A DNA stretch of 64,000 nucleotides from contig OZ024740.1 in assembly GCA_964016885.1 (NCBI GenBank), positions 370,016,001 through 370,080,000 of the forward strand, read 5' to 3'. Below, in pieces: positions 1-64,000 of this stretch. How positions within the stretch are numbered: the first letter of the stretch is position 1; each line of letters starts with the position of its first letter. The notes beneath the pieces were generated by a model. The model worked only from the letters and a program-made list of their open reading frames with translations. It searched no databases and had not been told where the DNA came from. The DNA is from Eledone cirrhosa. Taxonomy: Eukaryota. Position numbers and translations under genes: made by a program.

Positions 1-452
1 TGTCGGTGAGCATGTCCATCTAACCTCAGTCTCCTCTGTGTCACTTTTGAGCTGACTTTGGGGATGCTCCCATACAGCTCTGAGTTTTTCATCCTCAGTG
101 TATACTGATTAATGTTCAGAGCCATCCTCAGCATTTTCGTGTAGCACCCATCCACCATCTGAGTGAGTTTCTTGGTCAGTGTCCAAGTCTCAGACCCATA
201 CAGCAGCACAGACTCCACTACAGCAATGAAGTAGCTATTCTGGTCGGGAATGTTGAGAAGCCAGAGGGGATCACTAATGTAGGCGGGAAGCCGCTGGAAT
301 TGGTTGAGGACTTCCTGTATTTGGGAGCAAAGATTAGGAATACGGAAGATGATGTGGTTGAGAGGAGGAGCAAGGCCTGGGCGGCGTGCCACAGCTTCAA
401 ATCGGTGTGGAAGTCGGACCATCGTAGAGACCTGAAACTCCGCCTCTTCATT
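1..452. mobile_element. RTE-group LINE RT C-terminal fragment with internal inversion (1-231 minus, 232-452 plus)
   Basis: Plus part encodes VEDFLYLGAKI...KAWAACHSFKSVWKS...LKLRLFI. Minus part continues FIAVVESVLLYGSETWTLTKK...DGCYTKMLRMALN...RRLRLDGH, typical of RTE-like ORFs downstream of the RT core. Confidence 0.8.
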
Positions 453-676
453 ACACACACAGACATATATATATATATATATACTTGTATGTATGTAGGG
501 AGAATCAAAGTAGGCTTTCTTTAGAAACGGGTAGCGAATTAGAAAATTAGGTAGTAACATGAGCTTACGCCGTATTTGACTAAATAGAATTAGTCAGTTA
601 GTTGGGATTTTCAAAAACACTCCAAATGGAAATATACATATATACATACATGCACCACACACGCGCAGACCCAGAC

Positions 677-794
<118 letters not shown>

Positions 795-813
795 TTATAT
801 ATATATATATACA

Positions 814-1037
814 CATGAAGGCGGCCGACCGGACTAGAAATTGCTAAATGTGTGGCCTCCTTCTTGTCTCTCTGTCTTTTCAGCCCCATAGACTGTGTCT
901 ACTTTATTCCTTTGTTAAATTTCGAATACCTGATGATGTTACCGGATTCATACTGAAGCGGTCATTGTAATGTTCATAGTATAATAAACTAATAAACTTT
1001 TAAGGAATTACACCACGTCAGCCTCCTGTTATTTTAT

Positions 1038-1039
<2 letters not shown>
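814..1039 (+). mobile_element. Short terminal fragment of HHR-bearing family X (same as arms of 23878-25615)
   Basis: Aligns by eye with 25360-25570. Contains CTGATGA core at about 930 with GAAA mutated to GTAA. Flanked by (TA)n. Confidence 0.75.
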
Positions 1040-1075
<36 letters not shown>

Positions 1076-1180
1076 AAATTGAGGTTGGTAATGGCACATG
1101 GAATATATAAGAGACAGAATACTTTTTTGTGAAAAAACATAATTTTATAAGGTAAGGAAATAATAAAGGGCATAAAAAAT

Positions 1181-1218
1181 GACCGGTTTCGATGGGTCTG
1201 CAAAAGCCATCTTTTCAA
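1181..1218 (-). ncRNA. Variant hammerhead-like motif in Neptune pLTR
   Basis: TTGAAAA-GATGG...CCATC-GAAA-CCGG-TC on the minus strand. Non-canonical core, palindromic ACCGGT stem III. Confidence 0.55.
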
Positions 1219-1676
1219 ATGTTGATTAATATTAAGAAAAATTAATAATACGAAGAGTTAAAATTTGAGATTTGAAAATTCAAGTATAAAATTCAGTGTG
1301 GGATTTCATAGCAGTTTTCATCTTGGTAGCAGCAAGTTGACTGCTGTGTGCCTTTCTGGTAGTGAATGAGGAGTTATTTGGGGTGTGGGTTATTTTATAA
1401 AGGTCAGATTTAGCAATCGCCAACTGGCCAGCTGCTGGTCAGTGAGGGGGTGGAAGCAATATACATACACATATCTTCCTGTGGTGGGTAGGAGAGTGGA
1501 GCGTGATAGAAAGGGATTTAGTGCACTTACACCTATATATACACACATACCTTCATCCACACATACATATACATATACATATACATATATATATATATAT
1601 ATATACTTATACACACATACATACACACACACATACATATACATACACACATACACACACACGCATATATACACAT

Positions 1677-1722
<46 letters not shown>

Positions 1723-2270
1723 CCACACATACATACACGCACACACACATATATATACATACACACATACAAACATACACACACACACACATATATATAC
1801 ACATACACACACATATATATACACACACACACACACGCATATATATATATATACATATACACATACGCATACATACAGATACACACATACATACACACAC
1901 ACACACGCGCACACACAATACATACACCCACACACAGAGAAATGGCCTCCAAATATATATATATATATATATACATACAGACACATATTTTTTCCATAAT
2001 ATAAGAAGTTGGGACAGTGAAATTAAAATACAAGTCATTCTGATCACATTGAGTTCTTCATGTAGATTGGGCCCCGCAACCGACAGTGGTGAATTCTGTG
2101 TGCGCATATATATATAGATATATGTGTGTGCACGTGCAGGGTTTAACATGGATGTGTTGGTCACATAAAGGCATGGTCTGTCAACGAATAAACCTGATTC
2201 TACAGAATTGGTCTCTGGTCTTTAATAGTAGTGATTCCGTGCGTATGTGTGTTTATATTTTATGACAATT

Positions 2271-4556
2271 CTATTGGGGTGATAACCCGTTTAGTTTTGG
2301 TTCAAATTTGTTAAGGAATAGATTTTCTTTGTTTATTCTTTGTTGCTGTGTGAACGAATCTGAGCACTTGTAGAAGGGGAAGATTTTAAAGTTGGGTAGT
2401 GTCATTCCTGCGCAGTTCGCAATATGGCTGCTCAAGGGGATTTTTCTTGTGTTAGCGTCCCGGATTTGTTGGCGGTGGATGGTCATTCTTTTGCGTAATG
2501 AGGTGCCCGTCTGTCCTATGTAGTTGTGTTTGCACCCACCGAAAGTTATTGCGTAAATCAAGTTCTCCGAGTTGCAGGTGAAATTGTTTTTTACTGTAAA
2601 TGTTTGGCCATCTTTGAATGTAAATGTTTGTCCTTCAGTGAGGTAGAGGCACGTTCCACAGTTTGTTCTACCACATTTGGTAACTGTAGGGTTGAGGATT
2701 GGTTTGGGTATATTTGGTCCAGTGAGAATGCGTTTAAGTGATTTGGGTTGTCTTTTACTTTTAAGGATCTTGTGTGTTTCAAGAATAGACTTCATTTTTA
2801 CATCTTTAAGTAGGATGGGGAGGTTTTTGTGTAGGTGATCAAACATTTCGGTATTTCTGGGGTTGAAAGTGGATACATATGGCAGCGTGTTGAGTGTGGT
2901 TTTCTGTTTTGGATTGTTAAGTTGATGGGGATTTAGGTGTTTTGCCCTGTCTATTCCATTGTTGATTATTTCAAGTGGAAAGGCTCTTAAGATAAGGGTG
3001 TCTTTTAGTTCCTTTAGTCTTTGCTCCCGTTTAGGTGTATCTGATATTATGGTACATATACGTTTGGCCAAATTGTAAGGAATGTTAAGTTGTGTATGTT
3101 TTGGGTGACTTGATGTGAAAAAGAGGTATTGCTTGGAATCTGTGGGTTTATAGAATATATCTGTATCTAATTTCCCGCCTATTACAGAGATGAGAATATC
3201 CAAGAAGGCTAATTCCTTAGGATTGGATTCCATTGTGAATTGTATGTTATTATCTATGTTGTTTATCATATTTTTAAACGTAGTAAGTGAGTTCATGTCT
3301 TCTTGCCATAGGATAAAGCAGTCATCTAGATATCTTTTCCAATTGGCTTTGAGGTGTGTGTGGAAAGAGTCTCCAAATAAGAGAAGGGACTGACTGTATA
3401 TTTGTTGTTCATGGAATCCCATGACTAGGTTGGCATATGTGGGTGCTACTTTCGTGCCCATTGCCGTACCTGATACTTGTCTGTATGTTGAACCATTGAA
3501 TGTGAAGTAGTTATTTTGTAGGATAAAGCGGAGTCCGTCAGTGATAAAATCTGTGTTGATGCGTGTCGGTATTTCTGATGGGTGTGTGTTAAGCCAGTAT
3601 TGGACTGATGTTATTCCATAGTTGTGAGGTATGTTTGTGTAGAGGTTTATTACGTCAAAGGAGACAAGAATTGTATTTGCACTTACTGTTTTAGGGAGGT
3701 GTTTCAGCATGTCAAGGTCATCTCGTATGTAGCTCTGTATATGTTGTAGAAAGGGTTTCAGTAGGATGTCCAGAAAGTTGCTAAGTCTGTGGGTTTCACA
3801 TGTAGGGCCTGCTATAATTGGCCTGAGTTTTAGGTCTTCTGGTGGTGTTAGTTCAATGTAATTGTTGGTTGAGGTGTCACATGCATCGTTTATGGGTTTA
3901 CATTTGTGGAGTTTCGGTAAGCCGTAAAAAAAGCTTGTATTGCATTTGAAGTGGCTTATATAGTTAAACTCTTTTGTGGTTAAGCTGTTGCGGTATTTAT
4001 TCAGTAAGGTCAAAAGGTTCCCCGTTGTTTTGGTGTGTTTGTAGTTTTCTGTTTTTTCATAGTATGTGTTGTTTTCTAAAATGTTAAGTGAGACGGTCCT
4101 ATAGTAGTCCGTATTCATAATGACAACAGTACTGCCTTTATCGGCTTCTTTGATAGTTATCTCAGGGTTGTTTCTAAGTGTGAATAATTCTTCCCATTCG
4201 TGTGTAGATAGGTTTGATTTCGTGTGTTTATTTGTAATTTTTTCATAGGGAAAGTTGGTGATGTGTTCGCAGTACGTGTCCAGTGCTTTATTTCTTCCCT
4301 TTTGTGGGCAGAAATTGCTTTTATTTCTAACCAGTGATTCGTCTTCAGTGTTGGTGTCGTTGTGGAAGAATTCCGTTAGTCGCAGCTTTCGGCAGTATTC
4401 CATGATGTCATCCTTCATTTCGGGGAAGTTTGGTTTACGTGGTGTAGGTGTAAATTTCAGGCCCTTACTTAAAATGTTGATTTGTGTGTTGGTTAGAGGT
4501 GTCTTTGAGAGGTTGATTATTTTTGGTTTCTCCTGAGGGGGGGGGGGGGGGGGCAT
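2271..4556 (-). CDS. PLE reverse transcriptase + C-terminal GIY-YIG endonuclease
   Basis: IKEADKG, YGLPKLHK, RPIIAG, SFDVINLYTNI, GTAMGTKVAPTYANL, RYLDD, FLDI, YKPTD; Cys linker CGRTNCGTC; NLIYAIT...YIGQTG...RMTIH...E. 761 aa uninterrupted. Confidence 0.95.
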   Translation of the reverse strand: MPPPPPPQEKPKIINLSKTPLTNTQINILSKGLKFTPTPRKPNFPEMKDDIMEYCRKLRLTEFFHNDTNTEDESLVRNKSNFCPQKGRNKALDTYCEHITNFPYEKITNKHTKSNLSTHEWEELFTLRNNPEITIKEADKGSTVVIMNTDYYRTVSLNILENNTYYEKTENYKHTKTTGNLLTLLNKYRNSLTTKEFNYISHFKCNTSFFYGLPKLHKCKPINDACDTSTNNYIELTPPEDLKLRPIIAGPTCETHRLSNFLDILLKPFLQHIQSYIRDDLDMLKHLPKTVSANTILVSFDVINLYTNIPHNYGITSVQYWLNTHPSEIPTRINTDFITDGLRFILQNNYFTFNGSTYRQVSGTAMGTKVAPTYANLVMGFHEQQIYSQSLLLFGDSFHTHLKANWKRYLDDCFILWQEDMNSLTTFKNMINNIDNNIQFTMESNPKELAFLDILISVIGGKLDTDIFYKPTDSKQYLFFTSSHPKHTQLNIPYNLAKRICTIISDTPKREQRLKELKDTLILRAFPLEIINNGIDRAKHLNPHQLNNPKQKTTLNTLPYVSTFNPRNTEMFDHLHKNLPILLKDVKMKSILETHKILKSKRQPKSLKRILTGPNIPKPILNPTVTKCGRTNCGTCLYLTEGQTFTFKDGQTFTVKNNFTCNSENLIYAITFGGCKHNYIGQTGTSLRKRMTIHRQQIRDANTRKIPLSSHIANCAGMTLPNFKIFPFYKCSDSFTQQQRINKENLFLNKFEPKLNGLSPQ

Positions 4557-5347
4557 CGAGTATCCTGGTATTTCAGGCTTTTCCCTAAAAAAGGAATGTA
4601 GTTTTGTGTGTGATTATATTTTGTTGGTCTGTTGCGTGTGGGTCTGTAGCTTGTTGTTTCATGAGGGTGAATGTGATGGTGGGGGTGGTATGTATTGTGG
4701 TTGTTGATGAGCAAGGGTTCTGTTGTTGGTTCATGTGGTCTGGGTGCGTTATTTCTGTGGTACAGAGTGTTGAGGTTGGGGGGTTGTCTTTTGTTGGATT
4801 GAGGGTGATGTCTGGTGTGGTTGTGGGTAAGTTCTGTTGTGATTTCAAGTGGTCTGGGTGGATTTCTTCTGAGGAATGTGGTGTGCGTGTTGTGAGTTGG
4901 ATCTATGTTATTTCGTCGTTGGTTTATGTAGGGGGCATTTCTACGGAAACCTGTGTTGTTGTGGTTGGGTGTGTTTCTTTTGGTGTAGTTGGCCGTATTT
5001 GGTTTGTGTTGGTGGGGGATGTGCCTGTGGTTAGTGTGTGTTGGGTTTGGTGGTGTAAATGTGTCTGTTGTAGTTCTTGTTATGTTCAAATGCTTTATAA
5101 AGGGGTTACCTGTTTGGTGCGTCCTTTTAAAGTCTTCTTCATATTTGAGGAACCAGTTTTCGGATTTTTCCCACCGTTTAAGGGAAATAGTTTCTGCATT
5201 CTCGCAGTCCTGTTTCCACGATTTGATTAAATTTTGTAGGGTTGTTCCCTCGGCCTTTTTAGTGCATTCTTCCTCCATATTTTTGTCAGTATCCTTATAC
5301 TCTTGCTCGTTTGAGGTGGCCCTTAATTTTAGGAGTTCTATTTCCAT
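4517..5347 (-). CDS. N-terminal part of the same PLE ORF (frameshift at G17 run 4537-4553)
   Basis: 276-aa open frame directly upstream, same strand and composition. Overlaps the RT ORF at a homopolymer. Confidence 0.7.
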   Translation of the reverse strand: MEIELLKLRATSNEQEYKDTDKNMEEECTKKAEGTTLQNLIKSWKQDCENAETISLKRWEKSENWFLKYEEDFKRTHQTGNPFIKHLNITRTTTDTFTPPNPTHTNHRHIPHQHKPNTANYTKRNTPNHNNTGFRRNAPYINQRRNNIDPTHNTHTTFLRRNPPRPLEITTELTHNHTRHHPQSNKRQPPNLNTLYHRNNAPRPHEPTTEPLLINNHNTYHPHHHIHPHETTSYRPTRNRPTKYNHTQNYIPFLGKSLKYQDTRCPPPPPLRRNQK

Positions 5348-5376
5348 GTTTATGTATATGTATGTGTGTGTGTGTG

Positions 5377-5421
<45 letters not shown>

Positions 5422-5788
5422 GTATATGTATATGTATGTATGTGTGGATGAAGGTATGTGTGTATATATAGGTGTAAGTGCACTAAATCCCTTTCTATCA
5501 CGCTCCACTCTCCTACCCACCACAGGAAGATATGTGTATGTATATTGCTTCCACTCCCTCACTGACCAGCAGCTGGCCAGTTGGCGATTGGTAAATCTGA
5601 CCTTTATAAAATAACCCACACCCCAAATAACTCCTCATTCACTACCAGAAAGGCACACAGCAGTCAACTTGCTGCTACCAAGATGAAAACTGCTATGAAA
5701 TCATCCCACACTGAATTTTATACTTGAATTTTCAAATCTCAAATTTTAACTCTTCGTATTATTAATTTTTCTTAATATTAATCAACAT

Positions 5789-5826
5789 TTGAAAAGATGG
5801 ATTTTGCAGACCCATCGAAACCGGTC
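5789..5826 (+). ncRNA. Variant hammerhead-like motif in inverted Neptune pLTR
   Basis: TTGAAAA GATGG ATTTTGCAGAC CCATC GAAA CCGG TC. Confidence 0.55.
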
Positions 5827-5967
5827 ATTTTTTATACCCTTTATTATTTCCTTACCTTATAAAATTATGTTTTTTCACAAAAAAGTATTCTGTCTCTTAT
5901 ATATTCCATGTGCCATTACCAACCTCAATTTTCTCTATAACCTTCGTTTTGCGTAGAAAATTACACT

Positions 5968-6064
<97 letters not shown>

Positions 6065-6657
6065 CTTGGAGTTAATGCCTGTATGGTCATGCTTAAGAAT
6101 ATATGAAAATGCGTCCATTCTTTCTTATATTCGATTCCTGTTTTCAATTGTACGACTGCTGCCATGGTACGACATATATGGTAGTTATGTTCTCATGTTA
6201 TCAATTCAGATTTGTCGAATTGCTAGTTAACGGACTCAGCATTAGAAACGTATGTTAGAGGGAAGCAAGAACAATATAGCAAGACATGGATGGATGCATA
6301 TTAGTTTTGTAATGGGAACATGGTACTCCGATAGTCTACATCTTCATGTTCAGCGAATAAACATCTAGAGAAATTGATAAACACTTCATTCCTGCAAACA
6401 ATTTACATAAATGATAAACTATAAACGACTTGTAAATATCCTGAAACTATTCTTCTGTTGTGATTTCAATTTGACATGTCTAAAAGAAAAGATTCTTTTC
6501 ACACACCAACACACGTACACAGACATATACTTATATACTTATACATAATCATGGGAATCATGACATACGATATATTTAGAACATAATGATGATGATTAGG
6601 ATATATATATGTATATATATATATATAAGATCAAAAGATGGCTAAAAGAGTTCCAAG

Positions 6658-6727
6658 TATTTTATTATGCGCATTTCAAAAACAAATATCACCATGGGAT
6701 ATATCTGCGTTCTCATCAGATAAAATA
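6658..6727 (-). ncRNA. Type I hammerhead ribozyme (Naiad-2 pLTR)
   Basis: UAUUUUAU-CUGAUGA-stem II(GCAGAUAU/AUAUUUGU)-GAAA-UGCGCA-UA-AUAAAAUA. 8-bp stem I, palindromic stem III. The partner copy at about 7529-7599 has CTAATGA. Confidence 0.85.
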
Positions 6728-7648
6728 GGGATACATGTTATAAAGCTTACAAAACACTTGTGAATAGTGAAGTTTTAAATCAACATATGAAAAATAATTT
6801 AAGATTGATGTATGAGATTGGGAAAAAGTGAGGGGGTGTGGAAAAAGTAAGGAAGAGGAGGAGATGAGAGTGAAGAATGGTGGGGGAGAAGTATAAGAAG
6901 GAAGGATGAGAGAGGAGGAGAGATGCGTGATAGAGAGAGAGAGAGATAGCCTTTAAAACTGAGAAGAAAAAAATATATTGTCTCACAGAAAGAAGTTAAA
7001 AAGCCGTACACATATTACGCACACATATTACATTACGAAAAAAACAAATTTAAACCCTAACTAATTCCTCTAAATTCATAACTCATTCATTCTGCTCCTT
7101 CTTTTCACATTATATCCTTAATAACATTAATATTTTTATTTTAATAATACATATTAATAATTTCTTTTCCTCGCACATATTATTAAACCTTTCAATATAC
7201 AAACCTTAATGTAATATTACTCTTAATTCCTTTAAATTACTCTTAATTCATTTAAATTATCTATTATCTTTTAACTTCTCTCTGTGAGACAATATATATA
7301 TTTTTCTCAGTTGTAAAGGCTATCTCTTTCTCTCTATCACCCATCTCTCCTTCTCTCCCATCCTTCCTTCTTATACTCCTCCCCCACCATTCTTCACTCT
7401 CATCTCCTCCTCTTCCAACCCCCTCACTTTTTCCCAATCTCATACATCAATCTTAAATTATTTTTCATATGTTGATTTAAAACTTCACTATTCACAAGTG
7501 TTTTTTTAAGCTTCATATCATGTATCCCTATTTTATCTAATGAGAACGCAGATATCATCCCATGATGATATTTGTTTTTGAAATGCGCATAATAAAATAC
7601 TTACAACTCTTTTAACCATCTTTTGATCTTATATTATTTATACTCCAG

Positions 7649-7840
7649 GGTGGTGGATTGGCAGTATCGGTAGAGGGTCGGACGCCATGCTTTGACGTAT
7701 AGAGTTACAGCCCTTGCCATCCTGAGTTCAAATCCCGCCGAGGTTAACTTTGCCTTTCATCCTTACGGGGTCGATAAAATAAAGTACCAGTAATGTACTG
7801 GGTATTTGCTGGCCTTGTGCCAATAGTAGAAACAATTATA
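7649..7840 (+). mobile_element. tRNA-derived SINE with Nin/Deu-like central domain
   Basis: A-box-like TGGCAGTATCGG, B box GAGTTCAAATCC, core GCCTTTCATCCTTACGGGGTCGATAAAAT. 10-bp TSD TATACTCCAG at 7639-7648 and 7841-7850. Confidence 0.88.
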
Positions 7841-7922
7841 TATACTCCAGTCCTACAAACTGTAGAGTGCTACTTATCCGATATTTGTATTGCTTTATTG
7901 TGCTACAATAAAACTCACCTCC

Positions 7923-7965
<43 letters not shown>

Positions 7966-7971
<6 letters not shown>

Positions 7972-8383
7972 TATTTGGCAATATACTGTATGCTTAATTA
8001 AAAACATTTTGAAGACCTTGCGCTATTATTTTTTCAACAAATGTATACATCACTATTTCAGAGCACCAATCCTAATTTTCAATTTTTGGTGGACCGGCAA
8101 TTGCTCTGTATAATCAGTTCCTGATTATTACTGGAATTCTATAAGAATCCAGCCTCTATAATTTTCAACAAAGGTCGGCTAGTGGTAAAATCTGATCTAC
8201 ACCAACAGTGAGAAACAGATCTGTCAGCTTATCTCCCTTCGTTTGTTGAAAAAAGAAATAAGTGACATAGTCACTACTTTAAAATAATAGCGCAAGGTCT
8301 TCAAAATGTTTTTAATTAAGCATACAGTATATTGCCAAATATACTATACATGTACATCAGTATTTCAGAGCACCAATACTAAT
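7966..8383. repeat. Short insert with perfect ~67-bp inverted repeat plus 31-bp direct repeat, inside (TA)n
   Basis: 7966-8032 is the reverse complement of 8281-8347. TACATCA(C/G)TATTTCAGAGCACCAAT occurs at 8046 and 8353. Confidence 0.75.
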
Positions 8384-8385
8384 GT

Positions 8386-8416
<31 letters not shown>

Positions 8417-8574
8417 CATACATATATATATATAATTACATATGTATAAATAATTATATATGTATATATACATGATTATATGTATATATATATATATATA
8501 AATATATTTTTATATACATACAAATATATATATAATTACATATGTATATATAATTATATATGTATATATGCATG

Positions 8575-8657
<83 letters not shown>

Positions 8658-8830
8658 GTATGTATGTATATATATATATGCATATGTATGTATGTGTATA
8701 TATATGTATATATATATATATATGTATATATATGTATATATATATATATGTACATAAATACATATATATGTATACATATATATATATGTATACATATATA
8801 TATATATGTATACTTTCACCAAGCGAACTT

Positions 8831-8899
<69 letters not shown>

Positions 8900-8906
8900 A
8901 CATAAA

Positions 8907-8938
<32 letters not shown>

Positions 8939-8944
8939 AACACA

Positions 8945-8989
<45 letters not shown>

Positions 8990-9799
8990 CAAGTTCGCTT
9001 GGTTAAAGTATTGATTATCATTCAACCACTTCGCACTTAAATCTGAAACTCTGACCAAACGACATGCATTCATTTAATTAAATTACAACATGACGAAGCG
9101 CCTGTGAGTTAGTAGATTTAACTCCAAATCGGCACCATGATAACCAAATTAGACACGGTTAATAGAATTGGTACTTCCGGAAGCGTCAATTATTAGATTG
9201 GATTAAACAGGCTAAAAATACAAATGACATTATAACATTCGAAAATCAACCAGTTAATTGTAACTTCCGCTTAAAGTCTGCAGTTGTCAATTATGTTGAA
9301 TACGATCATTTAGAGGTTTGGACACAGAATTACAGTGATATGATACTTGCTGAAAATCAGTAGAGCGGTCTATTGTACTATATACTGATATTCATAGTGG
9401 ATTATGATAACGTTTTGCAAGTCACCAATATTGCGATTGATTACCAAAAATTATCAAAACAAAAGTCATATAAATATAACATGTGTTGTTATTATATCAT
9501 ATATATTATTAGCACAGATTTAAGAGTAAGCAAACATATTCTGCGTTCACCTTTATAATGACTCTTCTGAATGTGAGATATTTGAGTATAAGAAGATCCA
9601 CTACAAGGGTGAAAGCTAATATCCTTTGATTCAACTTTTAATCTATTTATTAATATATATTTTCTCTATGGGTTTATATATATATACATATATATATGAT
9701 GATGAATTGCTTCGAATGAAACAGTTCTATTCCGGTAGAAGCTATTTCTATATTAAATATTTATCCCCCCCCCCCCCCCACACACACACACATATATAT

Positions 9800-9840
<41 letters not shown>

Positions 9841-9842
<2 letters not shown>

Positions 9843-10400
9843 GGGCTGCTCATCTTTATTAGGATACGTTTTTAATAGATCAAATTTTTCATAAACTTGT
9901 TCTGATCATTATGATCCGGAGGGACCAATTCATCTCTGCAAAAACAGGAGGATAACTGTTCGATCCAAACAAAGAGCGAATTGAGCAGGATGAAACGTGA
10001 AGGGAACCAAATTGTCTACCGAAGTAATAAGCCTACAGTGACGCACATGGTCCGGGAGTCTTTAGCAAAGGATCTGATAACATGCTGCCTTACATCTCCC
10101 TCAGGGTTTTAGGGTCAATGTTAGAGGGATTGATGAGGTCTTGGATTGTGAGGGTGGGCGAGGAAAGTGCGTATGGCCTCGTAGCTCTACAGATCTGTAT
10201 TTGTTAATATAGAGGTTTGTTGAGAGGGAATTTAATCAGCACGCCCATGGCACTATGGAATAATCTCTGAAGACCGCGATAACAAGCGCAATGTCAGGAA
10301 TCGATAAAGATCATATTATTCGGGCATGTCAACGTTTCAACCCGCCCTAACGGAGGACATTTAGAATAGATGCAACAAAACCATTCGTGCCACTAGTTTT
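9841..10400 (+). mobile_element. Decayed Tc1/mariner (maT/DD37D-like) transposon remnant
   Basis: Starts CAGGG after (TA)n. 10170-10345 encodes VWPRSSTDL...VEREFNQHAHGT...SLKTAITSAMSGIDKDHIIRACQRF, resembling the WPPSSPDL C-terminus. Confidence 0.55.
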
Positions 10401-10685
10401 TCAAATAAAGTTCGCCTGTTATGATTTATGTGTCCTTTACTAAATTCATGCAAATTCTCTCAAAGAACTTAACACCTTTCATTTTCAAATTCTCTTTGAT
10501 TTATATTGAGTACTGATCTAGCCATCCCAGGTTTATCACCTGTATTGCTATTGGGCAACATTCATACCGATATAATCGTATGTCAGATCTCCCTGCTTCT
10601 GACTCTCATTCACTCACTCTCTCTTTCTCTTTCTCTCTCTCCCTCTCCCTCTCACTACACACAACACACACACACACACACACAC

Positions 10686-10762
<77 letters not shown>

Positions 10763-11138
10763 GATGTTCGTCCTTTAGCTAGTCGTTATTAATTGAAGTA
10801 TTTGCATTGAACGATTATAGAGAAATGAATCATATTTCTAAGACATTTCGCCCGTTGATTTGACTAAACAAAGCAGCAATCAGATCGATAACGGATATGA
10901 ATGAGGCAGACGATATTGAAAACGATACTTTGTAAAAATGAGTAACAAAAGACGACAATCATTTTTAAAGTTGAATCTTAATTATAATTGAGACGTTAGG
11001 CGGCCTTGGGTAGGCAATATATAAAAAAGAACGTTATACACATTTTCTTTATTTTAAGTTATGATACTTTTTAAGTAATTTACTTATTCATTTTTAATTT
11101 AAACTTTTGCATTCATCTCATTTCATTTATCATTTTCT

Positions 11139-11435
11139 TTTCAGTGATTGCATACATTAAATGGATGTGCTAATGTGTATGTATGTATCTGCTAATGTAT
11201 ATGTCCGTGTATGTATGTAAATGCTAATGTGTGTGTGTATATATGTAAGTGCTAATGCGTATGTGTATGTGTGTATGTGATAATGTATATCTGCTTGTAT
11301 GTATGTAAATGCTAATGTGTATGTGTATGTATGTAAGTGCTAATGTGTATGTGTATGTATGTATGTGATAATGTGTATGTGTGTGTATGTATGAATGTGC
11401 TAATATGTTTCAGTGATTGAATACATTACATGGAT
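11139..11435. repeat. ~28-bp minisatellite (GCTAATGTGTATGTGTATGTATGTAAGT-like) bounded by 28-bp direct repeats
   Basis: About 8 units. TTTCAGTGATTG(C/A)ATACATTA(A/C)ATGGAT at 11139 and 11408. Confidence 0.75.
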
Positions 11436-11691
11436 ATGAAAACGTAAAAGTCGAAACAGGGAACAAAAGATCTGAAGTAGATTTTTAACTCTTTTCAATT
11501 TTCAGATCAAAACCATTATAGAAATGAAATATTCGCAACTTTCTTCTTGTCTTTTCTTACCTAAGCCACGACAACAATTTCCTTTTCTGTTAAGTATTAT
11601 ATTTCGCTTTATATACTAATGTTAATTAACATTTACATCATAATAGAATATACACCGTGCAAGCAAATATTCGTCTTCAAATCTCTGATTC

Positions 11692-11793
<102 letters not shown>

Positions 11794-12316
11794 ACGTACC
11801 TCTACCTCTTTCTCCCCATTTTCAATCATATCCCGAATCTGAATTCAAATGCTAATTTCCACTTACAATTTTTTTAAAATAAAGGCTCTTCAAATAACGA
11901 AAATATTGCATCTAACATTTTTTATAGTCTGGCGCTTGGATTTTTAATGAGAAGAATGATCTTCATCCTTTGGAGTTTGATAATCCAGTATTTTTATAGG
12001 GATATGTGTTTGATAAGTCTATAATGAAATTGTTTCATGTATCTACATTGCTACTATTAACAAGGCATCTAACGGAAAAGGGAATATGTAGGAAGATTGT
12101 ATTCAGTGGAGGCAACACATATGAAGGATATTAATATAGCTTTGATGCGCGTCTCTCATCTGAAAATTGCATTTGCTTAGAGAAGAATATGTTAAGAAAT
12201 TGATTGAACAAGTTGCCTTAAACTGTTTACTTTCGAATACCGACATTCAAATATCATAACTAATATTCACGCCGTTGCACAACACAAAGAAGAACACACA
12301 CACACATACACACACA

Positions 12317-12409
<93 letters not shown>

Positions 12410-12439
12410 GCACGCACACACACACACCACACACACACA

Positions 12440-12496
<57 letters not shown>

Positions 12497-13211
12497 ATGT
12501 ACGTATAGTATGTTTGATAATATTCTGTATGTTTATTTAAACACATTTTGAAGACGATTCGCTGTGAATTTTAAAGTAGTGACTACATCACGTACTTAGT
12601 CTCGGCAAAAGCAAAGCGGAGTAACCGATGGTAGTACCGTTTCTCACGTGTAAGTGGTTGTCAAGAGCTCATACCCCTTCACTTCTATCGATATTTATGG
12701 AAGATGGGTCCTAAACTAGAGCAGATAATGGTCAATTTGGTGTAGGGGATGCAATTTGAGCGACAAAATGCGAACACAGGCTAACAAGCTAATAGATTAG
12801 AGGAGGTTAGATATTAGTCAATAATTAAAATATAATTTGTGGGAACAAATAAATCAATATTAAAGACTAAGGTGGCCAGTTCTTTCAAAAATGTTTAGAA
12901 ACGTGATAACGTCTAGAGAAAAATTACGTACATGTGTTAAGTGGTTTGTTGTTATTGTGGAGATTATCCTCCATTTCTGGTCATTGCACTATCTGATCAA
13001 TTCTGTGGTAAAATCGCATTTGTCGACACTTTATGATAGGCAATTAGCATTACCCACATTGCAGCTGCTTCCATAACTAATTAATCTAGATGTCTAATCT
13101 GAGCTATGGGTATTGAACTTTCTCACATATATGTCCTGTATCTCATTGAGTTGTTGATCGACCCGGGCCATTTGGATCGTTGGATCTTTCATCCAATAGC
13201 TTCGCTAACAG

Positions 13212-13284
<73 letters not shown>

Positions 13285-13329
13285 AGCAAAGGGATATTTA
13301 ATTTGTTGGTAATTCAACAAATATATTTA

Positions 13330-15470
13330 TAACAGATTCGAAGCACTCGACAAGTTTTCTGGAGTATAATATCAATGATATTAATAAATGGAATATTAAT
13401 GGAATATATATATATAAGGAGGGAGGTGAGATAGTGACAGACTCTACACCTATGTCAGGATGGTGTTTTGGCTGCGTCCAGTCGACAAAATGGCAAATGC
13501 ATTTCCGCCGACAATGGCCAGTGATACACGCTGGAACAACCTCTCCACTTCGTGCAGCTCCTTCCTTAGTCAGGCTGCTATCGATCCGATTTTACGGAAG
13601 AGTTGCAAAGAGGAAGTGCCCAGACAAGCTCCAGTATTCGCTTGATTTCCTGTTGCGAGTTGCGGTACCGGGGTTTGTAGCCGAGGCGATTAAGTTTGAA
13701 GCGGAGAACCTGTCACAGCATATTGCAACCCAGATAACAGATTTACCTCTTTCAAAATGGAAGAAGGTAATTCCGTTCAAGTGCTTGCTCTCACGACGAT
13801 CGACATTTACTACATCCAATCGTGATGGGAAGCCGGTTGCGTCAAGGCTCCTTCTCCTTCTGTCATAGAGAGCGGCATGTCGACAGAACGGGACTGCATT
13901 GATCGCATGACAATGCATGCAGGCCGAACTCATTGACAACAGCTCCACAACGGCATTTATGTCGCTCACACATGCAAAGGCAGAGGCGTTAGGCTACTCC
14001 GATGCGAGTTCGTTAGTCATTAAGAAGGGTATCGGTTTGTGAAGAGGGCCGCAAAATGAACCACGCACCGTGGAGTTAAAAAGAAGAAGCGCTCGGACAA
14101 GCTTCAGTATTTGCTTGATTTCCTGTTCTCTGCATTCCGAGAAATAGTACCGGAGTTTGTTGCCGAAGCGAATAAGTTGGAGGCAGAACGGATGCAGATG
14201 AGGCGGAGTTAATCCAACACAGACTGCATCGGCATGAGGTAGACACGCTCTTGATATCGTCATAGTTACGTTGGGCGTTTGTGTATAACGGGACGGAGAG
14301 ACATTCATGGCACACGCGGTCAGATCCTGCTCCAGTTCTTGGCTCACGTCTTTCTCTGACGTAAGGATGACGATCTCGCTGATGAGGGTATGCCTGGAGG
14401 AGATTGATGAGATGTAGGCCGTTGTGCCAGATGAGATACGGATCGAAGGCCGAGGCTACCGAAATTCCGATGGAGTTTCACCTGTTGACAGTCAGGGCTG
14501 TTTAAACTGACATTGCAGATGAATTTCAGATACTACATGATGGTGGCATCGAGTACGCCGAGGTGATCCGCGAGAGGGTCAAAAGGCGGCCCGTGTAGCG
14601 TGAAAAAGGATTAGGAAAGGCACAGCAATTCCTCAGGAAGTAGATAGCCGGGTGCGCGTCAATAAGGCACAACCTTTCATTCATACTCAACAGGTCGGCA
14701 TGCTTCGTCTCCAGGCACTCCCGCATGGCATCTGAGCGAAGTGGAGAGCCGCGTTTTTGGGCGTTAGCCGAGGCACAGATCAGACAGTACGGATGCTGAT
14801 TGTGACGTCGAATATTTACAATGTCGTCAACTGCTAGCGCAAAGAGGAGTTGGTCGAATGGATCTCCTTGCTGGACACCCGTAGCGGCCCAGAGTATGCT
14901 GGGTATTCAAGAATTGAGCAACAGGGAATATAGAAGACGTGATGCCGCCTAACGCTGTTGAAAGCGTTTCTAATGTCCAGCTTCACTAGGAGGTAGAGTA
15001 ACGATAAGGCCCGTGCTCTATATATTGTCTGGACACATGATCTGCCGCGTCACGTCCACACTTAAAACCCATCCGTGGCTGGACAGGTCATCTTTGACTG
15101 ACTTGCAATCTATTTGGGCTGCAAGTCGTCGGAAGAATTTCCCCACCGCGATGCGACGAACGGCTCCATCATTGTTTCCTCAGAGCAGTCAGACAAAGAT
15201 GAAAAGATCGTGGGCATGGCAGGGCGGGTTGGCTCAGAAGTTACAGTTAATGAAAGATTGATTTATTGGAGCAGGTGTGCTCCTGCCTCAGCAGCTTTTA
15301 GAGGGATAAGGTATCTGAGATGGCCGGGTTGCAGGCTGCAAACTCCGCCAATGTTGCTCCAAGGGAAATATCTCATGGCAGCTAATCCCTCCTCACTAGA
15401 CTCGACAAAGGAAGGGTTACTAGCCGGGGATTGGATGTACCAGATGTCGGCTGGGGGCCCCGGGTGCTTG
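13330..15470 (-). pseudogene. Degenerate CRE-like non-LTR retrotransposon (RT + restriction-like endonuclease)
   Basis: Minus-strand LVKLDIRNAFNSV (~14960-14995), TGVQQGDPF..LLFAL (~14835-14885), AHPAIYFLRNC, and RHAAL...GFPSRL...GITFFHFERGKSVIW..CCDRFSASNL (decayed RLE domain). Confidence 0.75.
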
Positions 15471-15570
15471 TGATAGTGTATATTATTTTTAAGTATAGTG
15501 CTATCTTGAAGCGCTAATACAATTTAAATACACACACACACACGTACACATATATGTGTATATATATATT

Positions 15571-15602
<32 letters not shown>

Positions 15603-15605
<3 letters not shown>

Positions 15606-16230
15606 TCATCATCATCATTTTACGTCCGCTTTTCCCTGATTGCAAGGGTTGGACGGGTCCTGTTCCGCACAGCATCTCTCCACCTATCACCGTCCTTCGT
15701 CATCTCCTTGGTGAGTTTCAGCGATCTGAAGTCTGCTCTCACCACCTCCGCCCATGTTTTGCGTGGCCTACCTCTACTGCGTCTTCCCTCTACTGAGATT
15801 TCTTGGCACTTCTTTACCCAGCGGTCATCCTCCATACGCATCACATATCCATACCATCTCAGCTTTCTCTCCTGCACACCACAACTTATCCCTCGTATAC
15901 CCAGTTTCTTTTCAACTCGTCTACGCTTGGTCGACACGCACATCGGCATTGCACATCCAACGGACCATACTTTCTTCATTTCTCTCCAGCCGTCGCATAT
16001 CTTCTGCAGTTGCTGCCCATGTCTCACTATCATGCAGCATCGCGCATCTCACACAGGTATCCTATAACCGTCCTTTCGTACGCAGGGAGAAACCCTTCTT
16101 ACTCAACAGAGGAAGCAGCTCCCTAAACCGCTTCCAACCCGTTCTTACTATAGATACTATCCCCTCCCATGCTAATCTGATCACCTAGGTACCGGAAACT
16201 ATCAACCACTTCTATAGAACCCACCTGCAT
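15603..16230 (-). mobile_element. RTE-clade LINE 3' end
   Basis: RKLRWYGYVMRMEDDRWVKKC...VEGRRSRGRPRKTW...DRWR, followed by an (ATG)n tail at 15604-15618. Confidence 0.88.
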
Positions 16231-16255
16231 TAGAAACATGTGTCTATATATTCAA

Positions 16256-16364
<109 letters not shown>

Positions 16365-16399
16365 CACACACACACACACACATATATAAATATATATAT

Positions 16400-16454
<55 letters not shown>

Positions 16455-16527
16455 CACACACACACATACATATTTATATTTGAATGCATATATATATATA
16501 TGTGTGTGTGTGTGCGTGTCTATTCAA

Positions 16528-16650
16528 ATATATATGTGAAATAAGTTTAATTATTTGGAAGCGTGTCGGACTTTCAAATAATTAAACTTATTTCTTAGAT
16601 ATATTTGTATTTCTTATTCCATAATGCTTCAAGCAAACTATTACACTTTA
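16528..16650. repeat. 24-bp hairpin plus tail; PLE-type terminal remnant related to 33745-33800
   Basis: GAAATAAGTTTAATTATTTG / CAAATAATTAAACTTATTTC. The tail TTATTCCATAATGCTTCAAGCAAACT matches the reverse complement near 33765-33790. Confidence 0.5.
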
Positions 16651-17721
16651 TTATATATATGCATAAAGACATATGAGTTTTATATAGACTGCGTATGAAT
16701 TGTGTTGAATTGAAGATTGCGCTCGTACAAAAACAAAGATAAGCGTAACATAGATTAATAAACACTTCTTATAATCTCTTCTATGCTTCTAAAATCATTA
16801 TATTAAAATGAAACAGAATTTCATTAAATCAAGTGTTCAAAAGAATTTTCATCTTCATTCAAGAAACCGCTGCGTTTCAAAGAACCGATATCTATTGAAT
16901 TATTTAAGATATGAATACATCTGGGAATAGAAGAACATGATATATATCATTATTAATTCCCTTTGATCAATACCGTATCATGTTTAATGCTTGTGTTGCT
17001 CATACTTAATATACAACAATATGCATCATCGAAGAAGTCAGGATAGGAAAAACATGAGAACATCGACCAAACCAGCGAGAAATCTTCTATCTTACCACTT
17101 GACCTCCTATATTCAGCAGCTGAATCAACTTGAAATTATCATTCATATATCTAAGCCAAGGAGTCTTTGCATAAAGTCGTATTGATTGACGGGATGGTCA
17201 TGATGGAAAGCCTTTGACCATATCTCTTTAGAGTATTTAGTCATTTTATTTTACGTCCTCAGTTCAAATCCTAGAGAGACCAATTTTACTTTCTTACACT
17301 CGTAATCTGCTAGTCACATACTGGAGATGTAATATTCCTATGAATAACAAAGAAAAACAGATCAATAACATTATTATATTAATCATGAAAACACTGATAT
17401 ATTCCAACCTTGGATAAAAATCCTAATTATAATTCTTAGTCACTTCTTGACTGGCCTTTTATAGTGTACGGGAAAACTATGAAGGCGATGTAATTTAAAA
17501 GATGAAAAAAAAAATAGATGTTCTGATATTAATCACGTTTCCACGAAATTACTGACATGAATAGAAATAACACCTAAATACAAACGTTGATTGAACTTGG
17601 TTCTATTTGAGAGAAAGAAGAAAACTAATGATACGTTAATGTGACGCTAATTATTGGCTTCACTTCTCGTTAGAGAAAACGGGCTATTATATGTAAATAA
17701 ACACACACACACACACACAAA

Positions 17722-17773
<52 letters not shown>

Positions 17774-18051
17774 CATATATGTATATGTATCTATATATGT
17801 GTGTTGTGTGTGATGAGAGGTAAAGAGATACCTATACATATAGGTATGTCTAAATATTAATGTGCATCTCTCTCTGTCTCTCTCTGTCTCTCTCTGTCTC
17901 TCTCTGTCTCCCTCTCTCTCTCACTCTCTCTCCCTCTCTCTCTCTCTATATATATATATATAAATATGTGCGTGTGTGTGTGTGTGTATGTATGTATGTG
18001 AGTGTGTGACTGTATATGTGCGTGTATGCGCGCGTGTGTATATATATATAT

Positions 18052-18144
<93 letters not shown>

Positions 18145-18407
18145 GAGGGAGAGGGCAAGAGAAATATATGGGAGAGAGATTGAGGAAGAATAGATGCATT
18201 AATACAACGAAAATAACTACACTTAAACGAAATAAGATAAAAGCCTTTGATATTAGTTTCACTGTCCGAGAAAAGAAAACGTTTTTAAGTACCGGATATT
18301 GTCCTTCCCCGGAAAAATAGACGGAAGAGTGTAACGGGAAAAATAAAATGAAAGGAAACTGTATGAAAGAATACAAAGTTTGTGAACACATCTACAGTAT
18401 ATCGCTT

Positions 18408-18473
<66 letters not shown>

Positions 18474-18476
<3 letters not shown>

Positions 18477-18615
18477 AAAAGTATGACCCCGACGGCAGAG
18501 CTCAAGCCGTTTCGACGGCTGTTTCTGGACGTCCATTACCCACTCTACTACCCTAAGTATTGAGTACTCTGGTGCGTTATGGTTCATCTGGTTCCTTACC
18601 ACAATTCCTTCGTTA
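18474..18615 (+). repeat. Short (TA)n-embedded family Y element (also 41009-41100 plus and 41430-41463 minus)
   Basis: Shared end TATTGAGTACTCTGG(T/C)GCGTTATGGT...CCTTACCACA..TCCTTCGTTA. Confidence 0.7.
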
Positions 18616-18631
18616 TATATATATATATATA

Positions 18632-18950
18632 CTTAGGGTAAACGTTAATGCAATTCAATTCAAGCACTCAACATACTTTTTCCACATAGGAGTGACGGAG
18701 TAAATATCGAATAAGTAAAAGCGAAGTAGTTTCAGATGTTCAAGTCCTTTAATAATAATGGTGTGATATATATTTCAATGACAACACTGGCCACACTGTT
18801 CTGCGTGCGAGTGTCGTGACATTATCAGACAGCTTGTTACATAATAAGGTTATGTTTCCGAGGCAATCCAAGTGTCGTCATTGAAATATATATCACACCA
18901 TTATTATTAAAGGACTTAAACATCTGAAACTACTTCGCTTTTACTTATTC
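18632..18950. mobile_element. Fold-back PLE-type remnant with degenerate hammerhead
   Basis: 80-bp inverted arms 18709-18788 / 18871-18950. Minus 18833-18760 reads GCUGU-CUGAUAA-stem II(ACGACACU/AGUGUUGU)-GAAA-UAUAUA-UC-ACACC. Confidence 0.7.
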
Positions 18951-18971
18951 TCTCTCTATATATATATATAT

Positions 18972-19078
<107 letters not shown>

Positions 19079-20071
19079 AAGAAAGTATGTGTGTGTTTTA
19101 GTGGGAGAGGGGGACGGTTAAGAGAAGTCAATATATTTGTGAAATAATATATTTCCGTTGCGTATGTTGGAAGGTTCAATTCTTTGCAGAAATTATCAGC
19201 GTCTTTCCGGTCCGCAATACTTAGACTTTAAGAATTTTAGAAATGAAATTTGTATTTATTTTGTTCAGCTGTATGTGAAGTGTGTGTCTTGTTTGGTTGA
19301 TTTTGTTTGTATGTTTTATGAGATGAATGCTTTTGTAATTTTTTATTATTCTGTATTTTATAAGAGAGTGATTTTGTGTGGTAGTCAAATTGAGTTGGAG
19401 TATATCAGGATATATGTCTGTTTTGCCATCGAAATATAATTACGTTATATGAGTTGTTTAATTGAGCTGGGAGGAAAGTTGGGATGTTAAGATGATGTTC
19501 AGTGGAGCTTGGAGAATCTATCTGTATATATATATTTATATCAACAATGGTAAATTCGATTAATGATGTTCATTATCTGTTTTTTACCGAAGTGTATTAC
19601 ATGGTTGAGGTGGAAGAGTTGACTATGAACAAATATAAACATTCAAATACATATATATGTGTGTGTGTGTATGTGTTTGAATATGTGTGTATTTGTGTGT
19701 GTGCGTGCATGCGTATGTGAGTCTGCGCATGTTTATGTTTGCGTATTTATATACATATATATATATATGTATATATAAACTGATTCCTCTGTTCAGTCAC
19801 CAATACCATGAACTTGCCACTAAAGTATGTCTGATATTTGATTTCGGAGTCAGAGAAACATTTCAAACGCTCGTCTGATTTGTCCAGGTCTATTTTCTTT
19901 GGTATGTATTGTGTGTTAGTTTAGCCTACCACAATGTCGGATTTGTCAAGCTATTTAAACGTATGTTATAACTCTGAGACCTATCTTATCGAGCGCTTCG
20001 CTAACCCATCACTTCATATAAGTAGGCCGAATTACTTGCAAACCGCCAGAGATTCGATTTTACTGATTCCC

Positions 20072-20139
<68 letters not shown>

Positions 20140-20140
<1 letters not shown>

Positions 20141-20300
20141 TAATGAAGATGGAAGAAGCGGCATCTGTTGGCAACCTTCTCAAAATACCGGCTGCAACCC
20201 CAATCGAGATCAACGAAGCTTATAGGTTCCCTGTCTGTTGGTTCTGTAAGTAACATCTGTCGAGCGGTTCTTTCCTTAGACATTTTAACATGTGCGTTGT
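20140..20300 (-). mobile_element. Probable RTE (Expander-like) LINE C-terminal remnant
   Basis: HVKMSKERTARQMLLTEPT...DLDW...EKVANR resembles RTE C-termini. Heavily deleted. Confidence 0.4.
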
Positions 20301-21933
20301 ATCGGTGTAGTGATCTCTGTATTTGATTTCTTTATAAGATATATGTTTATAAATGAATGTGCTAATCCTGTTCAAGATTGAACCTCGATTCAATCGAATA
20401 CTAGTTGTTTATCATCACTTTCAATCAGTTCTACCTATAAAAACATTTTGCAGTCGACCATTTTATTTATATGTATGAGTGTATTCGTTTGTAATCAAGT
20501 TGCTTTATAGAAATAAAATATCGAGAATAATTTTCGTAAACATGGATACATTTCTCCAAAATGTGATTCACCGAAACTATTCGCTATTTAATTTATCATA
20601 TCAAAATATTTTGATGAACTGCTTCGACCATTGATGCCATTATAAATATTGTTAATAATTATTACTAATATATCTCTCCTAAAAGCCTCTCCTGAATATT
20701 CATGATTTCGGTGTTTACCAATCAGATGTTATCTAGATGATGTGTAAAGGAGTTTATATCCGCGCAATAAATAATATGTACGTATCAGCCTATGTGCTCA
20801 TGTGTAAATCTGTGCTTTGTCTGTGCCAATTTTCAATTGAATGTCCTTTACAAAAATGACGTATCTAATAACATATAAATCAAATATGTGTGGAAAGTGT
20901 ATTCATGATTTGACAGAATGCTATAAATAGAGGTTAGCAACAATCAGATACAGATATATAAAAAGTGACTTATTGGAATCAATATAAGTCATTTAATTAA
21001 AAGATTCATACTATTCTGCTACCTTCCGTCCCACCCATTCTCTCCACTTCTTTGAGTTTGCTGTTCCGTTCAATATTTTACAAAGTTATGAAATTCTCAA
21101 ATGACTAAGTATATATCACGTATGAAGATTTTGCATTATTCCACCATACTCACAGGATGCAAAGGCACCGTAAATCAAATCAAGTAGATGTAACACTCTC
21201 AACCTATTCTCCACCATTGTCTTATATCTGAAGAGTTACTCCTATTTAATATTGAAAATGTTTATCTTCAACTATAAACCATGTTATAACGCAAGTAAAT
21301 TTTACAACAATATAAACTTTCCTTACATACACATAATAGGTTAACAGAAAATAATTATCTACCTCTGTGAGTAACCCCACAGAGCATACACATATCCGAT
21401 TTGAATCACATTCGTAGCTATATCACTTTACACAGCCTGACCTTTCTTTAAATAAAACATATATGTTGATTTCCATATCTATTTAAAAAGTAACGGGGAG
21501 CCACTTTATCCATTACAGTATAAGTCATACTTATCTTCATCAAGTATTGTTGACTTATAGAACACTGAAGTCAGAAATCATATACATTAGACAATGTATG
21601 GTGAGCTTTGATACTGATAGATCACATTTGTGGCCATGTTCTAGCCTTAGTGCATAGTATCGTGTGTTTATTTTAAATGTTGAGAAATTGTTGCAGAAAA
21701 TATTTATTCGAGAAATGAGAAATATGGTAATCGATCCCATGGCGTAAATATTACAAGGTTTTCGTGCGCCTTACATCAATTAAATATTGATAAAACAAAA
21801 ATAGAATTTTAAAGATACATGTTAAAGTTGCATTCTCAGGGCCAAAAGCGTTAAAATTAATCGCTCGCCCGATTTAAAACATTAAACTGACACGTGGTAA
21901 TTTTTAATGGAGTCCGCTTCCGCCAGAGATAAT

Positions 21934-22117
21934 TGTTTCTACTTTTGGCACAAGGCCAGCAATTACACAGTGCATTACTGGTACTTTATTTTATCGACCC
22001 CGTAAGGATGAAAGGCAAAGTCAACCTCGGCGGGATTTGAACTCAGATCGTAAAGGGACGTAACTATGCTGGAAAGCATGGCGTCCGACCCTCTACCGAT
22101 ACTGCCAATCCACCGCC
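21934..22117 (-). mobile_element. tRNA/Nin-domain SINE
   Basis: Reverse-complement match to 7649-7840. Flanking direct repeat CCGCCAGAGATAAT at 21920 and 22113. Confidence 0.88.
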
Positions 22118-23877
22118 AGAGATAATGTTTTCCTTTCATTCTCGAAGGCCATGAAAATAGTTAAAGGCATTGCCTATCATTCTAAAACTAATACATGAAA
22201 ATAAATTCCCCACCAGAGAATATGACATGAAACCATACGAAAATTCGCCATTTTGGCTGCTAATACCCAAGGTCACCCCTAACCAATCTAGCAAATATAT
22301 GACCAAAGAGGTTTCAGCCATGATCATTTCATACGACTATATATTGATGTCATATTGTCCAGTGTTTTTCACTCTTTTAACATGTGGGATGAGTTTCCAG
22401 ATGTATTTATCTGCTTTTTCTTGCAGATCGAATGGCGCCGATAATCTCCACTTTCCCCGAAAACCTATGAATAAAAATTACCATCTTTACCACATAGCTA
22501 CGGTAATTCCAGGAATGCTATTGGGAAGCAAATTTTCAGTTCAGCTTTGTTTCACAATTCATATTTCAATTCATGGTTTGTTGTATTGTTTCATAATTCC
22601 TTTTCAACTATATCTCACTAGTTATTAAATTTTGCATTAAATTTGAAATTAATTTCTTAAATAATGAAATCTTTTCACTTCACCAGAAATAACAATTACC
22701 CCTTATTCACTGATGAAAACTTTATAGGCATGCTTAAAAACACTGAAACACTATGTAATTTGTTTCTTTCCATAAAAGGTATATGTGTAGTTCCTTAAAA
22801 TCTGCTTCAGGCATAAAGGAAGTGACAACACATTCTGTAATTCAGATTTAAAGGTTACAATGTGAAATACATCATGGGTCTTAGCGTTTTAATATATAGG
22901 AAAGGAAAAGCATCCCTGACATAAACGATCATCAAACATCTCAAGCTTGACAGAATATGGAAGGTGGGAAAACACATCGACAACTTATATATTTGTTCTT
23001 GTTTGTGTATGTATGTGTGTACGGTGTTCATATATATGTATATACATACACACATGTAAACGTATGTATATATATATACGTACATATAGAGGTGTGAATG
23101 TATGCATATATGTATGTATATGTATATGTCAGGTCACCAGTTGGTGCTACTGGTAACATGTATCCCAGTACAACCTGTCTCATGGTCGGGTCGTTGGCGA
23201 CTAAACTGGCAACCCCACCAAGGTGTCTTAGTGAGGAGGGTGACTTTGGACATCCTGCAGTACTAAAAACAAAACCTGTGAAAGGGCAAAGGAGCTCTTA
23301 AGAGTCAATGGCCATCCAAAATCACCGGGAGAGATGACCCCTTAGCCATTGTCAAGGCAGAATTCTAAGAGAAGGAAAACGCTGATATAACACCTGCAAC
23401 CCTGATGGTATCCAATGATGTTGACTTGTTCTTCTTTTTGGTAAATATCATCTTGGTTAAGAGAGTGGGACTGGCTTTGTGCAGTGCTTTTGCTCACTAT
23501 AAAAGCTTCACGGCACAGGCATTGCTTTATATCTGGAGATCCCTCTGCACTTGTCGTCACATGGTACCATGGGCCCAGCACTATGTGTCAATAATTGTCA
23601 CAAGTGTAGTGTTTGTACCAGAGTTTTCAAGTCGCTTGCTGGACTAAAAAGTCACACTCGTTCAGCGTATCGGTAGGGGTTCTCCTACATGGATATAAAG
23701 TAGTGGCCGTACTCGAAAACGAGTGGGCAGCCACCATATGTATATGTATATATAGTTATGTAATAAACAACATAAGGCAATTATTTTATTTACCAGTGGT
23801 TTCTTAAAAGCAGACAAATGTTGCTTTCAATCATCAGAATGAAAAAATCCTGGTGTATATATATATATATATATATA

Positions 23878-25615
23878 TTATAAAATAACAGGAGGCTGGA
23901 TTGGCGTAATTCCTTAAAAGGTTTATTATACTATGTTCATTTCAGTGACCAGGTTCAGTATGAATCTGGTCACATCATCAGGTGTTCGAAATATAACAAA
24001 GGAATATAATAGACAAAATCCATGGGGCTGAAAATCAGAGACATGAGGGCGACGGAACATTTAGCAGCTTCTACCCTCGCGTGATGATTATTAGGTCTAT
24101 ATATGTCCATCCGGTGAAGGGGCGTAGGCTTATAGTGTACTACTACCACCCTGTCACAGACATAGGCAAGCGGTAAGATCAGGTTACAATCAAGCTGGTC
24201 ATGAGTGCTAGAAAGTGCCGCGAAAAATATTTTTTTCAAATTTATGTTTAGAGTTATAAGATGGCATTTAAGACGAAATTAAAAAAAGTAAGATTTAGGT
24301 TTAAAGTTGGGAGATTTAGCTAAAGAATTTACAGAAGGAGGCTTTCATGAAAAAGTTTAAGTGTATTATAGATAGTCACGATAAAGTTTCAGGGTAAAAT
24401 ATAGAGTAAAGATTAAGCCCATGCTTAGCGGTCAATAACCAGCGACGTTCCAGACCCCCGGCCAGCCCGGGGCCCAACAGCGTATCAGCCGATCTGAGTA
24501 TTATCGTCTAGCGAAAGAAAGGGAAATTTATTTTTCCGTGCACTCCAGGAATGTTAATTGTATTAAGCGTCGGGTGTGCTAGCGAGAAGTCCGCCACCGC
24601 CGTCTGGCCATCGTATATACCAAACGATTAATAGTTATTCACAGTAGTGGGGGATTTAGTTATGTGCTAGTAGCAGGAGGCATGATAAAATAAAAGTTAT
24701 GATTAAGCCTAGAATTTAAAGGTACTGTTTGGCGGTCAGTAACCGGTGGCACGGCGGGTTCCAAGTCTGACAGGGCCCCAGCGTGAAACAGCCGTTCCGA
24801 GTATTTTCATTTACCGAAAGAAGGGGAAATTTATTTTTCCAAGCACTCTAGGAAGGCTGGTCGGCCAGAGCACCTGGCGTACAGTCGGGAAAGCCGCCAC
24901 ATCCGTCGGATCATCTGGTGTACCTAACGATTATTAGTTATTTACACCCCTGATGTGAAGTCGAAAGTGGCAAAATCTTTTGAAATGTGCAGATAGACTA
25001 TATTTAGTCTATATAGAGGGTACAGTAGAAAATGTTGAGGTCTGCCGGAGTCTGAATATTCCCAACAGGAAAGCAGCAATGCATGGTCCGGGTGGGCGGT
25101 AGATATAGCTTAAAGCAGCCAAGATCAAATGGTGCGTAGTTGGTCCCATGCTAGCGATAGCTATACACTGAAGTCAGTGCCGGTGTTCATTATTACATCT
25201 GGAAGCGCTCGACATTTCCTGGAGCATTATTTATTTAGGTTTGTTGGTTCACCACTGGATAGATCTGGTCATTCTGTTCTATGACGGGGTGGTAGTAGTA
25301 CACTATAAGCCTACGACCCTTCACCAGATGGACAAATGTAGACTTAATAATCATCACTCGAGGGCGCCCGATCGGGCTAGAAGCTGCTAAATGTTCGGCC
25401 GCCCTCATGTCTCTGATTTTCAGCCCCATGGATTTTGTCTATGGGGCTTTGTTATATTTCGAATACCTGATGATGTCACCGGATTCATACTGAACCTGGT
25501 CACTGAAATGATCAAAGTATAATAAACCTTTTAAAGAATTACACCAGTCCAGCCTCCTGTTATTTTATAATAATTAACTCGGTACTCGCACCACCAACTT
25601 CACAAACGAAGACGG
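23878..25615. mobile_element. Family X non-coding element with ~280-bp inverted HHR-containing arms
   Basis: 23878-24157 is an approximate reverse complement of 25281-25570. Internal diverged tandem duplication at 24410-24640 and 24700-24945. No convincing ORF. Confidence 0.7.
23928..23985 (-). ncRNA. Type I hammerhead ribozyme (family X)
   Basis: ACAC-CUGAUGA-U-GUGACCAG..CUGGUCAC-U-GAAA-UGAACA-UA-GUAU. The partner at 25463-25520 has palindromic UGAUCA but a mutated U16.1. Confidence 0.72.
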
Positions 25616-25769
25616 GTGAGTTGCATTACGTTGTGTGCTCTCCATAATATTACATCGAGGTTGACCATATGGAATGACCAGTTCTATCCAGTGGTAAACC
25701 AACAAACCTAATTAAATAACGCAAAAATTGTTTGTATCCCGAGACGCTAAATAGGGTTTGGAAGTGGGT

Positions 25770-26160
25770 AAACCTTGACAATTGGAACCTGGAACATCTC
25801 AGCCCTTACAGGTAAGGAGCAGGAACTTATGGAGAAGGCTTGATGCTACTATCTAGATATAATCGGAGTTTCAGCAACAGAGCGCCATGCCTCTAATACT
25901 ACGGTTTTGGATGGAGGAGGGAAACACTACTATTCAGGCTTGGTGCAAAAAAAGAATTCAGAGGCGGGGGTGGAAATTCGCACTGGATAACAGTAGGAGG
26001 GAGAGTTTTCCTCCTGAATCTTAGGCTAAAATATAAGTCCTTTTGGGTGGTGCACGTTTATGCACCAAACAAGGAATTCGAATAGAGATCCTTCCTTCAT
26101 GAAATCACTGCAGCGTTAGATATAGTTAAGAGTGAGTCATATCCTAATGGGAGACGTCGA
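25770..26160 (+). pseudogene. RTE-clade LINE apurinic endonuclease (APE) remnant
   Basis: LTIGTWNISALTGKEQELMEKA*CYYLDIIGVSATERH...YYSG...AGV; later VVHVYAPN and ILMGD motifs. Confidence 0.8.
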
Positions 26161-28295
26161 TAAACATGCTGTGCGGCGAATATGTTTATATGCTTTCGTG
26201 CTTATGAAAATCCTGCTCTGCTGCTTAACACATTGCAACATTTAATATCAACATCTGGCACTTCGCTGTCAAACACAAGATGAATGTGTTGGATATATTT
26301 ACGTATGGTATTGTAATTATGATCATACTCTCTCTTATATGTTTTTTGGTAATTCTACTATCGACCATTTTTAGATGCATTATGTAGGAGTAGGAGTTGA
26401 GGCGAATATTTATCTGAAAACGGATATTGTTGTAGTCGGTTATTTGAGATGCAATTTAAGCTCCTGTTGTTAAACATATGATTGTTCTTATCGTAAGGTT
26501 TTCTATAAAATTATCTTAAGGTTAACAATAACTTGGCTATATAGTGCTGTAAGAAAAATTCTAATTTCCCCATAAATATTGTTTACACCAAATTCGAGAT
26601 ATAACTACAGGAATCAAATTAACCTCTGGCATTTTAATGTGAAACGGTAATAGGCATTCATGTGAACATCCGATAAACAGTTTCTCAGAGAATAAATAAC
26701 ATTGTGTAATTTTGTACATTATTTAGATATTTTCCCTTCAACACTTTGACAAAGTACGAGGAAGTCTATGCTTCTTTGAATGAAATCGTAATAATACAAA
26801 ATCAATCATATTCAAATTTACCGAAATAATTAAAAGAATATTATTTATTGAATGATATTGTATTTTTCTTGCAACCTAACAATTGTTTTTTTTTTATCTA
26901 ATTCTCCATGAATTCAATGTGTTAACTTCAAATTAATAATAAGAAAGTTACTAAATGCTTTCGAATTCTTGATAATTTTACAAATGATTTCAAAATCATA
27001 GGCAGTGTCTATCATTAGAAATATGGCAATGAAAAAGTTGTCTTACTCGATGCAACTTCATAAGAAGTTAGTTAAACATATGCAAGTGTAAGCCATTTAA
27101 AGAACAGACTTTATTAGTAGGAAGACTGTTTACACATGAATTATTAACAGTTTGAATTTATAAATTGTGAACATATATATTTATTAGAAAAAAAATTTCG
27201 CACGATGATTTTTTGAAAACCATCAACATCTTAAATATATGACTTTCTTAAGTAAACTAGCCATGTTTACTTAAGATACGATAGCTCGTAAAACATTAAT
27301 ACATTCTTTCTTAACATATAAAAAGCATAACCAATTCATATTCTTATTTAGCAAAGTATGGAGGCGTAGGTTTGCAAAAATAAAGTTATCAATAGAAATT
27401 ATTGTATTAATATATATTTCCATCTTCACAAGAAAACAATCTAAATTGCTGGTTATGAATGTCATATTTAATTTATAGCACTTATATACAATAGATATTT
27501 AGATACAATGGACATCGTTATTTACAGGCAAGTTTCAACAAGACCAGCATAATTTAACGAAATATTTAGAATTGTTTTCTTCCTTCAGGATGTTATCCTT
27601 CATATATTAAGAATATTGAGACATTTTGCATTTGCTTATATTTTCAAATTGTTCGAATATATATATATATATATATCTAGGATAAGAAATATACCCAAAA
27701 TTGAGAAGGTTATTCATATTTGAATTAATAATATGTGCTACAGTTAAACTGTTATCATTTGTTTATTCTTTTCTTAATGTCGACATTTTCCTTTTCACCA
27801 GATACTGTCATTCATTTTATATTTGTGAGAATTTCCTCAGTTGTGATTTAACTGAAAACACAAGCTCTCTTTTTTAGGCATAGAATTCTGTATAGAGTTT
27901 TGTACTATGTTTAGAAAATGTGCCAAAGGCACTACGCAGAAAGGAGTATAAATTAATAAAATCAATATATGTCAAAGCGGAAACACACGCATATATATTT
28001 AGATTTAAGCAGATGTATAGATAGCCTATGGCTAAGAAGTTAACTTTGCAGTCATTAAGCCTCTGGTTCAATCACATATCGTGACATCTTGGGCAAGTAC
28101 CTCCTACTGTATCCTCGGATCTAAACCTAGCCTTCAATAACAATTTTGAAAAAAATATATATTGAGGTCGATATTATAAGTAAATGATTTGAGGGCGGTG
28201 TATCAGCATGTCTGCTGTCTAATTCATTAAAACAGTATAAAAGAGAATAAAATATTCCTATTCTCTATGTTTCTAAGTATATACATGTGCGTGTG

Positions 28296-28326
<31 letters not shown>

Positions 28327-28596
28327 TTATTTATTCATATATATATATTTATTTATTTATATATATATATATATTAAAGGTCGATCGACATATATATAAA
28401 ATAAACATATCAAACACTGACTGGGAATAATTTGTAAAGAGATTAGGAACACATAGTTACATAAGTAGCATATTACAATTTAACAAAAATGTAAAATATA
28501 GATACCTGGCAATTGCTCGGATTTATTTCTTAGAAACTATGAGCTTCATCTACAGTGGCTATGGCGCATGCCATCTATAATATTGTTAGTATTATG

Positions 28597-28656
<60 letters not shown>

Positions 28657-28680
28657 CATAATACTAACAATATTATAGAT

Positions 28681-31040
28681 GTTTATGTTTACGAAGGATT
28701 TTTCAAGGTGATATTATAAAGTATATAAAAGGGTAAGGATATATTGTGGTGAGGAGTAATGAGACTTGAGAAGTATCTAGGAAGAAAAGGTACAGATTAG
28801 AGGTTAGAAATTAAGAGAAAAAAAGAAAAAAAGAAAAAAGGAAAGAAAGAAAGGGAAGCGATAAATAGGAGTGATATAGAATGAGTAACTAGTATTATAT
28901 AATGTATAATAAATAACATTGAAATAAGGTAGAAAGATGGGTATATTTTTAAAGAAATATATATGTATATATATATATGTGCCTTTGAGAAAAGGATTTT
29001 AGATTGGTAAAGTATTAGATATTAGCTGTATACTTTATGGAATGTGCTGTGGAATTTATGCAAGCAGAGAGAAAACAAGTCAGTGCGTCTATTTATTATA
29101 GAATCTAAATTAGATATAATGGTAAATTTCTCACATAAACAGAGATTACATGTCTTGGATAGAGAACCATTCAAGTCTGGAGAAGCAGAACAAACCTTCC
29201 TCCAAGAGATGTTATAGTTAATATTTTTGTCTTTCAAAGACCATATGAGTTCTGAGAGTGCAGTGTTGGGTCTTTTAAGTTGGTATTTAAAAGACGAATG
29301 ATGATTATAAATACGAGCTTTAAAGGAGCTGGAAGTGGAGCCAAAATAAGTAAAGGAATTGGTGCCAGTTATAACTTTACATTCGTAGATTAAGATTTTT
29401 TCAAGACAATGGTTGTTGACTGGACATTTATTTTTAACAGGGCAATTACAATTGCAGTTAGAGAGATTAACAGAGTTATTAACAAGTGACCTAGTGTTAT
29501 CTATAGAAGGAATTGGATTGGAGAAGTTATTTAGAATTGGATTAAGAACATTTAACGAAGTTGCGTTTGACGTTGTATTTGGGGTTGCAGAAATTAGCCT
29601 AGAGTTAACAATGACGTCGGTAGTACTATTACTATTATTATGATATTCAGTGTTGGAAGGAAGAGATTTAGTATTTAGTATTGTATTGCTGTGTTTAGAG
29701 ATAATGTTGGAGATGTTGGAGGAGGTTGAATAGGAAAATGTTATAGTGTGTTGTTAAATATTTTACTATAGATATGTGAGGGAGGGAAGCATTTATTTAA
29801 GGCACTAAAGAATAATTTAGGAATATTATTATTAATAGAGATGGAGAAAGGAGCATTATACCAGACTATGCTTTTGTATCTAGGTCTTTTATTAAAGTTA
29901 TTGGAATTATCATGATTAATTATTCTACTTTAAGACCTTCTAGAATTTGTTTCTTTACTATATTTGATTTTATCAGGATAACCGGCTTTAGAAAGCGCGT
30001 TATTATAGTAATTGGCGTCAGCATCAAAGATGTTTTATAAGATGATAGGTTGGATATTCTTTTTCCAATATTACTAACTATAGCATTCTTAATATTAGTG
30101 GGGTGGTTAGATTTAAAATTAACATAATTTAGGTTCTCATTGTTTTTATGGTAAGGTATAGGCCAGTGTCAAGATTAAGAGATACATCCAAGAAATTAGC
30201 TAGTTTGATGTTATCAAATTCAATTTTTAAGTTATGTCGGTTAAAGAGATTACGTATATTGTTCTTAATAATATTAAGGTTAACTATGTTGCAATTTAGG
30301 ATAGTAAAGAGTCAATCGTCACGATAAATTCCACCCCGAAGTTGAGGAATTTTCCGATTCAAAGAGTTTAAAATAAAGATACCAATTACATCTGTCAATT
30401 GGGATGAATCGGATGCTCCAATTGTAATGTCAAAGTTGTTAGAGGTATCAGCTCTGGTCCAATATTCATTGTTGAACTCTAGGATGGTTTTACGTGCGGT
30501 GAGAATGATGTGAAGTTTATCTGTGGTGATGTCTGAATATTTGTAAGCGAAAGATAGAGCATTGTTGAGAAGTGAGGGCGAAATAGAAGAATAGTAGCTG
30601 ACAATATCAAATTGAATACATTTTTGTTTGTTTTTCTTATTCAATTTGTTGAGCCAGCCAATCACTTCAGAAGTACCAAACCATAAATTTAAGTTCAAAG
30701 AAGAGCAATTAGAACGAACCTGTGGGATAATTCTATCCAAGATGGCTTTGCTAACAACCCCCAGATCTGATTTATAGGGAGCGATTAGTCTAACAGGTAG
30801 TTCAGTACGAAAGTTGTTTTTGTGATCCTTGAGATTTATCCTCGGAGTTCTTGGGAGGAATGGTTCGGTCTTTTTTCCGATGCCAAGTTTTGACATAATC
30901 TCAGAAGCTTCAAAGTTTATGGATTCTAAATTATCATGATCTTATATATTATTTATACTCCAGTCCTACAAACTGTAGAGTGCTACTTATCCGATATCTG
31001 CATTGCTTTATTGTACTACAATAAAACTGACCTCCTACAT
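28681..31040 (-). mobile_element. Naiad-type PLE family 2, decayed 5'-truncated copy with inverted tail cap (30936-31040)
   Basis: LKDHKNNF...VRLIAP.KSDLG, QFDIVSYYSSI, FDITIGASDS, GIYRDD; C-terminal CNLCLCEK...NRR.DLFS.C.H. Frameshifted. High similarity to 62117-63470. Confidence 0.9.
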
Positions 31041-31047
31041 ATATATA

Positions 31048-31819
<772 letters not shown>

Positions 31820-31929
31820 AATGTAATCTGAGGTTTTCGAATATTAATAATAACATTCGATTCGTTTGCAATTATGCAAACACGCCTCAATGTTATAGCT
31901 ATGTCAGTAGCTATAACATGTGTTGGCAT

Positions 31930-31995
31930 GTGAACAGAACTGCAGACACTAATGTTTCTGGGTATCACCCTTCATCAGTACAGCTCACTGTTCAC
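31930..31995 (-). ncRNA. Extended type I hammerhead ribozyme, GUC triplet
   Basis: GUGAACAG-UG-AGCUGUA-CUGAUGA-A-GGGU-GAU-ACCC-A-GAAA-CA-UUAG-UG-UC-UGCAGUU-CUGUUCAC. 15-bp stem I with a 2-nt bulge. Confidence 0.85.
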
Positions 31996-32050
31996 CTGAC
32001 AACTGTCAGAGCTAGTGAAAATATATGCTATTTTCAAAAATACACACTCA

Positions 32051-32149
32051 CTGATCGGCCTGATTTGCATATTAGCAGACTGGCTGATCAGACAGATCTG
32101 CATATTAGCAGATTCACTGATCAGTCAGATTTGCATATCAGCAGACTGG
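32051..32149 (-). promoter_or_regulatory. Three 33-bp repeats carrying octamer ATGCAAAT motifs upstream of the hammerhead
   Basis: ATTTGCAT at 32063 and 32129, with a variant ATCTGCAT between. Function is inferred. Confidence 0.45.
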
Positions 32150-32739
32150 CCAGTCAGTTTCCTGTATACGAGCGATAAATATCCGGCTTTGCCAAATTCA
32201 AATAAAAAATAAAATCTTCGCTCTGCATGGCTGAATACAATAAATGTAATCTGAGTTTTTCGAATATTAATAATAACCATCGATCCGTTTGCAATTATGC
32301 AAACAAGCCTCAATTTTATAGCCATGTCAGTAGAATGAACCCTTCATTCTTGCTTTTTTTGTTAGTATTGAGCTGTACTGATGAAGGGTGATACCCAGAA
32401 ACATTAGTGCCTGCAATTCTGTTCACATGCCAACGCAAGAACAAGAATGAGGGGTTCATTCTACTGACATGACTATAAAATAAAGTACCAGTAATGTACT
32501 GGGTAATTGCTGGCCTTGTGCCAAAAATAAAAATAATTATTAATATTCGAAATACTCAGAATACATTTATTGTATTCAGCCAAGTAGAGCGAAAATTCTC
32601 TTTGAGGAGCAGGTGTTAAGAACAATAGCTAGGCAGAATAGATTAGACGTGCCGAAGAAGAGATGAAAGGTAAGAAACAAGGGATATGAGGTCATGAAAA
32701 TGTAATGAAAAGAGTAAGATCAATTTCAGATTGGAAGCG

Positions 32740-33155
32740 TACAATACTAGATGGTATACATGGATACTACATAAAATCATTTACGACTGGAAATGATGGC
32801 TTATGAAAAGAATTACAGAATTGTGAGGTCGTTTTTATATCTGAATTGTTGGTTGAAGGTTGTACATTCCTGACCAACGTCAAAGCAACAGCAACAGAAT
32901 TAGGGACCTATAGTCCCATTGTACGGATGATTTTGGCAGGAATATTATGTGACACATAATACACTCATTTAGGACACAATAATCATATAAACGATAAACA
33001 GAAAGGCTGTAGACAGCGGTGTCAAAGCACTAAAGATTAGTTACCAACAGGCAGATGTATCAAGAAAAACTATAAAAGGAGGGGAACCGATTCGTGCATC
33101 GCCTGAACTGACCACAATAAGGCGTTTGATATGGTTCCACATTCATGGATCATTC
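32740..33155 (+). pseudogene. R4/Dong-like non-LTR RT remnant
   Basis: DGIHGYYIKSFT; GCTFL...YSPIV; QKGCRQRCQSTKD*L...KNYKRR...IA*TDHNKAFDMVPHSWI. Confidence 0.75.
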
Positions 33156-33656
33156 ATAACGAAATTCAAAGGTGACCTACCTACAAATTTTCCCAATCCA
33201 TTATCTTCAGTTGTGTATGATATTGCGGTTTGATTCTTCTTTAGTTCTGAATCAGTCGATGTAGTTAGAAAATAGTTTCACCCATGACCTCTCTCATACT
33301 TTTTTTTAATCAGTTCCAAAGATAACTTAACATTACTTTACTGACAAATTATCTCTGCGCCTATGTATAAATTTTGTAGAACTGTCATTTAGATCAATTT
33401 TGTCGACTTCGAGAGAGAAATGACAGTATCAGAATAGCAGGAACGAGAAAAGTAGTTACGGAAATAAGATTTAACTACTGAAAAAAAAAGAACTAAAAGC
33501 AAACTATCCTAATAACAACATAAGCTACAGTTACCATCATATATATTGATAGGAGTTGCAAGATGGTGTAGTAGGGTAATGGTGTATGAGTGTGAGTGGT
33601 TCAGAAATTGCAGAGTTAGTATAGAACAATATATATATATACACACACATATATAT

Positions 33657-33750
<94 letters not shown>

Positions 33751-34433
33751 AAGAGAGTATTGAAGTTTGCTTGAAGGATTGTGGAATAATAAGGTAAATT
33801 TCTTTAAGTCGTTTTGAAGCCTCGACAATGCAGATGGGTAAATCCCCGGGTAACAAGATCCGATGGTGGAGAGAGAGATGTAAGTGCGTGTACGTAGAGA
33901 TGCGTGGCGTGTATAAGACTGTAGCGTGTAGAAGAATGAAGGAAAGAGCGTAAAGGATAAAACTTCAAATAAAAACACGAGATAGAGTTACTTGGGAGAG
34001 ATTTAATTGTCCCTATATATTCCGGATTCACATCCATCAACTGAGTTTTTTCCGGGCGGGGGGAGCTTGTCTGTCGGAAAGGTGCGAAACGTGTCCTCCG
34101 CTGTTCGTTGTTTTGAATATCTGAGGTATTCAGCAGAGCGCGCGTGCGCGTGAAATGGGGTCGGTCAGGCAGAGGTCAGTGGCCGAAGTAGTTCTTTCAA
34201 TTGTGGGAGTGGGGTGGCGCTAGCTGTCAGTCCATATATATATATATATTGCTTTTGAAAACAGCTGGTGATATGCATGTAAGTAAATATTCTCTTTATC
34301 TGATATTTTGTAACTAACCTTACAAAGATCAATAACGGAGTATAGCTACAATGTATTATAATCAGCTAGAAACGATCGTAAAGCAGTGAAGTATATATCT
34401 AATTACTTGATTTTTTATTTCATTGTTTTAACT

Positions 34434-34525
<92 letters not shown>

Positions 34526-34561
34526 CATAGTGGTAGAGCACTCAGTCCATGAGACGAGTTA

Positions 34562-34714
34562 GGTAGAAGTGGTTACACAACAGTTAGTTCACCACCGACA
34601 TCAATTGTTTCACCTTAGCGGATCCTCACCACGTAATCGTTTACGAGCTGAGGATCCGCTAAGGTGTAACAATTGATGTCGGTATGGTGAACTAACTGTT
34701 GTGTAACCCCTTCT
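34562..34714. mobile_element. Fold-back remnant with hammerhead core
   Basis: ~66-bp inverted arms. Composite (C)UGAGGA-U-CC-GCUAA-GG-U-GAAA-CA-AUUGA-UG-UC. The 5' strand of stem I is missing. Confidence 0.65.
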
Positions 34715-34746
34715 ATGTATATATATATATATACACACACATACAA

Positions 34747-34826
<80 letters not shown>

Positions 34827-35336
34827 ATGTGTGTGTGTGTGTGTGTATGTGTGTGTGTGTGTGCGTGCGTGTGTGTATGTATGTATGTATGTATATGTAC
34901 ATTTGCTTAAAAAGATGAAAAAGACATAAAAAAGCATATAGAGAAAAACAAATTTGAGAGAATTGAATGGGAGGAAACAAAACATTAGACATCCTCGTAA
35001 TAGTCAATAAGACCTGGTAAACAATTGACTTTCACGGAAAGAGAGAGTTGATATATCAGTAGCAAACAGCTTCGAAGGTGCAGAATGAAGCAATTCTGCA
35101 AAATACAAGTAACATAAATGATTATGAGCGTATTTAATGTCTACAGTCACTCGAAATCAACACGATTGGTATAGGCGCAAAACAATATTTTAGATAAAAC
35201 AAACAGATGTAATGAAAACGTATATGTGTATGTATGCAGGTAAGTATGTATGTACACACACACACACACACTCACATATATATAAACATCCAAGGGAATA
35301 CAACCGATATATCAGTAAAAACACACACATACATTC

Positions 35337-35400
<64 letters not shown>

Positions 35401-36845
35401 GTGTGTGTGTATGTGTGTTTTTGCCTGTGTGTACGCGTGTGCGATATATCCGTATATACGTGCAATTATGTGTTTCTGTGGGAGGGAGTATACGACCAGA
35501 AAACAGTATTCACTGCATACAGAATTACTTATTCATGTCGCTAGAAGATAGAACTTGATAGGTTGCCAAATGTTTCACATCTGGTAAACACTATTTCAGT
35601 GCCGTTGATTGAATAATAGATGTGATTTATATTCAGTTATTTCAAATATCAGCAACTATAATGTAATCTGAACTGTGTAAGTTAATATTGCGTGGTCCTG
35701 TGGCGAGAATTTAGCATGCCAAGAATGTGATACAGTCAGAGTTCCTGTACAATGCTTTTGTTTTATTTTCACTTCATTTACACTTCATATGGGGATGTTC
35801 TTGGGAATAAGCACGTACGTAACACTTGGCATTAAACGCTTCTCTAAATTTAGATGCATGTTTTCGAATATTTAAAACAGTGTGTGTAATATATTTCATA
35901 GACTTTGGAGTATATTATATACTAGATGCTGAAAAACAATTCTTTGATAAAATTATTTCCAGTGTATTAAACTATCTTAGCTACTCTCATGACATTCTAC
36001 ATAGGTTTTGAGTAACTAGCGAGTACTGTATAATCATAGTTATTTTTTATTTACCATGGAAGTAAATACATATATATTTACATAGATTCTGAAGGTTGAT
36101 TGATCACATTACTTCGATATAGTGACTAACTGATAGTAGTTATGCAACTCCATAACATTAGTTTCGATACTATAAGTATATCACCATTTTCTTCAAAGAT
36201 AATGATGAAGACGTTGAGATGGATTCAACAGTAATATTATAGTTTCATAACCACCATTAATCTGTCACAATATCGATTTATCATGATCAATCAACTTTTT
36301 GAAACGATCGTAAAACAATAGATTAATTAAGCACTTAAGTTTGCCTTATATATAATTGTGTGTACAAATATCTAATAGTATTTCCTCAGGACAGAAAGCA
36401 AATATTTGAAGCGCAATATACAATATGTATAGTAAGATATGATTAGGCTGTTATTGAAATAGCAAAAATATTATCCTCAAAAAATTATTGACTGGAGAAA
36501 TCAAGAAGAACAAATCAATGAAAAGCAATCGAGATATATGAGAAAAAAATGTGTAAATATATATACTACTAAAAGTCTGTGGTTATGTCTTGGCTGTAAT
36601 TAATACTGCCAAAGCGCTGCATAATGGGAAAATACATTGAAAGGAAGTAGCCACTTAAATTGTAATACAAATGGAATAAAACAAGTTTCACATAAATCGT
36701 AACACGAGTTTCCGAGATATAGGGTTTTTTCAGATACCTTCATAAATAGAGAGAGAGAAAGAGATACTGGTTGTGAGAGAGTAGCGAATATTTCCTGCTA
36801 AATAGGAAGGATTTCTAAGTGTGTGTGTGTGTATATGTATCTATA

Positions 36846-36950
<105 letters not shown>

Positions 36951-37526
36951 AAGCGGTTAGAACATCAAAATAACATCGAAGCGGCGTTGGGTAAAATATT
37001 ACCTCGGACAACTGAGATCAGCGGCTGGATTTGAGTCGACTCGAACGGAGGAAGCGAAGATAGGAAGGAGGAAAAAGAATGTATGGAAGTGAACAGGTCA
37101 CAATCATTAAAATATGCTGTTCAGATTTCAACCTTCTGCAGTTTCGACGAATTATTGAGATTATTGCGAAGCATAGTAGGCTTGTAACGGACAAATATCT
37201 TCGTTCACATAATGTTGTGTTGGGACAGGTTAGAGAGAGAGAGAAAGATGGAGGACATCCGATCGACCTCGTCGTCGCGTGAAAGGAAGAATTTTGGCGT
37301 CGTAAGTAGAGCTGGCCTGTAGAAGGGAGAGAAGGAAAGGAAGAAGGCAACGGTGGGAGGGAGAGGGGAAAGATAGGGAGCAGTGAGAGAGAATGGAGAG
37401 AAAGAAAGAAGGAAAGCATGGGGACAGAAGAAGAGGGAAGAAAAGACAACTCACCACTGGTATGATATCAATCCGCGTTAGAAAACCTAGGTAGCATTTG
37501 AAGGTATAAACAAATTAACACGAATC

Positions 37527-37559
<33 letters not shown>

Positions 37560-37564
<5 letters not shown>

Positions 37565-37760
37565 AAAGTTCTATTTAAAATTGTTGGGATACAACAAGTA
37601 AATATTTTTATAACTGATATTTTTATAACTGATATTTTTAAAACTGTTATATATTGTATTTTGTCTGATGAAGGCATACCATAATTTAATTTGGTATCCC
37701 TGAAATATGTATAATGAAATAAATATGGTTTTATAAATATAGTTTCCATTTATTAATATC

Positions 37761-37762
<2 letters not shown>
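37560..37762 (+). mobile_element. Short pLTR insert with hammerhead (37657-37721) and inverted tail cap
   Basis: UAUUUUGU-CUGAUGA-AGGCAUACCA..UGGUAUCCCU-GAAA-UAUGUA-UA-AUGAAAUA. 37560-37620 is the reverse complement of 38446-38506. Confidence 0.8.
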
Positions 37763-37815
<53 letters not shown>

Positions 37816-38010
37816 CGTGTGTGTGTTTGTGTGTGTGCGTGTGCGCGCGTATGTGTGTGTATTGTTATATTTGTGGAGGGTCATATTGTTATAATATTGC
37901 CAAATATATATAATAGAACATACTGTTTGGTTTGGGTTGGTTTTCGCTTCTGGATATTGTATATCCCTATAGCTAATTTACCTGCAATCAATAGTTGATT
38001 GACCAACATT

Positions 38011-38054
<44 letters not shown>

Positions 38055-38087
38055 CGTGATTGTGTCTGTGTGTGTGTGTATATATAC

Positions 38088-38506
38088 TATATTAACAAAT
38101 GGAAACTATATTTATAAAACCATATTTATTCCATTATACATATTTCAAGGACACCATGTTAAATGATGGTGTGTTTTCATCAGGTAAAATATAATATAGA
38201 GCAGTTTTATAAATAAATATTGACATACCCTTAAAGAATGCAACCATTACAGTAATGGTTGCATTCTTTAAGGGTATGTCAATATTTATTTATAAAACTG
38301 CTCTATATTATATTTTATCTGATGAAAGCACACCATAATTTAACTTGGTGTCCTTGAAATATGTATAATGAAATAAATATGGTTTTATAATTATAGTTTC
38401 CATTTGTTAATATCGTATTTTTACTCCAATTATTTGTTGAGTGCTTTATATCAGTTATAAAAATATTTACTTGTTGTATCCCAACAATTTAAATAGGACT
38501 TTTACA
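38088..38506. mobile_element. ~325-bp palindrome centred at 38251 with a hammerhead in each arm (38127-38191 minus, 38311-38375 plus) plus tail
   Basis: Same family as 37560-37762. Both cores have intact CTGATGA and GAAA. Confidence 0.82.
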
Positions 38507-38520
38507 TATATATATATATA

Positions 38521-38620
38521 TTTATTAAAATAACAGATTAAAGTTTAAGCAAAGAATCGCTGCTTTCATCCTTAACGGGATGTTCTTTGGATTTTAGTCT
38601 TCAAATTTATTATTATTACT
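38521..38620. mobile_element. Minimal two-ended Naiad family-1 insertion
   Basis: Inverted pLTR end (...TTAAACTTTAATCTGTTATTTTAATAAA) joined to the tail TTTGGATTTTAGTCTTCAAATTTATTATTATTA. Same structure at 60772-60858. Confidence 0.8.
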
Positions 38621-38683
38621 ATATATATATATATATATCCAGGGGGGTGTAACTGAGAGTCACTGCAGGCTTAGTCGGGAGAG

Positions 38684-38736
<53 letters not shown>

Positions 38737-38805
38737 CCTTTCAATTTCATTTTACATTATATACATGTGTATATTTTAATTATTTTAAAATGTTTTTAAG
38801 TGAAA

Positions 38806-38832
38806 GTGACCCAACGGGTCACGGTAGACTAG
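38806..38832 (+). mobile_element. Helitron-like 3' terminus
   Basis: Hairpin GTGACCC-AAC-GGGTCAC followed by CTAG|T. Confidence 0.55.
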
Positions 38833-38892
38833 TATCTACTACCAACAATATCTCCTCTCTATCTCCCACACGATGATATTCTGTTATTATCG

Positions 38893-38947
<55 letters not shown>

Positions 38948-40920
38948 CACTCCCCCTCTCTATAGCTACCACACAGCTCTCATTATATCATTCTCTATAT
39001 CCATAACCACTAAACTCTTCCTCTCTCTATATCTACCGTACACTCTCTGCCAACACCCCTCTCTATATCTAATACCTTCAAACTTTACCTGTTTCTATAT
39101 CAACCACACCGCACTTTCTCATTAGCACCCTCTCTATATCTAACACCAATTATCTCTCCCCCTCTGTATATCTATTACGACAGTATCATCTCCAGCCCCA
39201 ATCTTTATATCCGTTATCAATAAAGTCACTCGCTCTCTATATCTATAATACTCCTACCTCTGCCAATACCCCCTCTCTATATCTACTACCACCAAACTCT
39301 ACCCTTCTCTATATGCAGGTTGTTCACGAGTGGGAACACCTAGAAATCTTCATATACTAATTACAAACAGTAAAGCGAAAAATCTAGTGTATCTGGAAGA
39401 TTATTTACAGACTTTTTCTGTCGCACACTCACACCATGGTCACGCCTCATACTGTAAATCAAACAAACATCATTTTTCTCTTCTAGCTATATTTTCTGTT
39501 TACCCGGGCAAAGCTGGGTACGTCAGCTAGTATATACACATATCTTCCACACGTCGCTCTCTATATCCATAACCACTAAACTCTCAACCTCTCTATATCT
39601 ATCGTACTACACTCTCTTCCAACACTCCTCTCTATATCTACTATCACCAAATCTCCCCCTATCTATATCTACCTTACAAAACTCTCTCCCAACACTTCCT
39701 CTTTATATCAACAACCTTCAAACTCTAACCCTCTCTAGATCGAACATACGGCACTCTCTCAGTATCCCCCTCTCTATATCTAACACCATTAATCTCTCAC
39801 CCTCCCTATATCTATTACGTCTGTATTCCTCCCAGCAACACTCTCTATATCTATTATCAATAAACTCTTTCCCACTCTATATCTCTCATACTCCTATCTC
39901 ACCAAACAACACTCTATATCTGCAATACACCTGTTTCTAACAACATTCCTCACTATATCTACTACCACCAAACTCTCCCTCTCCCTATATCTACCATACA
40001 GTACTCTCTCATTATATCACACTCAATATCCATAACCATTAAACTCTCTCCCTCTTTATATCTACTGTACAACATTCTCTCCTAACACCCCATTCTATAT
40101 CTACTAACTTCAAGCTCTACGCCTCTCTATATCAACCACATGGCACTCTCACATTATCTCCCAAAACCCCTCTCTATATCTACCGTACAAGCATTTTGCC
40201 CAACACCCCTCACTATATTTACTACCAGAAAAATCCCACCTCTCTATATCAACCACACGACATCCTCTCATTGCATCACTTTCTATTACCATAACCATTA
40301 AATTCTACCCCTCGCTATATCTACCGTACAACACGCACTCTCAACACCCCCTCTCTATATCTACCACACGGTACTTTCTCATCACACTCTAACACCAATA
40401 TCTAATACCAATAATATCTCCCCCTCCATATATCTATTAAACTGTATCTCTACCAGCAACACTCTCTGTATCTATTATCACTAATTCCTCCACCTCTCTC
40501 TATCTCCCACACAGCACTCTCTCATTATCTCTCTATATCCATAACAACTAAACTCTCTCGTCTCTATACCTACCATACATCACTCTCTCCCAACACCCCT
40601 CTTTATATATGCTACTTTCTAACTCTCTCCCTCTCTAAATCTAACAGCAGTAATCACTTTCTCTCTATATATGTAGGTTGTTCACTAGTGGAAACACCTA
40701 GAAATATTCATATACTGTGAACGAACGGTAAAACGAAGAATCTAGTATATCCGATAGATAAGGATTTTTATAAAGATTATTTACTTTTTTGTTGTTATCA
40801 CACAAACACACACACCACGGTCAAGCCACGTACTGAAAACCAAACAAACACCCAACACAGTCATTTTCTCTTCTACCTGTCATCTCTGGTTACCCGGGCT
40901 AAGCTGGGAACGTCAGCTAG
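38833..40920 (+). mobile_element. Helitron-like non-autonomous array: C/T-rich ~30-bp degenerate minisatellite with two 3' end modules
   Basis: Repeated CTCTCTATATCTA units. Duplicated modules 39316-39530 and 40673-40920 end in TACCCGGGC(A/T)AAGCTGGG..CGTCAGCTAG|T. Confidence 0.62.
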
Positions 40921-40938
40921 TATGAACTAAAAATAAGC

Positions 40939-41010
<72 letters not shown>

Positions 41011-41110
41011 AAAATGTTCAAGACCCTGATGACAATCCTAACTATTGAGTACTCTGGCGCGTTATGGTCGACCTGGTACCTTACCACACTTCCTTCGTTA
41101 TATATATATA

Positions 41111-41235
41111 TCATCATCATCATCATTCTTCGACTACTGTCGAGATGATGGATTTCACTCTCATGCCCCAGAATTCCCTGTCCCCCATCGCTGCCCCCAG
41201 GTCCTGTCTACTGATTCCCGTATCCCTAGAGATCA
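41111..41235 (-). mobile_element. RTE-group LINE extreme 3' end with (ATG)n tail
   Basis: Minus strand ISRDTGISRQDLGAAMGDREFWGMRV...EE*, then (TGA)n. Confidence 0.6.
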
Positions 41236-41378
41236 TTATAATCAGAAACAGGAGCCGGGAAAGCAGGGGCTGGACCTATATCAACAGGTATACCATATAG
41301 TGTGGTTCCCTGAGTAACAGGAACCCTGGTGCAGTTAGTTGCGAAATCCATCATCATTTCTAATGATTCTATGGACTT

Positions 41379-41431
<53 letters not shown>

Positions 41432-41463
41432 CGAAGGAAGTGTGGTAAAGTACCAGGTAGACC

Positions 41464-42637
<1,174 letters not shown>

Positions 42638-42922
42638 AAATAACGAAACGAAATTAAATTTCGTTTCGCTTCTAACTCACTTTTGTATGACTGACGCTTA
42701 AACAATTAAGTTAAAGTGTACATCTACATATGTATACGGAAGTACTAGTATGCATATAAATACACACATGTATACATATGTACATGTACCGAGTTTTCAC
42801 TAGACACTTTACAGTGAGTGTCCAGCTAGTCTGTATGTAAACAAACAGACGAACCGGGTTTTAAAGTCATACGAGTTTTCAAGGAAACACACTTCCTCTA
42901 TTCTCCAGAGAGCCAGACAGGA

Positions 42923-42965
42923 ATATTGGACTAGTTTCGATGTTATTACATCTCATCAGCAATAT
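42923..42965 (-). ncRNA. Canonical minimal type I hammerhead ribozyme
   Basis: AUAUUG-CUGAUGA-GAUGU-AAUA-ACAUC-GAAA-CUAG-UC-CAAUAU. Stem I extends over 42901-42993. Confidence 0.92.
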
Positions 42966-43392
42966 ATACCTATCTTCCGGCTTCTCTGGAGAATTGTAAA
43001 AGCATATATCGTTATATGCTTTTTCTATGAAAATCAGTAGTGGGCAGACTAATTTGCATAGAACGTGAGTCATTGTACGCGCCGGTTCAGCGGAAACGAT
43101 AAAAACAAATAACGAAACGAAATTAAATTTCGTTTCGCTTCTAACTCACTTTTGTATGACTGACGCTTAAACAATTAAGTTAAAGTGTACATCTACATAT
43201 GTATGCGGAAGTACTAGTATGCATATAAATACACACATGTATACATATGTACATGTACCGAGTTTTTCACTAGACACTTTACAGTGAGTGTCCAGCTAGT
43301 CTGTATGTAAACAAACAGACGAACCGGGTTTTAAAGTCATACGAGTTTTCAAAGAAACACACTTCCTCTATTCTCCAGAGAGCCAGACAGGA

Positions 43393-43435
43393 ATATTGGA
43401 CTAGTTTCGATGTTATTACATCTCATCAGCAATAT
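43393..43435 (-). ncRNA. Canonical minimal type I hammerhead ribozyme (second unit)
   Basis: Identical core to 42923-42965, 470 nt away. Confidence 0.92.
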
Positions 43436-43649
43436 ATACCTATCTTTCTGCTTCTCTGGAGAATTGTAAAAGCACATATTAATTTCTTGTTAAAGTGTTT
43501 GTTGCATTCTTGGATGATGTACTTTTCTCTTCGTGTATAATGTTTAGGTATTCTAATTTTTCTCTTGGTGTGGTGATCTCAGTTATTTCTTGTATTAGGT
43601 TACGCTTATGTTTTTCTTGATGACTTAATTCTCTGTAAATCTTCTTTTT

Positions 43650-45773
43650 GAAATGTCCCCGGATATATGTGATAGCACGGAGGACCTCCTCACCAGAATC
43701 TGCGAAAATAACCGATCTAGAGACATAACAGACTGTATAATAGGTAGTATGGATGTTGTGTCCCTATACCCATCCATTGACGTGGATTTTGCTGAGAAGA
43801 AATGCGTAGAAATGATCAGTGAGAGCAATGTTGAATTCCGTGTGATTGATACCAGTGAGCTGGGACTCCTACTTAAACTTACTTATAGTAATGATTAGCT
43901 AGATACGTATGACCTTAGCAACCTCTGCCCCACAAGTCCAGCAAGAGGCAGATCACCTACCATTACCTCAATGGTCAAGAAAACCCATACAGAAAGATGG
44001 AACGGGTGGACCAGAGCCAGACAGACGCAAGAAAACCATGATAAACTGAAGAAAATGATTGCACATGCGGTGGGGACCTGTATAAAACTAACCCCTAAGG
44101 AACATATGTTCAAATTTAATTGAATAACATATGCCCAAGAGGAGGGAGCAGCCATTGGTGTTAGGATTGCAGGTGACATAGCTAACCTATTCATGGTATA
44201 GTGGGACAATAAACTTAAAGAACAATTAGAAGACAGCAACCTCTTAACCGTGATAATGTACTCTCGCTACGTTGATGATATAAACATCGTAGTAAAAACA
44301 CCCCCACTAGAGAACAGTCAGAAATTAGAGAAAGACACCATGGAAAGCATCCAGCAAATAGCGAACTCCATCCACCAGAGTATTAGAGTTACTATATAAT
44401 ACCTAAGCAAAGACCCCAACCATCGTTTACCTGTACTAGACACAGAGCTCTGGTTAGAAACCATTAATAACAAAAAAACAAATCCTCCATTCCAATTATG
44501 CCCAACCCATGACTTCTAAATATATGATCCACCGAAACTCAGCGGTTTCGGATCACACCAAAATCAACATACTGATTGCGGATTTAGTACGGGGATGAGA
44601 AACGTGTCCTGCGTGTGCAACCCCAAAGAACTAGAGAGACCCATACAACACTTCATCCACCGTATGCAGTTCTTTGGTTGCAATCAGAGAGATAAAATCA
44701 GAGTATATAGAGGAGCCAGAAACAAATGAGAAAAAATGGAAAATAATGATACAAATGGGACCTGCCCCTTCTATAGGGGCAAATTTTGAAATAGAATAGA
44801 AAGAACTAGGAATAAGGTTAATAGAATAAACTCATGGTATGACAATAATAAATACCAGAGTGTTATGTTCATCAATACAACCCCTAGAGGTGAATTAGCT
44901 TACACATTTAGAAGGGCCCTAGATAAACTTAAACTAAAAGTTAAGATAGTACCTCCATAAAAACACTTTTTAGTAATACATACCGTTTTCAAAGACATCT
45001 CTGTATAGATAAGAAATGCATAATCTGTAAGCTAAGCCCCCATATTAACTGTAAAACTAGAAACATAGTATATATCATAAAATGTCCTGAAGGACAATGT
45101 AAAGATAATACTATAGTGTACATAGGTGAGACAGCTCGTAGTATAGGAGCACGATTAAATGAACACTGGCGAGAGCTTCAAGATAGAAAAGATTCATCAG
45201 TACTCCACCAATATGCTAAAATAGAACATAAGGGCAAATTAGAAAACATAGAAATAACAATAAAATCTACACACAGAAAAGACGCAATGTTTAGACAAAT
45301 CACAGAGGCAATAAACATACATGAACTCCAACCAAAATTAAATAGAAAACATGAATGGAATAGCAACATCACAACGTACAATTAAGTACAAAATGAAAAC
45401 ACACGCACAAAGAACAAACAACCAACCAGTAACATGTAAATAAACAAATAAATAAACAAATAAAAACACACACAGACACCCAGATGTAACACATGCGCAA
45501 ACTAAGCACACAATACACATAAAAAGAAGATGGCGTAGGACAGAACAAAGGAGAGACACAAAACAAAGAGAAGAATCCCCAGTCACTGAAGAGGTCACAG
45601 AATCTGTGACGAAAGAACTTTTACAATATATGAACAACCGTCCGGTTATGGAACCAACCAACCAACCGGAAATTTATAAATTCTTAAATTTATAAATTTA
45701 ATTTATAACAAATTGGAGTGAAACACCTGGTGCGTGTTTCTTATTGGCAACATGACTCTCCCAAAGTATAACA
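43650..45773 (+). mobile_element. Decayed PLE of a third clade (tentatively Nematis-like), RT + GIY-YIG pseudogene 43653-45385
   Basis: GSMDVVSLYPSID, YAQEEGAAIGVRIAGDIANLFM, YSRYVDDIN, LPVLDTELW, NIVYIIKC, YIGETARS...RLNEH...RQITEA..LNRKHEW. HHR-like CTGAAGA-G-GTCACAG-AAT-CTGTGAC-GAAA at 45586-45614. Confidence 0.88.
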
Positions 45774-45796
45774 ATATATATATATGTATATATATA

Positions 45797-48700
45797 CTAA
45801 TAATAATAAATTTGAAGACTAAAATCCAAAGAGGGCTCGATTCCGCGAAAAGCAGACAACAAACAGGATAAATTTGGATTTAAAACCTATAATAACCCCC
45901 CGTGCAACCCACCATTGCTACTCTTCGAAAATGATGTCTTGGAACTCATTCGGAGTATCAAATTTCGGAATAGGAGCAATTCCTTCCAGCAAGACCTGAA
46001 GAATAGAATTCGTTCTATTAAGGATTCTAATGCCGTGCACGTCCATTCCGACAAAACTGGCAACCTATATCAAGTGGAGCGCAGTACTTACCATCAACTA
46101 CTACATAATGCTGTAACTAAGGATTACCGTAAACCTAATAGGAGCGTCAGTAATGAAATCAACGATGCTGGGTTTAAAATCACCTCTGATCTCAACATCC
46201 TGGACCGGACCGAACCTCTGGACCCTATTTCTCCCCACTTTACCCTGAAGGATCACAAATCCAATTTTCCGAACAACCCCTCTATTCGGCTTATTAACCC
46301 TACGAAGTCCGATTTAGGTGACTTAGTAAAACGATTCTTGATAGAATTATACCTGAAATTAGAAGTCTGGCCCCTCTGGCACTGTGGAACAATTCTTTTG
46401 CGGTGATTGATTAGTTCAACGGCATATGTAACCAGGAACATTGCCGTTTTATCCAATTCGACATTTAACAATTACTACTCCTCCATCACTTTACCACTTC
46501 TCCTTGGAGCTATCAATTTCGCTAAAACACTCACAGTGGTTAAGGATTTCGAAGTTGATGTCATCCTCAATGGCTGAAAGTCGGTGATTAATTTTGACGA
46601 CTCTATTTGGATTAAAAAATCCAATAGTACCCCCATTCGACGTGAGTATAGGCGCCAGTGATTCTGCGGAGGTTACTGATCTTATCGGCCTTTTCCTTCT
46701 TTTCTCTATCCGGACGAATTCCCCAACGCGGGCGGTGGTTTGTACCGTGACGATGGTCATTTGACCATGACTAAGTGCGGACCTCGTGCTTGCGACAGGT
46801 TCAGAAAGGAACTCACAGCCTTCATTAAAGGCTTCAACCTCTCTATACAGGTTGAGGCCAATCTCTCGGTCGTTAATTACCTCGACGTTACCCTCAAATT
46901 AATGAATGGGTTGTATTACCCGTATAGAAAGCCGAATGATACGCTTAATTACATAAGTAAGCATTCCAACCATCCTGCCAGCATAACCAAGAACCTGATA
47001 AGAAACGTTTCGTTGAGGCTTTCTCGTCTTTCCACCAACGAGCGTATTTTCAACGACCATTCCACTTATTACAATGAAGCTCTTGCTCGAAGTGGATTTG
47101 TAGATAAGGTAGCATATACAGAGTACGAAAATAGACCTAGAAGAAATAGATCCCGTCGCATTTGTTGGTATAACCCACCATATAATATGGAGGTGGCCAC
47201 ACCATTAGCTAACATCTTTCTTTCCCTTATTACGAAGCATTTTCCCCCTACACATAAGTATAGTAAAATTTTTAATAGAAATACTATTAAAATGTCTTAC
47301 TCTACGACTCCTAACTTTGCACATAACATCACAGCTTCTAATTTAGCTAAACTACCTAGCCGTAGGAACACGTGCAACCCTGTAGTTAGTACTAACTGTA
47401 ATTGTAGGAATCGGGTTGATTGCCCCCTATCCGGGAAATGCCTCTCTAGTAACATTGTCTACAAATATAAGGTTGTAACACCCACGTCCCGTAGGGCCTA
47501 CATAGGGGAAACCGCCAATAGATTCAAGCAGCGTCTTTACATGCATACCCATTATTTTCGTTACCCTCTAAGAAGGAATATGACGTCACTTTCAGCTTAT
47601 ATCTGGAGTCTAAAAGACAACCACACCCAATAAAAGTTACACTGGGAGATCCTAGCTAGGGCTAGATCGTATAACGGAAATAAAAGACCATGTGACCTCT
47701 GCGCCGCTGAGGCCCTGGAAATACTCTACGCCACAGACCACATCTTAAACAAAAAATCTGAGGCAATTTCGGCTTGTAAACATAAATTGCACAAATCTTT
47801 TCTGTATTACAGCCCCACGTTATACCCTAACGGATAGTACGATTTATACGTGGATATTTTACGTCTTGATGTGGGAGCTAAGTATGGTTTGTTTATACCA
47901 TTACTTATTTGCATAGGTAAGTATATTTTACCCGGATGTTTTGTGAAGGTACGTATACCTTCTCGTACGTATATTTGATTGTTTATGTTATGGCGTATAA
48001 TTTTATATATTCTGGTACATATGGATTGGCTATGTGTATACGGGTGTTTTGCGTCTGTGCGAGTATGCAGGTTCGTTGGGTGTGTGTATATGTGTACTTC
48101 ATGTTTTGGTTGACTTACGTCTCCGAACATTCGTGTATTTACATGTAGGTATGTGTGTGCGCTTGTTATATACGTATTTATTTATTTATATACGTTTATA
48201 TAATTATTTATTTATTTGTATACACGCATACACACACATATTTATATGTGCGTGGTTTTGTATACCGATGGTAAGTGTTCTGCGTATGCTTGTGTATGTA
48301 CGTATTTGTTTGCGTGTATGTATTTATTTATTTCTATTACTTCTGTATTGTATTTATTTACTTTGTTCTTAACTCTGTAGCGGAGATTCATTCGGTCTCC
48401 TGGTTAGAATTTTAGTCTACAACTTCTGCTATACCATTTACGTGGTTTTGTCATTGCGTGAAATTGTTATCCACGGTTCACATATGACGTATTATCTTCG
48501 TTTTTTTCGTTCATTGCCAGAGAACGTCTCTATGAACCAGCTAAGAGAACATTAGTCTACGACCTCTTTTATACCATAAACGTGGTTCTGACTTTGCGCG
48601 TAATTGTTTTTCACCGCTCCTTTTAATGACGTATTATATTCGTTTTTTTCCCGTTCTTTGCCAGCGAACGTTCCCACGAACCAAAGTATCGTCTTCCTGT

Positions 48701-48828
48701 CTTCCTCCGGTTGCAACGTTTTTTGAAATATCCACTCCTACGTTTACAGATTGACTTTGTTAGTTTCAGAAGATCACGTTAAGGGTGAAAGCAGTGATTG
48801 TTTGCTTAAACTTTAATCTGTTACTTTA

Positions 48829-48833
<5 letters not shown>
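45797..48833 (+). mobile_element. Naiad-type PLE family 1, 5'-truncated frameshifted copy with inverted tail cap (45797-45840)
   Basis: LKDHKSNFPNNPSIRLINPTKSDLG, YRDDG, VNYLDVTL, WYNPPY, CNC..CPLSGKCL, YIGET, CDLC..E. Stop at 47836, then 3' pLTR. Confidence 0.92.
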
Positions 48834-48911
<78 letters not shown>

Positions 48912-49672
48912 TAATTTGGATTTACTGTTATATGTCTGCGTCTACCAAGTATGTATATTCTTTTGTAATGACGAATTCCAGTATTTGTATGATTTTTTTG
49001 TATGTCCCCATATGTAAGATTCTAAATGTGTATATATTTAATAAATTAAGTGTCGCTTTGTATGAAGCAGTATATATGTCATGTTGTGCTATGAATTCTC
49101 TTTCATGTATTCTTTTTTTTTTTTCATATCAATATATCGATATTCTATAGGAAATTGATAGTCACTATGTAGTTTACATTTCCGTGGTTATAAAATATAG
49201 GCATTTCATCACATCAAAGTTTTGAAACACCGGAGAGAAAGAATAACTTAGAAGTTCGCATTTCAAACAAAATATTTCAACAATTGTTGATAATTAAATG
49301 GCTTACACATTCATCATAGAATATAAAGTGATTCAATAAATTGACACATAATATTGATCAGCATTGCTCACATTCGTAATGAAATATGAATTGGCTGGTG
49401 ATTAGGATATAAATAGGTATATATACATATATGTACATAATGACGTCATACTGCAGAATACTATGCACAGGTTATATATGAAATATCAATATCCATTTCC
49501 ATTTTCAATATGTATAAACATGCGCTAATGTGTAATATATATATATACATATATATATGTGTGTGTGTGTGTGAGTGTGTGTGTGCACGTGTGTTTGTGT
49601 GCGAGAGTGTGTATGTATGTGAATGTCTGTTAAAATGTCACTAATATTTTCTCTCACTATTTACATTCATAA

Positions 49673-49860
49673 GGCGGTGGATTGGCAGTATCGGTAGAGG
49701 GTCGGACGCCATGCTTTGAAGCATTGAATTACGTCCCTTTATGAACTGAGTTCAAATGCCGCCGAGGTTAACTTTGCCTTTCATCCTTACGGGGTCGATA
49801 AAATAAAGCACCAGTAATACACTGGGATAATTGCTGGCCTTATGCCAAAAGTAGAAACAA
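49673..49860 (+). mobile_element. tRNA/Nin-domain SINE (followed by a partial copy at about 49885-49950)
   Basis: Match to 7649-7840. TTTACATTCA is repeated at 49660 and 49864. Confidence 0.88.
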
Positions 49861-51849
49861 CTCTTTACATTCAAACTTTATATCCAACCGAGGTCAACTT
49901 TGCCATTCATCCTATCGGGTTCGATGAAAGTACCAGTCATAAACTGGTGTTAATTTAATCAGCATTGATTATCCCCTAAAGTTCCACCTGGAAATCTATG
50001 TGAAATATATATTAATTGTTTGTTTGTGCTGGGACGACAGTGTCCCAGATTCGTGTTACAGCTCTGGGAGTGACAGGCTTAAGGGGATGTCTCCTACAAA
50101 AAGGAGAGATGGTTAAATTAATTGCAAATGAGTGGATTTCGCAAAAAACACAAAGAGGCCAAGGAGCCAGATATCGAATTTTTATTCTTGGCAAAGCCGG
50201 ATGTATCTTAGACCACAAAGAGCTGGAAGAAATAGCAAATAGTATAAGATCCATCAAGTTCTAAATATATATATAACTCTGGATTGTGCGTGTGTGTGAA
50301 GAAATACATGTCGATCATTATTTCCACATTTGCACAGACACACTGTATCAATCTTTCTGGACGTGTGTGTGTGTGTGAAAAGAGAGGGAGAGAGTGTATG
50401 TTTGTTGAAAGAGAGGGAGAGAAATAGTATGTGGGTGTGTCTATGTGTGTGCATGTGTGAGTGGTTGAGTGGGAGAGATAAATGATTTTCTTCACCGGAG
50501 AAATTTTCATTCACACTACTGAATCTCTGCCTGTTTGTTATGAAACTAATATCTGATCTGCAGGCGGATTTTTCTATGGTTCGGTCGGGAATCATTTAGC
50601 TCGATCCTAAGAAAGAGATTAATACGTTTTTTAGTTTTCTTGTCGTTGATAGTGCTGTTCTGTTTCTCATACCTCTTAATTATATTTATTTAATTCCGTT
50701 AAACTTTATTTCATGCCAAACATACACACCATAAAAGGACTTGACATACATTTTACTAACGATATAAATATATTAGTTTAGCTATGTGCATTTACGATAT
50801 GTAGATATCTACATATTTTGACGGATGCTGAAAACGTCCAGTGTATACATACAATATAGAACACTTAATTTCAACTTAATTTTAAATAGAATCGTAAGCT
50901 CAATAATGTATATCATTCATCTCCACCTGATGCCACGAACAAATGGAAAATGAAACAACTATGCTAATGAAATAAACGCTATCTAAATTAAATACTCTTG
51001 TTTATTCAGATTATCATACCAATGATTCTGTATTTTTTACAGTTTGTTTACTTGTTTGTCTTACTTTTTGCTTTTAGCTGATTTTTGTTGTTGTTTTTTG
51101 AGATGGTGGATTTTCTTGGATTGGGAATCTTTGTTCTGTAAATATATTTTAATTGGAAGAAAAGCATTAAAAGATTCAAAGCTATAAAATGTGACATTCG
51201 GATTTTCACGCATTTCATGAAAATATTACGAACGTCCTACGATCTCACTTGTTCGAAATCTTAAATATCCTTCAGTCGAGAATCAATAGCCACGTTTAAC
51301 TATTACTCAAACTTTCGTATATTTAATCAAACATTCAAAGCTTTTGCGCCGAAACGCATTACAGTTCTCGATTCCTTTGTCCCACATGATATCGATTTTG
51401 CAAGAAAATGTGAACCACCAATCAAATATTATCGATTGGTGTTTCAGTGAATAAAATCAGAACATTCAAATAGCCACATTTTAATAAATAGGGAAGACTT
51501 TTGGGTGTTGTTATAACTAACATATATCATCACCACATGCGTGAAAAGTACCTTTAGCAGGTTCATCCTTTGATTTAAACATAGTAATTAGATTCGAAAG
51601 AAGCGAATTCAGGATAGTTCTATCATTTCTACACATTGATATTCCACTATCAGTATTGAAAATAAATGAAATATCTTTGTTCTTCTATTTGTATTATCAC
51701 TTTAATACCACGTTCTCTAAGTAGTAAGTAACGTCAGATGGGGACATTCGTTTAATTGCTTCAAATTAAGTGGATCTCAAAATAGAATTGAAAGTATGCT
51801 TATATATCACTCAAAGGTTGAGTGATATATACGGTATATCTATCCATGA

Positions 51850-51903
<54 letters not shown>

Positions 51904-52906
51904 ATGTATATATATATGTGTGTGTGTGTGAATGAGTGTGTGTGTGTGTATGTGTGTCTATGTGTGTGTCTGTGTGTCTTTGAGTGCCATTCCATGAGTG
52001 CTTTATAATAATTCCTTCTGCATAATGGTAAATAAAGTACATATGATTTGCTTAATACGTACGATAATAGAACACAATATTGAGAGAACTTATAGCTAGT
52101 CAAGACCTCGATACAGATTTGATTTCAAGTCAAACCAATTCCATTAAGATGTCATTGGAAAGGAAATCATGGACACGCCACTTAAAATATGCATGTTACT
52201 CTAATATAGTGGCTTTGTGTTCCCGACGAAGCAAGTAACCAATGGAAAAGCTATTGTTTCGGTAAAGCAGTATGGAATTGTACATAAGTGTTAACATTAT
52301 TTTGTCGTAATCAAAACATTCTATACTTACATTTGAATTTCATCAATAATAGATACAAAGTGTTTTGAAGTATTGTGTATAGGAGATGCAAAGGAAATTA
52401 TGTGATAAATCGCCTTTCTCAAGGGAAATACTGATACATTTACTAGCAGTGTCTATATGAAATTTGGTCTTCAAAAAAACAATGTCAATTATTAAAATTC
52501 TGATTACACAATATATTTATCAACAATATGCTCCCTAATATATATTATCCCAAAATTCAGAATATGATTGTATCTAATGTTAATATAATTGAGTAAGATA
52601 TAAATGATGTAAGATCAATTTCTCAACACATACAAATGTTTTTCGTGCACTTTGGAATAATTTCAATATATAGCCATACGCTTTAATCAGTGAGATTTCA
52701 GGAAACACTCCACACGGTTGATCTATCGGTAGATTAACAACACAAATGAAATTCGCAGATAAACGAGGATTAATGGTAATCAATTAAATATCAATACACT
52801 ATTCATCCGAGTTTATTTAGATTGATTTGAGGCTATACAGAAAGGATGTATATAATTCTCACACATTCTCTCTCTCTCTCTCTCTAAATATATATATATA
52901 TATATA

Positions 52907-53500
52907 TCATAAATCATGTCTATAGAATTATTAGATAAATAGAATATATATCATTTCCTCTGCCAATCAGCATAATTAACGATATAAAAAATCAATTATA
53001 CCAAGCTATAAAGATAAAGGCTCCTATGAAGAAATCTCCGACAAACAAACAAAAGTGGCCTCTTCGCGGTGGCCTCAATAGAGTATTTATCCAACATTTC
53101 GACAGCATGTAGAAACTGACCAAATATACAATCAACCATACACAATTTGGTGTAAATTCAAACTTAGAAGAAATGTGTACATACCGTAACTATATCTCTA
53201 ACATGGTTTCATCCGTATTTTTAGATATCCAATTAATAGGAAATCCACAGAGTTCGGATTCATCAGGAGACAAACTCAAAAATAGACACTTAGTATTCCA
53301 AAGCGATCGCGCCAAAATTAGATTCGAAAATGGCTTAATTAGCTGATTGGCAGAGGAAATGATATATATTTTATTTATCTAATAATTCTATAGACATGAT
53401 TTATGACATATTGCTCTGATTATTTAATTTATTAATTCTTCATAGAGCCACAAAGTGACCGGTTGTAACATATATAACTTTATGTATATGTGCACCTTTA
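52907..53500 (-). mobile_element. Family Z copy 3 with inverted end + tail; HHR at 53193-53272
   Basis: UGUCUC-CUGAUGA-AUCCG...CGGAU-GAAA-CCAUGU-UA-GAGAUA. Inverted repeat 52907-52971 / 53342-53406. Confidence 0.78.
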
Positions 53501-53512
53501 TATATATATATA

Positions 53513-53909
53513 TATATTGGTAAACGGAATAGAAAATGCTGACAAATTGTTCACAGTGAAAAATAGTTTAATTAGGAATAAGTGAGAATTAGTAATAGTA
53601 CTGGTTAGTATTCAGTTTGGGTTTTTACCGGTTGCGCATTTCTAATTCTTTTCAGAAATAATTTTGAGAAAGAACGTCCGTGATGTCTGCTCTGATCAGA
53701 GCAAACATCACGGACGCTCTATCTCAAAATTATTTTTGAAAAGAATTAGAAATGCGCAACCGGTAAAAACCCAAACTGAATACTAACCAATACTATTACT
53801 AATTCTCACTTATTCCTAATTAAACTATTTTTCACTGTGAACAATTTGTCAGCATTTTCTATTCCGTTTACCAATATATCATAACTTGTGTGTTATACCT
53901 CTATTCTTT

Positions 53910-53912
<3 letters not shown>
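53513..53912. repeat. ~366-bp spacerless palindrome (centre 53695/53696) plus 34-nt tail; PLE pLTR-type fold-back
   Basis: Arms nearly identical. Contains (C/T)TGAAAA...GCAA-CCGG-TA, resembling the Neptune HHR variant. Confidence 0.8.
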
Positions 53913-53975
<63 letters not shown>

Positions 53976-54643
53976 TAATAATAAATTTGAAGACTAAAAT
54001 CCAAAGAGGGCTCGATAAGGATAAATATATATCAAATATATTCGAACCGTAGAGCCTGAAGCCGAGTATCATTCGGTTTCCTAGTTAGAATTGTCGTCTA
54101 CGACTTCAGTTATACCATTTACGTGGTTTTGTCTTTGCGTGCAATTGTTCTACCCGCTCCACATATGACGTATTTTCTTCGTTTTTTCGTTCATTGCCAG
54201 AGAACGTCTCTCTGAACCACCTAATAGAATATTAGTCTACGACTTCTTTTATACCATATACGTGGTTTTGTCTTTGCGTGTAATTGTTTTTCACTGCTCC
54301 AAATAATGACGTATATATTCGTTTTTTCCCGTTCTTTGCCAGGGAACGTTTCCACGAACCAACGTACCGTCTTCCTGTCTTCCTCCGGTTGCAACGTTTT
54401 TTTAAATATTCACTTCTGCGTTCACAGATTTACTTTGTTAGTTTCAGAAGATCCCGTTAAGAGTGAAAGCAGCAATTCTTTGCTTAAACTTTAATCTGTT
54501 ATTTTCATAAATATTTGCTCTACGGTTCTTATATATTTGATATATATTTATCCTTATCCAGCCCTCTTTGGATTTTAGTCTTCAAATTTATTATTATTAC
54601 AATTGGCTCCTTCGGTTGAGCACTCTATTGACTCATATTCATC

Positions 54644-56757
54644 ATGCAGAAATAACATCTGAATATTTCTACAAGGAACATACCCTTACCAAGCAGGAAA
54701 TCTTACCTAAAACACCTGATACAGAAAACAGACGCGTTCATTAAAAGGTTGCGTTGGCGTACCTTTTATTTCGATAATCAGGGAAAAGCAGACAACAAAC
54801 AGGACAAATCAGGGTTTAAAACCTATAATAACCCTCCGAGTAACCCAGCATTGCTACCTTTCGAAAATGATGTCTTGGAACTCATACGGAGTATCAAATT
54901 TCGGAATAGGAGCAATTCCTTCCAGCAGGACCTGAAGAATAGAATTCTTTCTATTAAGGATTCTAACGCCGTGCACTTCCATTCCGACAAAACTGGCAAT
55001 CCATATCAAGTGGACCGCAGTACCTACCATCAACTGCTACATAATGCTGTAACTAAGGATTACCGTAAACCTAATAGGAGCGTCAGTAATGAAATCAACG
55101 ATGCTGGGTTTAAAATCACCTCTGATCTCAACATCCTGGACCGGACAGAAACTCTGGATCCTATTTCTCCCCACATTACCCTGAAGGATCACAAATCCAA
55201 TTTTACGAACAACCCCTCTATTCGGCTTATTAACCCTACGAAGTCCGACTTAGGTAGACTTAGTAAAAGGATTCTTGATAGAATTATATCTGAAATTAGA
55301 AGTTTGGCACCTCTTGCACCGTGGAACAATTCTTTCGCAGTGATTGATTGGTTAAACGGCATACGCAACAAGGAACATTTCCGTTTTATCCAATTCGACA
55401 TCAATAATTACTACTCCTCCATCACTTTACCACTTCTCCTTAGAGCTATCAATTTCGCTAAAACACTCACAGTGGTTAAGGATTTCGAAGTTGATGTCAT
55501 CCTCAATTCCCGTAAGTCGGTGATTAATTTCGACGACTCTATTTGTATAAGAAAATCTAATAGTACCCCATTTGACGTGAGTATGGGCGCCAGCGATTCT
55601 GCGGAGGTTACTGATCTTATCAGCCTTTTCAAGGAAGAATTCCCCAACGTGGGCGGTGGTTTGTACCGTGATGATGGTCTTTTTACCATGACTAAGTGCG
55701 GCCCACGTGCTTGCAACAGGTTCAGAAAAGAACTCACAGCCTTCTTTAAAGGCTTCAACCTCTCCATACAGGTTGAGGCCAACCTCTCGGTCGTTAATTA
55801 CCTCGACGTTACCCTCAATTTATCGAATGGCTTGCATTACCCGTATAGAAAGCCGAATGATACGCTTAATTACATAAGTAAGCAGTCTAACCATGCTGCC
55901 AGCATAACCAAGAACCTGGTAAGAAACGTTTCTTTGAGGCTTTCCCGTCTATCTACTAACGAGCATATTTTCAACGACCATTCCACATATTACAATGAAT
56001 CTCTTGCTCGGAGTGGATTTGTCGATAAGGTAACATATACAGAGTACCAGAATAGACCTAGAAGAAATAGATCCCGACACATTATATGGTATAACCCACC
56101 ATATAATATGGAGGTGGCCATACCATTAGCTAAGATCTTTCTCTCCCTTATTGTGAATCATTTTTCCCCTACACATAAATATAGAAAGATTTTAATAGAA
56201 ATACTATTAACATTTCTTACTCTACGACTCCTAACATTGCACATGACATCACAGCTTCAACTTTATCTGAACTACCTAGCCGTAGGAACACGTGCAACCC
56301 TGTAGTTAGTACTAACTGTAATTGTAGGAATGTGGTTGACTTCCCCCTATCCGGGAAATGCCTCTCTAGTAACATTGTTTACAAATATAAGGTTGTAACA
56401 CCCACGTCCCGTAGGGCCTACATAGGGTAAACCGCCAATAGATTCAAGCAGCGTCTTTACATGTATACCCATTCTTTCCGTGACCCTTTAAGAAGGAATA
56501 TGACGTCACTTTCAGCTTATATCTGGAGTCCAAAAGACAACCACACCCAATATAAGTTACACTGGCAGGTCCTAGCTAGGGCTAGATCGTATAACGGAAA
56601 TAAAAGATCATGTATTCTCTGCGCTGCTGAGGCCCTGGAAATACTCTACGCCAAAGACCACATCTTAGACAAAACATCTGAGGCAATTCCGGCTTGTAAA
56701 CATAAATTGGACAAAACTTTCCTGTATTACAGCCCCACATTATACCCTAACGGATAG
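54644..56757 (+). pseudogene. Naiad RT/GIY-YIG ORF with few disruptions
   Basis: ATG at 54644: MQK*HLNISTRNIPLPSRKSYLKHLIQKTDAFIKRLRWR, in frame with the 518-aa ORF (QFDINNYYSSI, FDVSMGASDSAE, LYRDDG). Frameshift near 56190, stop in the GIY-YIG domain. Confidence 0.9.
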
Positions 56758-57787
56758 TACGAACTATACGCGGATATTTTACGTCTTGATGTGGTAGCTA
56801 AGTATATGTTATGTTTATACCATTACTTATTTGTATAGGTAAGTATATATTACCTGTATGTTTTGTGAAGGCACGTATACTTTCTCGTACGTATCTTTGA
56901 TTGTATATGTTATGGCGTATATATTATATATTCTGGTACATATACTTTTGGTTATGTGTATACGTGAGTTTTGCGTCTGTGTGAGTATGCGGGTTCGTAC
57001 GTATGTAGGGTGCGTGTATATGTGTACTTTGTGTTTTCGTTGACGTTCGTCTCCGAACATATGTGTATTTACATGTATGTATGTGTGTGCGCATGTTATA
57101 TACGTATTTATTTATTTATATACGTTTATTTAATTATATGTATACACGCACACACACACACACATATATATATATATTTTTTTATATATATTCTTATTTG
57201 TATTTGGTGTATACATTAGTATGCGTGTGGGTACATACGTTGCGTGGGTTCTGTATGTGCGTGCCGGTCTTTGGGGTTTTTTTTGTGTACGTGCATGTAT
57301 TTGTATACCTACGGCGAGTATTTTCGCGTATGCTTGTCTAGGTACGTATATGGATGCATGTATGTATTTATTTAATATCAATTACCTCTGTATTTTATTT
57401 ACTTTATTCTTAACTCTGAAGCCGAGAATCATTCGGTTTCCTAGTTAGAATTTTAGTCTACGACTATACCATTTACGTGGTTTTGTCTTTGCGTGCAATT
57501 GTCCTACCATATGACGTATTATCTTCTTTTTTTTCGTTCATTGCCAGAGAACGTCTCTATGAACCACCTGATAGAATATTAGTCTACGACTTCTTTTATA
57601 CCATTAGCATGGTTCTGTCTTTACGTGTAATTGTTTTTCACCACTCCAAATAATGATGTATTATATTCATTTTTTTCCCGTTCTTTGCCAGGGAACGTTT
57701 CCACGAACCAAAGTATCGTCTTCCTGTCTTCCTCCGGTTGCAACGTTTATGAAATATTCAATTCTGCGTTCACAGATTGACTTTGTT

Positions 57788-57838
57788 AGTTTCAGAAGAT
57801 CCCGTTAAGGGTGAAAGCAGCGATTCTTTGCTTAAACT
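57788..57838 (+). ncRNA. Hammerhead-fold motif with CAGAAGA core (also 48762-48812 and 54440-54490)
   Basis: AGUUU-CAGAAGA-U-CCC-GUUAA-GGG-U-GAAA-GCA..UGC-UU-AAACU. Confidence 0.68.
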
Positions 57839-57867
57839 TTAATCGGTTATTTTAATAAATTAATATA

Positions 57868-58188
<321 letters not shown>

Positions 58189-58547
58189 ATATATTTATAT
58201 ATGTATATATATATATATATGTATATATATATACACGAAGATATGTGATGTTGAAGTACATTTCTATAGGTGTGTGCCAATTCACTTTAGGCCCGAATAG
58301 ATAGCAGTAGGAAATTCTTATTGCAAGATGCAGCAACCTTACCTTGAACTATGAACATTATACTCTTTCTGATGAAGCGCAATAGTTTACGTAATGCTTG
58401 CGATTGAGCATAGGATTATGCATTTAACGCTCATAGACTGATATTGTACAGAAACATAGGTTAAGGAACGAACTCTAAATATTTTTGTTGTTTTTTAGCC
58501 TTTACGTCTTACCTATTCATTTGTTATTCTGGGTAATATACCTTTAC

Positions 58548-58594
<47 letters not shown>

Positions 58595-58718
58595 AGTAAA
58601 GGATATATTCATATATATATATATATATAACATATAAACCAAATTAGAATTTCATTTCTCACTTTCACACCGCGTTACATAAACGAATTTATGAGTTTTG
58701 TATCGAGTATTATTATTA

Positions 58719-59890
58719 TCTGTATATATATAAAATTAAGTATGTGTGTGTGTGTCTGTGGGTCTGTGTATTACCTATAGGGGCCTACATCTTACGACAA
58801 ATATTCATGAAAGTTTACAGTATCATAGATTAGTCATTGGTGAGTGTTTTCTATGTATCAACGTATCCGTTTTTTTTACGAGGTCATTCTGCAGATAAAG
58901 ATCGATAGTGGGGTATCGAAAAATAAGATTTTTGGCTCTAGCTCCCACATTTTAAATCAAAATAGAATTTATCATTGCACATCCAGTAATGGCTTTATAT
59001 TTTGCATGTGTTGTTCAGGGACGGCGTGTCAGCCGCTTAAATATTCAAAAATACCACTTTTAGACTCAAATTTCGGCTCTAACTCCCACATTAATCAATC
59101 TACTTTGTTCAAAATTCACACTATGCTAGATCTGATTATGTCACACCTTAAAGTGGCTTTACATTTTGGAATTTTTGTTCAGAAACGGCGTGGCAGCCGC
59201 TTAAATATTCGAAAATACCACCTTTTCGCTCAAATTTCCGCCTTTTCGGTTCTAGCTCCCACATTTTTCAACCGATTTCGTTCAAATTCGAAACTTCGGC
59301 TCCACCTCACATATAAATCAATTTATTTGGTTCAACTTTTATACTACGATAGAACCTATCATTAGCTCCCACATTTTTCAACCGATTTCGTTCAAATTCG
59401 AAACTTCGGCTCCACGGTAACACATAAATCAATTTTGGTTCAACTTTTATACTACGATAGAACCTATCATTAGCTCCCACATTTTTCAACCGATTTCGTT
59501 CAAATTCGAAACTTCGGCTCCACGGTAACACATAAATCAATTTATTTGGTTCAACTTTTATACTACGATAGAACCTATCATTGCACATCTTATAGATGGT
59601 CAGAGGCAAAACGATGGCCACTGGCGTCGTCTGAGCTTTTAGTTGTGTATTTGAGTATTCATTGGTTTCCAATCAAGTAGCGTGTGGAAATTTAGCTTAG
59701 TGTTAGAGGTCATTACCTCCCTTCCCCAGCATGCCCCTTCGTCAGTCACCCGCGTTTCTCACCACCCTCCCCCGAATGGCCTGTGTGTGGCCATAAATGA
59801 GTCATCGAGAAGCAGTCGCTAAAATCAACACCTTTTCATCAAAGCAGATATTAGTTTACCTACCCAGGCAACGGTGGGTGCTGCTGCTTG
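58719..59890 (+). mobile_element. Non-autonomous Helitron-like element with three ~109-bp internal tandem repeats (59253-59582)
   Basis: A|TC start followed by TATATAAAA and a (GT)/GTCT tract. 3' TACCCAGGCAACGGTGGGTG hairpin, then CTTG|T. Confidence 0.65.
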
Positions 59891-59935
59891 TCATTAATAA
59901 TATTGTTCGATATAAATCTCAGAAATTCCCCGCCC

Positions 59936-59982
<47 letters not shown>

Positions 59983-59985
<3 letters not shown>

Positions 59986-60672
59986 CTATGGACATTCTTT
60001 ATAGTATATCTGATTATTTAATTTATTAATTCATCATTGAGCCACATCGTGAATGGTTGCCAAAACATATATATCCGTGACTTTGTCTAGTTTGTGTATA
60101 TGTAAATCTTTATATTTGATAATCTCCCATAAGGTTGAGATGCAATTTGCGCATTATTGGGCTGTACATTCTAGCAATCAGCCCACTCGCCGTGAGGCAC
60201 CAATCACGTTCTTTCTGACTTGACTCCTGCCACGTCACAGTTCTTAGCCCTTTTGAATTCGTTTCTGGTGATGATCATTTAAGAAAACCTTTGTCCAAGT
60301 GAGTTTGTTTCCTGATGAGTTCGAAGCTCGAGAATTTATCCTTGATAGGATATTTCCGAAAGCTAACGAAACCCTAAGGGTAGAAACGCATTCGTGATAT
60401 GTGTATATGCATTTTTTCACTAACTTTAATTTTATACCTAATTGTGTATGGTTGACAGTATATTTAATTGATTTCTACGTGCTATTGAAATGTTGGGTAA
60501 ATATTCTATAGCGGTTCATCGCAAATAGATTGCTGTCGTTTATTTATCTACTATTTCTTCATAGGTGCTTTATAGCCTGGTTTAATTGTTATTTTGTGTG
60601 GTTGATTATGCTCATTGGGAGAGGAAATTTTGTATATTTATTATCAAATGATTCTATGGACATACTATATAG
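59983..60672 (+). mobile_element. Family Z complete 668-nt monomer with terminal redundancy; HHR at 60307-60387
   Basis: ATTCTATGGACAT..T.TATAGTATAT at 59983 and 60651. HHR reads GUUUC-CUGAUGA-GUU...AAC-GAAA-CCC-UAA-GGG-UA-GAAAC. Confidence 0.82.
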
Positions 60673-60691
60673 TATATATATATACATATAT

Positions 60692-60778
<87 letters not shown>

Positions 60779-60854
60779 TAACAGATTAAAGTTTAAGCAA
60801 AGAATTGTTGCTTTCACCCTTAACGGGACTTTAGTCTTCACATTTTTTATTATT

Positions 60855-60905
<51 letters not shown>

Positions 60906-60910
60906 ATATA

Positions 60911-63502
60911 TGTAGGAGGTGAGTGTTATTCTAGTACAATAAAGCAATGCAGAAATCGGATAAGAAGCACTCTACAGTTTGTAGGACTGGAGTATACATA
61001 ATATATAAGAACAAAAGATGTTTAAAAGAGTTCCATGTATTTTATTATGCGCATTTCAAAAACAAATATCATCATGCAATAATATTTGTGTTTTCATCAG
61101 ATAAAACAGGAATACATGATATGAAGTTTAAAAAACACTTGTGGATAGTGCAGTTTTAAATCAACATATGAGAGGTAGTTTTAGATTGATGTGTGATATT
61201 GGGGAAAATATTTTATTTTGAGGGTGGGGTGTGGAAAGGATGAAAAAGAGGAGGAGATGAGAGTAAAAATTGGAGAGGGAGGAGTATAATGAGGAAGGAT
61301 GAGATACGAGGAGAGATGGGTGATAGAGAGAGAGAGAGATAGCTTTTATAACTGAGAAAGATATATTGTTTTACATAGAGAGGTTGAAAACCGTTGGAAG
61401 ATAATGTATAAATTAAAAGAATTTGAAAATTAACGAAGAGAAAAATAATGTAAAGTTAAGGTTTGTATATTGAGGGGTTTAATAATATGTGCGATGAAAA
61501 GAAAATGTTAATATGTATTAAGAATAATATTTAAGGGTTTAATAACATGTGCGATGGAAAGAAAAAGTTAATATGTATTAAGAATGATATTTAAGGGTTT
61601 AATAATATGTGCGATGGAAAGAAAATGTTAATATGTATTAGGAATGATATTTAAGGGTTTAATAATATGTGCGATGGAAAGAAAATGTTGATATGTATTA
61701 TTAAAAAGAACAACAGGTAATTTAAGTAAGGATATATTGTGAGATGAGAATGAATGAGTTAGATGAAAGGGAGAAAAGAATAATGAATTGAGGATGAACA
61801 ATCTAACGTCAAAAAAATGTTTATGTTTACGAAGGATTTTTACAAGGTGATATAGAGTAAGAATGTATTGTATTATGTAATAATCGATTCTAAGTTAGGC
61901 AACAGTGAGAAAAGGTATAGATTAGGGGTTAGACATTAAAAGAAAAAGAGAAGAAAGGGAAGTGATAAATAGGAGCGATATAGAATGAGTAACAAGTATT
62001 ATAGAATGTATAATAACCTTTGAAATAAGGTAGAAAGATGGGTATATTTTTAAAGATGTGTATATATATATATGTGCCTTTGAGAAAAAGATTCTAAATT
62101 GATAAAGATTTGGATATTAGCTGTATACTTTGTGGAATGTTTTGTGGTATTTATGCAAGCAGATAGAAAACAAGTCAGCGCGTCTATTTATTATAGAATC
62201 TAAATTAGATATAATGGTAAATTTTTCATTTAGACAGAGATTACAAATTTTGGATAGAGAACTGTTCAAGTATGTAGACGCAGAAGAAACCTTCTTCCAA
62301 AAGATGCTATATTTAATATTTTTGTCTTTCAAGGACCATATGAGTTCTGAGAGAGCCGTGTTGGTTCTTTTAAGTTTGTATTTAAAAGACGAATGATGGT
62401 TATAAAGACGAGCTTTAAAAGAGGTGGAAGTGGAGCCAAAATAGGTGAAGGAATTGGTGTCAGTTATAACTTTACATTCGTAAATTAAGTTTTTATCAAG
62501 ACAATGGTTGTTGAGAGGACATTTATTTTTAACAGGGCAATTGCAATTGCGATTAGAGAGATTATTAACGAGTGACCTAGTGTTATCTATAGAAGGAATT
62601 GGATTGGAGAAGTTATTTGCGATAGGAATAATAGTTTCTTGATTTAGAATGGGATTAAGAACATTTAGCGAAGTTGTGTTTGACGTTGTATTTGGGTTTG
62701 CAAAAATTAGCCTAGGGTTTACAATCACGTCGGGAGTACTATTACTATTATTATGATATTCAGTGTTGGAAGGAAGAGATTTAGTATTTAGTATTTTATT
62801 GTTGTGTTTAGAGATCATGTTGGAAATGTTGGAGGATGTAGAATAGGAAAATTTTATAGTGTGTTTGTTAAATATTTTACTATAGATTTGTGAGGGAGGG
62901 AAGCATTTATTTAAGGCACTAAAGGATAATTTAGGAATATTGTTATTAATAGAGATGGAGAAAGGAGCATTATACCAGATTATGTTTTTGTATCTAGGTC
63001 TTTTATTAAAGTTATTGGAATGATCATGATTAATTATTCTACTGTAAGTTCTTTTAGAATTTGTTTCTTTACTATATTTGATTTTATCAGGATAGCCGGC
63101 TTTAGAAAGCGCGTTATTATAGTAATTGGTGTTAGAATCAAAGATGTTTTTATTAGAAGATAGGTTAGATATTCTTTTTCCAATATTACAAACTATAGCA
63201 TTCTTGATATTAGTAGGATGATTAGATTTAAAGTTAACATAACTTAGGTTCTCATTGTTTTTATCGTAAGGGTAATATAGGCCAGTGTCAAGATTAAGAG
63301 ATACATCCAAGAAATTAGCTAGTTTGATGCTGTTATAAAATTCAATTTTTAGGTTATGTTGGTTAAAGAGATTACGCATATTGTTCTTAATAATATTAAG
63401 GTTAACTATGTTGCAATTTAAGATAGTAAAGAGTCCATCGTCACGATAAATTCCACCGCGAAGTTGAGGAAAATTCCTCAACTTCGCGGTGGAATTTATC
63501 GT
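60911..63502 (-). mobile_element. Naiad-type PLE family 2, 5'-truncated, with 1.2-kb 3' UTR, intact HHR (61038-61107) and 60-bp tandem repeats (61474-61700)
   Basis: Open RT-thumb/GIY-YIG frame. 28-bp fold-back at the truncation point (63443-63502). Confidence 0.92.
62117..63470 (-). CDS. Partial Naiad RT (from YRDD) + GIY-YIG endonuclease
   Basis: GIYRDDGLF, NFLDVSLNL, SNHP, IIWYNAPFS, CNC..CPLNNHCL, YFGST..FKARLYNH, CNLCLNEK. The first ~125 aa of the ORF-track entry are microsatellite/other repeat. Confidence 0.88.
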
Positions 63503-63681
63503 GGAATTTATCGCGGGTTCCCGACATATGGGGTTTTTCCTGGTGCCTTCATAAACAAAGTAAACAAAGAGAGAAAAAGATAGAGAAAAAGAGATAGTGG
63601 TTGTGAGAGAGTAGATTGGAAGAGAGACAGAAAGAGGGAGAGGAGGCAGAGAATGATAATGGAAGAGAGCTGGTGGTGCTG

Positions 63682-63756
<75 letters not shown>

Positions 63757-64000
63757 TGTGTGTGAATATATATATATATATGTGTGCGTTTATGACCAGT
63801 GCATATAGATTACAGACATCCACATATATATATATATACACACACATACATATACATGTATATGTTTACACATACACACATATATATATATACATACACT
63901 CACGTATATATATAGGCATTCCAGTTTCATTTCACATTATATACATGTCTGTGTATATTTTTATTATTTAAAAATTATTTTTAAGTGAACACGATTTTTA

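Follow-up and report, generated by a model that had tools for sequence, protein, structure and literature searches.

An ORF-less hammerhead retrozyme family of Eledone cirrhosa with an integration signature of Penelope-like elements

The window analyzed here, a 64,000-nt stretch of the Eledone cirrhosa genome (contig OZ024740.1, positions 370,016,001 to 370,080,000), carries at 42634-43478 an insertion made of 1.8 units of an ORF-less 470-nt monomer. The sequence features of the family to which it belongs support its assignment to the metazoan non-LTR retrozymes, an already known class, and it is very likely a non-autonomous member of that class, moved in trans by an (AT)n-targeting Penelope-like element (PLE) protein with RT and GIY-YIG activities. 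The features newly added are (i) a PLE integration signature, (ii) insertions that are nearly always of a single haplotype, and (iii) a recurrent C/U flip at the nucleotide where the hammerhead cuts. A tentative reading, well short of an even chance, is that the family forms a natural record of transposition in which the C/U flip is the germ-cell footprint of hammerhead cutting during PLE copying. If true, it would provide DNA-borne evidence of a hammerhead acting in a transposition cycle and a way to decide between a circular template and a template jump. The features of the insertion and its surroundings are as follows.

42567-42633, no strand assigned: target site, an (AT)n tract that abuts the long 3′ end
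42634-43478, minus strand: entire retrozyme insertion, one-armed (monomer positions 390-470, 1-470, and 1-about 297)
42929-43398, minus strand: 470-nt monomer between the two cuts (GC content 36%; predicted circular fold at -156 kcal/mol, z -11)
43364-43464, minus strand: first type I hammerhead, stem I extended (core spanning 43429-43399; GUC triplet, cleavage site after 43399)
42894-42994, minus strand: second type I hammerhead, stem I extended (core spanning 42959-42929; GUC triplet, cleavage site after 42929)
42634-42705, minus strand: tail of ~70 nt, from the short end (monomer 226-231) to the long end (297-300)
42645-42667, minus strand: 10-bp hairpin in the tail (internal copy at 43114-43136)
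43479-45772, plus strand: neighbor outside the element, an older decayed Neptune-type PLE
43479-43647: inverted N-terminal piece of the neighboring PLE
43648-45382: RT (YVDD) and GIY-YIG of the neighboring PLE (GIY-YIG E 4.9e-5)
from 45586: minimal hammerhead of the neighboring PLE itself, which ends in (AT)n

A sequence-only reading of the window had described two near-identical direct repeats with minus-strand type I hammerheads, and the description holds: 42630-43009 and 43099-43479 are 98.2% identical over 381 nt with a period of 470, and the hammerhead cores (CUGAUGA … GUC) are identical in both units, with a 5-bp stem II and a long stem I composed of 6 bp, an internal loop, and a long extension. 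The cuts predicted at 43399/43398 and 42929/42928, with a 470-nt monomer between them, were reproduced to the position; the monomer 5′ sequence after the predicted cut is CAAUAUUCC. Coding capacity is lacking, as had been stated, the longest ATG ORF in a monomer dimer being 64 aa in sense and 22 aa in antisense. The predicted circular monomer folds at -156 kcal/mol, versus -95.6 ± 5.4 for 60 shuffles, and the 119-nt hammerhead region has a folding z of -5.6. A complete type I core is present in every unit. The type I topology and tandem units differ from plant LTR retrozymes, which carry a type III hammerhead in their LTRs, and the element has no RT and GIY-YIG ORF between pseudo-LTRs of the kind that marks autonomous EN+ PLEs.

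The same reading called the hammerheads perfect, which applies to the complete and identical cores but not to the fold of the single motif. There, stem III consists of a single A-U pair beneath a CUAG loop; the active fold lies 2.2 kcal/mol above the MFE fold, with a P(G2.1-C1.1) of 0.22. The ACUAGU palindrome forms a 6-bp helix between two copies. Because stem III has one pair and the active fold lies above the MFE, the hammerhead probably needs a dimer for activity; the axolotl HHR_Amex1/newt design, likewise with a one-pair stem III, cuts well only as a dimer (PMC7229834; this and the other sources cited are drawn on in excerpt). An Rfam scan gave a divided outcome, with 0 matches at the gathering score and, below it, matches of Hammerhead_HH9 to both motifs (E 4.9e-6 and 8.1e-6). 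Rfam miRNA matches on an AT-rich hairpin also fall below the gathering score and were taken as chance.

In the genome, the 31-nt GUC core has 1,463 exact occurrences, against 0 for the control. A further 74 junctions were found by a pattern excluding the first stem II, mostly in a second subfamily in which one stem II pair is compensated. Junctions that carry a base other than C at the cut amount to 5,088 for one stem type and 989 for the other, for a genomic total of about 7,600 ribozyme junctions. Exact joints of the long end to (AT)n number 2,193, which corresponds to at least 2,193 insertion ends. Units are 470 or 467 nt long with 36% GC, and arrays extend to >47 kb. Copies that are 98-100% identical lie on many contigs, which attests to dispersal and recent mobility. 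The earlier proposal of a young family is supported, its copies being dispersed and numbering in the thousands. The window's duplication is one of many and did not arise from misassembly. Subfamilies form a nested set of diagnostic changes; between them, two two-sided pair changes occur in stem II and in the stem I extension, with 96.8% of cells paired, a covariation of 2 pairs among close relatives. Two isolated hammerhead-like cores that end in ACUAGUC, as the retrozyme core does (L163 near 1501 and L189 near 4547) proved unrelated to the monomer and without a PLE ORF.

The loci sampled derive from the first 100 matches of the 1,463 exact cores, which form 35 clusters; 33 were analyzed, the other two being a duplicate and an array of >47 kb. 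That array (C1 from 95.621 Mb) shows a weak 7-unit higher-order period and starts at a normal short end in (AT)n. Core conservation is inflated by selection of loci on the exact core and was left unused as evidence. The genomic search for tandem ORF-less copies suggested by the sequence-only reading was successful, with monomer sequence alone making up 33/33 position-ordered loci. Attachment to an RT ORF, which that reading had weighed against its own proposal, was found at 0/33 loci with probes for the window's two PLE types and an ORF-length scan. Among the 59 long ends on C1 14-82 Mb, 26 have no known motif nearby, and 6/6 sampled ends without a known neighbor motif are again ORF-less monomer.

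These data bear on the idea that the repeats are ordinary pseudo-LTRs of an adjacent or other ORF-bearing PLE, an explanation largely refuted for the sampled loci and very improbable overall, although a rare ORF-bearing parent element is possible. It draws on the PLE RT/GIY-YIG remnant that adjoins the 5′ end in the window and on PLE-like protein matches in 19/66 flanks, upstream in 3/11 one-armed loci at a distance of at least 856 nt. Yet the closest such match is 428 nt away, the upstream cases lie behind AT tracts, 5′ joints occur at scattered monomer positions, and the 6 sampled ends lacking a known neighbor motif lead back to the monomer. The neighboring PLE of the window lies on the opposite strand and has its own unrelated hammerhead; its only matches to the monomer are AT-rich and of low complexity. 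Between this PLE copy and its peers, 3.2-4.5% of 2,113 columns differ, versus ~6 of 845 nt (about 0.7%) between the retrozyme insertion and its own subfamily, and the joint between PLE and retrozyme has 1 nt of microhomology. The PLE being older and the joint having this microhomology, the retrozyme landed later and is not the pseudo-LTR of the PLE; co-insertion of the two in one chimeric two-armed event is ruled out on the same grounds. The designation of this neighbor as Neptune-type is a call based on its CxxC linker and (TA)n target (PMC8557442). Its family has 35,729 first-look candidates in the genome, and the window copy has two alternative ends into (AT)n.

Mobilization of the retrozyme in trans by a PLE enzyme is a strong inference from how its insertions begin and end. 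Of 55 arms, 28 end at the long end (monomer 297-300), 25 at the short end (226-232), and 2 elsewhere, and 47/55 join alternating AT. Two head-to-head arms are found at 22/33 loci, where long and short ends are combined in 19/22 cases, long and another end in 2, and two short ends in 1 (p 2e-5). Subfamily B uses the same two 3′ ends. The insertions hence share with PLE-mobilized elements two fixed internal 3′ ends (about 70 nt apart, with a 70-74 nt tail), an inverted truncated arm, and an AT-rich target. In the window, the 3′ end enters (AT)n at 42634; neither this joint nor the decayed PLE at 43479-45772 featured in the sequence-only reading. The two tail ends (monomer 226-231 and 297-300) presumably mark RT start sites. 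The 5′ ends are scattered over the monomer, and a pile-up at the cut was not seen (2/56 only); because they are spread in this way, there is no direct truncation mark of cleavage.

Two ORF-bearing Neptune-type families of the same genome also have two ends joined to (AT)n, ~58 nt apart, and comparison of their ~58-nt tails with the monomer found no homology, the sequences being unrelated. One of the two, a young Neptune-type PLE (L193 2766-5438/L103 1-2970), has an 891-aa stop-free frame and 3′ ends that are 98-100% identical elsewhere, and is a candidate partner. At three loci (L102, L012, and L113), the 5′ joints contain short inverted copies of neighboring target DNA; the L102 joint had been considered an RNA template switch to a young Neptune-type family, but an inverted copy of the adjacent target DNA explains it better.

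The signature has close counterparts in EN+ PLEs. Partial tandems in which one arm is inverted and truncated and only one end carries a tail are known products of PLEs (PMC8557442), and the tail of an Anolis PLE lies between two internal RT start sites that are primed from AT-rich DNA on both strands (PMC11167929). The retrozyme resembles Neptune/Naiad (PMC8557442) and Anolis Poseidon PAc (PMC11167929) in its partial tandems, inverted 5′-truncated arm, one-end tail, (TA)n/AT-rich targets, and two internal RT starts downstream of the hammerhead. Unlike EN+ PLEs as portrayed in those excerpts, it has no ORF, many-unit arms, a canonical rather than minimal hammerhead, and a tail of 70-74 nt versus 30-40 nt (PMC8557442; PMC11167929).

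Taken as a retrozyme served by a PLE protein, the family may propagate as follows. Tandem loci would be transcribed, and paired hammerheads, dimerized via the ACUAGU palindrome, would excise 470-nt monomers, which a host ligase probably circularizes, as judged from the retrozymes of coral, mussel, and axolotl. The PLE protein would cut an (AT)n tract and prime reverse transcription within the monomer at two fixed sites flanking the hairpin tail, one per DNA end; the priming step is proposed by analogy with the Anolis PLE, whereas the ends themselves are observed. Repeated passage of the RT across the cut junction would yield arms of one haplotype that meet head to head, and arms of this description, 0.1 to >15 units long, are observed. 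Expansion of some arrays into satellites at the DNA level, which is likewise observed, comes later.

The triplet at the cut is GUU at about 80% of ~7,600 junctions, with the window copy in the GUC minority, and the cut nucleotide is a purine in only 11 of about 7,600 matches. On a tree built without the cut nucleotide, non-C states need 11 changes for 14 rows, and C and U both occur on identical flanks. Among 265 columns, in a table that omits 13/164 rows running out of the element or with long deletions, the cut nucleotide tops homoplasy with 9 steps versus a mean of 1.1; two other columns reach 8 steps, so it is top-ranked and not an outlier. It is mixed within 6/45 multi-junction loci, and excluding the chimeric L108 leaves 5/44 loci versus 3/220 at control C columns (p 0.004, Fisher test), a comparison in which most loci were picked for C at the cut and for which the cut-flip idea was formed post hoc. 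Array length does not differ significantly between GUU and GUC loci (p 0.68; 24 vs 34 loci). The NUH rule is satisfied by both C and U (PMC3884650). With GUU, the palindrome grows to 8 nt, and A14 could pair with U17. GUU hammerheads cut more slowly than GUC hammerheads, and the signal could possibly stem from drift at an unpaired base together with selection for slower cutting. It is more readily explained by an error-prone ligated joint or by a one-base template jump than by uncut multimers, and the C/U flips suggest in vivo cutting of the template, which would then be re-read either as a circle or by jumps from end to end.

Units and arms within one locus are nearly always of a single haplotype. 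The exception is L108 (3144-5883), a single insertion in which one retrozyme subfamily gives way to another at the tail hairpin. Locus-private substitutions at sites covered at least twice number 135, in a count that omits 8/56 stretches (a long array and divergent subfamilies); 9 are in every copy, 6/9 of them across both arms, and 113/135 are in one copy only, as expected of later mutation. Variants fixed in all units and both arms imply that insertions pass, at least sometimes, through a one-monomer bottleneck and hence through a circle or a jump. Hardly any variation is seen across a two-armed array of 12 junctions; unit-specific variants of the single same-haplotype long array examined are absent from a young 12-junction array. 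Some arrays have variant patterns of period 2, 3, or 7, with a best lag of 7 in the largest, which require later DNA-level duplication. Some retrozyme arrays thus later expand as DNA into satellites, and the family shows a route from a single insertion to a satellite array.

The preferred template is a circular monomer that is re-read repeatedly, a reading to which we give close to an even chance. The close alternative, somewhat less probable, is that the template is instead the cut linear monomer, with the RT adding one untemplated purine at the 5′ end and jumping to the 3′ end of that monomer or of a sister copy. RTs add untemplated purines, and an A or G opposite the terminal base would fix U or C, any circles being by-products. 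Jumping of this kind would account for a cut position that holds C or U and hardly ever a purine, for recurrent switching on otherwise identical flanks with mixing inside one insertion, and for the joining of two subfamilies in L108; it is less easily reconciled with runs of 12-17 junctions that retain C unchanged, with variant tables without any junction indel, and with the spread of 5′ ends away from the cut.

Rather improbable is a template of uncut multimeric transcripts from homogeneous donor arrays, whose ribozyme would be slow or dispensable, with GUU favored by cutting less and homogeneity arising from young donors and DNA-level turnover. The GUU majority, the 8-nt palindrome with its possible A14-U17 pair, the predicted weakness of the monomer hammerhead fold, and the presence of long donor arrays agree with this, as does the finding that catalytic mutants leave insertion of the Anolis PLE unaffected (PMC11167929). 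The use of uncut RNA by that PLE in vitro (PMC11167929) and the failure of 8/9 Xenopus retrozyme dimers to cleave (10.64898/2026.07.22.740005) likewise count against cutting being important in vivo. Against uncut multimers stand the covarying ribozyme stems, the young 12-junction array that does not share unit-specific variants with the long array, and the variants common to all units and both arms, which require the one-monomer bottleneck.

The retrozyme class, its RNA circles, and a proposed PLE partner have been published (PMC7229834; PMC7761336; 10.64898/2026.07.22.740005). The closest system is that of the metazoan non-LTR retrozymes (Cervera and de la Pena 2020, PMC7229834), especially the axolotl HHR_Amex1/newt satellite 2 type. 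As described in the excerpted text of that paper, those retrozymes share with the present family an ORF-less tandem monomer, a GC content <45%, a canonical type I hammerhead, a one-pair stem III under a palindromic tetraloop, a highly paired predicted circle, dimers to long multimers, and PLEs in the same genome. Unlike those retrozymes (about 170-400 nt), the present monomer has 470 nt, which lies within the 51-972 nt range of a 2026 preprint (10.64898/2026.07.22.740005). The GUU majority also sets the family apart, and the excerpt of PMC7229834 describes neither fixed internal ends into (AT)n nor head-to-head arms. A literature search covering main texts and few subscription journals found no report on animal retrozymes that deals with fixed insertion ends, paired arms, or switching of the junction base.

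Both the mover enzyme and the circle as template have so far been argued in animals from co-occurrence and homology. A 2020 review states, in the portion drawn on, that retrozyme repeats show no motif indicating a partner (PMC7761336). According to the preprint, PLEs give rise to and mobilize retrozymes (10.64898/2026.07.22.740005); its basis, in the excerpt, is co-occurrence and pLTR homology in Xenopus, whereas the basis here is an integration signature, and unlike for the Xenopus retrozymes, no pLTR homolog was found in the two Neptune-type families compared. With exact start sites, a target, and a junction signal in hand, the question becomes testable with one protein and one 470-nt RNA.

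Elsewhere in the window, a second decayed PLE of another type spans 45790-48830, with a partial copy at 54771-55536; it has a YRDD motif, a C-terminal GIY-YIG-like region, and, by eye, a hammerhead-like motif near 48770. Three further repeats are a degenerate 71-nt pyrimidine-rich minisatellite at 38950-40650, a 108-nt unit present three times at 59253-59582, and a 60-nt unit present four times at 61467-61700.
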